NCBI GenBank assembly: GCA_963422735.1
Contig: OY730476.1
Span: 2,112,001-2,176,000, forward strand
DNA: 64,000 bases
Direction: 5' to 3'
Source: Candidatus Latescibacterota bacterium
Lineage (GTDB): Bacteria > Latescibacterota > UBA2968 > UBA8231
Numbering within the stretch: the stretch's first letter is position 1; each line of letters opens with the position of its first letter. The notes under the pieces were generated by a model. It was given only the letters and a program-made list of their open reading frames with translations. It ran no database searches and had not been told where the DNA came from. A program made the translations under genes and the position numbers. Shown one piece after another: positions 1 to 64,000 of the stretch.

Positions 1-505
1 CCAGCCAAGGAGAGCGCCAAGCCAAGGGCAGCGACGATCCGGCCATCAGCGGAATGCCCAGTTCTTCAGCCCGATTCCACATCCACTGGGCATCCCCAAA
101 GTCATACGCGAAGTGCTTATCTGAAAATACGGGCACTGAGCGGCCGCTCTCGGCAAAGACGCCAGCGATTTGCTCAAAGAAATAGCGGCGCGGGTACATG
201 TGGCGGCCCCGCTCGTTCCAAGGGTAATCGCCGTGCTCACCGATGAGCAGCACCGCATCTACATTGAGCCGATCGGCACCAGCGTGCAGGGCGCGGCGGA
301 TGCTGGGGTAGATGGGGACCCCACGCTCTTGGGCCAAGCCCACGCCGATATCGTTTTCCAGCACATGGTCAATGTACAAGGATACTAGGTCCACTTCTGG
401 CGGCATCAGGCCCTCATCCGTGGACATGCCCTTCATAAACTTGGTGGCAATGACGTCGGCATGCGACTTGGGATAGTAGATGGTAGCGATGACGGCTACT
501 CTCAT
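1..505 (-). CDS. conserved hypothetical protein, 3'-truncated by the window edge
   Basis: Not in ORF track. Hand translation from ATG 505 is open to base 1: MRVAVIATIYYPKSHADVIATKF...DAVLLIGEHGDYP...PVFSDKH...IPLMAGSSLP. Confidence 0.75.
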   Translation of the reverse strand, partial: MRVAVIATIYYPKSHADVIATKFMKGMSTDEGLMPPEVDLVSLYIDHVLENDIGVGLAQERGVPIYPSIRRALHAGADRLNVDAVLLIGEHGDYPWNERGRHMYPRRYFFEQIAGVFAESGRSVPVFSDKHFAYDFGDAQWMWNRAEELGIPLMAGSSLPLAWRSPWL

Positions 506-616
506 GGCAAAGCTCCTATAGCAAAGACGGCACTTGCTCCTGTGCGCCGAAGACAGTGGAAGGTGGTATAACTATAATGTCTTGGTAGCGTGCTGCCATG
601 CCTAGCCGAAAAACGC

Positions 617-1435
617 TCAGGCTGCCCAGCATCCTTCCGCATAAGGCTCGCGGAGAAAGAGTCTTTTGCGTGTGGGATTGGCGCGTGCAATCCACTCGGG
701 CGGAATCTCCTGAGTGTAGCGATGCGGCGGCCCGGCTTCTTTGAAGATGTCGATGTTGAAGATGCGATAGGGCTGGGGGGAATCCGCGGGTTTGGCCTCG
801 ACGGCGTGGAAGATCCGGGCGTTGATATAGACCATGCTGCCCGGCGGCACGGTGAGTCGCACCTCTTTTAGCTCGCGCCCGGCCTCTGCGTCGTATGCCC
901 CGGCCAGCATGCGCTCAGGCGTGGCCTCTGCAGTCGGGGCGACGAGGTGGCTGCCGGGAATGACCTTGAGGTTGCGGTCGCCGAGTGTGAAGCCATTGGG
1001 ATAGTAGAGGATTTGGATGTAGTACTTGTCGCGCTCGGCGAGGTTGATGGGGTTTTCGTGCTTCCAGTGGTGGTGATCTTGATGGTAGGGAATGGGACCT
1101 GCGCCGCGCGGGGCGAGGTTGAGAGCGGAGTGGCAGAAGTGGTAGCTTGGGCCGATGGTGGCTTGCAGCAGCGCCGAGACAAAGGGGTCGTCGATGAGGC
1201 GGTCGCCGCACGGGCCGCGGTCGTTCCAAGGGCGGACGAAGTAGGATTGGGGTGGGCCGAGTTTTTCGTCCAAGGCGTCGAGATAGTGACGGACCGAGGC
1301 GAGGCCGAGGATTTCGTTGGTTAGGCTGTGCTGGACCTCGTCCTTGAGTACATCCGGGTAGAAGATATAGCCATCTCGGTGGAAGGATTCCAAGTCGGCT
1401 GCCGAGGGGGCTTGGCAGCGGAACAGTGAGTTCAA
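617..1435 (-). CDS. phytanoyl-CoA dioxygenase (PhyH) family Fe(II)/2OG oxygenase
   Basis: FHRDGY N-terminus, HQD motif, IPGSH, distal FHAV. Confidence 0.85.
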   Translation of the reverse strand: MNSLFRCQAPSAADLESFHRDGYIFYPDVLKDEVQHSLTNEILGLASVRHYLDALDEKLGPPQSYFVRPWNDRGPCGDRLIDDPFVSALLQATIGPSYHFCHSALNLAPRGAGPIPYHQDHHHWKHENPINLAERDKYYIQILYYPNGFTLGDRNLKVIPGSHLVAPTAEATPERMLAGAYDAEAGRELKEVRLTVPPGSMVYINARIFHAVEAKPADSPQPYRIFNIDIFKEAGPPHRYTQEIPPEWIARANPTRKRLFLREPYAEGCWAA

Positions 1436-1627
1436 GGCGACCTCGTTGCTTTATTTATCAATGATAGTGTGCTGTGCGGTCTCTCGCAACCTATCCTTGT
1501 GCTGATTGCTGCGAGGATTCCTTGATGAATTCTGCCTATTAAAGCCTTGACAGAGGCGCATTCTTCGTCCAATGTTAGGGATAAAAGCCATATTAGCTAA
1601 TATGAATAAATCAGGAGATGCGCCCGT

Positions 1628-1885
1628 ATGGAAACAAAAGTCATAACATCGACTAAAGCGCAAAATAACTTTGGTCAGATAATAGACTCGGTTGTTCAAG
1701 ATCGAACTCGGTACGTTGTCAAGCGGCGCAATGTATCGCAGGCAATCATAATGAGTTTAGTGGATTTTAGCCAGTTGTTGGAGAACTCATCTGACAGACA
1801 GAAGATGAGCGATATGATTGGCGAATTGGCACCCGTTTACAGTCTTGGCGAAACAATAGACTCTTCTGTTGAAGATAAGGTTTAG
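1628..1885 (+). CDS. Phd/YefM-family antitoxin (no adjacent toxin)
   Basis: ITSTKAQNNFGQIIDSV...YVVKRRN Phd-type N-terminus; AGGAG RBS upstream. Confidence 0.7.
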   Translation: METKVITSTKAQNNFGQIIDSVVQDRTRYVVKRRNVSQAIIMSLVDFSQLLENSSDRQKMSDMIGELAPVYSLGETIDSSVEDKV

Positions 1886-1910
1886 GCCCAAAATTGAGAA
1901 AGGTAAAGAA

Positions 1911-3175
1911 ATGGTATATGCAGTGCAAAATAAAACTGGGGAAGAATTAAATCGAATTTACGCAGAAGATTTGCCTGTCCACGAATGGTATCGGTTTGTT
2001 CTTTGTATCACTTGTTCTTGGACCCATTTTGTGGTACAGGAACAACCATAGTTGAGTGCAAAAAGAATGGTATTCCAAGTGCCGGCTTAGAGGCGACTCC
2101 CGTGGTGCAGTTTTTCGCTCAAACTAAGGTACTATGGGATATAGATCCCGATAAGCTGGTTAGACATGCTAGGGGTATTGCTAAAGAAGTAGAAACTCAG
2201 TTAAAAAAAGAAGGTATCGAAGACGATCCTATTTTTAAGTCCTACATTAACGGCAAAGAGGTGAATCTAAAACTCTTAGACCCCGAATTAGAATCGTTAC
2301 TCATCAAAAACTCCATAAGCCCTAAACCGCTCCATAAAGCTCTTACACTCATAAATAACCTAAATAAAAATTCAGATGAATGTCTAATTGCACATGGAAG
2401 GTTAGCACTTGCAAAACAGCTAGTTTACAATATCAGTAATTTGCGTTTTGGTCCAGAAGTTGGAGTTGGAAAACCGAAAGAAGATGCTCCGGTTATTGCA
2501 CCTTGGTTAAAGGGCATAAAAGACATGGCTAACGATTTATGCCATACCCAGATTAAGTGCTACAAAGATGTACCATCGCTAGTAAAACTTACGGACTCTC
2601 GCAGCATAGATCCCTGCTTAGAGCCTTTGATGTTTGATGCAGTTATAACATCACCTCCATATCCCAATGAAAAAGATTATACGAGAACGACTCGTCTTGA
2701 ATCTGTTTTACTTGGTTATATAAATAATCGTGCTGATTTGCGTCGACAAAAGCAGAGATTGCTTCGATCCAATACTAGAGCAGTGTATAAAACAGATATA
2801 GACGAGTGCTGGATTGAGGATAATGAACGGATACAAGAGTTAGCGGATCGAATAGAGGCTCATCGGATAGAGCTGGGGAAAACGTCGGGGTTTGAAAAAC
2901 TCTATGCTCGAGTAGTGAGATTGTATTTTGGAGGTATGGCGCGCCACTTAGAAGAATTAAAACGAGTTTTAGCACCGGGTGCCCAGCTCGCTTATGTCGT
3001 CGGGGATCAGGCTTCTTTCTTCAGGGTTTTAATCCGTACGGGAGAGCTTCTAGCAAGTATAGCGGAAGAACTTGGCTATGAAGTAACGGACATCGATCTA
3101 TTTCGTACGCGATTCTCTACTGCGACGCAAGAGCATTTACGCGAAGAGGTCGTTCTTTTGCGATGGAACAGTTAG
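1911..3175 (+). pseudogene. N4-cytosine/N6-adenine DNA methyltransferase, frameshifted near the 5' end
   Basis: N-terminus MVYAVQ...HEWYRFVL is in a different frame from LDPFCGTGTT (motif I) and TSPPY (motif IV); junction at about 2004-2012; AT-rich. Confidence 0.75.
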
Positions 3176-3976
3176 TTACCACTTAGGAGGCTTGGGAACC
3201 AATCTATATCGAGCTTTATTGACAACTGAAGAGGCTACGAGTTTTGAGTTTAGCTGCAACACGTCGTTTGAGTCGCACTTGGAAAACTCTGCGAGGAATA
3301 TATCCCCATTGTCTTCTAGTTTCACTCCTAATGGAATTACAAAACCCATATCATCTTCCATAAGTCGTTGCAAAGTTGCAGCAGTTATCTCCACGATCTG
3401 ATTTAGAGTAAGTACATCGTTCCCTTTGGATTTTGCCTCACAGGGAATCGGTATTAGGCGGTTTCCTTCTTTCATTATGAAAAAGCAATCTAGTTCATGA
3501 GGCTGAACTTTTACTGGAGCTTGGACATGCGTTATCGTTCCTTGGGGAACGCCAAAAAAGTCGTCGAGAACTCCTCCATACTCTATAGCGGTTAGGGACG
3601 CAAGAGGTCAAGTATATAAGAGGGGATTTCAATATGAATGGGTTTAGCTGCTAAATTTGGGGGACAAGCTATAGAGATTATCCCTGCTGAAGGACCGCTG
3701 TCTCGAAAAAATATGCCCATTGAACCGCTTATGAGTTCCTTCTCGCAAAAAATAACCTGCTTGCCTAGCAGATGGGCTTCTAGCGTCTGAGTTTCCCGAC
3801 CGAGTAAGATCTTTCACAAAGTTGTTCAGGTTCAATGGAACGTTCCCACCTGTTGCGATAATCGCATCTCTCACTTCATCGCGTGTAAACGGTATTTCCG
3901 GTTGCGGATTGTCGGAGTCGTATTTCCGGTCAAATATATGTTCAAGTGCTGCGGGTTTATTGTAATCGCTTCTCAT
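3176..3976 (-). pseudogene. putative type II PD-(D/E)xK restriction endonuclease, two frameshifts
   Basis: Three frames join across about 3730 and 3595: MRSDYNK...YFLREG / GSMGIFF...LDLLRP / LTAIEYGGVLDDFFG...HELD...PCEAK. Convergent with the MTase, stop codons abutting; AT-rich. Confidence 0.6.
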
Positions 3977-3994
3977 ATATAGATTGTATCTCCT

Positions 3995-5260
3995 TCATAC
4001 TGCCGGCGGGTTTTCCTCTTGTCCAAAGGAGGGAGGCGCGAAGACGGCCCGCCAGCCCAGCCTGTTTAGACGCAAGTAATAAGAGGCCGTTAGCACGCCC
4101 CATAGCGCATACGCGAGCGAAGTAGATAGGGCGGCACCGCGCAGGCCCAGCTTGGGGATCAACAATAGGTTCAGGGCCACGTTGGCCGCCAAAGCGAGTC
4201 CCGGTGTCCAGAGGGTCATGGAGGGGTAGCCCTCGCCCATTAGCTTGGCGTTAAACACAGCCCCGCAGCCCAAAAACAACATGCCGGGCAGCAGCCAAAC
4301 AAGAGGCTCGTACGCATCTGGATACAAAGGAAAGAAAACGCTCAGAAGTAGGCGTCCGCCGAAGATTAAGACAACCGCCGAAAGCAGGGAAAAGACAAAG
4401 ATGCCTTGGGCCACGCCCAAAGAGAGCCGCGTGTCGTCTTGCCCGCGCACTATTTTGGCGAGCAGGAGAACCGAGGCAATGTTGGCGACGCGCTGCATCA
4501 TGTCCGTAAAGTTCGTCGCCACCCCGTACACGCCCACCGCCTCCTCACCCAAAAATCGATTTATTAAAAAGAGGTCGCTCTTGAGTAGCAAAAAGATGAG
4601 TACTAAGCATATCTCGCCACGAGAACCAATGCGAAACATTTGTCCGAGCGAGTGTTTCCCTCCCCACCGAAAGCGAAATTCCCGGTACAAGAATGGGGCA
4701 AAAGCCGCCAAGGCCGTTGTTCCTACCGCCCCGACCCACACCCCCATCACCCGTTCCAACTCGAGAAGCCCTAGCCGGGAAAGGACTATGTTGCCGCCGA
4801 GATAGATGGCGATGAAGACTACGGGTAGCAGTGCATAGGGCTTGAGCCGATCTTCGCCTAACAAGACGGAGAAACCCGCCCTTTGTAGCACGGTGAACGC
4901 AATCACGCAAACGCCGAAGACCCATTGGACCAAGGTAATACTGGGTACAAAGACCTTTGCAAGTGCCAAGCTAAAAGGGGCCGTCAGCAATAGGAGGGCA
5001 CCCAAGACGAGGCAATACAACAAGGTGTGGTTGATCGCGTCCTCCCGCGCTCGCTCGCGTCCCACGACGTAAATGTTCCCCTTGCTGAGCCACTCCCCCA
5101 GGAACAGGACGCCCAGCATGACGAGCGCAGTCCATAGCTTTAGGGTGCCATAGCGCTCCGGTCCTAGCTGATCGGCTAGCAAGACCGAGTTCACAAAGCC
5201 CAAAGAAAATACCAAGAAGGAGCAGGCTGTGTTGAGCGAGAAGCCGCGAAAAAAGTTCAT
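3995..5260 (-). CDS. oligosaccharide flippase / polysaccharide biosynthesis protein (Wzx/MOP superfamily)
   Basis: Many TM segments, LGPERYG, VGVYGVA, NLLLIPKLGLRGAALST. Confidence 0.8.
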   Translation of the reverse strand: MNFFRGFSLNTACSFLVFSLGFVNSVLLADQLGPERYGTLKLWTALVMLGVLFLGEWLSKGNIYVVGRERAREDAINHTLLYCLVLGALLLLTAPFSLALAKVFVPSITLVQWVFGVCVIAFTVLQRAGFSVLLGEDRLKPYALLPVVFIAIYLGGNIVLSRLGLLELERVMGVWVGAVGTTALAAFAPFLYREFRFRWGGKHSLGQMFRIGSRGEICLVLIFLLLKSDLFLINRFLGEEAVGVYGVATNFTDMMQRVANIASVLLLAKIVRGQDDTRLSLGVAQGIFVFSLLSAVVLIFGGRLLLSVFFPLYPDAYEPLVWLLPGMLFLGCGAVFNAKLMGEGYPSMTLWTPGLALAANVALNLLLIPKLGLRGAALSTSLAYALWGVLTASYYLRLNRLGWRAVFAPPSFGQEENPPAV

Positions 5261-5724
5261 TGAAATGGATGGAGGGTACTAAAGCGGCGACAGAGATGGC
5301 CGATGCTTACCAAATGAATATCCGAGGCATGGCGAAGCATCGTCGCCGAAGGCCCCTTCCTGTGGGATGGTTTCAAAGACCCAATTTTGTGCTCCAGTTC
5401 AGACGACATAAAGCTCATCTACTCCGCTCCGCCGCAATAGGCGGACAGAAACTCAAAAGTCGTTTGCTCCGGTGCCGGTTCGGGCAACCCACGGCTCGCG
5501 CAGTCAATGGCGACCCAATCGGTTTCTACTAAGATGGCGTCGTTCATCTGTTGTAGTGTCTTGCAGGCTGGCCGCCCAGCGCTGTTGCCCAGCGTCGGTC
5601 GGGATGCCCTCCCAGCCCAGTAGCCTTCTCGCGGTCGAAGGCGGCTAGGACTTCGGGGCGCAAGAGGTCGTCAGGCGGCTGGAGTGGGGTTTTGGGATGC
5701 TTTCATAGATAGTCTTGGGCAGTT

Positions 5725-5756
5725 AAAACCCCGCGCCTTTTCGACGACGCGGGGTT
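5725..5756 (-). terminator. intrinsic terminator downstream of the cyclase gene
   Basis: Stem AACCCCGCG (5727-5735) / CGCGGGGTT (5748-5756) ending in TTTT on the minus strand, 14 bp after the stop codon. Confidence 0.65.
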
Positions 5757-5769
5757 CTCCATTTCCAGC

Positions 5770-6747
5770 TCAGCGGATGGCGATCGGCCGTCCCGGCGAT
5801 CCAGTGCCGCCTTTAAAGCGGGTCGGCGTGAATATGAAGAGGAACTCGTACACCTCGTCGGCTAGCACTTCTTCAAAGGCCATGTTCTCCAGGTTGAAGA
5901 TGCCGTTTTTGGTGATGAGTTCCTGGTGGACCGGGAAGGCCTGTTTGGGATCGGGGCCGGGTACGACTTCGGTGGTCCACTGGTCCGAGCCGATCATCGA
6001 GGGTTTCATGGAGATGATCCACTCGCTGGCCTCCATGCCGATGCCGGGCGGGTTAGTGTTATAGGTTTCAGGGTCCTTCCACAGCTTGGACCAGCCGTAA
6101 TTGAAGAGCAGGGCATCGCCCTCTTGGATACTGCTTTCGGCGATTCCTTGCTTTTCGAGTGCGCCGCGAATATCGGCGACGGTGACCTCATAGCTGTGAT
6201 CGAGGTGATCGACGCCCTTGTAGCCAGCAATGTCGATGAGCACGCCGCGGGTGACAAAGGAGCGCACGTGTTCAATGCCCAGCTTGGTGACGCCATACGC
6301 TCCGGCCATTTCATCGGCAGTAACGCCGTTGTAGAACACGTCTTGGGTCGAGCCGTCGGCCATGCTCATGCGCGTACCAATATGAGACAGCCCGTCGAAC
6401 TGAGTGCCTACTTGGCCGATCTCGGCGCAGAGGAACTCGTCGTGGTACATCAGCATGTTGTTCTCGCCGAAGGGGCCGCCGGTGGGCGAGCCGGGGATGA
6501 ACATCGCATACGTGCGCTCGCCAAACAGCGGCATACCGCGCTCGTATATCTGGCCTAGTTCGTACATCTTGCCGGTCTTGATTAGCTGTACGGCCTTGAG
6601 GATGGTTTCGGCGGTGATGCGGTTGGATGCGCCGGCTTGGTCGTCAGCTCCCCACTCCGAGGGCCACCAAGGCCCTTGTTCGCGAGTCTGGGAAAAGCAC
6701 GGCAGAAAGAGGGCGAGCATTAGGATCGCCGAAGTGAGCGATTTCAT
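5770..6747 (-). CDS. secreted cyclase family protein (kynurenine formamidase-like)
   Basis: Signal peptide MKSLTSAILML; GTQFDGLSH, RGVLID, ENM and GGTGSPGRP motifs; AAGGAG RBS before ATG 6747. Confidence 0.8.
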   Translation of the reverse strand: MKSLTSAILMLALFLPCFSQTREQGPWWPSEWGADDQAGASNRITAETILKAVQLIKTGKMYELGQIYERGMPLFGERTYAMFIPGSPTGGPFGENNMLMYHDEFLCAEIGQVGTQFDGLSHIGTRMSMADGSTQDVFYNGVTADEMAGAYGVTKLGIEHVRSFVTRGVLIDIAGYKGVDHLDHSYEVTVADIRGALEKQGIAESSIQEGDALLFNYGWSKLWKDPETYNTNPPGIGMEASEWIISMKPSMIGSDQWTTEVVPGPDPKQAFPVHQELITKNGIFNLENMAFEEVLADEVYEFLFIFTPTRFKGGTGSPGRPIAIR

Positions 6748-6820
6748 GAGTTTCTCCTTGATAAATGGGTCGCGGGAATGCAACGCGATGGTATAAAGAA
6801 ATTGAGGCCCTGAATCAAGC

Positions 6821-7273
6821 TCAGACGAACTTGACTACCACCAAGAGCACGATGACGATCACCAACGCGGTGGGCACTTCGTTGAGGCAGCGGAAAAATT
6901 GCTCGCTCTTTTGGTTCTCACCACGCGCAAAAGCCTTGCGGTAGGAGGAGAGCATACCGTGGACGGCACCCATGGCAAGCACTAGCACCAACTTGATATG
7001 CATCCAGTAGCCAGTGCCGGGCGCGCCGGCCCCAGTGGCGAGGATGAGCAGGATGCCGGTAATAAAAGAGACGATCATCGCCGGATTCATAATCACCCTC
7101 AGCAACTTGCGCTCCATGACCTTGAAGGTCTCGTCGGCTTCGGAGCCAAGGGTAACTTGGCAGTGATAAACATAGAGGCGCGGCAGATAAAACATGCCGG
7201 CCATCCACGCGATGACGAAGATGATGTGGATAGCTTTGAGCCACAGGTAGTACTCACTTGCAAATGCACTCAT
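6821..7273 (-). CDS. hemJ: protoporphyrinogen oxidase HemJ
   Basis: WLKAIHIIFVIAWMAGMFYLPRLYVYH, MERKL, NEVPT. Confidence 0.9.
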   Translation of the reverse strand: MSAFASEYYLWLKAIHIIFVIAWMAGMFYLPRLYVYHCQVTLGSEADETFKVMERKLLRVIMNPAMIVSFITGILLILATGAGAPGTGYWMHIKLVLVLAMGAVHGMLSSYRKAFARGENQKSEQFFRCLNEVPTALVIVIVLLVVVKFV

Positions 7274-7299
7274 AGGGAGGAACTCCTCTACGCGGAGAC

Positions 7300-7941
7300 T
7301 CAGTAGGTGCGCGTCGTTGCCAGCGCAGCTTCGTGGAGAGCGTTGACCGTCTCGGCGTCTAGGTCAATGTCGATGTTGGGAATGGACTTGGACCGGCCGA
7401 TAAAGAGCGTCGCGTAAAATGCGCAAGCCGCCAAATAGGATCCGGCGAGGTTGGGATGGCTTTGGTCCTTGTCGTGGAGGACAATATCGGGATGGGCCGC
7501 TAAGCAATCGCGCCAAGCTAGCCCCACGGGCACGACGGTTGCGCCGATCTCGCGCCCCACTTCGGTGTAGGTATCGCTCAAATCGGCTTGGGTCTCAAAA
7601 GCGTTTTGTCGCGCCCAAGTCATATAGAGTACCGTCTGCGCCTTTGCCGATTTAATTATGGCATCGAACTCGCGGATGTTTTCTCCGGTGCGCTTGGGGT
7701 TTTTCACCGGCAGGGTACTTTGCTCCTGCAATACGACATAATCCCAGCGGGATGCCCGCAAGCGCTCTTGCGCCTCGCCTTTGTTCAAGTGGGTCCTGAG
7801 CGAGGCCCCGCCGCCGCTGATGAGTTCGCATTCCAACTCGCCCTTGCCGCCGGCAAAGACGAATTGGGCTATGAGACCGGGCAGATCGTTGCGCGCGGTG
7901 AAGCTGTTGCCGATGAAAAGGATGCGGGTGATATTGGCCAT
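7300..7941 (-). CDS. SGNH/GDSL hydrolase family protein
   Basis: LFIGNSFT, WDYVVLQEQS, DQSHP catalytic block. Confidence 0.8.
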   Translation of the reverse strand: MANITRILFIGNSFTARNDLPGLIAQFVFAGGKGELECELISGGGASLRTHLNKGEAQERLRASRWDYVVLQEQSTLPVKNPKRTGENIREFDAIIKSAKAQTVLYMTWARQNAFETQADLSDTYTEVGREIGATVVPVGLAWRDCLAAHPDIVLHDKDQSHPNLAGSYLAACAFYATLFIGRSKSIPNIDIDLDAETVNALHEAALATTRTY

Positions 7942-8091
7942 AGCCAGTCTTCAGTTTGGGTTGAGGAGTGCCTTGCTCAACATAAACACCGCTTCGCCTC
8001 GCGCCAAGTTGCGATCCCAATGGCCTCGTATTCGGTACGCAGGACCTCGATGGCGGCGATTTTCATGCAGTCTAATATGGGAGAAATTCAG

Positions 8092-8859
8092 ATGGGACAA
8101 ACTGTCGAGCAGTACGAGCGAGACGGGTATTGTATCGCGGATGAGCAGATCGCGCCGGACGATGTGTTGGAAAAGGCGTTGCAGGGGATGGTGGCGGTGC
8201 GCGATGGGGTGTCCGATATGGGGCTGCCGCCGACCGAGCATCCTGGGTATGATCCAGAAGTGTTGTGCAAGATCAATAATCCGCATCGGTCGGATACGGG
8301 ACTCTATGGATTGGTGACCTGTCCACAAGTGGGGCGCAAAGTTGCCGAGGTGACGGGCGCACAGCGGATACAGGTGTGGGCGAGCCAGTTGCTGATTAAG
8401 CCGCCGGGGTCGGCGGCCGCAGGGCACGTCGGCTGGCATCAAGACCGGCAGTACTGGCCGATGTGGCAGCAAGACGAAGGGCTTTTTACGGCGTGGATCG
8501 CGCTGTGCGATGTGGGAGAGCAGTCGGGGCCGATGCGCTTCGTGCGGAGGTCGCACCGTTGGGGCTTTTTGAATCAGGGCAATTTCTTCGACAAGGACCA
8601 GCACAAGCTGCGGGAGGGTATCGCGGTGCCGGCGGGCGAGACTTGGGAGGAAGTGCCGGCGCTGATGCCCTTAGGCGGGCTTAGCGTCCACCACTGCCTG
8701 ACCTACCATGGCTCCAACGCCAATGTCTCGGATGCGGCGCGCTGGAGCTTGGCCGTGCATTTGCGCGACGAAAGGGCCGTGCCGGTGCCCGGCGACCAGA
8801 GCTACTACACCGCGCATTTGGAGGATCCCCAGATTTGTCCGGTCATGTATGAAGCCTAG
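8092..8859 (+). CDS. PhyH family dioxygenase
   Basis: YERDGY, WHQD, YHGS; start reset to ATG 8092 after GGAG. Confidence 0.85.
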   Translation: MGQTVEQYERDGYCIADEQIAPDDVLEKALQGMVAVRDGVSDMGLPPTEHPGYDPEVLCKINNPHRSDTGLYGLVTCPQVGRKVAEVTGAQRIQVWASQLLIKPPGSAAAGHVGWHQDRQYWPMWQQDEGLFTAWIALCDVGEQSGPMRFVRRSHRWGFLNQGNFFDKDQHKLREGIAVPAGETWEEVPALMPLGGLSVHHCLTYHGSNANVSDAARWSLAVHLRDERAVPVPGDQSYYTAHLEDPQICPVMYEA

Positions 8860-8926
8860 CCGCAAGAAGGGAATCTGGGGCACCTGCTGGCCGCATTTGG
8901 CGGCCCTGTACGCTCAAGGTACATTT

Positions 8927-9826
8927 ATGTACGTTTTAAATTATCATCAGCACCAGCAGCACGCGTCTGCTCGTCGAGCGCGTACAACAGAGGGCGGCGC
9001 AAGTAGCTGGTTGCAGGGGGCTACGAGATCATCACCGGCGACTGCAGGGACCTTGCAATTTTTGAAAAATAAATGGCTTCAGTCGGGCATTTCGACGGCG
9101 TAATCGACATGTTCTGCTTCACGCCATCCGCGCCTTCAAGGGCCGCACCGACCACTATGTCTTCTGGCGGCTCAGTATCCAATCACCGGAGAGGCCGAGC
9201 GGCAGCCCTGTTCGGCGTTCGGCTACGCCTTGCTGCGAGGAGCGCCTGTTCCGTGCATACGAGACGGGCGAACTGACAGGTCTGGGGCACACCTACGGCG
9301 AAGGCGGCAACAACCTAATCCATTCGCTACCGGGCAACTTCTATGTGGACCGCATAAGAAAGGGTCTGCCGATCATCGTCCACGGCGAAGGCTCGTCCTT
9401 TTGGCCGACCTGCCACCGCGACGACATAGCAGTGGCCTTTGTCAGGGCCTTGGGCAACTACAAGGCGCTGGGGCGGGGCTATCACGTCGCGGGCGAGGAG
9501 TGGATGACTTGGGAACGCTACAACGAGGGCATCGCTGAGGCCTTGGGCGTACCCGCGCCGGAGATGGTGCGGATTCCCACCGACTTGCTGTTGCGGATAG
9601 CCGGGCACCGAGCCGAGTGGACCGAGTGGAATTTCAAATACAACAATCTCTTCGACAACGCGGCGGCGCACACCGACTTGGGCTTCTGCGTCACCATACC
9701 TTGGATCGAGGGCGTGCGGCGGACGATCGACTGGCTGGAGGCCAACGGGCAGTTGGAGATTACGACCGGATCATTGCCGCTTGGCAGGCGGCCGGAGACC
9801 GGCTAGAGGAGGCATTTAAAGAATGA
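8927..9826 (+). pseudogene. NAD-dependent epimerase/dehydratase, multiply frameshifted
   Basis: Fragments in several frames: EIITGD, FDGVIDMFCFTP, AFKGRTDHYVF, YGEGG, RIRKGLPIIVHGEG...GRGYHVAGEEWMTW. The GxxGxxG motif is not recoverable. Confidence 0.7.
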
Positions 9827-11262
9827 GCGTAGAACGATGGGGCGTGTTCGAGGTGGAATTACAAGGGCCAGCAGAGGGCAATCCTTTTGTCGATGTAGCA
9901 TTGGGCGCGGAGTTCCGCCAAGGCGACGCAGCGATTAAAGTGCCCGGCATTTACGACGGCGACGGCATCTATAAGGTGCGTTTTATGCCATCTCAAGAAG
10001 GCGAATGGACCTATCGCACCTACAGCAATGTGGCGGTGCTCAACGGACAGACCGGCAGCTTTTGCTGCACCGCACCAGCGCCCGACAACCACGGGCCAGT
10101 GCGGGTGCGTCACCAATACCATTTCGGCTACGAAGACGGCACGCCCTACTTCCCCTTCGGCACCACCTGCTACGCTTGGGTCCACCAAGGCGATGCGCTA
10201 GAGCAGCAGACGCTCAAGACCTTGGAGACCGCCGGCTTCAACAAGCTGCGGATGTGCGTTTTTCCCAAGGACTACATCTTCAACAAAAACGAGCCGGTCT
10301 ATTATCCCTTTGCGAAAAAGGCCGATGGCAACTGGGATTTTACTCGCTACGACGCAGCCTTCTTCCGCCATCTCGAACAGCGCATCGTCCAGCTCGGTGC
10401 TCTAGGCATAGAGGCCGATATCATCCTCTTCCATCCCTATGATCGCTGGGGCTACGCCAAGATGGCGCACGAGCAGGACTACGCCTACCTGCGTTACGTG
10501 GTCGCTCGGTTGGCGGCCTTGCGCAATGTCTGGTGGTCCATGGCTAACGAATACGACTTCATGCTGCGAGACAAGCCGATGGCGGTCTGGGACCGCTTCT
10601 TCGAGATCGTGCAGGAAAACGACCCCTATGGCCATCTGCGCTCGATCCACAACGGCCATGTTGACAAGAATTACGACCACGCTAAGCCCGGGGTGACCCA
10701 CGTCTGCGTACAGAATTGGGATGTAAAGAAGATGCGCCAGTGGCGTACTGCCTATGGCAAGCCGGTCATCGACGACGAATGCGAGTACGAGGGCAATATC
10801 CTGCGCAACTGGGGCAATATTTCCGCCCGCGAGTTGGTACACCGCTACTGGATCTGCATCGCGTACGGCGGGTACGCCGGCCACGGCGAGACCTACGAAC
10901 ACCCCGAGGACATTCTGTGGTGGTCCAAGGGCGGGGTGCTGCACGGCGAGAGCTGGCCGCGGCTGAAGTTTTTGCACCAGATCGTCGAGCAAGGCCCAGC
11001 CGAGGGCATTGAGCCTTTTGCTGGCGGGTTCCCTTGGGACCGCACCGCCGCCGGCCAGCGCGGCAACTACCGCTTGATCTACTTCGGCGAACACCAGCCG
11101 CGCCACTTCGGCGACGGCCTGCCGCAAGAGGGACGCTACGAGGCCGATGTAATCGACACTTGGGAAATGACCGTGGAGACGTTGGGCACCTTTGAGGGTC
11201 AGGTGCCGATCGAGCTGCCCGGTCGGCCCCGTTTAGCGCTGCGGATCAAGCCGGTGAAGTAA
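9823..11262 (+). CDS. DUF5060/DUF4038/DUF5605 putative glycoside hydrolase (apiosidase-like)
   Basis: VERWGVFE, GNPF, GTTCYAW, WWSMANEYD, DECEYEG, YAGHGET. Confidence 0.75.
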   Translation: MSVERWGVFEVELQGPAEGNPFVDVALGAEFRQGDAAIKVPGIYDGDGIYKVRFMPSQEGEWTYRTYSNVAVLNGQTGSFCCTAPAPDNHGPVRVRHQYHFGYEDGTPYFPFGTTCYAWVHQGDALEQQTLKTLETAGFNKLRMCVFPKDYIFNKNEPVYYPFAKKADGNWDFTRYDAAFFRHLEQRIVQLGALGIEADIILFHPYDRWGYAKMAHEQDYAYLRYVVARLAALRNVWWSMANEYDFMLRDKPMAVWDRFFEIVQENDPYGHLRSIHNGHVDKNYDHAKPGVTHVCVQNWDVKKMRQWRTAYGKPVIDDECEYEGNILRNWGNISARELVHRYWICIAYGGYAGHGETYEHPEDILWWSKGGVLHGESWPRLKFLHQIVEQGPAEGIEPFAGGFPWDRTAAGQRGNYRLIYFGEHQPRHFGDGLPQEGRYEADVIDTWEMTVETLGTFEGQVPIELPGRPRLALRIKPVK

Positions 11263-11273
11263 TTATTGCGCCG

Positions 11274-12032
11274 TTACTCAGGTACAGAGGCACCGAAGGC
11301 CGCTGCAAAAGCCCGCGACTTGGGATTGAGCACTGAGTAGAAGGCGCGGACCTCCGGGTCGGGGTGGTCGCGCCAGAGCCGAGCGGGCAGGGTCGTGTAG
11401 TTGCTCAAATGGGGTTGGTCGCGGCGTCCGTAGTAGATCTGTGCGGTTTTGCGTTCTTGTTGAGTCGGGCGGATGGTCGCCGTATGCAACACCGAAAGGT
11501 TGAAGAGCACGACGGTGCCGGCCGGGCCGTGCAGGTCCGTGATACCGCCGCGGGCGAGTTGGTCTTCTTGGTCCAAAATGGGAGCGTCGGCAGCTTCGGG
11601 CGAGAGGGAGAAGCAGTGAGTGGTCTCGTCAACGGCGGCCAGATAGACGAGAGCGTGAATATACTGGGTGCGCAGGGGGTGTTGCTGCCAGTGCGGACGG
11701 TCGCGGTGCCAGCGTTGCCAGCCTTCGCCCTCGTAGGGTGCCATGTGGCGCAAGCAGGCTTCAGAGAGGCCGATGGGGGCACCAAGAAGTGCTTCCACTG
11801 CGTCGAGGATTTGCGGGTGGCGGATGATTTCTTCGGCTACAGGCCAAGTGATCAGGGGATCGCAATTGACGGTCTGGTAGGCACTCTCCAAGGGACGCCA
11901 GATGGCGCGGCCCCAAGTTGCGCGGTCCTCGTCAAAGCCATGACGCAGGCGGGCGGTGTCTTGGTCGGAGAAAAGTTGGCCTAGGCAAACGTAGCCATTG
12001 CGGCGAAAAAATTCGTAGTCTGATGCGTTCAT
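11274..12032 (-). CDS. PhyH family dioxygenase
   Basis: FRRNGY, WHRD, GPAGTVVLFN, LHTA. Confidence 0.8.
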   Translation of the reverse strand: MNASDYEFFRRNGYVCLGQLFSDQDTARLRHGFDEDRATWGRAIWRPLESAYQTVNCDPLITWPVAEEIIRHPQILDAVEALLGAPIGLSEACLRHMAPYEGEGWQRWHRDRPHWQQHPLRTQYIHALVYLAAVDETTHCFSLSPEAADAPILDQEDQLARGGITDLHGPAGTVVLFNLSVLHTATIRPTQQERKTAQIYYGRRDQPHLSNYTTLPARLWRDHPDPEVRAFYSVLNPKSRAFAAAFGASVPE

Positions 12033-12098
12033 CGGCGTTGCTCGGGATGGCCTCTTTGCTCGGGCGGTTGAACGGGTTGGTGCAAAGCAACCGACGAA

Positions 12099-12977
12099 TC
12101 AGCGAGCGAACCAGCGAATCGGGTGTCGTCGCGTTCCATCGGCAAAGGCGAGCGAATAGGGATCGCATTGCCGATAGACAACCACCCCGTCGGTGCGCAG
12201 CACCAGCCAGCCAAAGTCCCAGCCCTTGCTCTGGTAGCACATGGGGATACTTGGCCGGACGCGGATGACCGGATGCGATCCGGCAATAAAGAGCTGCTGC
12301 TCGACATAGTAATAGCCCGAGCCGGTCTCGACGAATACCTCGTGGGCTAGGCCCGCTCCGGGCAGGTCCGCGCACAAATCGCCAATGCCGACCTTGATGG
12401 ATGCGCCGTCGCCAAAGGCGGTGGCGAGGGCGTTGATGGAGCCGGAGAGGATGTGGCCGTGGGCGTCGTGGTGCAATAGTTCCTCCCACGTGTCGGCGAC
12501 GTAGAACTTATAAAGGTCAAAGTCGTAAACGAAATTGTGGCTGGGGGCGTTGGTCGCTAGGTCATGGCTGTCGAGCAAGTGGTACTTCGGCATGGGGGGC
12601 AGCCCCTCCTCGGAGGTGGGCACGGTCTTTTGCCCGTCGAGGTGGGGACGGCCAAGGGCTTGGTGGCCGTCTTGGTTGTAGAGGAAAAACGACAGCGAGG
12701 GCCGCGGCCCAAATCCGTCGGGCAGGGACACGGGCTGGCGTAGGCTCATCAGGCCAGCGGCCCAGCGGTCTTCGACGAGATACGTCACGGCAAACTCGGC
12801 CACCTCGCGCACTTTCTCGTTGCTGAGGGAGCGCACATCAACGTGCTCGTTGTGGCGAAATTCGGTGTAGATGTGCAGGTCCGCGCCACGGCGGATGGCG
12901 CGGACCAAGGAATCTTGGCTGCCGGCGACGATCTTGCGCGACGAATCTAGCACTAAGGGGCAGGTCCAAGGGCGCAT
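12099..12977 (-). CDS. hypothetical protein
   Basis: 292-codon ORF from MRPW with AAGGGA upstream; no motif recognised. Confidence 0.65.
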   Translation of the reverse strand: MRPWTCPLVLDSSRKIVAGSQDSLVRAIRRGADLHIYTEFRHNEHVDVRSLSNEKVREVAEFAVTYLVEDRWAAGLMSLRQPVSLPDGFGPRPSLSFFLYNQDGHQALGRPHLDGQKTVPTSEEGLPPMPKYHLLDSHDLATNAPSHNFVYDFDLYKFYVADTWEELLHHDAHGHILSGSINALATAFGDGASIKVGIGDLCADLPGAGLAHEVFVETGSGYYYVEQQLFIAGSHPVIRVRPSIPMCYQSKGWDFGWLVLRTDGVVVYRQCDPYSLAFADGTRRHPIRWFAR

Positions 12978-12981
12978 AGTG

Positions 12982-13086
12982 CTATCCCTTGCCGCCGACG
13001 CTGACCAGTCGGGCCAATAGGTCGGGCAGGTCAGCGCGGGCGGTGAAATTATTGCCAATGAAAAGGGCGCAGGTGATATTGGCCAT
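12982..13086 (-). pseudogene. truncated 5' copy of the SGNH hydrolase gene (34 codons)
   Basis: MANITCALFIGNNFTARADLPDLLARLVSVGGKG* versus MANITRILFIGNSFTARNDLPGLIAQFVFAGGKG from 7941. Confidence 0.8.
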
Positions 13087-13414
13087 AGTCAGCCCTCGGT
13101 TTGGGTTGCGGTGCCTCTTGCTCAACATACACACCGCTTCGTCCCGCGCCAAGTTGGAAATTGGCCCTGCACACCGTACATGCTCAGGGCATTTTGTCGA
13201 TAAAAGCTACTGCAACCAATAGGCTTGCATGTGGTGCTCAGGGTCTCGATATTGGCGATTTTCATACAGCCTAGCAGTCGCCCCATCGGGGTTGACCAAG
13301 GCTCAAATGCCCGCTTTACTTCCCGGCACCTCAGAAGGTCATCCCAAAGTTTTGCGAGAGCCGTGCCGCTTAGAAACCACATCTTTCAACAATCTTATCC
13401 CACGGAGAACAGCC

Positions 13415-14296
13415 ATGATTGAACACGCCAACACCTCGCGCTCAATTACTGCAGAAACGGTGGAAATGCCCACCGATGAGAAGTACCTCTTCGACCTGCT
13501 CGGATTTTTGATCGTACGGGACGTGCTGAGCGAGGAACATCTGAAGCTGGCTAACGACGCCATCGACTCGATGGAGCTCATACCGAGCCCGGATTACTTT
13601 GGCGACTCCGTTGCTTTGAAGGGTGAAAACACCTCGACGCGCCTCGGCAACAGCCAGGACCTGTTGGAATTGCCGCGGCCGTTCTGCGAGCCCTTCAGAG
13701 AGATGCTGGCGCATCCCAAAACCATCCCTCACCTCAACACTATCCTCGGGGAAGGCTGGCGGCTCGACCACGGTCCTGGTCTGATCGCTATGGACAAGGG
13801 ATGTTCCGGCGGCATGCTCCACGGCAGCTTCGACAACGCACCCTATTTCTACCGAGAGAGTACGATATTCACCGGCCTCTGCGTCATCGAATACCTGCTC
13901 GCCGATGAAGGGGCCGGCGACGGTGGCATCAGCGTCATTGCCGGCAGCCACAAGGCTAACTTGACCTGCCCGGCCAAGATGCTCAGATGGGAACAGTACC
14001 AAGAATACGTGACTGAGATAAACGCCAAAGCTGGCGACGCCATCATCTTCAGCGAGGCGTGTACCCACGGCACCCTCCCGTGGAAGGCCGACCACCAGCG
14101 CCGGGCCATCCTCTACAAGTACAACGCCGGGCACATGGCATGGGGCGGAGGCGGAGTGCGCGGCCGGCGGCCGGCCTACTGGGACGAGCTCACCTCTCCC
14201 CAGCAGGCAGCCCTGCTCTTGCCCTCACACCATTCCCGCAGACCCAAGCAGAGCAACGGCTACGCAAGACTCGCCGAGGTGGCCGATTCGGTGTGA
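13415..14296 (+). CDS. PhyH family oxygenase with non-canonical H-G-S triad
   Basis: EKYLFDLLGF, MLHGS, IAGSHK, THGT; GGAG RBS before ATG 13415. Confidence 0.8.
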   Translation: MIEHANTSRSITAETVEMPTDEKYLFDLLGFLIVRDVLSEEHLKLANDAIDSMELIPSPDYFGDSVALKGENTSTRLGNSQDLLELPRPFCEPFREMLAHPKTIPHLNTILGEGWRLDHGPGLIAMDKGCSGGMLHGSFDNAPYFYRESTIFTGLCVIEYLLADEGAGDGGISVIAGSHKANLTCPAKMLRWEQYQEYVTEINAKAGDAIIFSEACTHGTLPWKADHQRRAILYKYNAGHMAWGGGGVRGRRPAYWDELTSPQQAALLLPSHHSRRPKQSNGYARLAEVADSV

Positions 14297-14306
14297 GGGG
14301 AGACTT

Positions 14307-14351
14307 AGAGGCCGCCGGGGGTTTGTCCCTGTCCCCGTGCAGACGGCTTCT
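14307..14351. repeat. internally deleted copy of the MITE-like repeat
   Basis: Ends AGAGGCCGCC / CAGACGGCTTCT; CCTGTCCCCGTGCAGACGG identical to 31673-31691. Confidence 0.55.
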
Positions 14352-15501
14352 AAGGCAGGGCCTCGAGGAGGCGATCGATATCCTCGTGGTTGTTGTACAC
14401 CGAGGGAGAGAGGCGCATCTTGTTGCCGAAACGCATCGCCACCTGAACATTGGCACTCCTGCAACTGGCCAAGACCGCTTCGGGGTGTGGGGCTACGAAG
14501 GAGAGTATGGGGCTTTCGTTCCCCTTCGGCGTGATCGATTTGTACCCCCTCTTAGGTAGCTCTTCCTGTAGGCGATCGGTCAGGTCTCTCGCGTGGTTTC
14601 GGATTCTGTCGACTCCGAGGCGCAGGATGTACTGTAGGCTCTCCTGGGCGCACACGACTCCTTCGTACGAGGGGTAACTGACCTCGTAGGCACCGACTCC
14701 GGTCGGGGGTGAAAACGATATCTCCTCACCAGCCGAATCAGGATCTTCCACCCAAGGGGGATAGTTGAGTACCACACCACCCGTGGGTTGAGACGGTTTG
14801 AGCACGTCGAGCTGCAGATCAGAGCGAACGTACAGAAACCCGAACCCCTTTACGCCCATCAGCCACTTGAACGTCGAACAAGCCGCAAAGTCGATGCCCA
14901 TCGCCTTGACGTCGATTGGAACGCCGCCCGCGGCCTGCATGATGTCGACGTACAGATACGCGCCGTTGTCGTGCGCCAGCTTGCTCAGCGCCGCGACATC
15001 TGCGACATACCCATTGACGTTTGACACCAATGCCACCGAAAGCAGCCGGGTATTGCCATCAACCGCGTCTTCCATGGCGGCCATGTCGATTTGCCAGTTG
15101 CGATTCTTGACGATCCGCACATCGAGACCTTGCTGCTGGCGAAACTTGTAATTGTACATGCAGGGGTTGAAGGTCAAATCCGACGTCACCACATTGCCGC
15201 CCGCCAGATGATCCTGCAAGCCGTTGAGGATATTGCTCTCCGATTCCACTGTGCTGCGCGCAAAGGCGATTTCTCCGGGGTCGGCGTTGATGAGCCGGGC
15301 AAATAGGGCGTTGGCTTTGTCTCGCGGCGGTGCCCAAGCCGGCCACCACGGCTCCCCCACCTCGTGCGCGACCCAATCGACGTACCGGTGCAGGGCCGCC
15401 GCCGAATGCACACTGATCGGATGGGACGAGGCGTTGTCGAAGTACGCCATGGTCCGCGCTCGCGGGAAGTCTTCGCGTACTCTCTCAAAAAGATCGGTCA
15501 T
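14350..15501 (-). CDS. aminotransferase class V / cysteine desulfurase-like PLP enzyme
   Basis: YFDNAS, VDIMQAAG, CSTFKWLMG (PLP lysine), RLSPSVYN. Confidence 0.85.
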   Translation of the reverse strand: MTDLFERVREDFPRARTMAYFDNASSHPISVHSAAALHRYVDWVAHEVGEPWWPAWAPPRDKANALFARLINADPGEIAFARSTVESESNILNGLQDHLAGGNVVTSDLTFNPCMYNYKFRQQQGLDVRIVKNRNWQIDMAAMEDAVDGNTRLLSVALVSNVNGYVADVAALSKLAHDNGAYLYVDIMQAAGGVPIDVKAMGIDFAACSTFKWLMGVKGFGFLYVRSDLQLDVLKPSQPTGGVVLNYPPWVEDPDSAGEEISFSPPTGVGAYEVSYPSYEGVVCAQESLQYILRLGVDRIRNHARDLTDRLQEELPKRGYKSITPKGNESPILSFVAPHPEAVLASCRSANVQVAMRFGNKMRLSPSVYNNHEDIDRLLEALP

Positions 15502-15719
15502 ACTCGGCTACCTCGGTATAAAATCCAGCGTTCGGGGCCGCCAGCGTGATCGTAGTTTTTGATGTAAGGCGGATCCACGGGTTTTTCGACCAATTGGATT
15601 CCCCCCAAGCCATGGGAGACGAGTTCGACGCGAAAGCGGCTTTTCACTTCAACGGCGATGGACACTTGGCCGTATTCGGGCAGGACGTCGAGGCTTTCTT
15701 CTCGAATGCGAATGTCCAT
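15498..15719 (-). pseudogene. N-terminal fragment of a GNAT acetyltransferase
   Basis: LPEYGQVSIAVEV...GLGGIQLVEKPVDPPYIKNYD resembles streptothricin-acetyltransferase-like N-termini; acetyl-CoA-binding half absent. Confidence 0.5.
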
Positions 15720-15864
15720 TGGCGTTGTCGAGCCTGAAGGTTAGGTGAAGCGATCTCCTTGCGATGCCCTTGGGCCGGGAACGGATTCCCTGTCCTGTAT
15801 AGCCGCTTGTGGAGTGATAAGAGTTCGTTCTTCAGATCAAACACACATTGGCGACACGACTCTT

Positions 15865-16000
15865 CAGATTGTACGAGCGAGCCGAGGAATCGGGACAGCG
15901 AATGCGTGGCCGCCGCGTCCGCCGTTTTCTTGAACAAGAGCTGTCTGGCGGACAGCAGTACGGGCGCCAGAAGCAGACATGTGTAATCAACGAGGTTCAT
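15865..16000 (-). pseudogene. 5' fragment of an EamA/DMT (ArnE/F-like) small transporter
   Basis: MNLVDYTCLLLAPVLLSARQLLFKK; the first TM and QLLFK motif only, then unrelated sequence. Confidence 0.45.
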
Positions 16001-16042
16001 GGCGATCCATCCTACCGTCGGCGCAACAGAGTTGCAGCTACG

Positions 16043-16850
16043 TTATTCGGCAGCAAGGTCGTACTCCGCCTCCCATAGCTGCCCCTCAGTGGTGAACTGG
16101 CCGGTGTGGATGCGGGCGATGGGATAGTCCCGCGATGTATCGCCCGTCGGCCATGAACCCGTATAGGTCTAAATCAAAGTCCAGATTGTCGAACCCGTAC
16201 CGGCGACGGTGGTCGGAGAGATCGGCCTGTTCGATCGGAAGGACATGCGGAAAGACCGGCGCTTCCAGGTCCTCGTCGCGGCATTCTTACTTAACGTAAA
16301 TCAGCCTGTTTTCGTTCTCGTCCAGATACACGTCGAAGTCGGCGCGGGCGATCAGCCGGGACTCCTTTAGGATAGTCTCCGGAATTGATTATTCATCCGG
16401 CTGTTCCGTATTGTTACTTAAATAGCTGATTTTCTCGAATTTGATTCTATAACTTCGGATTCAGCATCCGATGCAGTATATTCTCTATCGTCCGCTGGAT
16501 TTTCCTTTCTGGCTCGTTCCTGGGCACGAGGGCGTACTGGAACCGCAGCGATGCGGAATGAAAGGTCATCTGTCCGTTCGGGCGCATGAAGTATGACGTG
16601 TGCGCCATGAGCTTTTTTCCTCCTTTACCGTGGTAGGGGGAGAGGAACACAATCTGCTCCTGTACGCTAGGAGCCGGATATGATGATCGGGGGACAGATA
16701 TACTCCATAGTTGGCTATGCGCAGCAGAACGAGCCCGCCGGCCAGCGCACCGATTGCCGCTCGAACTTGAACCGTCTCATGGCGTCATTCCCTTTGTGCG
16801 CGAACCGCTGCTGCGAAGCCGCGCCCCACGCCGTAACCGTCGTGCGTCAT
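16043..16850 (-). pseudogene. decayed membrane protein (GT-C-like N-terminus) with a C-terminal FDVYLD...GFDNLDF domain
   Basis: ATG 16850 overlaps the GT2 stop; pieces VLLRIANYGVYLSPD and RADFDVYLDENENRLIYVK*EC...HRRRYGFDNLDF...IARIHTGQF with stops and frameshifts. Confidence 0.5.
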
Positions 16851-17398
16851 GATTCGCCTCTCCCCTGCGTGGAGATCAGCGCCAGCAGGAAGCCGAAGAA
16901 CATCACTTGCACACCCACGACCAGCAGCGCGACGGAGGGGATGGCGATGCTCAGGCGCGTCTCGATGGCCACAGCGCCGGTCTGCACCCAGACGAACAGG
17001 CTGACGCTTCCTGTTAGCGCGAGGCCGACGGCGAGGCAGGGCTCCAGAATCCGGCACTGCTGCACCCAATTTCTCAGCCGCCCTTCGGTGAGGCCGATGG
17101 CGTCGCCGAAGGCGTCCGCCAGCAGGTGGAACGCCGCCAACTGAAAGCCGCATATCGTGAAGGCGGAGCCGAACAACATGGTATAGACGCCGAACCCGGC
17201 GGGAATCAGAAACGGCGCGGCCATGGCGAGCGCACCCGCCGCCAGCAGCGCGCAGCCGGGATACAGGAACAGCCAGCGGGGAGAGAGCATGAGCAGCAGG
17301 CGTAAATGACGCCAGCCGTCCCTAAAGGTTCGCAGCCGCGAGGAGCGGTCGGGGTCGAGGGCGCGGCACTGACTCGTCGGCACCTCGGCGATGCGCAT
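16847..17398 (-). pseudogene. C-terminal half of a GT2 polyprenyl-phosphate glycosyltransferase
   Basis: MRIAEVPT...SRLRTFRDGWRHLR...SPRWLF followed by TM helices; catalytic N-terminus absent. Confidence 0.7.
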
Positions 17399-17534
17399 GT
17401 TCTTCTTCGTGGTCTGTTTTTTTATGGATACTTATAACAATAGTCCGGAAGTCCAGACAGTCTTGCCGAAAAAAGGTGCATGATGGATTATGGCAAAATT
17501 GCTGCTTAAAAATGTCCTAACCATTGTTGTAGAG

Positions 17535-18665
17535 TTATCGCCTCAACCTCCCGGCGACTCCTTCATCCACCTCAATGCCCAATCCCGGCCCAGCCGGTAC
17601 GCGCACAAAGCTGTCCTCTTGGTCAAACGGCTCCGCGCATAGCTCTTGGCGGATGACACTTGGCGTGCGATCGAATTCCATCACCGGCTCCTGCAAATAG
17701 GGCTGGGCATTGTGCGCTGGTGGGCAGGGAGGCAAGGTGGCGGCAAGGTGCAAGGTGGCGGCGATCATAACGGGCGAACCCCAGACATGGGGGTTGACCT
17801 GAATGCCGCAGGCGTTGGCCATGGCACATATCCGCTGCATCTCGGTGATGCCGCCGCAGTGCATGATGTCGGGCTGGACAATGTCGTAGGCGCGGCGCGT
17901 CAGATAGGGCTTGAATTCGTAGCGGGTGCGCAGGTTTTCGCCGCCGGCAATGGCCATGGGCAGCGCGGCTTTGACTTCCAAATAGGCGTCTAGGTCTTGG
18001 GCGTTAACCGGCTCTTCAAACCACACCAACTCCAGCTCGGCCAGCTTCTGGCCAATGCGAATTGCCGTGGTGGCGTTGTAAGCTTCGTTGGCATCAACCA
18101 TGAGATGGATGTCCGGGCCGATGGCATTGCGCAACGCCCTGACGCGCTCTACATCCTCGGCAATGGACAGCCCCCCGACTTTAGTCTTCATCCCCGTGAA
18201 GCCTGCGGCCACATAGGCCCGCGCCTCGTCGAGCAGGCGGTCGGGGAACTCGCCTTCGGTATAGTAGAGGCCGGTGGCATAGACGGCGATTTTATCGCGA
18301 ACCTTGCCGCCGAGGAGGGCACAGACCGGAAGGCCGGTGGCTTTGCCGGCGAGATCCCAGAGGGCGATGTCGAGCGCGGAAAGGGCGCTGCCGGCTAGGC
18401 CGACCGCGTTGTTACCGTTGTATAGAGCGTGGAACATGCGCTCCCACAGCCTTGCGCGGTCCATGGGGTCTTGGCCGATGAGCAGCGGGGCGAGCAAGCT
18501 GTCGATGATGTCGGCGGCCGCGCCTTCGCCCCAGCCTATGAGGCCGTCGTCCGTAGTGACTTTGACGAGCGTGGTGGTGCGCTGGTCGATCCAGCCTTGG
18601 GACCAGCCAAAGGGGCACTCGAGTGAGCAGGTGAGGTCGAAGGTTTCGATGGCAGCGATTTTCAT
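17535..18665 (-). CDS. mandelate racemase/muconate lactonizing enzyme family (galactarolactone cycloisomerase-like)
   Basis: DIALWDLAGK, MKTKVG, VDAN, WFEEP, GEN, EFD. Confidence 0.85.
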   Translation of the reverse strand: MKIAAIETFDLTCSLECPFGWSQGWIDQRTTTLVKVTTDDGLIGWGEGAAADIIDSLLAPLLIGQDPMDRARLWERMFHALYNGNNAVGLAGSALSALDIALWDLAGKATGLPVCALLGGKVRDKIAVYATGLYYTEGEFPDRLLDEARAYVAAGFTGMKTKVGGLSIAEDVERVRALRNAIGPDIHLMVDANEAYNATTAIRIGQKLAELELVWFEEPVNAQDLDAYLEVKAALPMAIAGGENLRTRYEFKPYLTRRAYDIVQPDIMHCGGITEMQRICAMANACGIQVNPHVWGSPVMIAATLHLAATLPPCPPAHNAQPYLQEPVMEFDRTPSVIRQELCAEPFDQEDSFVRVPAGPGLGIEVDEGVAGRLRR

Positions 18666-18739
18666 AATTAGGGCTCTGAGGTTGACAGTCGTCGGAGGGG
18701 AATATAGGGTATTCAGGTTTGCAGATAAAGGAGACGAAC

Positions 18740-19879
18740 GTGAAAATCACCGCGGTGAAATTGCTGGTGTTGGAAGACCCAAGTGGCAAGGGGAGCGTCG
18801 GCCATAGCATTGCGCGGGTAGAGGGACTGCGGAGGATACAATACACGCATAAAGGCAGGCTCGATCGGGAACTGCGCCCGGTACGGCAGAGCTTTTTGGA
18901 GGTGCATACGGACGAGGGGATTGTGGGTCGCAGCGATACGTCGATGACGCCCTATCAGGCCGGCGTCGTGCGGTATCATGCAGTGGGGCGCAGCCCGTGG
19001 GAGCGCGAGGGGCTGTTTCAGCAGTTTTGGAAGGGAACCCGGTGGGTGTACCAGCCCCCGGGGTGGTTTGGGGCGTTTGACAACTGCCTGTGGGACATTT
19101 TGGGCAAGGCCGCGGGACTGCCGGTCTATGCGTTGGTGGGGCGCGTGCGGCCGCGACTGCCTGCGTATCTGACCGGCGGAGATACGGATATAGAAGGGTA
19201 TCTCAGAGCCATAGAGACTGGCAAAAAAATGGGCATTGGGGCGTATAAGTTTCATACGTATAAAGGGGGCAAGGCCGATATTCCCATTTACCGGGCCGTG
19301 CGGGATGCCGTGGGATCAGATTATGATTTGATCACCGATCCAGTGTGCTCCTATGACTTGCGCGAGGCCCTTGAAGTGGGGCGCGTGCTGGAGGAGCTGG
19401 ATTTTGTATGGTTGGAAGAGCCGATGCACGAGCAGAAGATGAATCAATATCAGGAGCTATGCCGAGCGTTGACCATTCCGGTTATGGGGACCGAGATGCT
19501 GATGCACGACATCGACTTGACGGCGCAATGGCTGATCCAAGGGGCGACCGATCGCCTGCGGGGCAATGCCCGACACGGGACGACGCAGGTGCTGAAACTG
19601 GCGCATCTGGCCGAGTTGCACGGAGCAAATATCGAACTGAATGCCGGTGGGGCGTTGGATGGGCTGGTACACGCGCACCTGGGCTGCTGTATCGACAACA
19701 CGGATTTCTACGAGTTTTTCGGGGCAACGGCCGACAGCTTGCGGCAGACCGGGGCGCGATGGGGGTTGCTCAACGCGCCCTTGATTGAAGAAGGGCACAT
19801 CGCGCCCCCGGATGGGCCGGGTTGGGGCGCGGAGTGGGACGAGGCGAAGTTCGGCTCGCTGGTAGTTGAAGAGCACTGA
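18740..19879 (+). CDS. mandelate racemase/muconate lactonizing enzyme family protein
   Basis: DNCLWDILGK, YKFH, WLEEP, PGWG; GTG 18740 after AAGGAG. Confidence 0.85.
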   Translation: MKITAVKLLVLEDPSGKGSVGHSIARVEGLRRIQYTHKGRLDRELRPVRQSFLEVHTDEGIVGRSDTSMTPYQAGVVRYHAVGRSPWEREGLFQQFWKGTRWVYQPPGWFGAFDNCLWDILGKAAGLPVYALVGRVRPRLPAYLTGGDTDIEGYLRAIETGKKMGIGAYKFHTYKGGKADIPIYRAVRDAVGSDYDLITDPVCSYDLREALEVGRVLEELDFVWLEEPMHEQKMNQYQELCRALTIPVMGTEMLMHDIDLTAQWLIQGATDRLRGNARHGTTQVLKLAHLAELHGANIELNAGGALDGLVHAHLGCCIDNTDFYEFFGATADSLRQTGARWGLLNAPLIEEGHIAPPDGPGWGAEWDEAKFGSLVVEEH

Positions 19880-19891
19880 AAAGGAGGGCGC

Positions 19892-20752
19892 ATGAAAAGC
19901 TGGCAACCCACCCAAGACCAAATTCGATCTTGGGAGGAAAAGGGCTATTTCACCGTTCCTCGGGTCGCAACGGCCGAGCAAGCGGCGGAGATGCGCGGGG
20001 TGATCAAGAACATCCTGTACAAGCCCGAGCCCGAAAACGTCCGCACGGACGCCGACCCCATGGATCCAATGGGCGATACGCCCGAGGCGCGGGCGCAGCG
20101 CTTTCGCAAGTTCAACCGCTGGTGCCACACTGCGCCGCTGGTCTGGCACACGGTACACGCTGGGGCGATGGCACCACTGGCGCGGTATCATCTGGGCGAC
20201 GATATCCTGCTCAAGTTCAGCAGCGTCTTTGTCAAGCCGGCCAAGACCGGGGCCGCCACACCTTGGCATCAAGACAACGGGCTGTGGCGCGATGGCGAGA
20301 CCGAGCCGTTCAACTTCTGGATGGCCCTCGACCCGGCGCGGCGCGACAACGGCTGCTTGCAATTCATTCCGGGAAGCCACAAAACCGAAATCGTAGAGCA
20401 CATGTTCTACGCCGACAGCATCCACGGCGAGTTGCCGCGGGAGCGGGTCGCGGCCTTAAAGGCCGAGCGCGGCATCAAGCACATTGAGCTGTCACCAGGC
20501 GATGTCGTCTGCTGGCACAGCAGTATATGGCACTACAGCCCGATCAATAGGAGTCCGCAGAGCCGGATCGGCATCGCCGGCGTCTATACCACGCCAACGC
20601 TGGCCGACCGCTCGCCACGCACTTGGGGAAATCTGCATTGGGTGATGCAAAAAGGCGCGTTGTGCCAGAATTTTCCGCCGGACGAATACGAAGTACATGC
20701 AGAAAATAAGTCGCCGCCCCCGCCATTTCCGAAAGCCGATCAACATTCATAA
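19892..20752 (+). CDS. PhyH family dioxygenase
   Basis: WHQD, NGCLQFIPGSH, WHYS. Confidence 0.9.
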   Translation: MKSWQPTQDQIRSWEEKGYFTVPRVATAEQAAEMRGVIKNILYKPEPENVRTDADPMDPMGDTPEARAQRFRKFNRWCHTAPLVWHTVHAGAMAPLARYHLGDDILLKFSSVFVKPAKTGAATPWHQDNGLWRDGETEPFNFWMALDPARRDNGCLQFIPGSHKTEIVEHMFYADSIHGELPRERVAALKAERGIKHIELSPGDVVCWHSSIWHYSPINRSPQSRIGIAGVYTTPTLADRSPRTWGNLHWVMQKGALCQNFPPDEYEVHAENKSPPPPFPKADQHS

Positions 20753-20773
20753 AATCGAAAGGGGACGCACAAG

Positions 20774-21679
20774 ATGAGCGCAGCTTATGTAGTAGATAAG
20801 AATCTGGGGCAGCCGTTGCTGGTGGAGGAAGGCGACCTGCCGCAAAAAAACGCCGACGGCGAGCCGGTCGTCGAGCTAACCAACGAGCAGAAATACCTCT
20901 TCGATGTTCGCGGGTGGCTCTTGGTGCCCGGGGTGTTGGCCGACGACGAGATTGAGGCCATGCGCGAGTACGCATTGCGCGTGCAGCACCGCCCGGATTC
21001 GCTGCCGGCACACAAGCATTCTTTTGTGGCCGGGCCGCTGGAGAAGCTGACCGATCATCCGGTTGTAGTGGGCTTCCTCAACGAGTTTCTGGCGTTTCCA
21101 GGGCTGTCGAGCGCCGAGTGTTATGGGTTTCGGATGGAGGGCAGCGGCTTGCGCAACCCGGCGGCAAGCCCCGAGCGGGAAGGCGTTTTCAACCCGCACA
21201 ACGGCAGCGGCCTCTTTCGCTTTGCCGTGGATTCGCACCACTACCAAAGCATTCCCGGCAAGTCCTTTAGCGGGTTGACGCGGGTGGTGTGGGAGCTAGC
21301 CCCGGTCAAAATGGGGCAGGGCGGCACACTCTTAGCCACGGGGAGCCACAAGGCCGCATACCCGGCACCCGCCGCCATTCAGGACCCGCATTCGGCGGTG
21401 TGGGAAACTTATGAGTGCCCGGCTGGGTCGGTGTTGTTTTTTACCGAGGCGTTGGCGCACAGCACCTCGCGGTGGACCAATACCGACAACGAGCGGGTGG
21501 GCATATTCAACCTCTACAATAGCGTTGGCTCGCGCTGGAGCTCGTGGTCGCCACCGGCCAAACTCGTCGAGCAGATGCCGCCGATGCGGCAGACCCTCTT
21601 CCGCGGAACCTACTGCGCCGACAACGTACCCGGCTTCCGCTACGGGGGCCAGAATCAGCGGGATCGGCCGGTCGCCTGA
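20774..21679 (+). CDS. PhyH family oxygenase with H-N-G triad
   Basis: QKYLFDVRGW, PHNG, TGSHK, AHST. Confidence 0.8.
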   Translation: MSAAYVVDKNLGQPLLVEEGDLPQKNADGEPVVELTNEQKYLFDVRGWLLVPGVLADDEIEAMREYALRVQHRPDSLPAHKHSFVAGPLEKLTDHPVVVGFLNEFLAFPGLSSAECYGFRMEGSGLRNPAASPEREGVFNPHNGSGLFRFAVDSHHYQSIPGKSFSGLTRVVWELAPVKMGQGGTLLATGSHKAAYPAPAAIQDPHSAVWETYECPAGSVLFFTEALAHSTSRWTNTDNERVGIFNLYNSVGSRWSSWSPPAKLVEQMPPMRQTLFRGTYCADNVPGFRYGGQNQRDRPVA

Positions 21680-21763
21680 TTATAAACTCGCGCTGGGCGA
21701 GGCATTGACACCCAGAGTTAATGTTTAGCGGCCCGTCGTCGCCACTGAAGTGGATGGGACTGG

Positions 21764-21840
21764 CCACCGGCCACTGACCACCGGCCACTGAACACCGGCC
21801 ACTGACCCCTGACCCCTGAACACCGGCCACTGACCACTGA
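21764..21840. repeat. tandem array of 11 heptamers (CCACTGA/CCACCGG/ACACCGG/CCCCTGA)
   Basis: Exact 7-bp register over 77 bp, read directly. Confidence 0.9.
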
Positions 21841-21859
21841 TTAAACAGGCCTTATCCTG

Positions 21860-22873
21860 ATGTATATCCAAGACCAAGTTTCCATCGGCGAACTCGACGA
21901 CGAGCATCTGAGCTTCTTTCGTGCGATCGGGGTGGACTCAATCCATCTGGAGTTGCGCGGGGGATCACCCGTCGCCGGGCGTCGGGGCGGTACAGGATCG
22001 GCGAATACATCGCTGGCGCAGGATTTAAGGGCCGGCAAGGACTGCACCGACGCGTTGGTACAGGCGCGGGAAAAGGTCGAGGCGCACGGTATGAAGCTGA
22101 ACAATATCTTCATGCCCGCTTGGGAGGAGATTACCTTGGCCGAGGAGAACATGGACGAGAAGATCGGCCACTGGTGCAAGATGCTGGAGAGTGTGGGCCA
22201 AGCCGGCATTCCTTGCGTGGGCTGGAACTTCAAACCAATGGGCAATTTTCGCACCCCTGCGGATACGGGTAGGGGCGGTGTGCAATACAGTACGTTCGAC
22301 TATGCAGTTTTTGCTAAAAACCGGCCCAAACCGCACGAGCCTCCGGTGGACGAGGCGCAGATGTGGGCGCGGATGGAGCGATTTTTAGCGGCGGCGATCC
22401 CCGCGGCCGAAAAGGCGGGGGTGCGGATGGCCCTACACCCGGATGACCCGCCGATCCCCGAGCCGCTAGGGGGCGTGGCGCAGATCTGTTCGACCATGGA
22501 GCAGTTCCGCAAGACCTTCTTTGAGATTGCGCCGAGCGACAGCAATTGCATACTCTTTTGCCAAGGGTGCATGACCGAGTTGTTGGGGCCAGAGAAGATA
22601 TACGATGCGATCGCCGAGATGGCTGCAAAGGGCAAGATCGCCTGGGTTCATTTCCGCAATGTACGCGGGCAGTTGCCGCGATTTACCGAGGTGTTCGTGG
22701 ACGAAGGGGAGGTGGATATGCGGCGAGCGATGGAAGTATATCGGGATAATGGGTTTGATGGGCCGTATATGATGGACCACACGCCATCTTTTGCCCATGG
22801 GTACGGGCCGTTGCACGGTAAGGCGTACGCTATTGGGTATATTCGGGCATTGATACAGATGGTGTACGGATAA
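21860..22873 (+). CDS. uxuA: mannonate dehydratase-like
   Basis: MALHPDDPP, FCQG, VHFRNV, DHTP, YAIGYIRAL. Confidence 0.75.
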   Translation: MYIQDQVSIGELDDEHLSFFRAIGVDSIHLELRGGSPVAGRRGGTGSANTSLAQDLRAGKDCTDALVQAREKVEAHGMKLNNIFMPAWEEITLAEENMDEKIGHWCKMLESVGQAGIPCVGWNFKPMGNFRTPADTGRGGVQYSTFDYAVFAKNRPKPHEPPVDEAQMWARMERFLAAAIPAAEKAGVRMALHPDDPPIPEPLGGVAQICSTMEQFRKTFFEIAPSDSNCILFCQGCMTELLGPEKIYDAIAEMAAKGKIAWVHFRNVRGQLPRFTEVFVDEGEVDMRRAMEVYRDNGFDGPYMMDHTPSFAHGYGPLHGKAYAIGYIRALIQMVYG

Positions 22874-22911
22874 GGCTGGGCGTGAACGCAGGGCGACTTG
22901 GAGGAGAGAAT

Positions 22912-23772
22912 ATGCCAGTATTGAGCAAAGAAGATCGAGCCTTCTGGGAGGAGAATGGGTATGTAGTCGTCCGCAATGCCGTGCCCCAGGAAAACTTGGA
23001 CGCAATGGTGACGGCGATCTGGGAATTTCTGGAGATGGATCCAAAACGCGAAGAGGAATGGTACAAGTACCAGCCCTACACCCGCGACAATCTGTGCTCG
23101 CCGATCTCATCAGCCGGGATGGTCGAAATCTACCAGCACCAAGCCCTGTGGGACAATCGACAGTACCCCAAGGTGCATCAGGCTTTTGCCGATATATGGG
23201 GCGACGAGAAACTGTGGGTCTCGCTGGACCGGGCCAATATGAAACCGCCAGCGCGTGAAGATCGGCCCGAATGGTGCAACAAGGGGATGATTCACTGGGA
23301 TGTCGATACGGCACAGCGGCCAGTATCTTTTGGGGTGCAAGGAGTGCTGTATTTGACGGATACGGCGGAGGCCCAAGGCGGCTTCCAGTGCATCCCCGGC
23401 TTCCACCGGATGTTTGACGAATGGGTCAAGACCCAGCCGGCGGATCGCAACTCGCGCCAACCCGATTTGGCAGGACTAAGGGTCAAGTCGATTGCAGGCC
23501 AAGCCGGAGACTTGCTGATCTGGCATCGGTTGTTGGCTCATGGCAACGGCCACAATCGATCCGATCGGCCGCGCTTGGCGCAGTATATCGCCATGTCGCC
23601 GGCACCTGCGAACGGAGAAGCCGCACGTAAGGAGCGGATCGTGGCTTGGCAGGAGCGGCGACCGACGCCTAGCTGGCCCGGCGATGCGCGGGATTGGGAA
23701 CACCAGCATCAGCAACCGGCCGAGCTGACTTCCCTAGGGCGGAAGCTCTTGGGAGTGGACTCGTGGAATTAA
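22912..23772 (+). CDS. PhyH family dioxygenase
   Basis: WEENGYVVV, IHWD, GGFQCIPG, AHGN; GGAG RBS before ATG 22912. Confidence 0.85.
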   Translation: MPVLSKEDRAFWEENGYVVVRNAVPQENLDAMVTAIWEFLEMDPKREEEWYKYQPYTRDNLCSPISSAGMVEIYQHQALWDNRQYPKVHQAFADIWGDEKLWVSLDRANMKPPAREDRPEWCNKGMIHWDVDTAQRPVSFGVQGVLYLTDTAEAQGGFQCIPGFHRMFDEWVKTQPADRNSRQPDLAGLRVKSIAGQAGDLLIWHRLLAHGNGHNRSDRPRLAQYIAMSPAPANGEAARKERIVAWQERRPTPSWPGDARDWEHQHQQPAELTSLGRKLLGVDSWN

Positions 23773-23797
23773 AGCAGACCACTTAAGGAGCGATTCG

Positions 23798-24679
23798 ATG
23801 AGTAAGAAAATCAACCGCGCCGTTGCCCTCCTCGCCCAGGATCAGCCAATCTACTACACAGGTGCCCACTCCGGACACGTGCTGACCTACGAGCAGGGCA
23901 GAGAGGACGCCGGCACTTGGGCCGACTACATCAATGTCGGCATGGAACACGGTTCGTTCGACATGGCCGGGCTAGACGAGTACTTGCACGGCCTGATCGC
24001 CGGCGGGCCGACCCGCAGCGGGCACCGGACTCCGGCGGTAATCGTCGAGGCTCCGGTCGAGGGCCGCTCCGAGGAGATCGTGCGCTACAACGCTTGGCAG
24101 TTCCGGCAGATCTTGGGCCGGGGTGTGCATGGGATTCTGCTTTGTCAAGCCGAATCGGCCGCGGCCGTCCGGGCCTTTGTCGAATCGTGCCGCTATCCGG
24201 TCAACACCATCGGCGTCGGCGCCGATTTGGGCCGGGGCACGCGCGGCGTCGGCTCAGAGGGCGTGTGTGCGGGCGTGTGGGGCGCGAGCCGCGACGAGTA
24301 TCTGGCTAAGGCCGATCCTTGGCCGCTCAACCCGGAAGGCGAGTTGCTGTTAGGGCTGAAGATCGAGTCGGTGGCAGCCCTGCCCCACATTGAGGAAATC
24401 TTGTCCGTACCCGGGATCGGCTTTGCCGAAATGGGGCCAGGCGACTTGAGCATTTCGCTGGGGTATCGGACGATGCCTCAGCCGTGGCCTGCACAGATGC
24501 AGGAGACACACGAGCGGGTCAAAGCGGCGTGCCGGCAAAACGGCGTGGCCTTTTTGGACGGGGCCGCACCCGAAACGGTCGCGGCGAAAATTGACGCTGG
24601 GGCGCGAGTGATCTCTGGGGGAAGCGAAGAAACGGCCCGGGCGGGGCGAGCGCACACTCAGCGAAAGATGCCAGCGTAG
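23798..24679 (+). CDS. HpcH/HpaI aldolase/citrate lyase family
   Basis: MEHG, GLKIES, MGPGDL. Confidence 0.8.
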   Translation: MSKKINRAVALLAQDQPIYYTGAHSGHVLTYEQGREDAGTWADYINVGMEHGSFDMAGLDEYLHGLIAGGPTRSGHRTPAVIVEAPVEGRSEEIVRYNAWQFRQILGRGVHGILLCQAESAAAVRAFVESCRYPVNTIGVGADLGRGTRGVGSEGVCAGVWGASRDEYLAKADPWPLNPEGELLLGLKIESVAALPHIEEILSVPGIGFAEMGPGDLSISLGYRTMPQPWPAQMQETHERVKAACRQNGVAFLDGAAPETVAAKIDAGARVISGGSEETARAGRAHTQRKMPA

Positions 24680-24680
24680 C

Positions 24681-26405
24681 ATGGTAGGCGGCGAGAAGAA
24701 ACTGCGCAGCGCAGCGTGGTTCGGCGACGAGCTACACCAAGGCTTTGTGTCCCGAGGCTGGGCCAAAAACCAAGGCCATCCCGAGCAGATGTTCGACGGC
24801 CGGCCCGTGATCGGGATCTGCAACACGTGGTCCGACTTGAATCCTTGCAACGCCCATCTGCGGATTTTGGCCGAGCAGGTCAAGCGCGGGGTGTACGAGG
24901 CCGGGGGTTTTCCGCTCGAATTTCCGGTTATCTCGCTCGGCGAGACGCTGATGAAGCCGACGACCATGCTCTACCGCAACTTGGCAAGCATGGACGTAGA
25001 GGAAAGCATCCGCGCCAATCCGCTCGACGGGGTGGTGCTGTTGACCGGCTGCGACAAAACGACGCCGGCCTGTCTGATGGGAGCGGCGAGCGTGGACTTG
25101 CCGACCATCGCGGTGACGGGCGGGCCGATGCTCAACGGCAAATTCCGCAATCAGAATATCGGCTCCGGCACGGATGTCTATCGCTTTACAACCGAGCTGC
25201 GGGCCGGGAGCATCTCGCGCTTGGATTACCTCGAGGCCGAGGCCGGGATTTCGCGCTCAGACGGGCACTGCATGACCATGGGCACGGCCTCGACGATGGC
25301 CTGCATGGTCGAGACCCTCGGACTGACGCTGCCGAGTGGCGCGGCGATCCCAGGGCCGGACGCGCGGCGCAAACGCTTGGGGCATTTGGCGGGCAATCGC
25401 ATCGTCGAGATGGTCCGAGAGGGCCTTTGCATGTCGCGCATTTTAACGCGACCAGCCATAGAAAACGCCATCAAGGTCAACGCCGCACTGGGCGGCTCGA
25501 CCAACTTCGTGGTGCATCTTTTGGCCATTGCCGGGCGGCTCGATGTCGAGTTGGAACTGGACGACTTCAACCGCTTGGGCAGCCGCATGCCGCACTTGGT
25601 CAACCTAATGCCCTCGGGCGAATATCTGATGGAGGACTTCTTCTACGCCGGGGGCTTGCCCGCCGTGATCCAAGAGATGAAGGAGCATCTGCACATGGAT
25701 ACCTTGACGGTGACGGGCAAGTCGCTTGGCGAAAATACTTCGGGTGCCCAATGCTACAACCGAGAAGTCATCGCCGCGATCAACGAGCCGCTCAAGGAGG
25801 CGGCCGGGATCGCCGTGCTCCGGGGCAATCTCTGCCCGGATGGAGCAATTATCAAGCCGTCAGCCGCCGCGGACGAGCTGATGCAGCACCGTGGACGAGC
25901 CGTGGTGTTTGAAAGTATAGAAGATTACAGGGAGCGGATTGACGATCCCAATCTCGACGTAGATAAAGATAGTGTGCTGGTCTTGAAAGGCATTGGCCCA
26001 AAAGGTTTCCCTGGTATGCCCGAAGCGGGAAAATTCGGATTGCCCAAGAAGCTGCTGCAGCAGGGCGTGCGCGATATGGTTTGTATCTCAGACGGGCGGA
26101 TGAGCGGCACGGCCTATGGGACGGTGATTCTGCACGTTGCGCCCGAAGCTGCCGTGGGCGGCCCACTGGCACTGGTGCAGGAAGGCGATCTGATCGAGCT
26201 AGACGTGGAAAAGTGTTCGTTGAATATGGCCGTACCCAACGAGGAGCTACAAAGAAGGCAGCAAGCGTGGACGCCGCCTGCTCCCGTCGTCACGCGAGGT
26301 TATGCCGGCCTCTACATCCGGCACGTGCTCCAAGCCGACAAGGGCGTTGACTTGGACATATTGGTCGGCGGCTCCGGGCCGGATGTCTATCGGGAGCCGA
26401 GGTAG
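24681..26405 (+). CDS. IlvD/Edd family sugar-acid dehydratase (L-arabinonate dehydratase-like)
   Basis: NPCN, GCDKTTP, HCMTMGTASTM, DGRMSGT. Confidence 0.9.
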   Translation: MVGGEKKLRSAAWFGDELHQGFVSRGWAKNQGHPEQMFDGRPVIGICNTWSDLNPCNAHLRILAEQVKRGVYEAGGFPLEFPVISLGETLMKPTTMLYRNLASMDVEESIRANPLDGVVLLTGCDKTTPACLMGAASVDLPTIAVTGGPMLNGKFRNQNIGSGTDVYRFTTELRAGSISRLDYLEAEAGISRSDGHCMTMGTASTMACMVETLGLTLPSGAAIPGPDARRKRLGHLAGNRIVEMVREGLCMSRILTRPAIENAIKVNAALGGSTNFVVHLLAIAGRLDVELELDDFNRLGSRMPHLVNLMPSGEYLMEDFFYAGGLPAVIQEMKEHLHMDTLTVTGKSLGENTSGAQCYNREVIAAINEPLKEAAGIAVLRGNLCPDGAIIKPSAAADELMQHRGRAVVFESIEDYRERIDDPNLDVDKDSVLVLKGIGPKGFPGMPEAGKFGLPKKLLQQGVRDMVCISDGRMSGTAYGTVILHVAPEAAVGGPLALVQEGDLIELDVEKCSLNMAVPNEELQRRQQAWTPPAPVVTRGYAGLYIRHVLQADKGVDLDILVGGSGPDVYREPR

Positions 26406-26804
26406 CTAGCGGCCGCTGCCCAAAATGGCAACTGCTTCGACCTCGACGAGCATTCCCGGCAGGACTAGATCGGCGACCGTCACAGTAGAACTGGCGGGGG
26501 TGTGGCTGGGAAAGGCTTCGGCGCGGGCGGCCGAATACTCGGCGTAGCGACCCGTGTCGGTGATAAACGAAGTAATCTTGACCACGTCGTCCATGGTCGC
26601 ACCGGCCTCGGCGAGCACGGCGCGGATATTGGCAAAGACTTGGCGCGACTGTGCGGCCATGTCGCCTTCGCCGACGAGGTGCCCCTCCGGGTCGAGAGGC
26701 CCTTGGCCGGAGACGTAGATCGTATCCCCCACCTGCACAGCCTGTGAGATGCGGAATTTCTCGGTCCAAGGCCAAGCGGGGTTGTGTGCTTTGCGTTGGG
26801 TCAT
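26406..26804 (-). CDS. RidA/YjgF family protein
   Basis: SQAV, YVSGQ, DVVK, LVEVEAVA. Confidence 0.85.
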   Translation of the reverse strand: MTQRKAHNPAWPWTEKFRISQAVQVGDTIYVSGQGPLDPEGHLVGEGDMAAQSRQVFANIRAVLAEAGATMDDVVKITSFITDTGRYAEYSAARAEAFPSHTPASSTVTVADLVLPGMLVEVEAVAILGSGR

Positions 26805-26894
26805 GGTGGGTTTCCTGTGATAATCAGGACCTGCGTCCCAAGGGTAATTGATGAGAACGGACGCATCATCGGGAAGTGATTCGTTAGCTCTCTT

Positions 26895-27243
26895 TCAAGA
26901 AATCGCTCGACCTTGCTTGAGGCGGACGGCAGGTAGCCTTTTCAGCCGCTGATTGAGCGGATCCACTTCAATGCCAACCGATTCGAGAGCCGTCAGGCCA
27001 AGCAGCGGCTCGGCGTCAGCGTCGCCGACGATTTCTCCCATAAATTCGATGTCCGCGGTCGTGACGTCGAGTTTGAGTTCGGCCCCATTGGCTCGCTGGC
27101 CTTTCGGCTTGAGACCGATGGTCGAGGTGCGGCCTCGGGACGAGACAATCGGTCGCGCCGGTATCCACCAGAAAAAGCCCTTCCCAAGCGCGGTCCGGCG
27201 CGGCCGGGTTGCGAATCGTTACGGTGACGTGCGTGGCTCCCAT
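26895..27243 (-). pseudogene. clan AA aspartic protease (AF_0612-like), frameshifted
   Basis: MGATHVTV...LVDTGA in one frame; IEFMGEIVGDADAEPLLGLTALESVGIEVDP in another. Confidence 0.75.
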
Positions 27244-27410
27244 GGCAAAGTCCTTTCTTTCAGTTCGTTACCGGGGTCTTTCTCCGCTACTCGCTAGAAT
27301 TTTCGAGCCGGTGCCCATAACGTCAACAGCACCCTTTGGACATGGGCTTGTGAAAAGGGCATGAATTCTCCAAGGACCAACAAACTCAAGAAAGGCGGCG
27401 AGTGAGCACT

Positions 27411-28544
27411 CTATTGCCACAGCGGCTCCCCGTCCTCCAGCATACTCTGTAGAAACGCCTCGTTCAGTTCCACTCCCAGCCCCGGCTTCTCGCTCAGGAC
27501 CACGTGCCCTTCCTGAATCACCGGCTCGTCGGCAAGCACCACATCGCTCCAAGTCGGGTCGTCGTAGCGATGGAACTCCAAGGCGAGAAAATTGGGTACA
27601 CTGGCGCAGACGTGGGCGTCGGCCACAGTGCTCAAGGCACTGGAGTTGTTGTGCGGGGCAAAAGGGATGTAGTAGGTCTCGGCCATGTTGGCGATCTTGC
27701 GACACTCGGATAGGCCGCCGCACTTGGAAATGTCGGGCATGATGATATCGATAGCCTGCTGTTCGAGCATGTCGCGGAAGCCGTAGCGCAAATAGGCGTT
27801 CTCGCCAGCGCAGATCGGGGTGCGAGTCGAGTCGGTGATGCGCTTGAGGGCGTCGATATTCTCGGGCGGGACCGGTTCTTCGAGCCACATCAGATTCAGG
27901 TCTTCGAGCGCGTGGGCGAACTTCATCCCGGCGGTGGCGTCGTAGCGCCCGTGCAAGTCAATGGCTAGGTCCATGTGGGGGCCAACCGCCTCGCGGATCC
28001 GGTGAGCTTGATTGACCAAATCCTCTAGCTCGGCAGGGGTCACCGACCAGTTCCAAGGATCGAGCTTTTCGGGGTGGCCCGCATCGTCGAGGTCGAACTT
28101 AATCGCGGTAAAGCCTTTTGCGCACACATCCTCGGCGCGCTGTTTGTAGTCCGAATGGGCGCTATCGACGTAGAGGCGCACCCGGTCGCGGAATTTGCCG
28201 CCCAAGAGCCGGTAAACAGGTACGCCTTGGGCCTTGCCAGCTAAATCCCAGAGCGCGACCTCGAGGCCAGTCAGTGCCGAAATCGCCAAGCCCGACATGC
28301 CCCCGCGGAAGATGTAACTGCGGCGGATGCCTTCAAAGAGCGCATCGACATCGCGCGGGTCCTTGCCGATGAGCTGAGCGGCCATGGACTGGGTGGAGCC
28401 GCGCCAGCCGCCATCGACGTGGCTGGCCTCGCCGGTGCCGTAGATGCCCTCGTCAGTGTGGATGCGGACGTAGTGGTAGAGATAGCGGGGTTGGCCGTTG
28501 GCCTTTATATGCACTTCAGCAGTTTTGACCTCTGTGATCTTCAA
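27411..28544 (-). CDS. enolase-superfamily sugar-acid dehydratase
   Basis: EVALWDLAGK, DLHG, WLEEP, GEN, APHN, LEFH. Confidence 0.85.
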   Translation of the reverse strand: MKITEVKTAEVHIKANGQPRYLYHYVRIHTDEGIYGTGEASHVDGGWRGSTQSMAAQLIGKDPRDVDALFEGIRRSYIFRGGMSGLAISALTGLEVALWDLAGKAQGVPVYRLLGGKFRDRVRLYVDSAHSDYKQRAEDVCAKGFTAIKFDLDDAGHPEKLDPWNWSVTPAELEDLVNQAHRIREAVGPHMDLAIDLHGRYDATAGMKFAHALEDLNLMWLEEPVPPENIDALKRITDSTRTPICAGENAYLRYGFRDMLEQQAIDIIMPDISKCGGLSECRKIANMAETYYIPFAPHNNSSALSTVADAHVCASVPNFLALEFHRYDDPTWSDVVLADEPVIQEGHVVLSEKPGLGVELNEAFLQSMLEDGEPLWQ

Positions 28545-28579
28545 TGGAGTCCCTTTCTTCTATAACTGACGTTACGCAG

Positions 28580-28600
28580 TTAGTGGCCAGTGGTTAGTGA
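28580..28600. repeat. three heptamers TTAGTGG CCAGTGG TTAGTGA
   Basis: Same unit family as 21764 (reverse complement) and 41903. Confidence 0.6.
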
Positions 28601-28603
28601 TGG

Positions 28604-28670
28604 TCGTCACTTCGGTGGAAACCGGAGCCCAGCCCTACCCGGTGGATTCCGACTTTCGCCGGAATGACGA
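28604..28670. repeat. GTCATTCC...GGAATGAC-type palindromic REP-like element
   Basis: TCGTCACTTCGG...TGGATTCCGACTTTCGCCGGAATGACGA; partial copies near 42775-42786 and 43413-43439. Confidence 0.6.
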
Positions 28671-28737
28671 GTCAGGGCAGCCGCACCCCGTGACGGGAAG
28701 GCGAGACCCCGGCGATCCAAAGTGCGTACCATCAGTT

Positions 28738-29415
28738 CTATAAGTGTAGTTGGCCGATTGCGCGCGTGGCAGCGTCGCAATACCAGAGCACGCCCTCGTG
28801 GATGGTCAGTCCGTGGACTTCGGTGGGGGCCTCGACGCGGACGACCTCCCAGATGCGCCCGTCTTGGGGATCGAGGCGGTTGATGGTGCCGGCCGAGGTG
28901 TCGGCGACCCAGAGGGTGCCGTCGTCAGCCCAGGCTAGTCCGTGGACGCGGAGGCCGGGGACGCGGAAGGAATGGACTTCTTCCCAAGTGCTGGCATCCA
29001 TCACGTGAACGAATTGCGAAGGCGGCGAAGCCACGTACACCCTGCCGTCCTTCCACTCTAAGCCATGGGCCCCCGTGACGCGGCCATTCTGTTGGTCGGC
29101 GACCCAAGCGACGACGCCATTGCCGGGCGAATTTAGCTTGGCGATGGTCTGGCCCGTAGCCGGGTCGAGCCGGGCGATCTTAAGCTCAAAGGTCGAGGCA
29201 ATCCACATAGAGCCGCCGCCGAGGGTAATGCCGCTGGAATGCTCGGTGTCGGTTTGGGCTTCAAAAAGGGTTTCGCCGCTCTCGTAGTCGAATTTATAGA
29301 CTTTGAGGTCCACTTGGTCGATGCACCAGAGGCCATCGGGCGCGGCTTGCAGGCCGTTGGGCTGGGGACCGGGGCATTTGAAACGCTCTTCAACGCGGGC
29401 GATTTGGACGGTCAT
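28738..29415 (-). CDS. beta-propeller protein (glutaminyl cyclase/Vgb-like repeats)
   Basis: PGPQPNGL, AHGLEW, VHGLAW, VHGLT repeats. Confidence 0.65.
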   Translation of the reverse strand: MTVQIARVEERFKCPGPQPNGLQAAPDGLWCIDQVDLKVYKFDYESGETLFEAQTDTEHSSGITLGGGSMWIASTFELKIARLDPATGQTIAKLNSPGNGVVAWVADQQNGRVTGAHGLEWKDGRVYVASPPSQFVHVMDASTWEEVHSFRVPGLRVHGLAWADDGTLWVADTSAGTINRLDPQDGRIWEVVRVEAPTEVHGLTIHEGVLWYCDAATRAIGQLHL

Positions 29416-29443
29416 AAAATGCTTTCTTTGCTAGGGATTGTGA

Positions 29444-30223
29444 TTAGGCCGGCAGGCCCATGAGATAGTTCCAGTTCTGACGGCGGATGGCGCGCTCCTT
29501 ATAGTGGTCGCTCTGGGAGACGCCTAACGGATTGGTGAAGTTGAGAATGTTAGTGACGTCCTCGGCCCGGTCGCGCTCGTTCCAGTCGGCGGGCTTGTTG
29601 GCCTCCTCTGGGTCGTGATTCCAAGTGGGTGCTGTGTTGTCCTGCGTACGGCGGAAGAGGAACTTGATCATGTGGCGCTTATGCGGCGAGCGGTTGGCGG
29701 CCGTGCCGTGCCAGAGGTCGTAGTGCGTGAAGGCCACGGTACCGGCCTTGACCACGAGCGGCACTTGGCCGCGGATGTTGGTGTACGTGGCCATGCGGTC
29801 TGTCGGCGCGTTGCGGAACTGGGTGCCGGGGACGATAATCGTCGGCCCCATGTCGGGCGTGACGTCGGTCGGGTAGTACAGCCCTAGGAAGCGATTGAGC
29901 AGTACGTCTCGGTTGTTGAGGCCGTCTTGGTGCCAATTCATCTGCGGGGAGTTCGGCTGCTTGCAGTGCCAGTGGCGATGCGACTGCACCTCGTAGTCCG
30001 GGCCGAGCAGGCTGACGAGCGCACCTTTGACGGTCGGATGGTCGAGCACTTGCCAGAGCTCGGGCACGACTTCGGTGATGGCGTCGCCGGGATTGTAGTC
30101 TAAAGCGTCGAGCTGGACAGCGATGGACTCGTTGATCCCGACGGGTAGTTCTGGCTCGACGATATGGTAGCCGGAGACGAGGAAACGGGCCACTTCGGCG
30201 TCGCTGAGCAAATGCTCATTCAT
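29444..30223 (-). CDS. PhyH family dioxygenase
   Basis: FLVSGY, WHQD, YYPTDV...MGPT, WHGT; ATG 30223 overlaps the upstream gene end, GGAGG RBS. Confidence 0.85.
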   Translation of the reverse strand: MNEHLLSDAEVARFLVSGYHIVEPELPVGINESIAVQLDALDYNPGDAITEVVPELWQVLDHPTVKGALVSLLGPDYEVQSHRHWHCKQPNSPQMNWHQDGLNNRDVLLNRFLGLYYPTDVTPDMGPTIIVPGTQFRNAPTDRMATYTNIRGQVPLVVKAGTVAFTHYDLWHGTAANRSPHKRHMIKFLFRRTQDNTAPTWNHDPEEANKPADWNERDRAEDVTNILNFTNPLGVSQSDHYKERAIRRQNWNYLMGLPA

Positions 30224-30500
30224 CGGCGATAACCTCCATTTTCTGTAGGATGAATTCATAGCCAATCACGTCCAACTCTCTGTCGTCGAAAGGAGCCTGA
30301 AGGTGAGGGAATTGGACGATTTGCCAGCCGTCAACTACGGCGTCGTGTACCGTTTCGTAGGGCCAATCGGGTGCTGATTCGGCGCAGATCTCGGGCACAA
30401 AGCCCTCGACCGGCTCGATGAGCGTTAGGCCGATGATATTGGACATGACACTGGGGGTGCGCGCTTGCAAGTAGAGCAGGCGTTGGCGGGGTGCATCCAT
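30216..30500 (-). CDS. small uncharacterised protein upstream of PhyH
   Basis: 94 aa, homologous to 37944-38345 (QxLLY, PY...DGW...FP...GxEFIL). Confidence 0.75.
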   Translation of the reverse strand: MDAPRQRLLYLQARTPSVMSNIIGLTLIEPVEGFVPEICAESAPDWPYETVHDAVVDGWQIVQFPHLQAPFDDRELDVIGYEFILQKMEVIADE

Positions 30501-30631
30501 TGAGGTTGAACCACTCCTGTAATACGGAGAGTGTACCGTGCTGCGCCTAATATAGAACGGCCGTGCTGCGCGGCCAATGACGCCCCTTGATAGCGGCTGC
30601 CATCTTCCTTAGCTTGCCCCGCTGAGGAGAT

Positions 30632-31609
30632 GTGAAAATGCAGTACAATACCCTAGGCCGCACGGGCGTCAAAGTGTCTACCCTGTGCTATGGTACTATG
30701 GCCTTTGGCGGCGATGCGGACGAGGCGACCTCCGGGCAGATGTATCGCTACTGCCGCGAGTTGGGAATCAATTTCTTCGACACGGCCAATGTCTATTCCA
30801 ACGGGCGTTCCGAGGAGATATTGGGCCGATTGATCCAAGGCGATCGCGATGAGTTGGTAATCACCTCGAAAGTCTGCGGCCCAATGGGCGATGGCCCCAA
30901 CGACCAAGGCTTGTCGCGGCGGCATATTGTGCAAGCCGTAGAGGCCAGTCTCAGGCGATTGCAGACGGATCGCCTCGACCTTTACTTCGTCCACAACTTC
31001 GACGAAGATACGCCGATGGAGGAGACCCTCGCCGCGCTCGACGACTTGGTGCGCGGCGGCAAAATCCTCTATCCGGCCGTGAGCAACTGGGCCGCTTGGC
31101 AGATTGCCAAGGCACTCGGCCACTGCGCTCGCGAAGGGCTGGCGCAGTTTGCGTGTATTCAGCCCATGTACAACTTGGCCAAGCGGCAAGTGGAGGTAGA
31201 AATCCTGCCTCTGGCCCGCTCAGAAGGCTTGGGCGTGATTACCTATAGCCCCTTAGGGGGCGGCTTGCTGACCGGCAAGTACGGGATCGACAAGCGGCCC
31301 GAGCAGGGTCGTCTCTTGCGGCAGGACAACTACATCAAGCGCTACGCCAAGCCTGTGTTCTACGAAATCGCCGAGCGCTTTGTGCGCTATGCCGACGACA
31401 AAGGCGTGCATCCGGCGACCTTGGCCGTCGCTTGGGTCATGGGGCATCGAGACGCGACCGCGCCGATCGTCGGCGGGCGCAACCTAGACCAGCTAAAGCC
31501 GTCGCTTGCCGCGCTCGATTTTGCCATGTCAGCCAAGATGCGCGCCGAGGTGTCGGCACTTTCTATCGCGCCGCCGCCAGCCACCGACCGCGACGAGGTA
31601 CAGACCTAA
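30632..31609 (+). CDS. aldo/keto reductase
   Basis: LGRTG, FDTANVY, SEEILG, YSPLGGGLLTGKY. Confidence 0.9.
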   Translation: MKMQYNTLGRTGVKVSTLCYGTMAFGGDADEATSGQMYRYCRELGINFFDTANVYSNGRSEEILGRLIQGDRDELVITSKVCGPMGDGPNDQGLSRRHIVQAVEASLRRLQTDRLDLYFVHNFDEDTPMEETLAALDDLVRGGKILYPAVSNWAAWQIAKALGHCAREGLAQFACIQPMYNLAKRQVEVEILPLARSEGLGVITYSPLGGGLLTGKYGIDKRPEQGRLLRQDNYIKRYAKPVFYEIAERFVRYADDKGVHPATLAVAWVMGHRDATAPIVGGRNLDQLKPSLAALDFAMSAKMRAEVSALSIAPPPATDRDEVQT

Positions 31610-31717
31610 GAAGCGGTCTGAAAACCCTCTAAAGTCGGCGTATAGGCACTCGCGCTCGGGTCACGCCTAAAGCCTGTCCCCGTGCAGACGGGGGGCGCGG
31701 TGAAGCAGACCGCTTCT
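31609..31717. mobile_element. MITE-like element with 12-bp terminal inverted repeats and nested hairpins
   Basis: AGAAGCGGTCTG (31609-31620) / CAGACCGCTTCT (31706-31717); non-coding. Confidence 0.55.
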
Positions 31718-31732
31718 GAAAGGAAAGGAACC

Positions 31733-32521
31733 ATGAGACCCAACAAGCTGCGCGAAAAACTCAACGCCGGCGAGCCGACGCTCGCCACTCACATCCACAC
31801 CACTTGGCCCTCGGTCGTCGAGGCCCTAGGGCATACGGGCGCGTACGACTATGTGGAATTTGTCGCCGAGTACGCCCCCTTTGACCTGCACGACTTGGAC
31901 AATCTCGCCCGAGCCGCCGAGTTATGGGATATGGGAACGATGATTAAGGTCGACGCCGAAAATCGCGCTTATGTGGCTCAACGAGCCATAGGATCGGGCT
32001 TCGGCAGTGTGCTCTTTGCCGATGTGCGCGACCCGGACGATGCGCGGGCCTGTGTGCGCTGTGTGCGCGCCGACGCGCCCGGGGACGAAGGTACCTATGG
32101 AGTCGCCATGCGGCGCGGTGCCTATATGTCCTATGGCGGCACCCCGGAGTACGTCCAATCTCTGCGCGATGTGGTCGTGGTTTTGATGGTTGAAAAGAAA
32201 AGTGCCGTTGCCGACCTAGAGGCCATGCTCTCGGTAGAAGGAGTCGAGATGGTCCAATGGGGAGGGGCCGATTACTCCATGAGCGTCGGCAAGGCTGGCC
32301 AGCGCGGCGCACCGGAGATTGCCGCAGCCAAAGAAAAGGTCTTTAAGACGGCCTTGGAAATGGGCGTACATCCGCGCGCCGAGATCAACACAGCCAACGA
32401 CGCCAGACGCTATCTCGACATGGGGGTACGGCACTTCAGCCTCGGCACGGATATATCGGTTCTATACGGATATTGGCGCGACCAAGGCGAGGCGATGCGG
32501 CGGGCGCTGGAGGGCGAGTAA
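31733..32521 (+). CDS. HpcH/HpaI aldolase family
   Basis: MRPNKLREKL, YVEFVAEY, MVEK, GGADYS. Confidence 0.8.
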   Translation: MRPNKLREKLNAGEPTLATHIHTTWPSVVEALGHTGAYDYVEFVAEYAPFDLHDLDNLARAAELWDMGTMIKVDAENRAYVAQRAIGSGFGSVLFADVRDPDDARACVRCVRADAPGDEGTYGVAMRRGAYMSYGGTPEYVQSLRDVVVVLMVEKKSAVADLEAMLSVEGVEMVQWGGADYSMSVGKAGQRGAPEIAAAKEKVFKTALEMGVHPRAEINTANDARRYLDMGVRHFSLGTDISVLYGYWRDQGEAMRRALEGE

Positions 32522-32564
32522 GTGGATCGCACTGCTCGCCCCAAGTAGCAACGCAACTAATTGT

Positions 32565-32692
32565 GCAGCAGATAGCTTGCCCGCTCTTAAGATGTTGTAA
32601 AAATCTTGGCTGAGAATGCCGTATTTTTCTTCGCAGAGCGCGAGTCGCCGTTCAAGCTGCTCCATCTCAAGGACGAGTTCGTGAAGCTCCAT
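32565..32692 (-). pseudogene. 5' fragment of a small antitoxin-like protein
   Basis: MELHELVLEMEQLERRLALCEEKYGILSQDFY...GKL with AAGGAG RBS; the frame then runs antisense into the aldolase gene. Confidence 0.4.
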
Positions 32693-32753
32693 TGCAGTTC
32701 TCCTTTTTTGGATGGGGACCGCGCTATAAAATTGGTGCGCCTTCCCCCCCGGC

Positions 32754-33878
32754 CTACCAGTCCACGACCGACCCGTCGTCGGAGTCAAGCCTAACTCGAT
32801 AGGGACTCGGTTCGCCGACTTGGTCCATGAGCTTGTCTTCGTTGATGGTGATGCCGAGACCGGAATCGGTGGGCAGGGGTCGGTGGCCGTTGGTGACCGG
32901 TGGCAAGGGCTTGGCGAGCAGGTCCGCGTATTCGTTGTCGCCGCGCTCTTGGATGAGAAAGTTGGGGATGGCAGCGGCGATTTGCAGACTCGCTGCGAGC
33001 GAACAGGGACCTTGGGGGTTGTGCGGGGCCAGCGGCGAGTAGTAGGCCTCGGCCATGCCAGCGATGATCTTCAATTCGGTGATGCCGCCGGCATAGCAGA
33101 TATCCGGCTGGAGGATGTGGGCGGCGCGCTTTTCGAGAATTTCCTTGAACCCCCACTTGGTAAAGATGCGCTCGCCGGTGGCAATGGGGATGTGGGTCTT
33201 TTCGGCGAGCTCGGCCATGACATCGACGTTGAGGGCCTGCACAATTTCCTCGTAGAACCAAGGGTGATACGGTTCGAGAGCTTTGATGAGCAGCAGGGCA
33301 GTAGGGGGCTGCACCGCGCCGTGGAAGTCAACGGCGATATCGACGCCGGAGCCGTGTTGTTCACGGAGTGCCTTGAAACGCTCGACGACCTCATCGACGA
33401 ATTTCTGGCCCTCGATGTATTTGAAGGGGGAACGCGAAGTGCCTGGACCCACCTTTATGGCGTTGACGCCGGTCTTCTCACTTACTTCGCCATAAACCCG
33501 CACCCGATCGCGAGTGGGGCCGCCGAGTAGTTTATACACGGGCACACCATAGCATTTTCCGGTAATATCCCAAAGGGCCTGATCAATGCCGGAGGAAATA
33601 GCGGTTTTGATCGGGCCGCCGCGATAGAAGGCTCCTCGGTGAATGGCCTGCCAGTGGTGGGTGACTGGGCGGGGATCCTTTCCCACTAGGTAGTCGGCGA
33701 CTTCGAGCGCACCCGCAGCACAGGCCTTGGCGTCGTCCTTGAGCATTTCGCCCCAACCGGTGATGCCCGCGTCCGTCGAGATCTTGACGAAGACCCAAGA
33801 GTTTCTGAGAACGAATGTCTCGATCTTGGTTATCTTAATCGCATCGTTGGGTCCGATAGGGGCTTCCGTACTCGACAT
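32754..33878 (-). CDS. dgoD: galactonate dehydratase-like
   Basis: FYRGGP, GIDQALWDITGK, DFHG, IATGER, APHNPQGP, FLIQE. Confidence 0.75.
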   Translation of the reverse strand: MSSTEAPIGPNDAIKITKIETFVLRNSWVFVKISTDAGITGWGEMLKDDAKACAAGALEVADYLVGKDPRPVTHHWQAIHRGAFYRGGPIKTAISSGIDQALWDITGKCYGVPVYKLLGGPTRDRVRVYGEVSEKTGVNAIKVGPGTSRSPFKYIEGQKFVDEVVERFKALREQHGSGVDIAVDFHGAVQPPTALLLIKALEPYHPWFYEEIVQALNVDVMAELAEKTHIPIATGERIFTKWGFKEILEKRAAHILQPDICYAGGITELKIIAGMAEAYYSPLAPHNPQGPCSLAASLQIAAAIPNFLIQERGDNEYADLLAKPLPPVTNGHRPLPTDSGLGITINEDKLMDQVGEPSPYRVRLDSDDGSVVDW

Positions 33879-33986
33879 GATGGTAATCCTTTGGTTACAG
33901 GGCGATCAGTTGCTGTATGGACGGTCCTTCGCGGGAAGGACGAACGGAGTTATCAGCTATTGGGCCAAGGGCTGTGGATGAGCTCG

Positions 33987-34999
33987 TTATAGCTGAGTAG
34001 ATGCAACAGAAGTCGCGCTGGCAATGCGCCAGCGGCCGTCGAGATCACAGGCTTCGTAGAACATGCGGAAGCGGCCGTCGGCAAGGTCAATCACACACGG
34101 CTCTGAGGCCTTGGCTGCGTCCCATGGTCCCCCATGGTCAATGCAGATTCCCGGATCCTTGACCCACTGAAGACCATCCTTGGAAAATGCGCTGAAGATT
34201 CTGCCGTGATACTTTGATCCACGGGGCACCTCCGGAGCCGACGTCCAGCCTGCGTAGTACATCCGGAAGCCGCCCTCGCCTAGGCGCAGGACCTCCGGAG
34301 CATAGACGGCGTAGCTTTCGAAAGCTCGGTCTTGGGATATGCGAACGCCGGGCTCCAAATCAAACTCTAGACCATCTTCTGACACTGCGCTGACGATGTT
34401 TTTATGGTTGCAAGCGCTTGGCAGCGAAACATCCGGATAGGGATAGGCACTAGCGTAGAGGCGCAAGCGGGGGCCACCCTGCTCTGCGGCCGGGTCGAGG
34501 TGGAGACATCGAGGTGCCAAGTAGGAGACGCTTTCTCCGGCTAGGCGCAGGCCCGGCTCTCGTTCCCAGACCAGACCGTCGTTGGAAACAGAACTGACAA
34601 TTGCGGCCTTAACTTGGCCGTCCTCCTTCTCTGTCTTTCCCTCGTAATACATGCGGTAGCGGCCGTCCGCTAGAGGAATGACGTCTGGGCTCCAGATGTA
34701 GTGCTCGGCACCGTCCCCGCCCGCATCCATTCTGACCCCCAGCTCCTTCTCCCAGTGCTCGGCATCGGTGGAGAAGGCACTCAGGATGTAACCCTTTGAA
34801 GCTACATTTGACGCTCCGGCCCAAGGCCGTGATAGTACATGCGGTATCCGTCTTCCATTCTGACCACGTTCGGAGTGAGGGTTCGGTCCGAATCGAGAGG
34901 TCCGTCGGAATCGATGGCGACGTCGGCGTCCTTGATCCACTGAGTTCCGGGATCTACATCCTGATAGTGGACAGATCTCAGCATATTTGCAAATGTCAT
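33987..34999 (-). pseudogene. five-bladed beta-propeller glycoside-hydrolase-like protein, single frameshift
   Basis: Repeated P-x-V...GxYRMYY...SAxSxDGLxW blades; N-terminal blade (34802-34999) is out of frame with the rest at about 34808. Confidence 0.65.
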
Positions 35000-35107
35000 T
35001 TCGGTCTCTTAGCGTCGGTCCACTAGGCAGCACCTTTGCTACCACAAAGCTTTGCTCGTAGGCACCTCGCATTGAGGTCGTCGGCCTAAAAGTCGCTAGG
35101 CACTGAC

Positions 35108-35902
35108 CTACTGCTTGCGCCGAGCACCTTGGCGACCGACCCGATAGCTACTCGCCGTATAGGTCAGCGTCTGCCCAGGCTGCATCTGTACCACCTGCGT
35201 ATTCGGCGAGAGGAATTTTACCGCTTCGCTCAATGCGCCGATGTCAGCCGGCTGATGCATAATCGGCCCGTAGTGACAGGGAATGACGATATCGGGGCGG
35301 ATCAGGCTCGCCGCTCGTGCGGCTTCGCGGATCCCCATTGTGTACTGACCACCCACCGGCAAAATCGCGATCTGCGGTCCGTACATCTGGCCAATGAGCT
35401 GCATATCGCTGAACAGGCAGGTATCGGCCGTATCGTATATGGAGATGCCGTTGTTGTAAGCCACGACGAAGCCATTGACTGCGCTGTCGGGGTGGAACAG
35501 CAGCCCCGCCGGCAGCTCGGCACCGATCACGTGTGTCGATAGCGACTGCGAGTGGTGGCCCTGCACCATGGTGATCGCGGCATCTTTGACCTTGACCGCG
35601 CCGCCGGGGTTAATCGACAGTGCTCGCGAGCCCACCTTGAGCCCATGCACCGTCTCAGCAACCAAGCAAAGCTCGTAGTTGCCGACAAATTTGGCCTTAG
35701 TGCGCTTGCAGATCTCGTAGGAGTCGCCGATGTGGTCGCTGTGGCCGTGGCTGGCGATGACGATATCGGCTTCTTTAACTTGGCTGAGCTTCATCTTGGC
35801 GGTGGGATTGTCGTCGAGCCAAGCGTCGAAGTAGGTGACCGACTTGTCGGACTCGAAGCGGAAAGAAGCGTGGCCGATAAAGGTGATTTTCACGGATGCC
35901 AT
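35108..35902 (-). CDS. metallo-beta-lactamase-fold hydrolase (UPF0173-like)
   Basis: GHASF, SHGHSDH, DTCLFSDM, IPCHY. Confidence 0.85.
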   Translation of the reverse strand: MASVKITFIGHASFRFESDKSVTYFDAWLDDNPTAKMKLSQVKEADIVIASHGHSDHIGDSYEICKRTKAKFVGNYELCLVAETVHGLKVGSRALSINPGGAVKVKDAAITMVQGHHSQSLSTHVIGAELPAGLLFHPDSAVNGFVVAYNNGISIYDTADTCLFSDMQLIGQMYGPQIAILPVGGQYTMGIREAARAASLIRPDIVIPCHYGPIMHQPADIGALSEAVKFLSPNTQVVQMQPGQTLTYTASSYRVGRQGARRKQ

Positions 35903-35919
35903 AGGAATGGTCCTTTCTG

Positions 35920-36738
35920 TTAGCGTTGGCTTAGATCGTCGCCAAGGTCTGTTGAGTCGAACTGCCCCTTCTCGGCGCAGACGGCGACGACCAACAATTC
36001 GAGATTTTCTCGTGTGTGGTTATAGAGGCCGTGGCTGCCTCCCAACCGGCTGGGAATCGCGTCCCACTGCGCGACCTCCCGCGTCTCATCGTCCACCGTC
36101 ATTCGCCCACTTCCCCTGATGATGATATAGACCTCCTCGACGCCTTCGTGGCGGTGGTAGCCGAGCGAGGTGTCCGGCGGCAACAGACAGTGGGCCAAAC
36201 AGTAGAAATTGCTGCGGAAATCCTCCGGCCCCCAGATGCGCCGGCCGCCGACTTCGCCCTTGCCGCCGTGCGCTTGTCCATATTTTAGCGCAGCACGGTC
36301 CAGCCGCCCCACCGGCAGGCGGTCGGTGGGCTCCAATTCAGCACCGACCCGGTCGTCGCCCAGATCGGTCGATTTGGGATCGCCTCCGGGCACCACGCAG
36401 TGGACGTTGAACCAGCGCGTCTCGCAGTCGGTGTGGTTGTAGATGGCGTGGGTCTCGCCCGAGCGCAACGGCACCGCAGCCCCGCCCTCGACTATGGCCG
36501 TGCGCCCGTTGTGGGTGAACTGCGAGGCGTTGTCGATGGCGATGAAAATCTCCTCGCTGTCGTCGTGGCGGTGGTAGCCAATCCCGCCGCCTGGTAGGAG
36601 GATCGCGCAGTGGACGAAGGCGAAGGGCGTCTCAAAATCGGCGCGGTCCCATAGGCTGTTGAAGAGGATCGTCCCGGCACCGCCGTGGACATCGCTCAGC
36701 TCCTTCATGCTCGCACGCTCGGCTCTTGCTATGCGCAT
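35920..36738 (-). CDS. bicupin protein
   Basis: Two cupin repeats GYHRH..EE...H(A/G)(I/L)YN. Confidence 0.8.
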   Translation of the reverse strand: MRIARAERASMKELSDVHGGAGTILFNSLWDRADFETPFAFVHCAILLPGGGIGYHRHDDSEEIFIAIDNASQFTHNGRTAIVEGGAAVPLRSGETHAIYNHTDCETRWFNVHCVVPGGDPKSTDLGDDRVGAELEPTDRLPVGRLDRAALKYGQAHGGKGEVGGRRIWGPEDFRSNFYCLAHCLLPPDTSLGYHRHEGVEEVYIIIRGSGRMTVDDETREVAQWDAIPSRLGGSHGLYNHTRENLELLVVAVCAEKGQFDSTDLGDDLSQR

Positions 36739-36745
36739 GACGGCC

Positions 36746-37117
36746 TCATTTCTCGCGGTGGAAGAGCTGAAGGTTCAGTTGGTTTGGCCCCTCGAAAAAA
36801 CCCAAGGTGATGCCGGTCCCTCCGCCGACGTCAAAAGGCTCTTTGGTGATGGTGACTCCCTTGTCCTTCAACTCCTGCGCGCTGTCTTCCGCGCTATCGA
36901 CCTCGAAGGAGATGTGGTGGAAGCCAGGGTCCTGTCCCATGCTCTTTTGTGGCATGAGCTCTAGCAGGATACCGCCCGCGTCGAGGAATACATAGTCCTC
37001 GTCGTCGTCGTTGGCAAAGCGCTCCACCACGGTCAGCCCTAGTTTTTGCGTGTAGAATTCTACTGCTCCTTCGATATCATCGGTTATGACCGCGATTTTG
37101 TGGATTTTGTGTACCAT
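36746..37117 (-). CDS. VOC/glyoxalase family protein
   Basis: AVEFYTQKLGL, LELM, GFHHISFEV. Confidence 0.85.
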   Translation of the reverse strand: MVHKIHKIAVITDDIEGAVEFYTQKLGLTVVERFANDDDEDYVFLDAGGILLELMPQKSMGQDPGFHHISFEVDSAEDSAQELKDKGVTITKEPFDVGGGTGITLGFFEGPNQLNLQLFHREK

Positions 37118-37134
37118 CGAATCTCTCCTCGTCG

Positions 37135-37932
37135 TTAGCTAACCTGTTCGCGATCGAGGTGCTTGCGCAGCCGCCGCCCAACCACGCCGATCTGGTGTTT
37201 GAAGTCTTGGAAAGTATAGCTCTGGTGCGATTTCCAGTAGGAGTTCCATAGCGCGTCGTCCTTGTCCTTGACCTCGGCTAGCCGCGTCAGCGAGCGGCCC
37301 AACTCGGTGCGGCGGAAGTTGCGATGGGCTTGCTTAGTCAGGTAGTAGCCGTATTGAGAATCGGCCGTCTCGTAGCCGTATTTGATCATGGAGCGCGGCT
37401 TGGCGGACCAATGCGCGGCGCGGGCGTGGAGAATCGAGGCAAAGGTCACGGCGAGGGCACCGGCCTTGACGATCACTTTCTGCTGCCCGCGGATCCAGCC
37501 CAGCTTAGCGGTCTGCGGCGGCGTGTAGAGCCGCCGGTGGCTACCGGGCAACAGCATGGTCGGCCCCATGTCCTCCTCCACATCCTGTGGGTAGTACATG
37601 CACAAGATCTCGGTCAGCGGCCGGTCGGCCATATAGGTGTCGTCCACGTGCCAGCCGCCGCCGTCGCTTTGGCCCCCTTGCGTAAGGTGGTTCCAGAAGC
37701 GGAAGGGGCTGATGGCGACCTCGGGCGTCTCCAGCAGGAAGGCGATGAATTCGACGACCTTGGGATGGCAGAGCAAATCGCCGATGCTCTCGCGCTCGAA
37801 GATGTCGATGGACCCGAACTGGTGGGCGTCCTGCTTGGTCCGCTCTACTAGTTCGGGCTCGAGCCAGCCGTCGAGTACGACGTAGCCGGCGTCGAAGAAT
37901 TCTTTTTTTAGCTCTTTCCAGTTGGCTTCCAT
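37135..37932 (-). CDS. PhyH family dioxygenase
   Basis: FFDAGY, WHVD, YYPQDV...MGPT..LPGSH, LHAR. Confidence 0.85.
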   Translation of the reverse strand: MEANWKELKKEFFDAGYVVLDGWLEPELVERTKQDAHQFGSIDIFERESIGDLLCHPKVVEFIAFLLETPEVAISPFRFWNHLTQGGQSDGGGWHVDDTYMADRPLTEILCMYYPQDVEEDMGPTMLLPGSHRRLYTPPQTAKLGWIRGQQKVIVKAGALAVTFASILHARAAHWSAKPRSMIKYGYETADSQYGYYLTKQAHRNFRRTELGRSLTRLAEVKDKDDALWNSYWKSHQSYTFQDFKHQIGVVGRRLRKHLDREQVS

Positions 37933-37943
37933 AGTCCCTCCGT

Positions 37944-38345
37944 TTATTGGCGCTGGCCGTGCGGCGTGTAATCCAGCCCCTCGCCGGGCTGGAAATAACG
38001 CTCTAGGATAAACTCAAAACCGAGTTGGTTGTGGGCGTTTTCCAGCGGGTATTCCACGCCCGGAAAAGACACCACCCGCCACCCGTCGGCCATGGCCGCG
38101 GCCGCGTTGGCATACGGACATTCGTTTTTGGGGTCGAAGCGGAACTCGCTATCGAAGGGGCCGAAGTAGTTCCACGCGATGACGCCCGCGTCGATGCGGT
38201 CTTGGTCGGCCCAGATGTAGAGGAGGTGCTGCTGCTCGCCGCCCTGTAGGTCGCGCAGCGCGTCTAAGTCCTGCAAGGTGACGCCCGCGCCGCTTAAAAT
38301 TTTCTCTTGCGACTGGCGTATCCAGCCGTCTATGGCAGTGGTCAT
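37944..38345 (-). CDS. small uncharacterised protein upstream of PhyH
   Basis: 133 aa from ATG 38345 (GGAG RBS); homologous to 30216-30500. Confidence 0.75.
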   Translation of the reverse strand: MTTAIDGWIRQSQEKILSGAGVTLQDLDALRDLQGGEQQHLLYIWADQDRIDAGVIAWNYFGPFDSEFRFDPKNECPYANAAAAMADGWRVVSFPGVEYPLENAHNQLGFEFILERYFQPGEGLDYTPHGQRQ

Positions 38346-38475
38346 ATTGGCTCCGGTAGGTTCAAATTTCGGCAGCAAATATAGAGCGTACGAACGAATC
38401 GCCGCAAGCGCGGCAGGGCTTGGCCGCTGCTAGTGGTGCCCCTATGTTCTGAGCCAAACAAATCAGGAGGCTGTC

Positions 38476-39306
38476 ATGTCTCATCCGCTTTTCGATCTAT
38501 CCAACCGCGTCGCCTTGGTCTCTGGTGCGGCCAGCGGCCTCGGCAAAGCCATGGCCACCGGCTTTGCCGAAGCAGGGGCCGACCTTGTCTTGGCCGACAT
38601 CAACGCCGATGGTTTGGCCACGACGGCTCGCGAAATGGGTACCTTGGGTCGCCGCGTTCTTCCGGTGGCGTGCGACACGTCCCAACCCGATCAGATCCGC
38701 ACCATGTTTGAATTAGTAGATGCAGAATACGGCCGCATTGACATTGTGGGCAACGTCGCTGGCAATGCGCGGCGCAATACCCCGCTCGACCTGACGCCCG
38801 AGGAGGTCGAGTTTACCCTGCAAAATCTCGTCGTGGGTCGCTTGGTCTGTTGCCAAGAGGCCGGTCGGCGCATGATGGCCTCGAGTAGCGGCGGCAGCAT
38901 CATCAACCTCGTGTCGATCGCCGGCATTAACGCCCTCGGTCGCAGTCATCTCTCGTACAGCATGGGCATGGGTGCCGCCGCGCAGATGACCCGCGAGCTG
39001 AGCACGGAGTGGGCCGCCAAGGGCGTGCGCGTCAACGCCATTGTCTGCGCCCAGCTAATGAACGCCGACCTAAAGGAGCGCATCGCCGCAGATTCCACGC
39101 TAGGCGAAACCTATTTGCGCGGCCTTCCCATAGGCCGCCTCGGCGACTCCAACGACATCAAAGGCGCGGCGATTTTCCTCGCCTCGGACGCCTCGGCTTG
39201 GATCACCGGCGCGATGATACCCCTAGATGGCGGCAACCTCTCCAAGAACGCTGGCGGCTCGCATCCGGGAATGCCCAACGCGCCCGCAGAGCAAATCGGC
39301 CTCTAA
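38476..39306 (+). CDS. short-chain dehydrogenase/reductase
   Basis: SGAASGLG, GRID, GGSIIN, GVRVNAI, DGG; catalytic motif is YSMGM rather than YxxxK. Confidence 0.85.
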   Translation: MSHPLFDLSNRVALVSGAASGLGKAMATGFAEAGADLVLADINADGLATTAREMGTLGRRVLPVACDTSQPDQIRTMFELVDAEYGRIDIVGNVAGNARRNTPLDLTPEEVEFTLQNLVVGRLVCCQEAGRRMMASSSGGSIINLVSIAGINALGRSHLSYSMGMGAAAQMTRELSTEWAAKGVRVNAIVCAQLMNADLKERIAADSTLGETYLRGLPIGRLGDSNDIKGAAIFLASDASAWITGAMIPLDGGNLSKNAGGSHPGMPNAPAEQIGL

Positions 39307-39309
39307 GCC

Positions 39310-40047
39310 ATGGATGTAGGCATCTGGCAGACCATTCCCCAACCCGCGATTTCCCGCTACTTAGGGCTAATGGGCTGGGATTGGATCGTCCTCGACCTCC
39401 AACACGGCCCGATGACTTGGGAAACCGCCTATGAGTGCATCCACGCCGCCCGACCGACCGGTGCCCGCCCCCTGATCCGCACCACCATTGGCAACCCCGG
39501 CGAAGTGGAAAAGGCCCTCGACCTAGGAGCGGGCGGAGTCGTCGTGCCCATGGTCAACTCGCTCGCCGCGGCCCAAGCCGTCGCCCTCGCCGCCAAATAC
39601 CCGCCCACAGGGACGCGCTCGCTGGGCGGCGACCACTATCTCCACTACGGCGACAACTACTTTGAAAAGGCCAACGACGAGACCCTGCTACTGGTGCAAA
39701 TGGAACACATTGACGCCGTTGAGCAAGCCGAAGAAATCATGGCCCTGCCCGGCGTCGATGGCTGCTTTGTCGGGCCGGTTGACTTGGCGCTTTCGCTGGG
39801 CCTGTCGCGCCATCGCACCATCTACGAACAGCACCCGGCCTATCAGGCGGCGATAGAGCGGATTGTCGCCACAACCCTCGCAGCCGGCAAGAACTCCTGC
39901 TGCAACACGTATTCCCCCGAGGACTTCGCGGCCAAAAAAGCCGCAGGATTCCAAGCCCTCACCTTCAAGTCGGACCTCGATCTGCTAATGGACAGGGGCA
40001 CTCAACTAATGAGCTGTCTCAAGGGAAGAACCGGGGATTCAGTATAG
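39310..40047 (+). CDS. HpcH/HpaI aldolase family
   Basis: DLQHG, ALDLGAGGVVVPMV, YPPTGTRS, QME, VGPVDL. Confidence 0.85.
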   Translation: MDVGIWQTIPQPAISRYLGLMGWDWIVLDLQHGPMTWETAYECIHAARPTGARPLIRTTIGNPGEVEKALDLGAGGVVVPMVNSLAAAQAVALAAKYPPTGTRSLGGDHYLHYGDNYFEKANDETLLLVQMEHIDAVEQAEEIMALPGVDGCFVGPVDLALSLGLSRHRTIYEQHPAYQAAIERIVATTLAAGKNSCCNTYSPEDFAAKKAAGFQALTFKSDLDLLMDRGTQLMSCLKGRTGDSV

Positions 40048-40075
40048 CACAAAGGCCAAACGAACGGAGATTGTC

Positions 40076-40199
40076 ATGACCCTCACCTGCGCCGATGTAG
40101 ATTTCGACCTCGAGCTCGCCGAATTCAAAATCAACGGCTACGCCGTCTTTGAGGACACGATCCCCGAGAAAAAGGAGGCATTCCCGCCGCTGCTATCTC
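40076..40199 (+). pseudogene. 5' fragment of a PhyH-family gene
   Basis: GGAG RBS then MTLTCADVDFDLELAEFKINGYAVFEDTIP, running into the convergent gene. Confidence 0.5.
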
Positions 40200-41429
40200 C
40201 TACTCTCCCAGCACCTCCCGGGCAACTCTGAGGATGTTGCCGCCGAGGATTTTGCGGATGTCGTCATCGGCATAACCGCGTTGTACCATGCCGACCGTAA
40301 ACAGCGGGAAGTTTGTCCATGCCGTGCTCTGGAACATGCGCTCTTGGCGCCACTCTGAGCGTTGCACGGGGTCGTTGGCCTCCCACAGTGCTTCCCAGCG
40401 CTGGCGGCTTCCTAGCCGCGCCGGCACCTTGGCACTCTCCTCCTTGGCGCGGCAGCTAATGTAGGCTCGATCCGTGCCAATCGTCACGTGATCGACGCCG
40501 ACGACTTGCACCGCGTGGTCGATGTGGTCAAGCATGGCGTCGATGCAGCCGCTGCCGCCGACAAAGGCCGGCACGTTGGTGATGCCTACAGTTCCGCCCT
40601 TGTCGGCGATTGCCCGCATCACGTCGTCCGGCTTGCAGCGATGGTGGTGGTTCAGGGCCGCGCAAGCCGAATGGCTGGAGACGATCGGCTTTTGCGACAC
40701 CTCGGCCGCCTCTAGGCAGGTCTGCCAGCCGGAGTGGGCCACGTCGGCAATCACGCCGACCTCGTTCATCTCGGCGATCACGGCACGGCCAAAGTCGCTC
40801 AAACCGGCGTTGGCCGGCTCGGCACAGCCGTCGCCGATCGGATTGCGGCGGTTGTAGGTCAGGTGCATCATGCGGCAGCCGAGCTCGAAGAACTGGCTGA
40901 TGAAACGCAGCTCCTGTTCGACCGTGGCCTGCTCTCCTGGGAGGGGCACGCCGTTACACGTCTGGTAGATGCAGTGCCGTCCAGCGGCTTTTGCAGCGAC
41001 AATGTCATCGGGGAAAGCGGCGCGCGCCACGTGGTCGCGCAGGCGATCCGTCAGATGCGTATAGTGCGCCAGCCGTCCCAACATGCGCATGGGGTCGTTG
41101 CCCTCCTCACCGGCGTTTTGCAAGGCGCAAGTCACCCCGGACGCCTCCCAAGCCCCCAAGTACTCGGTCTTTAGCTCGTCGTCATCGGCCCAGCGCGTCA
41201 TTCGCATCTGCTCCGATAGGTACTGCAACTCGACCTCCGAGGCTCGCGCCTCCACGGCCCGCGCCATGGCGTCGCCGTCGATCGGTGCCAGCAGCCCGAG
41301 ACTGTACGACTCGCACACAATCGCGTCGCGATGCAAGGCCAACCCGTGCTCCAACTGCCATGCGGACGGTTGCAGGATTTCAAGCGCCACGGCCCGCGCC
41401 TGCTCGATGTTCTCTTCCCAAGAAGTCAT
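40200..41429 (-). CDS. membrane dipeptidase (peptidase M19) family
   Basis: LTYNRRN, GLSDFG, DVAH, SSHS, HVTIGTD, ILGGN; start reset to MTSW. Confidence 0.85.
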   Translation of the reverse strand: MTSWEENIEQARAVALEILQPSAWQLEHGLALHRDAIVCESYSLGLLAPIDGDAMARAVEARASEVELQYLSEQMRMTRWADDDELKTEYLGAWEASGVTCALQNAGEEGNDPMRMLGRLAHYTHLTDRLRDHVARAAFPDDIVAAKAAGRHCIYQTCNGVPLPGEQATVEQELRFISQFFELGCRMMHLTYNRRNPIGDGCAEPANAGLSDFGRAVIAEMNEVGVIADVAHSGWQTCLEAAEVSQKPIVSSHSACAALNHHHRCKPDDVMRAIADKGGTVGITNVPAFVGGSGCIDAMLDHIDHAVQVVGVDHVTIGTDRAYISCRAKEESAKVPARLGSRQRWEALWEANDPVQRSEWRQERMFQSTAWTNFPLFTVGMVQRGYADDDIRKILGGNILRVAREVLGE

Positions 41430-42122
41430 GTCTTCTTCCCTTTCTCCGGGCTGAGGAACGGATGGGGATGCCCGGTATAGACCCGCTCGCCGCGCACCAA
41501 GATATTCTCTGGATCGTCCTTGGATACATCGTGCGAGTCGTGCGCGCTGTATCCAAGGGTCATGCTGCTCCGAGAACCATTGCCTCGGTTGACATCGGAG
41601 CCGTGGAAGCAACAGTCGTTGAACAGCAGCACACCACCCGCTGGCATGGGCAGCGGGCGCCGGAAGTCGCCGCTGGGACGGAGCGGCTTTGCAAAGGGCC
41701 GCAAGTGACTGCCTATAACCAGATGCACACAGCCGTTGTCGATGGTCAATTCCTCCAGATAGATGAGCGCCGTGATTAAGGTCGGCTCGTACAACTCCTC
41801 GCCGGAATGCCACGGCACCAGGGCTGAGCCCGGCGGGCGCACCATGATGTGGTTGTGCTTGTTGGTCAGCAGTTCGATGTTGTCGCCGAGTATGCCCGTG
41901 AGTTAGTGGTTAGTGATCAGTGATCAGTGATCACTGATCAGTGATCAGTGACAGCAGTTCGATGTTGTCGCCGAGTATGCCCGTGAGGGCAACGAGCGCG
42001 ATCGGGTAGGTCGCTGCTTCGAGATACACTGGATCCCGCAGGCGACGCACGTCTTGAGATGTGCGCGAATTGGTGCCGGTCGCCCCGGTTGACCAGCCTA
42101 TGATAATCCGCTTTTATCCATA
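41426..42122 (-). pseudogene. PhyH-family gene disrupted by a heptamer-array insertion and 5' frameshifts
   Basis: ...LTGILGDNIELL [insertion] LTGILGDNIELLTNKHNHIMVRPPG...WHSG...NGCVHLVIGSH...FHGS. Confidence 0.75.
41867..41987. repeat. seven heptamers (41903-41951) flanked by a perfect 36-bp direct repeat
   Basis: CAGCAGTTCGATGTTGTCGCCGAGTATGCCCGTGAG at 41867-41902 and 41952-41987. Confidence 0.95.
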
Positions 42123-42192
42123 TCAATAAAATTATACGGCTATACGGCAGACTACGGATTTTTATTCATACATGCAATCGGAGGAACAAGAC

Positions 42193-42585
42193 ATGACAGA
42201 AAAACTATACGAAGCCGCTTTTCCGTATGCCGAGGACATTCTCGCCTTGCCAGTGGAAGATCTCGACCAAACCGCAACGTGGTATAGAGCGGCGTTTGGA
42301 CTCGCCGAGGTCGAAAGACGCGACGACCCCGTGCCGACGGTCATTCTCGAACGCGATGGTGTGCAGATCGGGTTTGCGGTCAACGGCGGCGATGCCAGCC
42401 AAGAGGGCGCGGCTATTCTGGTGAACGACATCTACAAAGCCCGCGACGAGCTGGAAGCAAATGGTGTCGAGACGGGCAATTGGCGCATGGACGAGCGCGA
42501 TGGAAAGAAATACCAGGTTTTCTTCGTAGTCGCCCCCGACGGGCTTTGTTACTACTTCCACCAGCCAATTGAAAACGCCGGATAG
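42193..42585 (+). CDS. VOC/glyoxalase family protein
   Basis: LPVEDL...WYRAAFGL, ILVNDI, FFVVAPDG; GAGG RBS. Confidence 0.75.
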   Translation: MTEKLYEAAFPYAEDILALPVEDLDQTATWYRAAFGLAEVERRDDPVPTVILERDGVQIGFAVNGGDASQEGAAILVNDIYKARDELEANGVETGNWRMDERDGKKYQVFFVVAPDGLCYYFHQPIENAG

Positions 42586-42832
42586 CGACCCCGGTCGGCT
42601 TATGTCAATCGCGCAGACCGAGTTTTGCGCGCTTCCACTCGCTCTTATAGCTCTTTGGCGTCAGTCGGGCGGGTGCCGGAGGGCGGTCTTTGCCGAACCA
42701 GAATAGTAACTGATGTTCGCAGTGCTTTGTCGCTGACGAACCAGTCCGTGCCGGCGGTCCCCCCGGGGGCCTCCGCAGGAATGACCCCTGCCCGTCGGCC
42801 CGAAGTTCGGACCAAAGGCTCGTCGTTCCCGC

Positions 42833-42887
42833 GCTTCACCCTGCCTTTAGGTAGGACAAGCAGGCTTCACCGCGCCTTTAGGCGTGG
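42833..42887. repeat. two GCTTCACC-hairpin units of the REP/MITE-like family
   Basis: GCTTCACCCTGCCTTTAGGTAGGAC and GCTTCACCGCGCCTTTAGGCGTGG. Confidence 0.6.
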
Positions 42888-42954
42888 CATCCAGCGGGGG
42901 AGGCAGGGCGAAACCACGCGTTGGGCGGCAAACTGCGTAACGTCAGCGTCAGAC

Positions 42955-43380
42955 AGTGAGTAGATGCCGTATCCGTCTGTGTCTGGGGTGCTCGTGTAAT
43001 GAGGGATCAACTGGTTTCTCAGTGCGCTCCATAAACCTCGGTGCATGTTCCTTTTGACTTCCACTGGCACCTGAAAATTCCCATATAAAACTCGTAGTCG
43101 TTGGCGTCCGAATTGCAGCCCAGAGCAGCTGATCCAACTCTTTGATCTGCTTCAGCTTGCAGCGAGTTGGAAAGGCGCACAGCAGGGGCAGGCTCGCGCA
43201 CTAGGCGACTTGAGCGTGGTCTTCGTCTTGTCTGCCCCAGGATCGCCGAGCAACACAGCCCCCAATTGTTCCGCCTCGCACCGGGCTTTTTCCCAATGAC
43301 GCACCAACCATTCCGTATCTCGATCTCGCATCTGTGGCGCAAAGAAAGTCGCCTCCGTCGCAGCGGACGGGACGCGAAAT
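42955..43380 (-). pseudogene. remnant of a large protein with a C-terminal PD-(D/E)xK-like nuclease domain
   Basis: Pieces AFPTRCKLKQIKELDQLLWAAI and FQVPVEVKRNMHRGLWSALRNQLIPHYTSTPDTDGYGIY. Family recalled from memory as the tail of large NACHT-type proteins. Confidence 0.45.
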
Positions 43381-43516
43381 TTTGATCAAAAATCGCCACT
43401 CAGAGCGTCCGCTGAATTCTGGCGTTCGCCGGGATGACGTTTTGAAAGTATTAGGGAATCAGCCCATACTTAATCATTTGTAAATGACTGCGGATTGCTA
43501 TACAAAGGATCGGCCG

Positions 43517-46029
43517 TGAGTAAAACCTCCTTGGCCCTGCTGATCCTGTTCTTTTTTTCCGGGGCCTGCTCCCTCGTCTATCAAGTCGTCTGGGTGCGCA
43601 TGTTGATGCCCGTGTTCGGTGTCAGCACCTTTGCCGTCAGCATTGTTTTGGCTGCCTTTATGGCCGGTCTCGCCCTAGGCAGCTATTGGTGCGGACGAGT
43701 GGCCGACCGCCGAGGCAACGGCCTGCGGCTCTACGCGCTGTTGGAACTGGGCATAGGCGTCTTCGCTTTGATATTCCCGCTTTTGCTCGCGGGCTTAGAC
43801 GAGGTGTACACGGCGCTATACAGCTCTTTGCAGGATATAGACGGGGCCTTCGTGCTCGTCCGCTTGGTGCTCGCCTTCGCGCTGCTGCTGGTGCCGACCA
43901 CCCTCATGGGGGCTACCCTGCCGACGCTGAGCAAGGCCGTGGCGCATCGCTTGGAGCGGGTCGGCGGGGATATGGGACGCCTGTATGCGGCCAATACCCT
44001 AGGCGCGGCCACAGGATGCGCGGTGGCGGCCTTTTTCGCGCTCGAACACTTGGGAGTCAGCGGCACCACCTATGCGGCGGCGGTCGGCAACCTGCTCATC
44101 GCCTTGGTCGCTTATTGGTGGAGCTGCGATGGCCAGCAGGAGCAGACGGATGTAGGACGAGATGCAGCACCCACCACCTTGGAGGGCCGCTTGGTCTTGG
44201 GGGGATTTGCGCTTTCGGGGTTTGTGGCCCTCGGCTACGAGGTGCTGTGGACGCGGCTTTTGGCGATGCTCCTGCAAAGTGCCACCGCCCAAAGCCTGAG
44301 CACGATCCTCGTCGCCTTCCTGCTGGGGTTGGCTGGCGGGGCCGCGCTCGGAGCACACTTGATCGATCGCTGGCGCGCGCCGCTGGCCGTTTTTGGCGTG
44401 GTGGAACTGCTCATCGGGCTGTGTGGCCTAAGCTCGATTGCCGCCTTTGGCAGCATACCCTATATCGTCGAGGTGTGGGGCGGCGCGCTCTCGTGGGAAG
44501 GTCATCTGTCCAAGCTGTTCGTCGCCGCCTTCGTCGTAATGCTCCCGGCGACCCTGCTGATGGGGTTGCTCTTTCCCATTGCGGCCAAGGTGTGCATCCC
44601 GCGCATTGAACAGCTAGGCCGCGGCGTCGGCACCGTGTACGCCACCAATACGCTGGGGGCCATTGCCGGCGCACTGGTCGCTGGGTTTGTGCTGCTACCT
44701 CTGCTGGGCACCTATCGGAGCATTCAGGTGTTGGCGTGGGTCAATATCGCCATCGGTGCGGTGATCTTGGTGCTAGACCCGGCGGCTCAGCCGCGCAGAA
44801 AGGCCGTGCGCACGCTTGGCAGCTTGGCGCTGGGGCTGGCTCTGACGCTACTCTTGCCGGCTGGCCTCTTCGTCGAGTTGTTCCACTGGTCCGAGCCAAA
44901 CAGCCGCTTGCTCTACTGGGACGAGGGTGCTGGTGCCACGGTCTCGGTCCACCAGAAGCAGGACGGTGTGCGGATTCTCAAGGTCAATGGCGGCGGCGAG
45001 GTCCCTACCGACTACGCCTCGCTGCAGACCTTCCGCCTGCTGGGGCACTTGCCGCTGGTCTTGCACCCCGATTCAGCCGAAGTGCTGGTCATTGCTTTTG
45101 GCGGCGGCATCACCCTGTCCGCAGCCGAATTGCATCAGCCGGCGCGCCTCGACTGTGCCGAGTTGGTGCCGGGCGTCCCGCGAGCTGCGCCCTATTTTGC
45201 CCGCTACAACCGCCAGATCGCCACCCGCCTCAACCAAGCACCCATTGAGCTGGTCGCCGAAGACGGCCGCAACCACGTGCTGCACACACAGCGGCAATAC
45301 GACGCCATTATCTGCGACGCCACGCATCCGGGCACGGCCGATAGCTGGGTGCTCTATACGGAGGAGTTCTACCGGCTCTGCCGCAGCCGCGTCGGCACGG
45401 ATGGGCTGGTAGCGCAGTGGCTGCCGCTACACGGGCTGTCGGTGGAGGACTATAGGATGATCCTGCGGACCTTCCGGGTCGTGTATCCGCACGCTTCGCT
45501 GTGGCTGACCCACCAGTATTCGATCCTACTGGGCACGCCGGGTGCGCTGCACATAGACTACGCTGCGCTTGAACGCAAACTAGGACAGTCGGCGGTGCGG
45601 GCGAATTTGCGCTCGGTGGATATGGGCGATCCCCCCTCTTTTTTGAGCGCCTTAATCTTGGGCGAAAAGGAGCTAGCCGCCTACGCGGGCAGCGGGCCGA
45701 TCAATACGGACGACCGCCCTTACATCAGCTTTACCGACCGCCGTCGCCGTGGCACCAGCGGTGGCCTACCCGTGCTCAAGAGCTTGGCCGAGCACCTAGT
45801 CGTCAATCCCCGACCGTACCTATCGGCAGACGTTCCCACAGAGGCTGTCGAAGCACTCGAACAGCGCTTTGCCGCTCGGCGGCACACCGTGCTCGGGACG
45901 ATTGCCCTGCTCGAAAAGGATGGAGAGCGAGCGGCGGCGGCCTTTGCGCGGGCGCGGGAAATTGACCCCGGAGAGCGCGGTGCGCTACGCGGACTCAAAC
46001 AACGGAGCGGACGCGCTACGGCTCCCTGA
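43517..46029 (+). CDS. fused membrane (MFS-like) / spermidine synthase-like protein
   Basis: FFSGACSLVYQVVW, YAANTLG repeated, VLVIAFGGG, EDGRN, YDAIICD, NTDDRP; TPR-like tail; GTG 43517 or TTG 43495. Confidence 0.85.
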
Positions 46030-47935
46030 TTTCGACGAGTTGGTTGCTTGCTATGGGGCCGGAGACGGTCTGCGCGGTGCCAGAGGGCCACTGCACTTCG
46101 ATGCGCTCGACGGTGCTGGTTTGGCCCAAGCCTAAGTAGAGCGGCAAGAGGCTCTGCGAAAGATACCCCGACTTGCCATCGCGTACTCGGGTGTAGGTGT
46201 GGACGCGAGTGTGGACGCTGACTATCGCACCGAGGCCATCGCGGTTGGAGCGGGTGCCCACGAGGCGAACCTTGAGAAAATTGAGATCCGCTTTTTGGTC
46301 GCTCAGATCGCTGATTAACAGCATTGGCGGCGCATTGAACTCATTGGTGACAATATCTAAGTCGCCATCCTCATCTATGTCCGCCAGCGCCGACGCGCGC
46401 GATCCTAGCGCACCCCAGAAGACGTGGGGGCCACTGCGATCCTCGCAGTTGGGATGGGCTGCGTAATCCCCAGCGCAATCTAAGGCAAACCACTGCATGG
46501 CCGTGCGGCCCTTGCGCCGAGGCTCAACCCCAAGGGCAAATTCAGCATCGAGGAAGCCCTTGCCGCGATCGTTGAGCAATAAGGAGTTGACCGCGTAGCG
46601 GAAGGCGTAGTTCATGCTAGCGGTGATAAAGATATCTTCGTACCCGTCGGCGTTGAGGTCGCCCGCGCTCAGCCCCCAAGGCCAGTAGTTTTCCGCGCCG
46701 ATGGAGTCGGAAATCTCGGCGTAAGTGCCGTCGGCTTGGCGGTGGTAAAAGGCATTGCCGTAGATGCTGCGCCCGCCCGAGCGGAGAAAGCTCTCGGTCC
46801 ACTGCATGCGCGATTTGAGCTTTTCGCGCTCCGGCCCAATGTCCTCGCTCATGTCCGAGTGCATGTCGGTGATGTAGAGGTCTTGATGGCCGTCGTTGTC
46901 AAAGTCGAGGATCTGGGCCGACATAGCCCCCCACGGCGTGCGCGGGAAGACCGCTAGGCTCTTGTCGATAAAGCGCCGGCCTTGATCGTTTTCGTAGTAT
47001 TGGTCGTGCCCCTGCATGTTGAGCACGTACAGGTCTGGCCAGCCGTCTTCGTTGGCATCTAGCGCCACCGCGTCGCCGGACCAGCCATCGGCCTTGATCC
47101 CAACCTCCTCGGTCACATCGACAAAGCGGTTTTCCCCTGCATTGCGGAAGAGCAAGCTCGGCTCGGTGCGCTCGGGCTTGAGGTGCCCGGCAAAGGCGTC
47201 TTTGAAGCCGACGTAATAGTGGTACTGCTCAGCTTGCACCTCGGGTGCAAAGCCAATAACCGCGATTGGATCGCCGCGCTCGGTGTACTGCCCAACATTG
47301 GTCAAAAAGAGGTCGAGCTGCCCGTCGCGGTCGTAGTCGAAGAAGAGGGCCGCCGAAGAATGCCCCTCGTGGTCGAGGCCAGATTCTTGCGAAATATTGG
47401 CAAAGCACCCGTCGCCTTGGTTGCGAAAGAGAACATTACCCACGCGCACGTTGGTGACGTACAGATCGGGTGCTCCGTCGTTGTCTAGGTCGGCAAAGGA
47501 AGCACTCACGCCGATGCGCTCTGCGAGCGCCACGCCGCCTCGCTTGGTGATGTCGGCGAAGTGGCCACCGCCCACGTTGCGCCACAGCCCGTTCGGCCCG
47601 GCTTGGTTGACAAAGTAGAGGTCCGTGCGTCCGTCGCCATCGGCGTCCGCCAAGGCAATCCCATTGCCGTGGTCGTAGTGATTGGGCCGGTAGTGCCGCC
47701 CCGAGTCATCAACTATGCGGTGGTGGAAGGCGATGCCGCTTGCGGGCTTGCGGTCGGTGAAGCTGAAATCGCAAAAGACCGCATAGCCTGCGGCCGCGGC
47801 CACTTGGGCTTGGCGACGGCTCTCCAGCCAAGGGGGATCCAGTACTTCTGGGGGGACGCCAACAGCAGCGGGCGAATCGGCTGCGCTTATTTGGGTAGCC
47901 GCCGACAAAGACAAGAGAATTAGAATTAAAGGCAT
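46016..47935 (-). CDS. CRTAC1 family FG-GAP/ASPIC-UnbV protein
   Basis: Signal peptide, many DxDxDG repeats, C-terminal SNRDGLGA...GYLSQ...LGLG...VQWPSG. Confidence 0.85.
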   Translation of the reverse strand: MPLILILLSLSAATQISAADSPAAVGVPPEVLDPPWLESRRQAQVAAAAGYAVFCDFSFTDRKPASGIAFHHRIVDDSGRHYRPNHYDHGNGIALADADGDGRTDLYFVNQAGPNGLWRNVGGGHFADITKRGGVALAERIGVSASFADLDNDGAPDLYVTNVRVGNVLFRNQGDGCFANISQESGLDHEGHSSAALFFDYDRDGQLDLFLTNVGQYTERGDPIAVIGFAPEVQAEQYHYYVGFKDAFAGHLKPERTEPSLLFRNAGENRFVDVTEEVGIKADGWSGDAVALDANEDGWPDLYVLNMQGHDQYYENDQGRRFIDKSLAVFPRTPWGAMSAQILDFDNDGHQDLYITDMHSDMSEDIGPEREKLKSRMQWTESFLRSGGRSIYGNAFYHRQADGTYAEISDSIGAENYWPWGLSAGDLNADGYEDIFITASMNYAFRYAVNSLLLNDRGKGFLDAEFALGVEPRRKGRTAMQWFALDCAGDYAAHPNCEDRSGPHVFWGALGSRASALADIDEDGDLDIVTNEFNAPPMLLISDLSDQKADLNFLKVRLVGTRSNRDGLGAIVSVHTRVHTYTRVRDGKSGYLSQSLLPLYLGLGQTSTVERIEVQWPSGTAQTVSGPIASNQLVEIREP

Positions 47936-47938
47936 GTT

Positions 47939-49822
47939 CTACCTAACTGTAAGTTCGATGACTCCACCGACTTCCACCGCGAAGTCTAGGATGACGGCGC
48001 GGTCTTCCACCGGCAATTCGAAGGTAGCGGATTTTTCCAAGCCCCGATCGTAAACCAAGGCTTGGAGGCAGTCGCCTTCGACACCTTCTAGACGGGTATA
48101 GAGGCGCTTTTGAGCACCACCGTTGAGAATCCACATCCGGCAAATATTCGTCGAGGGCACTGCGAGTACGCCGGGAAAGGTGGGGGTGAAGGCACCCCAA
48201 AGTGCTTCGTCGCCCAAGTGCAGGGAAAAGAGCGAGTGGTGCGAATCGGCACTGAGGATCTGATGGCGGCCGAAGAGCAACAGGTCGCGGTGCTGGCGAT
48301 AAAAGGCGAGCCAAGCGCGGACGATGCGCTGGTGCTCTGTGGGCAAAGCGCGCAGGTCCATCGAAAGCATGGGGACGGCACTCGCGACGAGGCTGGCCAT
48401 AAAGCGGCCGACGTTTTCTGGTCTTTCCTCGGGCAACCAGTAGGCCGGGTCGGTGTGTACGGCCACGTTGCCTGCACGGCCGGCTTCCGGGTTGAGGATA
48501 TAGCTTTTGAGCCGAGTACACATGCGGCGGATGTGGTCGGGGTCGAAGGGCGCATCTTGGGCGCGGTGGCTGGTGGCAAAGGGCCGGGTGGCGAGGGTTG
48601 AGTAGTTCATGCGGTATTCGAGCAAGGCGTCGGCGCGCACTTGCGTGGCGGCCTGGTAGATGCCACGAAGCAGGTCGTACACGGCTTCGCCGTAGTCGGC
48701 AATATCGTGCTCGTAGTCGGTGGTGCAGGGCAGGCTGGCGCGGTCTCGCAGCGGGTCAATGAAGTCGATCTTGAGGCCGTTGCAGCCGTAGGTCTGCATC
48801 AGGTGTTTGACCGTGCGATAGGCGTATTGGCGCACCGCAGGGCAACGGGGACAGAGGAAGTTGTCCGCTTCGTTGGAGTCTGCGGCCCGGAAGCGGTGCT
48901 TTTGTATGAAGGGAACGTCGGCCAGACCGCTGATATTGAACAGCGGTGCGCACCACAGCAGGATGGTCAAGCCTTTGGACTGAACCTCTTCGACGAGGCC
49001 CTTGAGGTCGGGGAATTTGCTTTCGTCGGGAATGTAGTGGCCGGTGTCGGAATCGAAGCCATCGCCTTTGAACCAGCCTGCATCGACGATGATATTGCCA
49101 ATGCCCCATTCTTTGAGCAGGGGCACCATAGAGCGGATATAGTCGGTATCGACATCGTTTTTGATGCCGTACCAAGAGCACCAGACCGGCTCCCATACCG
49201 AGGGCGGTGCTGGCGGCAGAGCGACTCTGTGCAGCTCGTCGTAGGCGCGCGAGAAGGCGCGCACCTCGTCGAAGATGGGACGGTCCTCGCAGGACAGATA
49301 GAGCGTCTCTTCCCAGACGCTAGTCTCGCGGGGAGCGGGATCGAAGAGGCGCTGCAAGGACATGTTGGCGTCTTCGTCGTAGCAGCTATGACGGGTCTCG
49401 GCCGCGTGGACGTGGTCCATAAAGCCCATGCAGAAGCGGTTCTGGTCAAAGCGGTTTAGCGCGGCGACTAAGGGGAAAGACCAAGAGGTGAAGGTGTGCT
49501 CCTCGACGCCCCAAGGCAGGCTGATCAGGTCGCGCTTGCCAATGGCCTCGTGTAGAACGGGCACGAAGACGCGGTGCAGGTCCAGGCTGGGTACTGCGGC
49601 TTCCGCTTTGAATGCGGAGACCTTGAATGGGCTGCCATCCACTCGGCGCAATTGCCATGTCAGCAGCAGGCTTTTGGGGCCGAGCGGCGTTTCGATGCAG
49701 GAGTACTCGTAGCGGTCATTTGCATAGATACCGGGAGCGTCGATTGGCCGATCATCCAACGCGGGGTCCGCCGCGAGGGTGACGGACAAAGGGATGCCGT
49801 TGAAGCGGGTAGTGTAGCGCAT
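47939..49822 (-). CDS. glycoside hydrolase family 36-like (alpha-galactosidase)
   Basis: WCSWY, VDAGW, KFPDL, LKIDF; start reset to MRYT. Confidence 0.75.
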   Translation of the reverse strand: MRYTTRFNGIPLSVTLAADPALDDRPIDAPGIYANDRYEYSCIETPLGPKSLLLTWQLRRVDGSPFKVSAFKAEAAVPSLDLHRVFVPVLHEAIGKRDLISLPWGVEEHTFTSWSFPLVAALNRFDQNRFCMGFMDHVHAAETRHSCYDEDANMSLQRLFDPAPRETSVWEETLYLSCEDRPIFDEVRAFSRAYDELHRVALPPAPPSVWEPVWCSWYGIKNDVDTDYIRSMVPLLKEWGIGNIIVDAGWFKGDGFDSDTGHYIPDESKFPDLKGLVEEVQSKGLTILLWCAPLFNISGLADVPFIQKHRFRAADSNEADNFLCPRCPAVRQYAYRTVKHLMQTYGCNGLKIDFIDPLRDRASLPCTTDYEHDIADYGEAVYDLLRGIYQAATQVRADALLEYRMNYSTLATRPFATSHRAQDAPFDPDHIRRMCTRLKSYILNPEAGRAGNVAVHTDPAYWLPEERPENVGRFMASLVASAVPMLSMDLRALPTEHQRIVRAWLAFYRQHRDLLLFGRHQILSADSHHSLFSLHLGDEALWGAFTPTFPGVLAVPSTNICRMWILNGGAQKRLYTRLEGVEGDCLQALVYDRGLEKSATFELPVEDRAVILDFAVEVGGVIELTVR

Positions 49823-49857
49823 AGAGGCCGCGATTTTGAGCGGAGTAGCGCGTACCT

Positions 49858-52065
49858 TCAGGGCGTCAGTTTGTAGTAGCGGTTGATCTGCGGAGCGGAT
49901 AGAGTGGTGACCTGCCCGCCGGGCCATTGCACTTCAACCGCTTCGACCCGCTCGCTGCGGCCCAAGCCAAAATGGCGGGTAGGCGAGCGCTGGGCGTCGA
50001 AGGATTCGCCGGTATAGACCCACTGCGTCTTCGTGCCTTGGGACGAGCGCAGAGCAATGCGGGCCCCGAGCGGGGAGACGCCGGTCGCGCCTTGGAGCCG
50101 CACGCCGAGCCAGTTGTTGTCACCAGGCCAGACATTGCGCAAGACGTGGACCTGCTCGCGGCGCGGAGTACCGGACCACTCGCTGACCAATAGGTCCACG
50201 CGACCGTCGGCGTCGATGTCCATGTCGAGCACGGTGCGTGCATCGAATTCAAAAGCCACGTCCATCAGATAGCCGATCTCGACAAAGGAACGGCCCCCTC
50301 CACTCAGGTAGAGCTTGTTGTGCTCGAAGCCATTCCACGAGATACCCGCACGGTGCCAGCCCGCAATCATCTCATCGAAAAATTCGGCTATCTGCGGGTC
50401 GGGTTCCGAGCCGCCGGTGTAGATGTCGTGCGTCCAGAAGGTGGTGCAGTAGTCTTGGGCGGTCTCGCCGCTGAGATGGCCGTTGGCCACGTAGATTTCG
50501 TCATCGCCATCGTTGTCAAAGTCCGCGGAGGCCACGCCCCAAGACCACCCGGTGCGCGCCACTTGCTCCATGCCCGGTGCGATGCTGAACTCGGCGTCCT
50601 TTTGCCCTAAGTAAAGTCGGTTGCCAAATCCCATGGCTCGGCGCTGCTCATGGTGCTCGGGATACTCCTCGCGTCCGAGACCAAGGTAGTCGAGGCGGCG
50701 CGCCGTGGTCGAACTCATGCCCACCACGTACATGTCGAGGCGACCGTCGGCGTTGTAGTCGCCAAAGACGTGGGACATGCCAAAGGTCGATGGCTCGCTG
50801 ACGGTGCGGGAGGTGACATCGGCAAAGGTGCCGGTGCCGTCGTTGTAGTACAGATCGATGCCAGCAAAGTCGCTGACGACCAAGAGGTCGAGATCGTCGT
50901 CGCCGTCGAGATCGGCCAAGGAGCCGCTATACGTGCGCCGCTTGCGCTTGGTTTCGAGGCCCGCTTGGGCGGTGATGTCGGTGAAGCGTCCGTTGCCGTC
51001 GTTGCTCAGCAGGTACGCGGGATAGCCGTCGTTGGCGTCGTAGTACGGCGTGGGCATCTGGCCCTCGCGATAGGGCAGCCGGTACTGGCCAACCCACAGA
51101 TCGAGGTCGCCGTCGCCGTCTATGTCGCCCGCGCTCATGGCTTCGGGGTATTGCAGGGGGCGAGTCGCAATGGCCAAGCCGGGTTGGTCGAAGCCATTGC
51201 CGCCCTCGTAGAGGCCCAGCAATTGCCCGGGCCCACCGACTATTAAGTCGGGCGCACCATCGCCGGTGAAGTCGGCCAAGAGCGCCACTTCGACGCGTCC
51301 GCCCGGAGGTGGATGCGCCAAAAGCGGCTCAGGCGCAAAGCGTCCGCCCTGGTTGCGGTAGAGCAGGTTGGTGCCCAGCGCGAGCAAGTCGTCGAGACCG
51401 TCGCCGTCGAGGTCGGCGGCGATGAGGGGCGAAAGCGCGGTATCATCCGCCAAGACGGCCGAAGAGACAAAAGCAGGCGCGCCGCGGCGTTCGGTCAGCG
51501 TCAGATTCGAGGCGTCGATGGTGGCGGGGATATGGCGCCCGGCCTCGTCTTGCTGCTCGCTCCAAGTGACGGATAGGTCGCCGCTGACGATTAGACGCCT
51601 AGCGCGGTTTTTGACGTGCAGTTTCAATTCTATTAAAGAGCGGGCCGGCCCGTCCTCTGCCGGAGTGAATTGCTTGTGGTGCCATTCGGATTGTTCGAGA
51701 ACGAGGCCCTCATCTTCCCATTGTTCGAGCAAGGCCGACCACTGTCCATGATCGAGCGTGCGCGGCGGGCCGCCATAGTGCGTTTCGACGATGTCCCAGT
51801 CGTGCTCGACGCTATCCTGCGGGGTGCCGAGCAGCAGTTGGTCAAAGGAAAAAGCAGCCAGCACCAGCCGCGCATCTTGGGCGGCGCGCAGTTGGTCCCA
51901 TAAGGCGACAAAGACGGCTTCGTACTGCTGGGCACGACGCTCGTCGGACCAGACCGTGCGGTCCAGTTCGAGCCGCTGTTGGCGGATGGCAGCAGCACCC
52001 TGTGCCCCGGTGTGGTGCGGTGCCGCCAGCGAGAGGAAGGCGAGTGTCGAGAGCAGTTTCAGCAT
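49858..52065 (-). CDS. CRTAC1 family FG-GAP/ASPIC-UnbV protein with an extra N-terminal domain
   Basis: Signal peptide, DxDGDG repeats, GWSWG, C-terminal HFGLG...VQWPGG. Confidence 0.85.
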   Translation of the reverse strand: MLKLLSTLAFLSLAAPHHTGAQGAAAIRQQRLELDRTVWSDERRAQQYEAVFVALWDQLRAAQDARLVLAAFSFDQLLLGTPQDSVEHDWDIVETHYGGPPRTLDHGQWSALLEQWEDEGLVLEQSEWHHKQFTPAEDGPARSLIELKLHVKNRARRLIVSGDLSVTWSEQQDEAGRHIPATIDASNLTLTERRGAPAFVSSAVLADDTALSPLIAADLDGDGLDDLLALGTNLLYRNQGGRFAPEPLLAHPPPGGRVEVALLADFTGDGAPDLIVGGPGQLLGLYEGGNGFDQPGLAIATRPLQYPEAMSAGDIDGDGDLDLWVGQYRLPYREGQMPTPYYDANDGYPAYLLSNDGNGRFTDITAQAGLETKRKRRTYSGSLADLDGDDDLDLLVVSDFAGIDLYYNDGTGTFADVTSRTVSEPSTFGMSHVFGDYNADGRLDMYVVGMSSTTARRLDYLGLGREEYPEHHEQRRAMGFGNRLYLGQKDAEFSIAPGMEQVARTGWSWGVASADFDNDGDDEIYVANGHLSGETAQDYCTTFWTHDIYTGGSEPDPQIAEFFDEMIAGWHRAGISWNGFEHNKLYLSGGGRSFVEIGYLMDVAFEFDARTVLDMDIDADGRVDLLVSEWSGTPRREQVHVLRNVWPGDNNWLGVRLQGATGVSPLGARIALRSSQGTKTQWVYTGESFDAQRSPTRHFGLGRSERVEAVEVQWPGGQVTTLSAPQINRYYKLTP

Positions 52066-52172
52066 AATGTGGAACGATCACAGAGGATATGGTGAGGATA
52101 GGCAGACAGTATAGGCAACGCCGTTTTTTTTATCAAAGCGAGCGCTTGTCGCCCGAGGAAGCAGTTATAGTC

Positions 52173-53408
52173 CTATTCCTCCGGCGGCCGATAGCCCACC
52201 CCGGCATAAGCGGGGGCCTGGGGTCGGTAGTGCTCGTCGAATTGCGGGTCGGGGGCTTGGAGCACATTGCGCTCCGGATCTAGGGTGCCGCGCAGGTCGT
52301 CTATTTGGCCGTGGACAAAGCAGCCGCTGAAGTGGCGGCTGTCGAGTAAATCGACTTCGTAGCGGCTGCCGGGGGCGATGCCGCCACCGCGCACGTTCAT
52401 CCAGAAAATGGTATTGCGGTACGCGCTGCCCCTGCCCTTGTCGTCAACGCCGTTCCAGTTGTCCGTGAAGGTGCAGTCTCGCACTTCGACGCGCCCCCCG
52501 GGAAAGACCGTCAACGCACCAGAACCGTGCGTTTTGTTGTATTCGCCGCCGCCACCGCGGCCTACGTAGTCGGGACCGAGATTAGCGACATTGCCGACGA
52601 AGAGGCAGTTGCCGATCACAGCCGCGCTGCCGGGCAGCACATCGACAGCCGCGCCGGTGATTTGGCAGCTATTGTTGCGAAAGACGGAGTTTTTGATCAG
52701 CACGGCCTCGGCGTCGAACCCCCGATGCTCAATGGAGATGCCGCCGCCGCAAGGGCTGGCGTAGTTGTCGTGGATTGCTAGCTCTTCGAGGGTTGGATAA
52801 GAACGGCCAAATACCTTGACGCCGCCGCCGTCGGAGTAGAAGAACAGCCCCTTTTCCCAGCGCACACCGTTGGAGGAATCCGGTTGAATTGGCTCAGGGC
52901 CTTCGCTGCGGCTGGCAAAGTTGTTGGCACCGGTGATGGTGAAACCGCGCAGGACGGTGCGCCGGGAGATGCCATCGCCAAAAAAGACCACGTGGTTGAC
53001 AATGGCCGGGTAACTCGTCGCGTTGGGGTCGGCTCGCTCGGCATGGGCGGCCGTCAATACCACGCGCCCCACCGCTTCGAGCACGATGCCATCGTGGCGG
53101 GCCGCGAAGAAGAGCATCGCTTGGCCAGCCTGCTGCGGCCGATAGGTCCCCGCGTGTACCTTGACGGTCTTGTGGATTGAGTCGCGGGCGGCCGCTTCGA
53201 GGACCGCTTGGATGCTGTCGCCCGGATAGACGTGGTACGCAGCGTCCGCTTGGGGTTGTGGGGGCGGGGGATCGCAGCCTATAGCAAAGAGAAAAGACGC
53301 GAAAAAACGGGCGGCCGAGCGGCCAAAAAACGCCAAGTACCGGTCTCTCGGCCCCTTCGGGACATAAGTCAATAGGAGTACAGCGGGCATTTCGATAATC
53401 ATAACCAC
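52173..53408 (-). CDS. right-handed parallel beta-helix protein, possible lipoprotein
   Basis: SIQAVL, VHAGTY, LRGFTITG, GGGI, NCLFVGN; AIGC lipobox-like; start uncertain. Confidence 0.7.
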   Translation of the reverse strand: MVMIIEMPAVLLLTYVPKGPRDRYLAFFGRSAARFFASFLFAIGCDPPPPQPQADAAYHVYPGDSIQAVLEAAARDSIHKTVKVHAGTYRPQQAGQAMLFFAARHDGIVLEAVGRVVLTAAHAERADPNATSYPAIVNHVVFFGDGISRRTVLRGFTITGANNFASRSEGPEPIQPDSSNGVRWEKGLFFYSDGGGVKVFGRSYPTLEELAIHDNYASPCGGGISIEHRGFDAEAVLIKNSVFRNNSCQITGAAVDVLPGSAAVIGNCLFVGNVANLGPDYVGRGGGGEYNKTHGSGALTVFPGGRVEVRDCTFTDNWNGVDDKGRGSAYRNTIFWMNVRGGGIAPGSRYEVDLLDSRHFSGCFVHGQIDDLRGTLDPERNVLQAPDPQFDEHYRPQAPAYAGVGYRPPEE

Positions 53409-53542
53409 AATTATATTAAATTTTTTACAGATATTACTTTATTATAAAACGTGAGTTCGGTTTAAGCGGCCTCTCCATCGATTTTTTCGGTTGGTGGCCA
53501 TAGGCAATTAATCCGCCGATGAGATGGACCATAGATGGGCGC

Positions 53543-53586
53543 GTCTGCTTCACCCGGCCTTTAGGCAGGACCGTCGCGGTGAAGCC
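53543..53586. repeat. 44-bp palindromic repeat, copy 1
   Basis: GTCTGCTTCACCCGGCCTTTAGGCAGGACCGTCGCGGTGAAGCC; 42/44 identical to 61633-61676. Confidence 0.85.
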
Positions 53587-53619
53587 TTGTGGGTTCAATC
53601 TGGGCGATATTGCGGACTA

Positions 53620-53922
53620 ACCGAGGAATCCTTTGCCGACCAGTTGAAGAAAAACACTGCGGTCAAGGGGTACGCCAAGCTGCCGAGATGGTTCACGGTG
53701 CCGACGCCGCTTGGAAGCTATAACCCGGACTGGGCCGTGGATGGCGAACGGCTGTACTTTGTGGTCGAAACGAAGTCCAGTCTATTCTCCAGCGATCTCC
53801 GCAATGCCGAAAGCGCTCAGATTGAATGCGGCAAGGCGCACTTCGCCGCGCTCAAAGTGAGCAAATCACCGGCGGAGTACCGAACTGCTCGTTCCATAGA
53901 CGACGTATTGACTAGTAGTTAA
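53620..53922 (+). pseudogene. 3' fragment of a type III restriction enzyme Res subunit
   Basis: YAKLPRWFTVPTPLGSYNPDWAV...YFVVETK...IECGKAHF nuclease domain; helicase part and mod gene absent. Confidence 0.75.
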
Positions 53923-53957
53923 GTCTGTTGTCCCTTCCCATTCACAAGGAACCCACC

Positions 53958-55448
53958 ATGACCGACCACCCCAACATCCTCGTAATAATGACCGACCAAC
54001 AGCGCGCCACTGCTAGCCACCTCTACGGCAACACCTTTTGCCAAACCCCTTCAATGGAACGCCTAGCCGCCGACGGGGTGCTTTTTGAAAACGCAATCAG
54101 CCCTCACCCGCTCTGCGTACCGGCGCGCATCTCGTTTTGGACCTCGCAGTTTCCCCACTCGCACGGGGGCCGGCGCAATCAGACCTTGATGCCGGTCGGT
54201 GCCACGCACGCCTGGCCGATCTGGAAGGAGGCTGGTTACGCTACGGGACTGATCGGCAAAAACCACTGCTTCCAGCGGGAGGAAGATTTGGCACTCTTCG
54301 ACGTGTGGAACGCCTTTACCCACGGCGGGCGAGACGAGGGACCACAGACGCGAGGCATGGACTGGTTCCGGCCGGAAGAAGGTCGCCGCAAGGTCGCCGC
54401 CGAGCATCGCCAACTCGCCCACCAGAATCCCCGCTTTAGCTACAGCACCTCCGAGCTGCCGTTAGAGGACCACTCCACCGGGCTGATTGCCGGGCAGGCA
54501 ACGCGCTTTCTCGAAAAGTACCAAGACCAGCCCTTTGCCCTGTGGGTTTCCTTTCCCGATCCACACGAGCCGTGGCTGTGCCCGGCCGAGTACGCGACCC
54601 TGTTTCCACCCACGGCCATTGACCTGCCCACCTGGCGCGACGACGAATTCGACGACGAGCGCGCTCCCGAGCGCAATCGGGTGCTTTACCAAATGCTGGG
54701 GGTGCGCCGCGATCCGCCCGAGGATCTCTACGGCGTCATGGCCTCGTACTTTGGTATGGTGCGCTTTATCGACGACGCGCTCGGCCAGATACTCGACAAA
54801 CTCGACGAACTGGGGCTGCGGGAGCAGACGATTGTGGTCTTTTGTTCGGATCACGGCGACTTCATGGGCGAACACGCCATGCAGTGCAAGGGCGGGGTCT
54901 TCTACGACAGCCTGACGCGGGTGCCGCTGATCGTCTCTTGGCCCGGGCAGGTCGCCGCTGGAGTGCGCGACCAGAGCATGGCCAATCTGATCGACGTGGT
55001 GCCGACGCTGCTGCACTTGCAGGGGCTGGAGCCGCCGCGCTCAATGCAAGGAGCACCGCTGCCCACTGTGACCGAAACTGCGCCCCGGGACGAGACCTTT
55101 TCCGAATACGGCAGCGGAGGGCCACTTTTTACCATGGCCGACTTGAAAAAGTTGCCTCAGCCCTATGGCCGCAAGACCCTGATCGACACCTTGCAGTGGC
55201 GCGAGGCAGCCGGCCGGTGCAAGATGGTCCGCACCCGCCAGTGGAAGTACGTCCACGACCCTATGGGAGACCGCGACGAACTCTACGACCTCGTCGCCGA
55301 TCCAGGCGAGTTGGTCAATGTGGTTGACGAAGAGCAACACCGCGACGCCCTCGCAGACATGCGCCTGCGGCTAGCCGATTGGAGCATCAATACCGAGGAC
55401 GGCCGGCCAGTGCCCCTGCCCGATCGCACCCACTACGAGCTGGCCTAA
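53958..55448 (+). CDS. sulfatase (formylglycine-dependent family)
   Basis: PNILVIMTDQQR, CVPAR (CxPxR), GKNH, SDHG, ELYDL..DP.E. Confidence 0.9.
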   Translation: MTDHPNILVIMTDQQRATASHLYGNTFCQTPSMERLAADGVLFENAISPHPLCVPARISFWTSQFPHSHGGRRNQTLMPVGATHAWPIWKEAGYATGLIGKNHCFQREEDLALFDVWNAFTHGGRDEGPQTRGMDWFRPEEGRRKVAAEHRQLAHQNPRFSYSTSELPLEDHSTGLIAGQATRFLEKYQDQPFALWVSFPDPHEPWLCPAEYATLFPPTAIDLPTWRDDEFDDERAPERNRVLYQMLGVRRDPPEDLYGVMASYFGMVRFIDDALGQILDKLDELGLREQTIVVFCSDHGDFMGEHAMQCKGGVFYDSLTRVPLIVSWPGQVAAGVRDQSMANLIDVVPTLLHLQGLEPPRSMQGAPLPTVTETAPRDETFSEYGSGGPLFTMADLKKLPQPYGRKTLIDTLQWREAAGRCKMVRTRQWKYVHDPMGDRDELYDLVADPGELVNVVDEEQHRDALADMRLRLADWSINTEDGRPVPLPDRTHYELA

Positions 55449-55454
55449 CGGCTC

Positions 55455-55483
55455 TTGCACAATCGACGCTCGGCCGATATTTT
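55455..55483 (+). promoter_or_regulatory. candidate sigma70 promoter for the thrS leader
   Basis: TTGCAC-17 bp-TATTTT, 20 bp before the leader ATG. Confidence 0.4.
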
Positions 55484-55502
55484 ATAAAGCATGATTCCTG
55501 CT

Positions 55503-55598
55503 ATGCTTACAGTCGCATCCGCACAGTGCCTCAGCGGTTTTCCGTCGGGGCCGACCCCTACCACTGCTACTACTACTACGACCCTGTGCGACGGATAG
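55503..55598 (+). CDS. Thr-rich leader peptide of thrS (31 aa)
   Basis: MLTVASAQCLSGFPSGPTPTTATTTTTLCDG*; 9 Thr, 8 of them in codons 18-27. Confidence 0.8.
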   Translation: MLTVASAQCLSGFPSGPTPTTATTTTTLCDG

Positions 55599-55628
55599 CG
55601 ACGGACTAAAATTTATTTTGCAATCACT

Positions 55629-55662
55629 CCCCGCTGTCGGCTACGATGACAGCGGGGTTTTT
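55629..55662 (+). terminator. attenuator terminator upstream of thrS
   Basis: CCCCGCTGTC / GACAGCGGGG 10-bp stem, 9-nt loop, TTTTT. Confidence 0.85.
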
Positions 55663-55680
55663 CATGCCAAGGAGCACGTC

Positions 55681-57591
55681 ATGCTGATCAAGATCCCCCA
55701 AAGACAAGCCATCGAATACCCCGACGAGGGTTCGCTCAAAGAGATCCTCATCCAAGAGGACAAAGCGCTATTAAAGCAATACATTGCCGCCCGCGCCGGC
55801 GACGAGCGCATCGACTTCCACACCCGGCTCGGCAGCGAGGCGGAAGTTGAGCTTATTCCCTGGGATGCGGACGAGGCCGCTTGGATCTACCGCCACAGCA
55901 TGTCGCACGTGTTGGCGCAGGCCGTGCTGCGCCTCTTCCCGGCCGCGCAGCTAGCGATCGGCCCAGCCATTGACGACGGCTTTTACTACGACTTCGACGT
56001 CGCCGAGCCTTTTACGCCCGAAGACTTGCAGAAGATCGAGCGGGAGATGAAGCGGGTCATCAAGCAAAACCACAAGTTTGAGCGGATCGATGTTGCGCGC
56101 CAAGAAGCGGAAGAGATGGTCGCCAACGCCCCTTACAAACAGGAGATCCTCGCCGACTTGGAAGAGAGCCAGACCTTGTCCTTTTACAAAGACGGCGAGT
56201 TCATCGACTTGTGCCGGGGGCCGCACATGCTCGGCACCGGGCAAATCAGGCACTTCAAGCTCTTGAGCGTAGCTGGGGCCTACTGGCGCGGCGACGAGAG
56301 CCGCAAGATGTTGCAGCGGATATACGGTACGGCCTTTGCCACCCGCGAGGGGCTCGACCACCATCTGGCCATGCTGGAGGAGGCTAAAAAGCGCGACCAC
56401 CGCGCGCTGGGCAAGCAACTAGAGTTGTTCACCTTTGACGACGAAGTGGGGCCGGGGTTGCCCCTGTGGCTTCCCAAGGGGGCGGTACTCATCGACGAGT
56501 TGGAGGACTTGGCCCGCAAGACCGAGCGCGAGGCCGGCTATCGGCGGGTGCGCACACCGCATATCTGCAAGGAGTCCATGTATCTGCGCAGCGGCCACTT
56601 GCCGTACTATGCCGAGTCCATGTTCCCGCCCATGGAGTTGGAGGGGGTCAAGTACTATCTCAAGCCTATGAACTGCCCCCACCACCACAAAATTTTCGCC
56701 GCCGCCTCGCGCTCGTACCGCGACCTGCCCCTGCGTCTGGCCGAGTATGGCACGTGCTATCGCTACGAGCAGTCGGGCGAGTTATTTGGCTTGATGCGGG
56801 TGCGCTCATTGCAGATGAACGACGCGCATATCTACTGTACCCTCGACCAGTTTGAGGGCGAATTCCTCGCCGTCTGCCAGATGTATCTGCGCTATTTCGA
56901 ACTGTTCGGCTTGGAGAATTACCTGATGCGCTTGAGCACCCACGCGCCATCGGGCTTGGGGGCAAAATACGTTGATGACCGCGAGAGGTGGCTCCGCACC
57001 GAGGACATGGTGCGCGGCGCGATGGCAAAGGGGGGAATCAACTACGAGGAGGTACCCGACGAGGCGGCCTTCTACGGCCCCAAGATCGACGTCGAGGTTT
57101 GGAGTGCCATCGGGCGGCAGTTTACGATCGCCACCAATCAAGTCGATTTCGCCCAGCCCGGCCGCTTCGGCTTGTCGTACACCAACGCGGCGGGTGAAGA
57201 GGAGACGCCTATCTGCATCCACCGCGCACCACTGGGCACGCACGAGCGCTTTATCGGCTTCTTGATCGAACACTACGCCGGCGCGTTCCCAGTGTGGTTG
57301 GCACCGGTGCAAGCGGTAGTGCTGCCCATTGCCGAGCGCCACGCCGAGTATGGGGGGCAGCTCCATCAGCAGTTTCTCGCCGCTGGAATCCGGGCCGAAC
57401 TCGACGCGGCCAGCGAGACCCTCAACAAGCGCATCCGCCAAGCGCAGACTCAGAAGGTGCCCTATATGCTGATCGCCGGGGACCGCGAAGTTGAAGAGGG
57501 CAAGGTGGCGATCCGGCAGCGATCCGGCAAACAGATCGACCCGCTCCCGGTAGCCGAGGCCGTCGCGCTGATCGACGCTGAGATTCGATAG
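55681..57591 (+). CDS. thrS: threonine--tRNA ligase
   Basis: RHSMSH, DLCRGPH, GAYWRG, KPMNCP, AFYGPKID, HRA; AAGGAG RBS before ATG 55681. Confidence 0.97.
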   Translation: MLIKIPQRQAIEYPDEGSLKEILIQEDKALLKQYIAARAGDERIDFHTRLGSEAEVELIPWDADEAAWIYRHSMSHVLAQAVLRLFPAAQLAIGPAIDDGFYYDFDVAEPFTPEDLQKIEREMKRVIKQNHKFERIDVARQEAEEMVANAPYKQEILADLEESQTLSFYKDGEFIDLCRGPHMLGTGQIRHFKLLSVAGAYWRGDESRKMLQRIYGTAFATREGLDHHLAMLEEAKKRDHRALGKQLELFTFDDEVGPGLPLWLPKGAVLIDELEDLARKTEREAGYRRVRTPHICKESMYLRSGHLPYYAESMFPPMELEGVKYYLKPMNCPHHHKIFAAASRSYRDLPLRLAEYGTCYRYEQSGELFGLMRVRSLQMNDAHIYCTLDQFEGEFLAVCQMYLRYFELFGLENYLMRLSTHAPSGLGAKYVDDRERWLRTEDMVRGAMAKGGINYEEVPDEAAFYGPKIDVEVWSAIGRQFTIATNQVDFAQPGRFGLSYTNAAGEEETPICIHRAPLGTHERFIGFLIEHYAGAFPVWLAPVQAVVLPIAERHAEYGGQLHQQFLAAGIRAELDAASETLNKRIRQAQTQKVPYMLIAGDREVEEGKVAIRQRSGKQIDPLPVAEAVALIDAEIR

Positions 57592-57594
57592 GCT

Positions 57595-58302
57595 ATGTTC
57601 CGCCGCATCCGCTACATCGCCGGGGTTTTCTGGCAATTTCGCTACTATCTCCTTTGCACGGGGCTGGCGCTAGCCTTTTGGGACACCGCGCTGATCAAGC
57701 CGTTCCGCTTCTTTGTGGTGCTGGTCCACGAGGTCAATCACGCGGCAGCAGCCCTGCTCACTGGCGGCGAGGTCCTCGAAATCCGCACCCATTGGGACGA
57801 GTCCGGGCACACCCTGACGAAGGGGGGCTTTTTCCCGCTGATTAGCGCGGCAGGCTACGTAGGGTCGGCACTGTGGGGGGCGTTGCTGATGTACACCTCG
57901 CTTTATCCGCAAGCGCAGCGTTTGGTGTTGCTCTGCATCGGCGCGGCCTGCGCGGGGATGACCCTGATCTACACGCCGCTGGAGGCGGGGGGGATTGATT
58001 TCGCTTTGGGGATCGGCGGCGGGCTGGTCTTGTGCATCATGGCCTGCAAGTCGAAGCGGATGGCGAGCATCGGCGCGGTGTGGATGGGGGTGATGCTCTG
58101 CCTGTACAGCCTCTACGACTTCCGCACCGACCTGTGGTACTATCCAGAGCGGACGGACGCCGGGATATTGTCGGCCCATTGGGGGCTGAATCCGTTGCAG
58201 GTGCCCTATCTGGCGTATCTGATTGCCTTGATTTGGGTGCTGGTGTCGCTGTCGTGCATGTATCGAGCGATGCGCGCTGTGGCCCTCAATCGGGGGCTTT
58301 AA
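57595..58302 (+). CDS. M50B-like membrane metallopeptidase
   Basis: HEVNH, LTGG, AGYVG, TDA; TM segments. Confidence 0.8.
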   Translation: MFRRIRYIAGVFWQFRYYLLCTGLALAFWDTALIKPFRFFVVLVHEVNHAAAALLTGGEVLEIRTHWDESGHTLTKGGFFPLISAAGYVGSALWGALLMYTSLYPQAQRLVLLCIGAACAGMTLIYTPLEAGGIDFALGIGGGLVLCIMACKSKRMASIGAVWMGVMLCLYSLYDFRTDLWYYPERTDAGILSAHWGLNPLQVPYLAYLIALIWVLVSLSCMYRAMRAVALNRGL

Positions 58303-58407
58303 CAATCGAAACGCCTCCCGGCGGGTTTTCCTATAGCAATTGAGTGCAATGCCCGATGCGCTGCGTTACCAAATAGCGCACGGAATCGACAGAAAGGGAT
58401 TAAAACC

Positions 58408-60177
58408 ATGCGAATGAGTCGGCTTTTCAGCCAGACCTTGCGCGAAGTTCCTACCGACGTGGAGGTAGCCAGCCACCAACTTTTGCTGCGAGCGGGCTTT
58501 ATCCGCCCACTGGCCAGCGGCATCTTCAGCTATTTGCCCCTAGCGCAGCGGTCGATGCACAAGATCGAGGACATTATTCGCCGCGAGATGGACGCCATCG
58601 GCGGCCAAGAGATCACCATGCCGGTGGTGCATCCGGCCGAACTCTGGCAGCGGACGGGGCGTTGGTACGCGGTTGGCACGGAGATGGGCCGTTTCCAAGA
58701 CAAAAACGACCGCGACATGGTGCTGGCCATGACCCATGAGGAAGTCGTAGCCGACTTAGTCAGCCGCGAGATCAAATCCTACAAGCAACTACCTCAGCTA
58801 GTCTATCATATCCAGACCAAGTGGCGCGACGATCCCCGCCCTCGCTCGGGCCTCATCCGGGTGCGCGAGTTCACCATGAAGGACTCCTATAGCCTCGACG
58901 CCGACTGGAAGGGCCTCGAAAAGCAATACCGCGCCCATTACCAGCAGTATTTCAACATCTTTCATCGCTGCGGTCTCGACGTACTCGCGGTCCGCTCGGA
59001 CACCGGGATGATGGGCGGCGAGCTGGCCCACGAATACATGTACCTAACGCCGATCGGCGAAGACACCCTGCTCTTGTGCGACGGCTGCGGGTACTCTGCC
59101 AACCGCCAGATCGCCACCTTCGCCAAACAGGCCAACCCGGCCGAAGCACCCGCCGCGCCCGAGAAAATCGCCACGCCCAATACCACCACCATCGAGGAGC
59201 TGACCGCGCTGCTCGACATCCCCGCGCACAAGACCGCTAAGGCGCTCTTTGTGATGGCCACTGTCGGCGACGGTCGGGACAAGAAAGACGCGTTTGTGCT
59301 GGCGGTTGTGCGCGGCGACATGGAAGTCAACGAGACCAAGCTGGCCAACGCGGTTGGTGCACTCGAAATGTGGCCAGCGCGGGACGAGGAAATACGCGCC
59401 GTCGGCGCAGAGGCAGGTTATGGATCGCCCATCGGCGTCGAGGGAGCACTGGTCGTCGTCGATGACTCAGTGGCATCCTCGCCCAACCTAGTGGCCGGTG
59501 CCAACGAGCCGGGCTACCACTTCGCCAATGTAAACCACGGCCGCGACTATAAGGCCGACGTGGTCGCCGATATCGCCACCGCCCGGCAAGGCGACGGCTG
59601 CCCTAACTGCGGCGCGGCACTGCGCGAATCGCGAGGGGTGGAAGTGGGCAACATCTTCCAGCTAGGCACCAAGTTCACCGAGGCACTCGGCGGTGATTTC
59701 CTCGACGCCGAGGGCAAGGCGCAGCCAGTCGTCATGGGGTCTTACGGGATCGGTGTGGGGCGGCTTTTGGCCTGTATCGCCGAAGAGCACCACGACGAAA
59801 ACGGCTTGGTGTGGCCCATCGCCGTCGCACCCTACCAAGTACACATCGTCCTCCTCGCCAAGGGAGAAGGCGCAGCGCAAGACGCGGCCGAGCAACTCTA
59901 CGCCGACCTCGCGGAGCGCGGTGTTGAAGTTCTTCTCGACGACCGCCGCGAAAACCCAGGGGTCAAGTTCAACGACGCCGACCTGATTGGGATACCGGTG
60001 CGGGTGACGGTGGGGGCTCGCGGTTTGCAGCGAGGGATTGTCGAGGTCAAGCTGCGGCGCGCAAAGGAGCGGCAAGAAACGCCGGTGGAGCAAGCGGTAG
60101 AGTGCGTGGTCGAGCAAGTAGAGAAGTTGCAACGCGAGTTGGAGGAGCGGGTGGTGGAAGTGGAGTACTTAGGATAA
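58408..60177 (+). CDS. proS: proline--tRNA ligase
   Basis: SHQLLLRAG, THEE, RVREFTMKDSYS, insertion editing domain, EVGNIFQLG, GSYGIG. Confidence 0.97.
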   Translation: MRMSRLFSQTLREVPTDVEVASHQLLLRAGFIRPLASGIFSYLPLAQRSMHKIEDIIRREMDAIGGQEITMPVVHPAELWQRTGRWYAVGTEMGRFQDKNDRDMVLAMTHEEVVADLVSREIKSYKQLPQLVYHIQTKWRDDPRPRSGLIRVREFTMKDSYSLDADWKGLEKQYRAHYQQYFNIFHRCGLDVLAVRSDTGMMGGELAHEYMYLTPIGEDTLLLCDGCGYSANRQIATFAKQANPAEAPAAPEKIATPNTTTIEELTALLDIPAHKTAKALFVMATVGDGRDKKDAFVLAVVRGDMEVNETKLANAVGALEMWPARDEEIRAVGAEAGYGSPIGVEGALVVVDDSVASSPNLVAGANEPGYHFANVNHGRDYKADVVADIATARQGDGCPNCGAALRESRGVEVGNIFQLGTKFTEALGGDFLDAEGKAQPVVMGSYGIGVGRLLACIAEEHHDENGLVWPIAVAPYQVHIVLLAKGEGAAQDAAEQLYADLAERGVEVLLDDRRENPGVKFNDADLIGIPVRVTVGARGLQRGIVEVKLRRAKERQETPVEQAVECVVEQVEKLQRELEERVVEVEYLG

Positions 60178-61505
60178 TGTTCGTCGAAGGCCACACCGAT
60201 CAACTCAGCTACCAGGCCGGTGAACAAGTGCGCTTTCACGTGGCCACCAGCGCGGACGAATACGCGCTGGAAGTGGCGCGGATAGGTGCCGAGCGCGAAG
60301 TGGTATGGCGGCAGGACCAACTGCCTGGAGCAGCCCATCCGGTGCCAGAAGACGCTTCGTCCAATGGCTGCGGCTGGCCGATTTCCTGCGAGTTGGAGGT
60401 GCCGGACGATTGGCGCAGCGGGTACTACGAGTTCGCGCTGCGCGTCGAGGACCAAGGCGGCAAGTTCGTGCGGCGGGGGCGGCGCACGGCCGAGAGCCGG
60501 GGCTTTTTCATCGTCCGCCCCGCAGGCCCCACGGACGCCCAAATCCTCTTGCAGTTAGCGACTAATACTTACAACGCCTACAACAACTGGGGGGGCTACA
60601 GCTTCTACGGCTATCACGGCCGCGGCGGCTTGCAGGGGCATCGCGTCTCCTTCGACCGTCCGCTGGCCGGGCTGTTCGACCGCTGGGAGCGCGACTTTGT
60701 CGAGTGGGCGGAGGGCGCTGGATACGCGCTTTCCTACTGCGCCAATTCCGACCTCGAATGGCATCCCGAACTGTTGGACAACTACCGGCTCGTGCTCAGC
60801 GTGGGGCACGATGAATACTGGTCGGCTCCCATGCGCGACCACCTCGAAGCCTATGTCGCCGCCGGGGGTAACGCCGCGTTTTTCAGCGGCAACTCGGTGT
60901 GCTGGCAGGTCCGCAGCGAAGACGATGGCCGGGCACTAGTGTGCTGGAAGCAACAGTTCAACATGGACCCAGCCTACGCCGCCGGAGACTACGCGAACCT
61001 TTCGACCTTGTGGAGTCACCACCTCGTGGGCCGGCCGGAAAACGAGTTGACCGGCGTCGGTTTCCTCTACGGGGGCTATCACCTCAGCCACGGGCAATAC
61101 TTGGACGGGCCCGGGGCGTTTGCAGTCCATCGTCCGGAGCACTGGGTTTTTGCGGGGACGGGCTTGCAGCGAGGCGATAGCTTCGGAGGCGAGCACACCA
61201 TCGTCGGCTATGAGTGCGACGGCTGCGAGTACGCGCTGGAAAATGGGCTGCCGGTACCCAAGGGTAGTTACGGCACCCCGGCGGACTTTACTATCCTGTG
61301 TACCGCCCCGGCGCGGTGGCACCCAGACGACAGCGAGTGGTATGAGCGCTGGGAAAAAGGCAGAGAGGGTACGGCGATCATGGGCGTCTATACTCGCGGC
61401 GGCACGGTATTCACCGCCGGGACAACCGACTGGTCGCACGGGCTTAAAGGAGACGCGACCGTTGCCCAGATTACCCGCAATGTTCTCGACCGGCTGAGCC
61501 AGTAG
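60177..61505 (+). CDS. N,N-dimethylformamidase beta-subunit-like (DUF6605) protein
   Basis: NGCGW, WRSGYY, TYNAYNNWGG, VSFDRP, VGHDEYWS, GYECDG; TAATG overlap with proS. Confidence 0.8.
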   Translation: MFVEGHTDQLSYQAGEQVRFHVATSADEYALEVARIGAEREVVWRQDQLPGAAHPVPEDASSNGCGWPISCELEVPDDWRSGYYEFALRVEDQGGKFVRRGRRTAESRGFFIVRPAGPTDAQILLQLATNTYNAYNNWGGYSFYGYHGRGGLQGHRVSFDRPLAGLFDRWERDFVEWAEGAGYALSYCANSDLEWHPELLDNYRLVLSVGHDEYWSAPMRDHLEAYVAAGGNAAFFSGNSVCWQVRSEDDGRALVCWKQQFNMDPAYAAGDYANLSTLWSHHLVGRPENELTGVGFLYGGYHLSHGQYLDGPGAFAVHRPEHWVFAGTGLQRGDSFGGEHTIVGYECDGCEYALENGLPVPKGSYGTPADFTILCTAPARWHPDDSEWYERWEKGREGTAIMGVYTRGGTVFTAGTTDWSHGLKGDATVAQITRNVLDRLSQ

Positions 61506-61625
61506 TGCTGGCATACCACTCCGTCCACGCGAAATGGAAAACGCCGCGGCCCCTGTTCAGCATGGAGGGCGGATAGAATGATGATTCCCGAGCTTGCAAC
61601 TTCCGCAGCCTACATGAAAAGCTTT

Positions 61626-61676
61626 AGAAGCTGTCTGCTTCACCCGGCCTTTGGGCAGGACCGGCGCGGTGAAGCC
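61626..61676. repeat. 44-bp palindromic repeat, copy 2, with MITE-like terminus
   Basis: AGAAGCTGTCTG terminus (11/12 to the 31609 IR) followed by CTTCACC...GGTGAAGCC. Confidence 0.85.
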
Positions 61677-62216
61677 CGCGGCGCACCCGGAATGTTCAGA
61701 CCGCTTCTTACATCGAAGCCACCCCTCTGCGCCACCCCCAACGGCTGTTGCGCTTGTGGAGCATACCCGCCATCGGGTGTCTGCGATGGCGAGCCGTGTT
61801 GCATACACACAAACCGAACCCGATCAAAAAGCATAGATACCCCGCACAAAGCAGCTTTCGACGAGTACTTGACCACCTACAACAACTCATCGCAGAGCCA
61901 ACCAAAATACAACATCAAATACCACACGTTATCAATATGTTGGTGTCATGTAGTTAGGGATGGATGTCTCGTATCTCGTTTCATCAATTTGAAATTTTCA
62001 TCTGCCAGTTTCTAAATATTTCGCGGGAGTTTTCGATAACACTCCCAAAAGGAGGGGTTTGCAAAGTGATTCACAATTCTTTGCACTTCCCTGTCCGGAA
62101 ATCCACAATTGCTTGATTAGCAAGTTGATTTCGCATCTTGCCAAACTTGCGGCATCGCCATCCAAAGCAGACGACCCCACAACGACGGCCACCCCACAAA
62201 GGCCCACTGAAAACCA

Positions 62217-62906
62217 ATGAGCCATTCCGTTCGACGCCATCTGCGCGTTGAAATCGAGGCATACGACCAGACCATCCGCGCTTTCATTCCCGCCTACGAG
62301 GAAATGCTAGCGCGAGCAGCAGATGCCGTGGCCGCAACCAAGCCAGAAAAAGTAATTGACCTCGGCGCTGGCACGGGCGCGTTGGCGCAAGCCGTATTGC
62401 AGCGATGCGAGGGAGCCAAAGTCGAGCTGATCGACGCCGATGCCGAAATGCTCGATCAGGCCCGCGAACGACTCGCGCCCTTTGCTGCACGAGCGCAGTA
62501 CACCGTGCGAGCGTTTCAAGGTACGCTACCTGCCTGCGACGCAGTAGTCGCCTCCCTCGCACTACACCACGTTCCCACCCTGGCCGAAAAACGGACGATC
62601 TTCAGCGCGATTCACGCTGCGTTGCGCCCGGGCGGCGCGTTCATCAACGCGGATGCGACCATGCCCGCCGATCCGTTCGCTCGCCAAGCCGAATACGAGA
62701 CTTGGGCGGCCCACCTCATCTCCTGCGGCATCGCCGAGGAGCGCGCTTGGACCCATTTCGAGGAATGGGCCGATGAAGACACCTACTTTCCAGTGGAAGA
62801 CGAACTCGCCGCGTTGACGGACGCCGGTTTTGACGCGGCCTGCCTATGGCGCGTCGTACCCGTCGCGGTTATAAAAGCAGCTAAATCCACTGAACAGGGT
62901 GAATGA
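62217..62906 (+). CDS. class I SAM-dependent methyltransferase
   Basis: VIDLGAGTG, SLALHH, LRPGG. Confidence 0.85.
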   Translation: MSHSVRRHLRVEIEAYDQTIRAFIPAYEEMLARAADAVAATKPEKVIDLGAGTGALAQAVLQRCEGAKVELIDADAEMLDQARERLAPFAARAQYTVRAFQGTLPACDAVVASLALHHVPTLAEKRTIFSAIHAALRPGGAFINADATMPADPFARQAEYETWAAHLISCGIAEERAWTHFEEWADEDTYFPVEDELAALTDAGFDAACLWRVVPVAVIKAAKSTEQGE

Positions 62907-63019
62907 CGAGTTGTAATGATGCTCTAGTGCGCCACCCCTCGCCTGCGGAACCCGCAAGCAGGAGATACCCGTGCGGCTTGGTATAGTCTCCGCCGATGAT
63001 TGACCGGAACCGATCAGGG

Positions 63020-63250
63020 TTGCATACCCCAGCAACGATTTGAGCAGCATGCTCGACAGTGCCTTCGGCTCGAAAAGCGTCAGGGTCAGGAAGGTGGTGC
63101 TGACCGGGATACCCCAGCGGGTCAGCAAGAGCAGGACGAAGGGCGGGACGCAGTAAATCCAGCTAAAGTGCTCAGGCACTTAGATCGCCTGAATCCTGTC
63201 ATAAGAAACATCCCCGTTATGTGCCACCCACCCATACACGAGGACCACCG
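63020..63250 (-). pseudogene. internal fragment of a membrane protein (PiT-like)
   Basis: YGWVAHNGDVSY...PPFVLLLLTRWGIPVSTTFL...MLLKSLLGYA with an in-frame stop; both ends missing. Confidence 0.5.
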
Positions 63251-63338
63251 CTTTGCTGTGCTCGGCAAAGAAATTTGGCCTCGGCCCGTTGCACCATTAT
63301 TTTTTCAGGTCACCATTCACCGCAGCCCCGAGCCATTT

Positions 63339-64000
63339 ATGATAGCTAAAATCCTCGCCGTCCTCGTCCTATTCGCCCTACCTATTCAAGCCAAAACTCG
63401 GATCGAAGCAGCCTATGCAGCCGGCGAACTCGACTTGGAGACGGCCTTGATCTACCAAGTCCTCAGCGTGCGCGCTCCCGACCAACTGCCGGCCATCTAT
63501 CGAGAGTCTGGTGGGCCGGCGGTTTGCGGGACCCCGCACCTAGTCCAAGCCATAAGCGCGGCCCCAGACCTGAGTCCCGACTACCGCGTGCGCTTGGGCA
63601 AGCTGGTGCAGCGCCGGACGGACGCCCAGCACAATCGCCTCTCGCCATCGGGGCGCTTTCGCGTCCACTACGATACTGAGGGGCGCAACGCGGTTTCGCC
63701 TAGGGACGACGACGCCAACGACATCCCGGACTACATCGACCTCGCTCTCGCCATCCTCGACAGCACTTGGGTGCTCGAAATCGAGCAACTCGGCTACAAT
63801 CCGCCTCCTTCGGACAACGGCTTGGGCGGTGGCGACGAATACGACGTTTATGTTGTCGAGCTAGGAGTCGGCAAGAGTTATTATGGGTTTGCCTATCCTG
63901 GCACGTCCGGCGCGACCACCTACAGCTACATCGAAATTGACAACAACTTCACCGACCCAAACTACAAGCAGACTCGCGAGTTGGACGCCCTGCGCGTGAC
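63339..64000 (+). CDS. secreted putative metalloprotease (MXAN_6640-like), truncated by the window edge
   Basis: Not in ORF track. MIAKILAVLVLFALPIQA signal; CGT, GRFRVHY, DIPDYID, YDVYV, YYG, SYIEIDNNF; open to 64000. Confidence 0.7.
   Translation, partial: MIAKILAVLVLFALPIQAKTRIEAAYAAGELDLETALIYQVLSVRAPDQLPAIYRESGGPAVCGTPHLVQAISAAPDLSPDYRVRLGKLVQRRTDAQHNRLSPSGRFRVHYDTEGRNAVSPRDDDANDIPDYIDLALAILDSTWVLEIEQLGYNPPPSDNGLGGGDEYDVYVVELGVGKSYYGFAYPGTSGATTYSYIEIDNNFTDPNYKQTRELDALRV

Follow-up and report, generated by a model that had tools for sequence, protein, structure and literature searches.

A likely leader-peptide attenuator upstream of thrS in an uncultured Latescibacterota family

The window (the whole 64,000-nt stretch of Candidatus Latescibacterota contig OY730476.1 that was analysed) carries a short open reading frame dense in threonine codons and an intrinsic terminator in front of thrS. 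We conclude that this element is likely to be a ribosome-mediated leader-peptide transcription attenuator, predicted to set thrS expression according to the supply of charged tRNA-Thr. The parts of this system exist, are conserved and covary, and from them we infer the order of events, the transcription start, polymerase pausing and the response to threonine.

Architecture of the thrS leader

The regulated gene was identified as thrS through its match to TIGR00418 (677.7 bits against a cut-off of 383.65). It is separated from an upstream sulfatase gene by a 232-nt intergenic spacer that houses both the leader ORF and the terminator. The features of the locus are listed below in 5' to 3' order.

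53928-55448, + strand: sulfatase gene, the upstream neighbour of thrS
55455-55460 and 55478-55483, + strand: putative sigma-70-type promoter, with -35 TTGCAC, a 17-nt spacer and -10 TATTTT (by eye and conservation)
55491-55598, + strand: leader ORF MIPAMLTVASAQCLSGFPSGPTPTTATTTTTLCDG, 35 codons followed by TAG at 55596-55598 (ORF translation; frame kept in 31 of 31 genus genomes)
55512-55526, + strand: segment 1, GTCGCATCCGCACAG, which pairs with segment 2 (minimum-energy fold; covariation in the genus)
55554-55583, + strand: threonine run ACC CCT ACC ACT GCT ACT ACT ACT ACG ACC, 8 Thr in 10 codons
55584-55605, + strand: segment 2, CTGTGCGACGGATAGCGACGGA, the antiterminator 5' strand, lying over the stop codon (invariance in the genus; position shared with other genera)
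55606-55628, + strand: A+T-rich spacer CTAAAATTTATTTTGCAATCACT (conserved in the genus alignment)
55629-55657, + strand, with T5 at 55658-55662: terminator stem, segments 3 and 4 (folding and cross-genus covariation)
55670-55674, + strand: thrS Shine-Dalgarno sequence AGGAG, between T tract and ATG (read from the sequence)
ATG at 55681 to stop at 57589-57591, + strand: thrS, the regulated gene (TIGR00418)

Under the proposed mechanism, transcription would start at or beside the leader ATG at 55491, and the 35-codon leader would be translated while RNA polymerase heads to the terminator. With Thr-tRNA plentiful, the ribosome would reach the TAG at 55596 and cover segment 2 (55584-55605), whereupon the hairpin at 55629-55657 would form and polymerase would stop in the T tract, 18 nt short of thrS. 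With Thr-tRNA scarce, the ribosome would stall in the eight threonine codons at 55554-55583 and leave segment 2 free to pair with the terminator 5' arm (GATAGCG with CGCTGTC); the terminator would then not form, and polymerase would read through into thrS. If the leader is not translated, segment 1 (55512-55526) would hold segment 2 and termination would follow. The A+T-rich spacer that comes after the 1:2 stem may serve as a polymerase pause region that synchronises polymerase and ribosome.

The original prediction had placed a 31-codon leader at this site. The open frame was recovered, and its start was revised: 31 codons correspond to a second in-frame ATG at 55503, whereas relatives favour the ATG at 55491, which gives 35 codons. 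The cluster of eight threonine codons is present as had been described, and runs of at least eight Thr in 10 codons occur at only seven places in the 4.95-Mb genome when all six frames are considered. Within the core genus, the last 20 leader codons contain between 4 and 12 threonine codons, and in the core members of the window's genus (g1) the threonine run and the stop codon are just four codons apart. Threonine is written in these leaders as ACT 82, ACG 72, ACC 70 and ACA 5 times, against genome-wide shares of 0.13, 0.30, 0.49 and 0.07, respectively, and the genome encodes one tRNA-Thr gene each for the anticodons GGT, CGT and TGT. The leader thus favours ACT, a rare codon, and draws on two isoacceptors or more.

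The codons of the threonine run vary synonymously, with ACT, ACG, ACC and ACA exchanging at third positions while frame, start and stop are kept, and the gaps in the aligned run (columns 113-133 of alignment A3) span 3, 6, 9 or 18 columns, that is, whole codons. The consensus leader peptide of the genus reads MISAMLTVASA..SGFPSGPTA-T(n)-MCAG followed by the stop, and several leader peptides of the family are recognisably related, such as MSALFP...PAE.SAPST..TTT.

Upstream of the leader, a -35/-10 pair (TTGCAC or TTGACA, 17-18 nt, TATYTT) is conserved in the core genus. In the window, the leader ATG at 55491 lies 7 nt 3' of the -10, and the first ATG stands exactly 7 nt past TATYTT in 25 of the 26 distinct core-genus sequences; in the deletion variants L017 and L114, which have lost this first ATG, the next one still falls 6-7 nt past the -10. 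No purine-rich Shine-Dalgarno word was found in the 12 nt 5' of the leader ATG in the core genus, and in other genera GGAGG or AGGAG precedes the leader ATG. The placement of an ATG 7 nt after a conserved -10 suggests a leaderless transcript, and the leader mRNA of the window's genus is, on this evidence, probably leaderless. An automated promoter scan of the window listed no site; its silence at the leader is explained by the -35, which matches at just 3 of 6 positions.

The terminator stem comprises 11 pairs, eight of them G-C, closed by a 7-nt loop, and its energy of -21.6 kcal/mol (z -5.3) was equalled by none of 200 shuffles. It begins 30 nt past the leader stop, with 18 nt left between its T tract and the thrS ATG. 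The GC stem with T5 at 18 bp from thrS had been anticipated correctly, save that its length was given as 10 bp where the folding tool finds 11 pairs. The fold of the 206-nt leader as a whole is likewise more stable than those of its shuffles (z -3.07; 1 of 200 equal). Comparison across genera also supports the hairpin. In an alignment of 15 sequences from the eight other genera, pairing holds in 98.5% of 135 cells, and three pairs (10 cells) are changed on both sides, a level of both-side change that none of 500 shuffles reaches, while slid controls pair in 32-53%. Variants with compensatory changes in different genera include CCCGCTGTCG..., CCCACTGCCG... and CCCATCGTCGA....

Four public sequencing runs were compared as contigs. 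In one of them, contigs of identical sequence (the RNA label of this run is a guess) cover 55551-55631 at a depth of 35.3 and 55602-55958 at a depth of 7.5. In two metatranscriptomes, contigs of relatives extend from the leader into the start of thrS; neither the depth nor the ends of contigs are informative on termination or start.

Distribution and ownership of the leader

The genome collection comprised 31 genomes of genus g1, including the window's, 76 genomes in 18 genera of family f1, and 132 genomes in four families of the class. The family is uncultured; the closest public records are metagenome-assembled genomes, mostly labelled Candidatus Latescibacterota, with single ones labelled Gemmatimonadetes or Planctomycetota. 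DNA upstream of thrS was taken from 75 of the 76 family genomes, one genome being without a thrS match, and was surveyed under a fixed rule: an ATG or GTG ORF with at least four Thr in 10 codons and then a hairpin of -12 kcal/mol or lower with at least T4, in that order before thrS.

An ORF with at least four Thr in 10 codons precedes thrS in all 31 genus genomes and in 52 of the 75 family genomes. The ordered combination of threonine ORF and terminator was found in 30 of 31 genus genomes and in 50 of the 75 family genomes, spread over nine of the 18 genera: g1 (30/31), g8 (1/1), g9 (1/3), g11 (1/1), g15 (1/2), g16 (3/8), g19 (1/4), g21 (2/2) and g22 (10/10). No genome of g6, g7, g10, g12, g13, g14, g17, g18 or g20 conformed to the fixed rule, and 25 of the 75 family genomes fall outside it for the threonine ORF. 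Of the 75 family genomes, 69 have a terminator-like hairpin. Where a terminator was found (29 sequences), it follows the leader stop by 24-36 nt in 25 and by 64-66 nt in two; in the other two, the script that surveyed these distances chose the wrong hairpin. Eight genera besides g1 carry a recognisably homologous leader and terminator. Absence of the in-frame threonine run from relatives had been named beforehand as grounds for refutation; the run, together with frame, start, stop and terminator, persists in all 31 genomes of the genus and in recognisable form in the eight other genera.

These data bear on a first alternative, in which the hairpin would merely end transcription, as an ordinary or constitutive partial terminator, for instance that of the sulfatase gene, and the threonine ORF would be an untranslated by-product of composition that senses nothing. 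The sulfatase gene is indeed codirectional, with its end 180 nt upstream of the hairpin, G+C-rich DNA is expected to contain many open frames, and the promoter scan lists no site in the window. Yet the 18 nt between T tract and thrS leave no room for a promoter, and the sulfatase precedes thrS in just 21 of 31 genus genomes and in three of the 44 other family genomes, with leader and terminator staying in place regardless. The persistence of the leader where the upstream gene differs indicates that it belongs to thrS. Stretches with at least five Thr in 10 codons occur between -260 and -40 of thrS in 43 of 75 sequences on the coding strand vs two of 75 on the reverse complement, and in the same scan the coding-strand count for every other amino acid is at most 10 of 75, the 10 of 75 for Tyr being a frame-shifted shadow of the ACT-ACG repeats. 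Together with the conserved start, frame and stop, the whole-codon indels of the run and the mere seven comparable runs in six frames of the genome, this makes a constitutive terminator beside a meaningless ORF very improbable.

No threonine leader ORF was found at any of 17 thrS loci (7 + 10) sampled from the three sister families f2-f4, which instead have a different conserved leader before thrS, structured and ORF-less, with a terminator and no match to an Rfam family. Among 75 more distant thrS loci, the only threonine leader is at L039, apparently a g16 member of family f1. The structured leaders of the sister families, and the fact that model bacteria control thrS by such means, lend some colour to a second alternative, in which the leader would be an RNA sensor of uncharged tRNA-Thr (T-box-like) or of ThrRS, and the ACN repeats binding words and not codons. 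A cmscan of 55300-55800 at E values up to 10 returned, nonetheless, no match to the T-box (RF00230), to Thr_leader (RF00506) or to any other Rfam leader; its sole matches were to the Atu_C7 sRNA, on the terminator hairpin (17.4 bits vs a gathering score of 45, E 0.073), and to an lncRNA by chance. At seven loci of relatives, Rfam at gathering score yielded nothing usable and no T-box. Moreover, the ACN words differ freely at their third base without disturbance of frame, start or stop, and the start codon holds its place beside the -10 even in the deletion variants. We regard an RNA-binding sensor at this locus as highly unlikely, and take up the ribosome-mediated attenuator again below.

Alternative pairings and the proposed switch

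The complementary words on which the predicted switch was built are all in place: GATAGCG at 55594-55600, CGCTGTC at 55632-55638, TCCGTCG at 55541-55547 and CGCACAG at 55520-55526, with CGACGGA at 55589-55595 and again at 55599-55605 and CTGTGCG at 55584-55590 around the leader stop. The core of segment 2, GATAGCG, is complementary to CGCTGTC in the terminator 5' arm. Of the two protectors that had been put forward, CGCACAG with CTGTGCG was found to lie within a long-range stem, that of segments 1 and 2, with two compensatory changes in the genus, whereas TCCGTCG with CGACGGA obtained no comparative support.

Covariation in the genus supports the 1:2 stem. Pairing is seen in 91.2% of 362 cells, compared with 14-47% in slid controls; two pairs are compensatory, and the covariation score was reached by 2 of 500 shuffles. 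In the window's genus, segment 1 lies upstream of the threonine codons, which fall in the loop between segments 1 and 2, so that a single stalled ribosome would not obviously keep these segments apart. The 2:3 pairing is observed in 98.8% of 260 cells of the genus without any variation, and being invariant it carries no covariation evidence of its own. Most relatives extend GATAGCG:CGCTGTC by GCC with GGC across a bulge. The window reads GACGG at a site that is GCCGG, GCTGG, GCCAG or ACCGG in 25 of 26 aligned core-genus sequences. The proposed antiterminator around GATAGCG has a position relative to the stop codon that is shared across the family, but in the window itself the 2:3 structure is weak (-13.0 kcal/mol), and 64 of 200 shuffles fold equally well.

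We located the antiterminator without reliance on the eye by sliding a 14-nt window along the leader and computing the energy of its duplex with the terminator 5' arm. In 17 sequences from the eight other genera, pairing energy peaks 12-16 nt before the stop codon, with means of -14.3 and -13.7 kcal/mol, against -3.9 to -9.7 kcal/mol elsewhere in the same sequences; in two g15 sequences, the peak is closer to the stop codon. The peak falls at position 0 in all seven core-g1 sequences, the window included (-12.6 to -16.8 kcal/mol, stretch GGATAGCGACGG), and at +8 in three divergent g1 members (mean -14.0). Judged by these positions, a ribosome halted on the stop codon could cover the peaks, and one stalled early in the threonine run could not.

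Segment 2 of the eight other genera is found 10-22 nt upstream of the stop codon; it nearly repeats the terminator 3' arm and changes in concert with it: GGCGGTGGG is found with CCCACTGCC, and GACGATGGTGGG with CCCATCGTC. Their 2:3 helix pairs in 84.4% of 135 cells, five cells are changed on both sides (reached by 18 of 500 shuffles), and 13 of 500 shuffles attain its covariation score. The best pairing partner of segment 2 coincides in part with the threonine codons in g8, g16, g21, g22 and the divergent g1 members, which implies that a textbook 1:2, 2:3, 3:4 attenuator exists in the family. A best-duplex search against mononucleotide shuffles gave z of -2 or lower in only 7 of 27 sequences; the argument for the antiterminator is consequently one of consistent position and not of single energies.

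Other partners of the 5' arm occur upstream of the threonine run (a word beginning GGGGCCGAC, and CAGCGG) and are stabler than the stop-codon partner in some relatives. In a further alternative, the leader would be a threonine-sensing attenuator all the same, but with the g1 antiterminator formed by an upstream partner, either GGGGCCGACGGC before the threonine run or CAGCGG at codons 14-16, words that a local hairpin and the ribosome would expose or conceal in another sequence of steps. With the stop-codon region masked, the minimum-energy partner in transcripts that stop short of the 3' arm is indeed GGGGCCGACGGC:GCUGUCGGCUCC (12 pairs), its pairing amounts to -21.5 kcal/mol in L002 and L017, and the best single partner of the 5' arm in the window is the CAGCGG word (-16.4). 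On the other hand, L016 does not have the upstream partner, L015 has it rearranged, and the window, like L004, L006 and L007, has it in weakened form. It pairs in 89.4% of 303 cells but does no better than shuffles (445 of 500 equal it), with no compensatory change, and its distance from the stop differs from one sequence to the next, in contrast to the stop-codon peak, seen in seven of seven. Lying 5' of the stalled ribosome, it would be free in starved and fed cells alike and would provide no switch. We therefore judge an upstream antiterminator unlikely. As the main switch, GGGGCCGACGGC and CAGCGG were rejected, both being without conservation or covariation.

For the stop-codon antiterminator, folding with ribosome-masked segments had been proposed as a check. 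We computed equilibrium folds of 25 sequences with a 28-nt ribosome mask at every codon. In the window, the terminator retains a pair probability of about 0.97 with the footprint masked at any codon, and in the other 24 sequences its probability likewise stays high with the ribosome at the threonine codons. The terminator is hence dominant with the ribosome at the threonine codons and the folds display no equilibrium switch, in a test that is incapable of showing one. Given that the terminator wins at equilibrium whatever the position of the ribosome, the switch can be only kinetic; the terminator of the trp attenuator wins at equilibrium in the same way. When transcripts end short of the 3' arm, the 5' arm pairs with upstream sequence whatever the ribosome state (about 0.88 vs 0.68 in most sequences), a low contrast that arises because the G+C-rich 5' arm always finds some partner.

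The differences between the window's genus and the rest of the family can be drawn together in a tentative reading to which we give less than even chances, in which g1 carries the family attenuator rebuilt to a variant design within a family-wide practice of leader-peptide control of synthetase genes. The g1 promoter may have moved up against the leader ATG, producing a leaderless leader peptide; the threonine run may have grown to as many as 12 codons, with enrichment in the rare ACT; and the regulatory codons may have shifted from segment 1 into the 1-2 loop. In its broader part, this reading holds that the family may use leader peptides for thrS and tyrS, where Firmicutes have T-boxes and the sister families a structured thrS leader. 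Were the rebuilt design true, segments 1 and 2 would have to be kept separate either by further ribosomes queued behind the stalled one or by a race that is purely kinetic.

Known attenuators and the tyrS leader

In the attenuator of the E. coli thr operon, the leader ORF thrL carries threonine codons, antiterminator and terminator hairpins compete, and the stalled ribosome is the sensor. The element described here is similar in that a short ORF of threonine codons is followed by a terminator hairpin and a proposed alternative antiterminator. It differs in its target, which is thrS and not thrABC, in having no Ile codons in the run and in showing no similarity of sequence or model; furthermore, the g1 transcript is probably leaderless and its threonine codons lie outside segment 1. 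Leader-peptide attenuation is textbook knowledge for biosynthetic operons and for E. coli pheST, where the pheM leader peptide, rich in cognate codons, is combined with an intrinsic terminator. As in pheST, a synthetase gene would be controlled by a leader of cognate codons, and more synthetase would be made when charging falls, whereas the amino acid and the phylum are others and there is no homology.

The thrS gene itself is governed by other means in model bacteria. Bacillus thrS has a T-box leader, in which uncharged tRNA is the sensor, and E. coli thrS a translational operator, a structured RNA to which ThrRS binds. The gene is the same in these systems as in the window, and so would be the signal, a shortage of charged tRNA-Thr or an excess of ThrRS to which thrS is adjusted, but the predicted sensor of the window's element is the translating ribosome, and no T-box match accompanies it.

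A precedent comes from Streptomyces lividans TK24, for which Droste et al. (PMC8079986) propose a leaderless thrL before thrS and threonine-dependent attenuation. The S. lividans thrL has two Thr in 18 residues and one hairpin with no U tract, and its authors consider termination unclear (PMC8079986). Both cases present a leader ORF before thrS that is leaderless, probably so in g1, and read as threonine attenuation (PMC8079986), whereas the window's leader contains eight Thr (relatives have 4-12) and is followed by a canonical terminator, and 50 genomes lend it comparative support. In Deinococcus deserti, De Groot et al. report 14 leaderless leader peptides before synthetase or amino-acid genes (PMC4007540). 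These leaders resemble the one proposed for g1 in that a peptide is made from a 5'-terminal AUG upstream of synthetase genes, and differ in phylum.

A change of sensing system at one gene has also been described. According to Naville and Gautheret, His leaders precede hisS paralogues in Bacillus, and sensing systems switch at a single gene (PMC2965389). The contrast between the threonine leader of f1 and the structured leader of f2-f4 is of this kind, in that the putative sensor differs between relatives, although amino acid and phyla are not those of the Bacillus hisS case (PMC2965389).

The literature searched contained no leader-peptide control of this sort in Latescibacteria, and, in the text available for it, thrS leader peptides only in PMC8079986, the supplementary list for D. 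deserti aside. The original prediction that an attenuator at thrS is uncommon and probably unreported holds for the lineage only, since leader-peptide control of synthetase genes is in print, including a thrS leader proposed in S. lividans (PMC8079986). The mechanism is not new; the new part is the gene together with the uncultured lineage.

The locus adds a well-supported comparative case of ribosome-mediated attenuation at a synthetase gene in an uncultured lineage, in which such an attenuator would imply that transcription and translation are coupled. Within one family, the leaders form a natural series for the study of attenuator evolution, ranging from textbook to rearranged, from leadered to leaderless and from 4 to 12 regulatory codons. 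For genome annotation, the survey supplies a rule by which to recognise a small ORF overlooked by gene callers.

Elsewhere in the same genome, a search for leader peptides followed by terminators returned under a strict rule thrS and three unconvincing matches, and a relaxed rule added tyrS among many chance matches; the terminator finder used genome-wide requires perfect stems, so leaders elsewhere could be missed. The tyrS gene, which lies outside the window, is preceded by MMQTLRTDRRYLYYTAFHREG and a stop codon, with a terminator 19 nt before the tyrS start. At least three Tyr in six codons (up to six in a row) were found in 25 of 28 tyrS loci of the genus and two Tyr in the other three, a tyrosine-codon leader that supports the use of leader peptides for synthetase genes in this lineage.

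Variation of the thrS leader within and beyond the family

Across the 75 genomes of the window's family (f1) with thrS upstream DNA, a terminator-like hairpin is kept 5' of thrS in 69, and the Thr-rich ORF is missing in 25/75 by a fixed rule. In another f1 genus, g13 (L120 and L125), the ORF that begins with a related leader start, TTTAGATGTC, lacks the Thr run and continues through the terminator. The sister families of the same class (f2, f3 and f4) present a conserved thrS leader of another type:

L025-L030, L024 and L163-L172: conserved thrS leader of about 110-130 nt

The Thr-rich ORF is absent from the thrS upstream regions of all these loci, in which a TTGACA-N17-TATAAAT promoter is followed by a structured region and then by a terminator, with a portion of the upstream RNA complementary to the loop and the 3' arm of the terminator. 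Rfam models yielded no match at the gathering score in the sister-family leaders scanned (L024, L025, L028 and L030, among seven loci). This leader may constitute an undescribed thrS riboregulator.

The ThrS proteins of f1 (thrS at 55681-57591 in the window) share 51-65% identity with those from MAGs whose labels include Bacteroidota, Neomarinimicrobiota and Verrucomicrobiota, but only 41-47% with those of sister families within their own class. These identities could point to a replacement of thrS in f1; the Thr leader is seen only together with this type of thrS gene.

Small ORFs were also observed upstream of thrS in two MAGs labelled Pelagisphaera and Opitutales (L043 and L055), sharing the Thr-rich stretch ..TKTITSKTSA..; these may represent another Thr leader, of independent origin.

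Genes downstream of thrS

Two genes follow thrS in the window:

57595-58302: Peptidase_M50B-like membrane protein gene (Pfam, E = 1.2e-30)
58408-60177: proS

The first starts 3 nt past the thrS stop codon and proS lies 105 nt past the end of this first gene, and no + strand terminator was predicted over 57400-60500. Given this spacing and the lack of a predicted terminator, the putative attenuator may govern more than thrS.

A Tyr-codon leader at tyrS

Outside the window, the same genome carries a leader ORF rich in Tyr codons:

G000:C1, about 1366290-1366432 (locus L173, 191-333): Tyr-codon leader ORF MMQTLRTDRRYLYYTAFHREG* and terminator before tyrS

The ORF is provided with a Shine-Dalgarno word and is followed by an intrinsic terminator, with a gap of 19 nt to tyrS. 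The stretch just 5' of the stop codon is complementary to the Tyr codons and similar to the 3' arm of the terminator. At least three Tyr in six codons are present at 25 of the 28 tyrS loci of the genus, and two Tyr at the other three.
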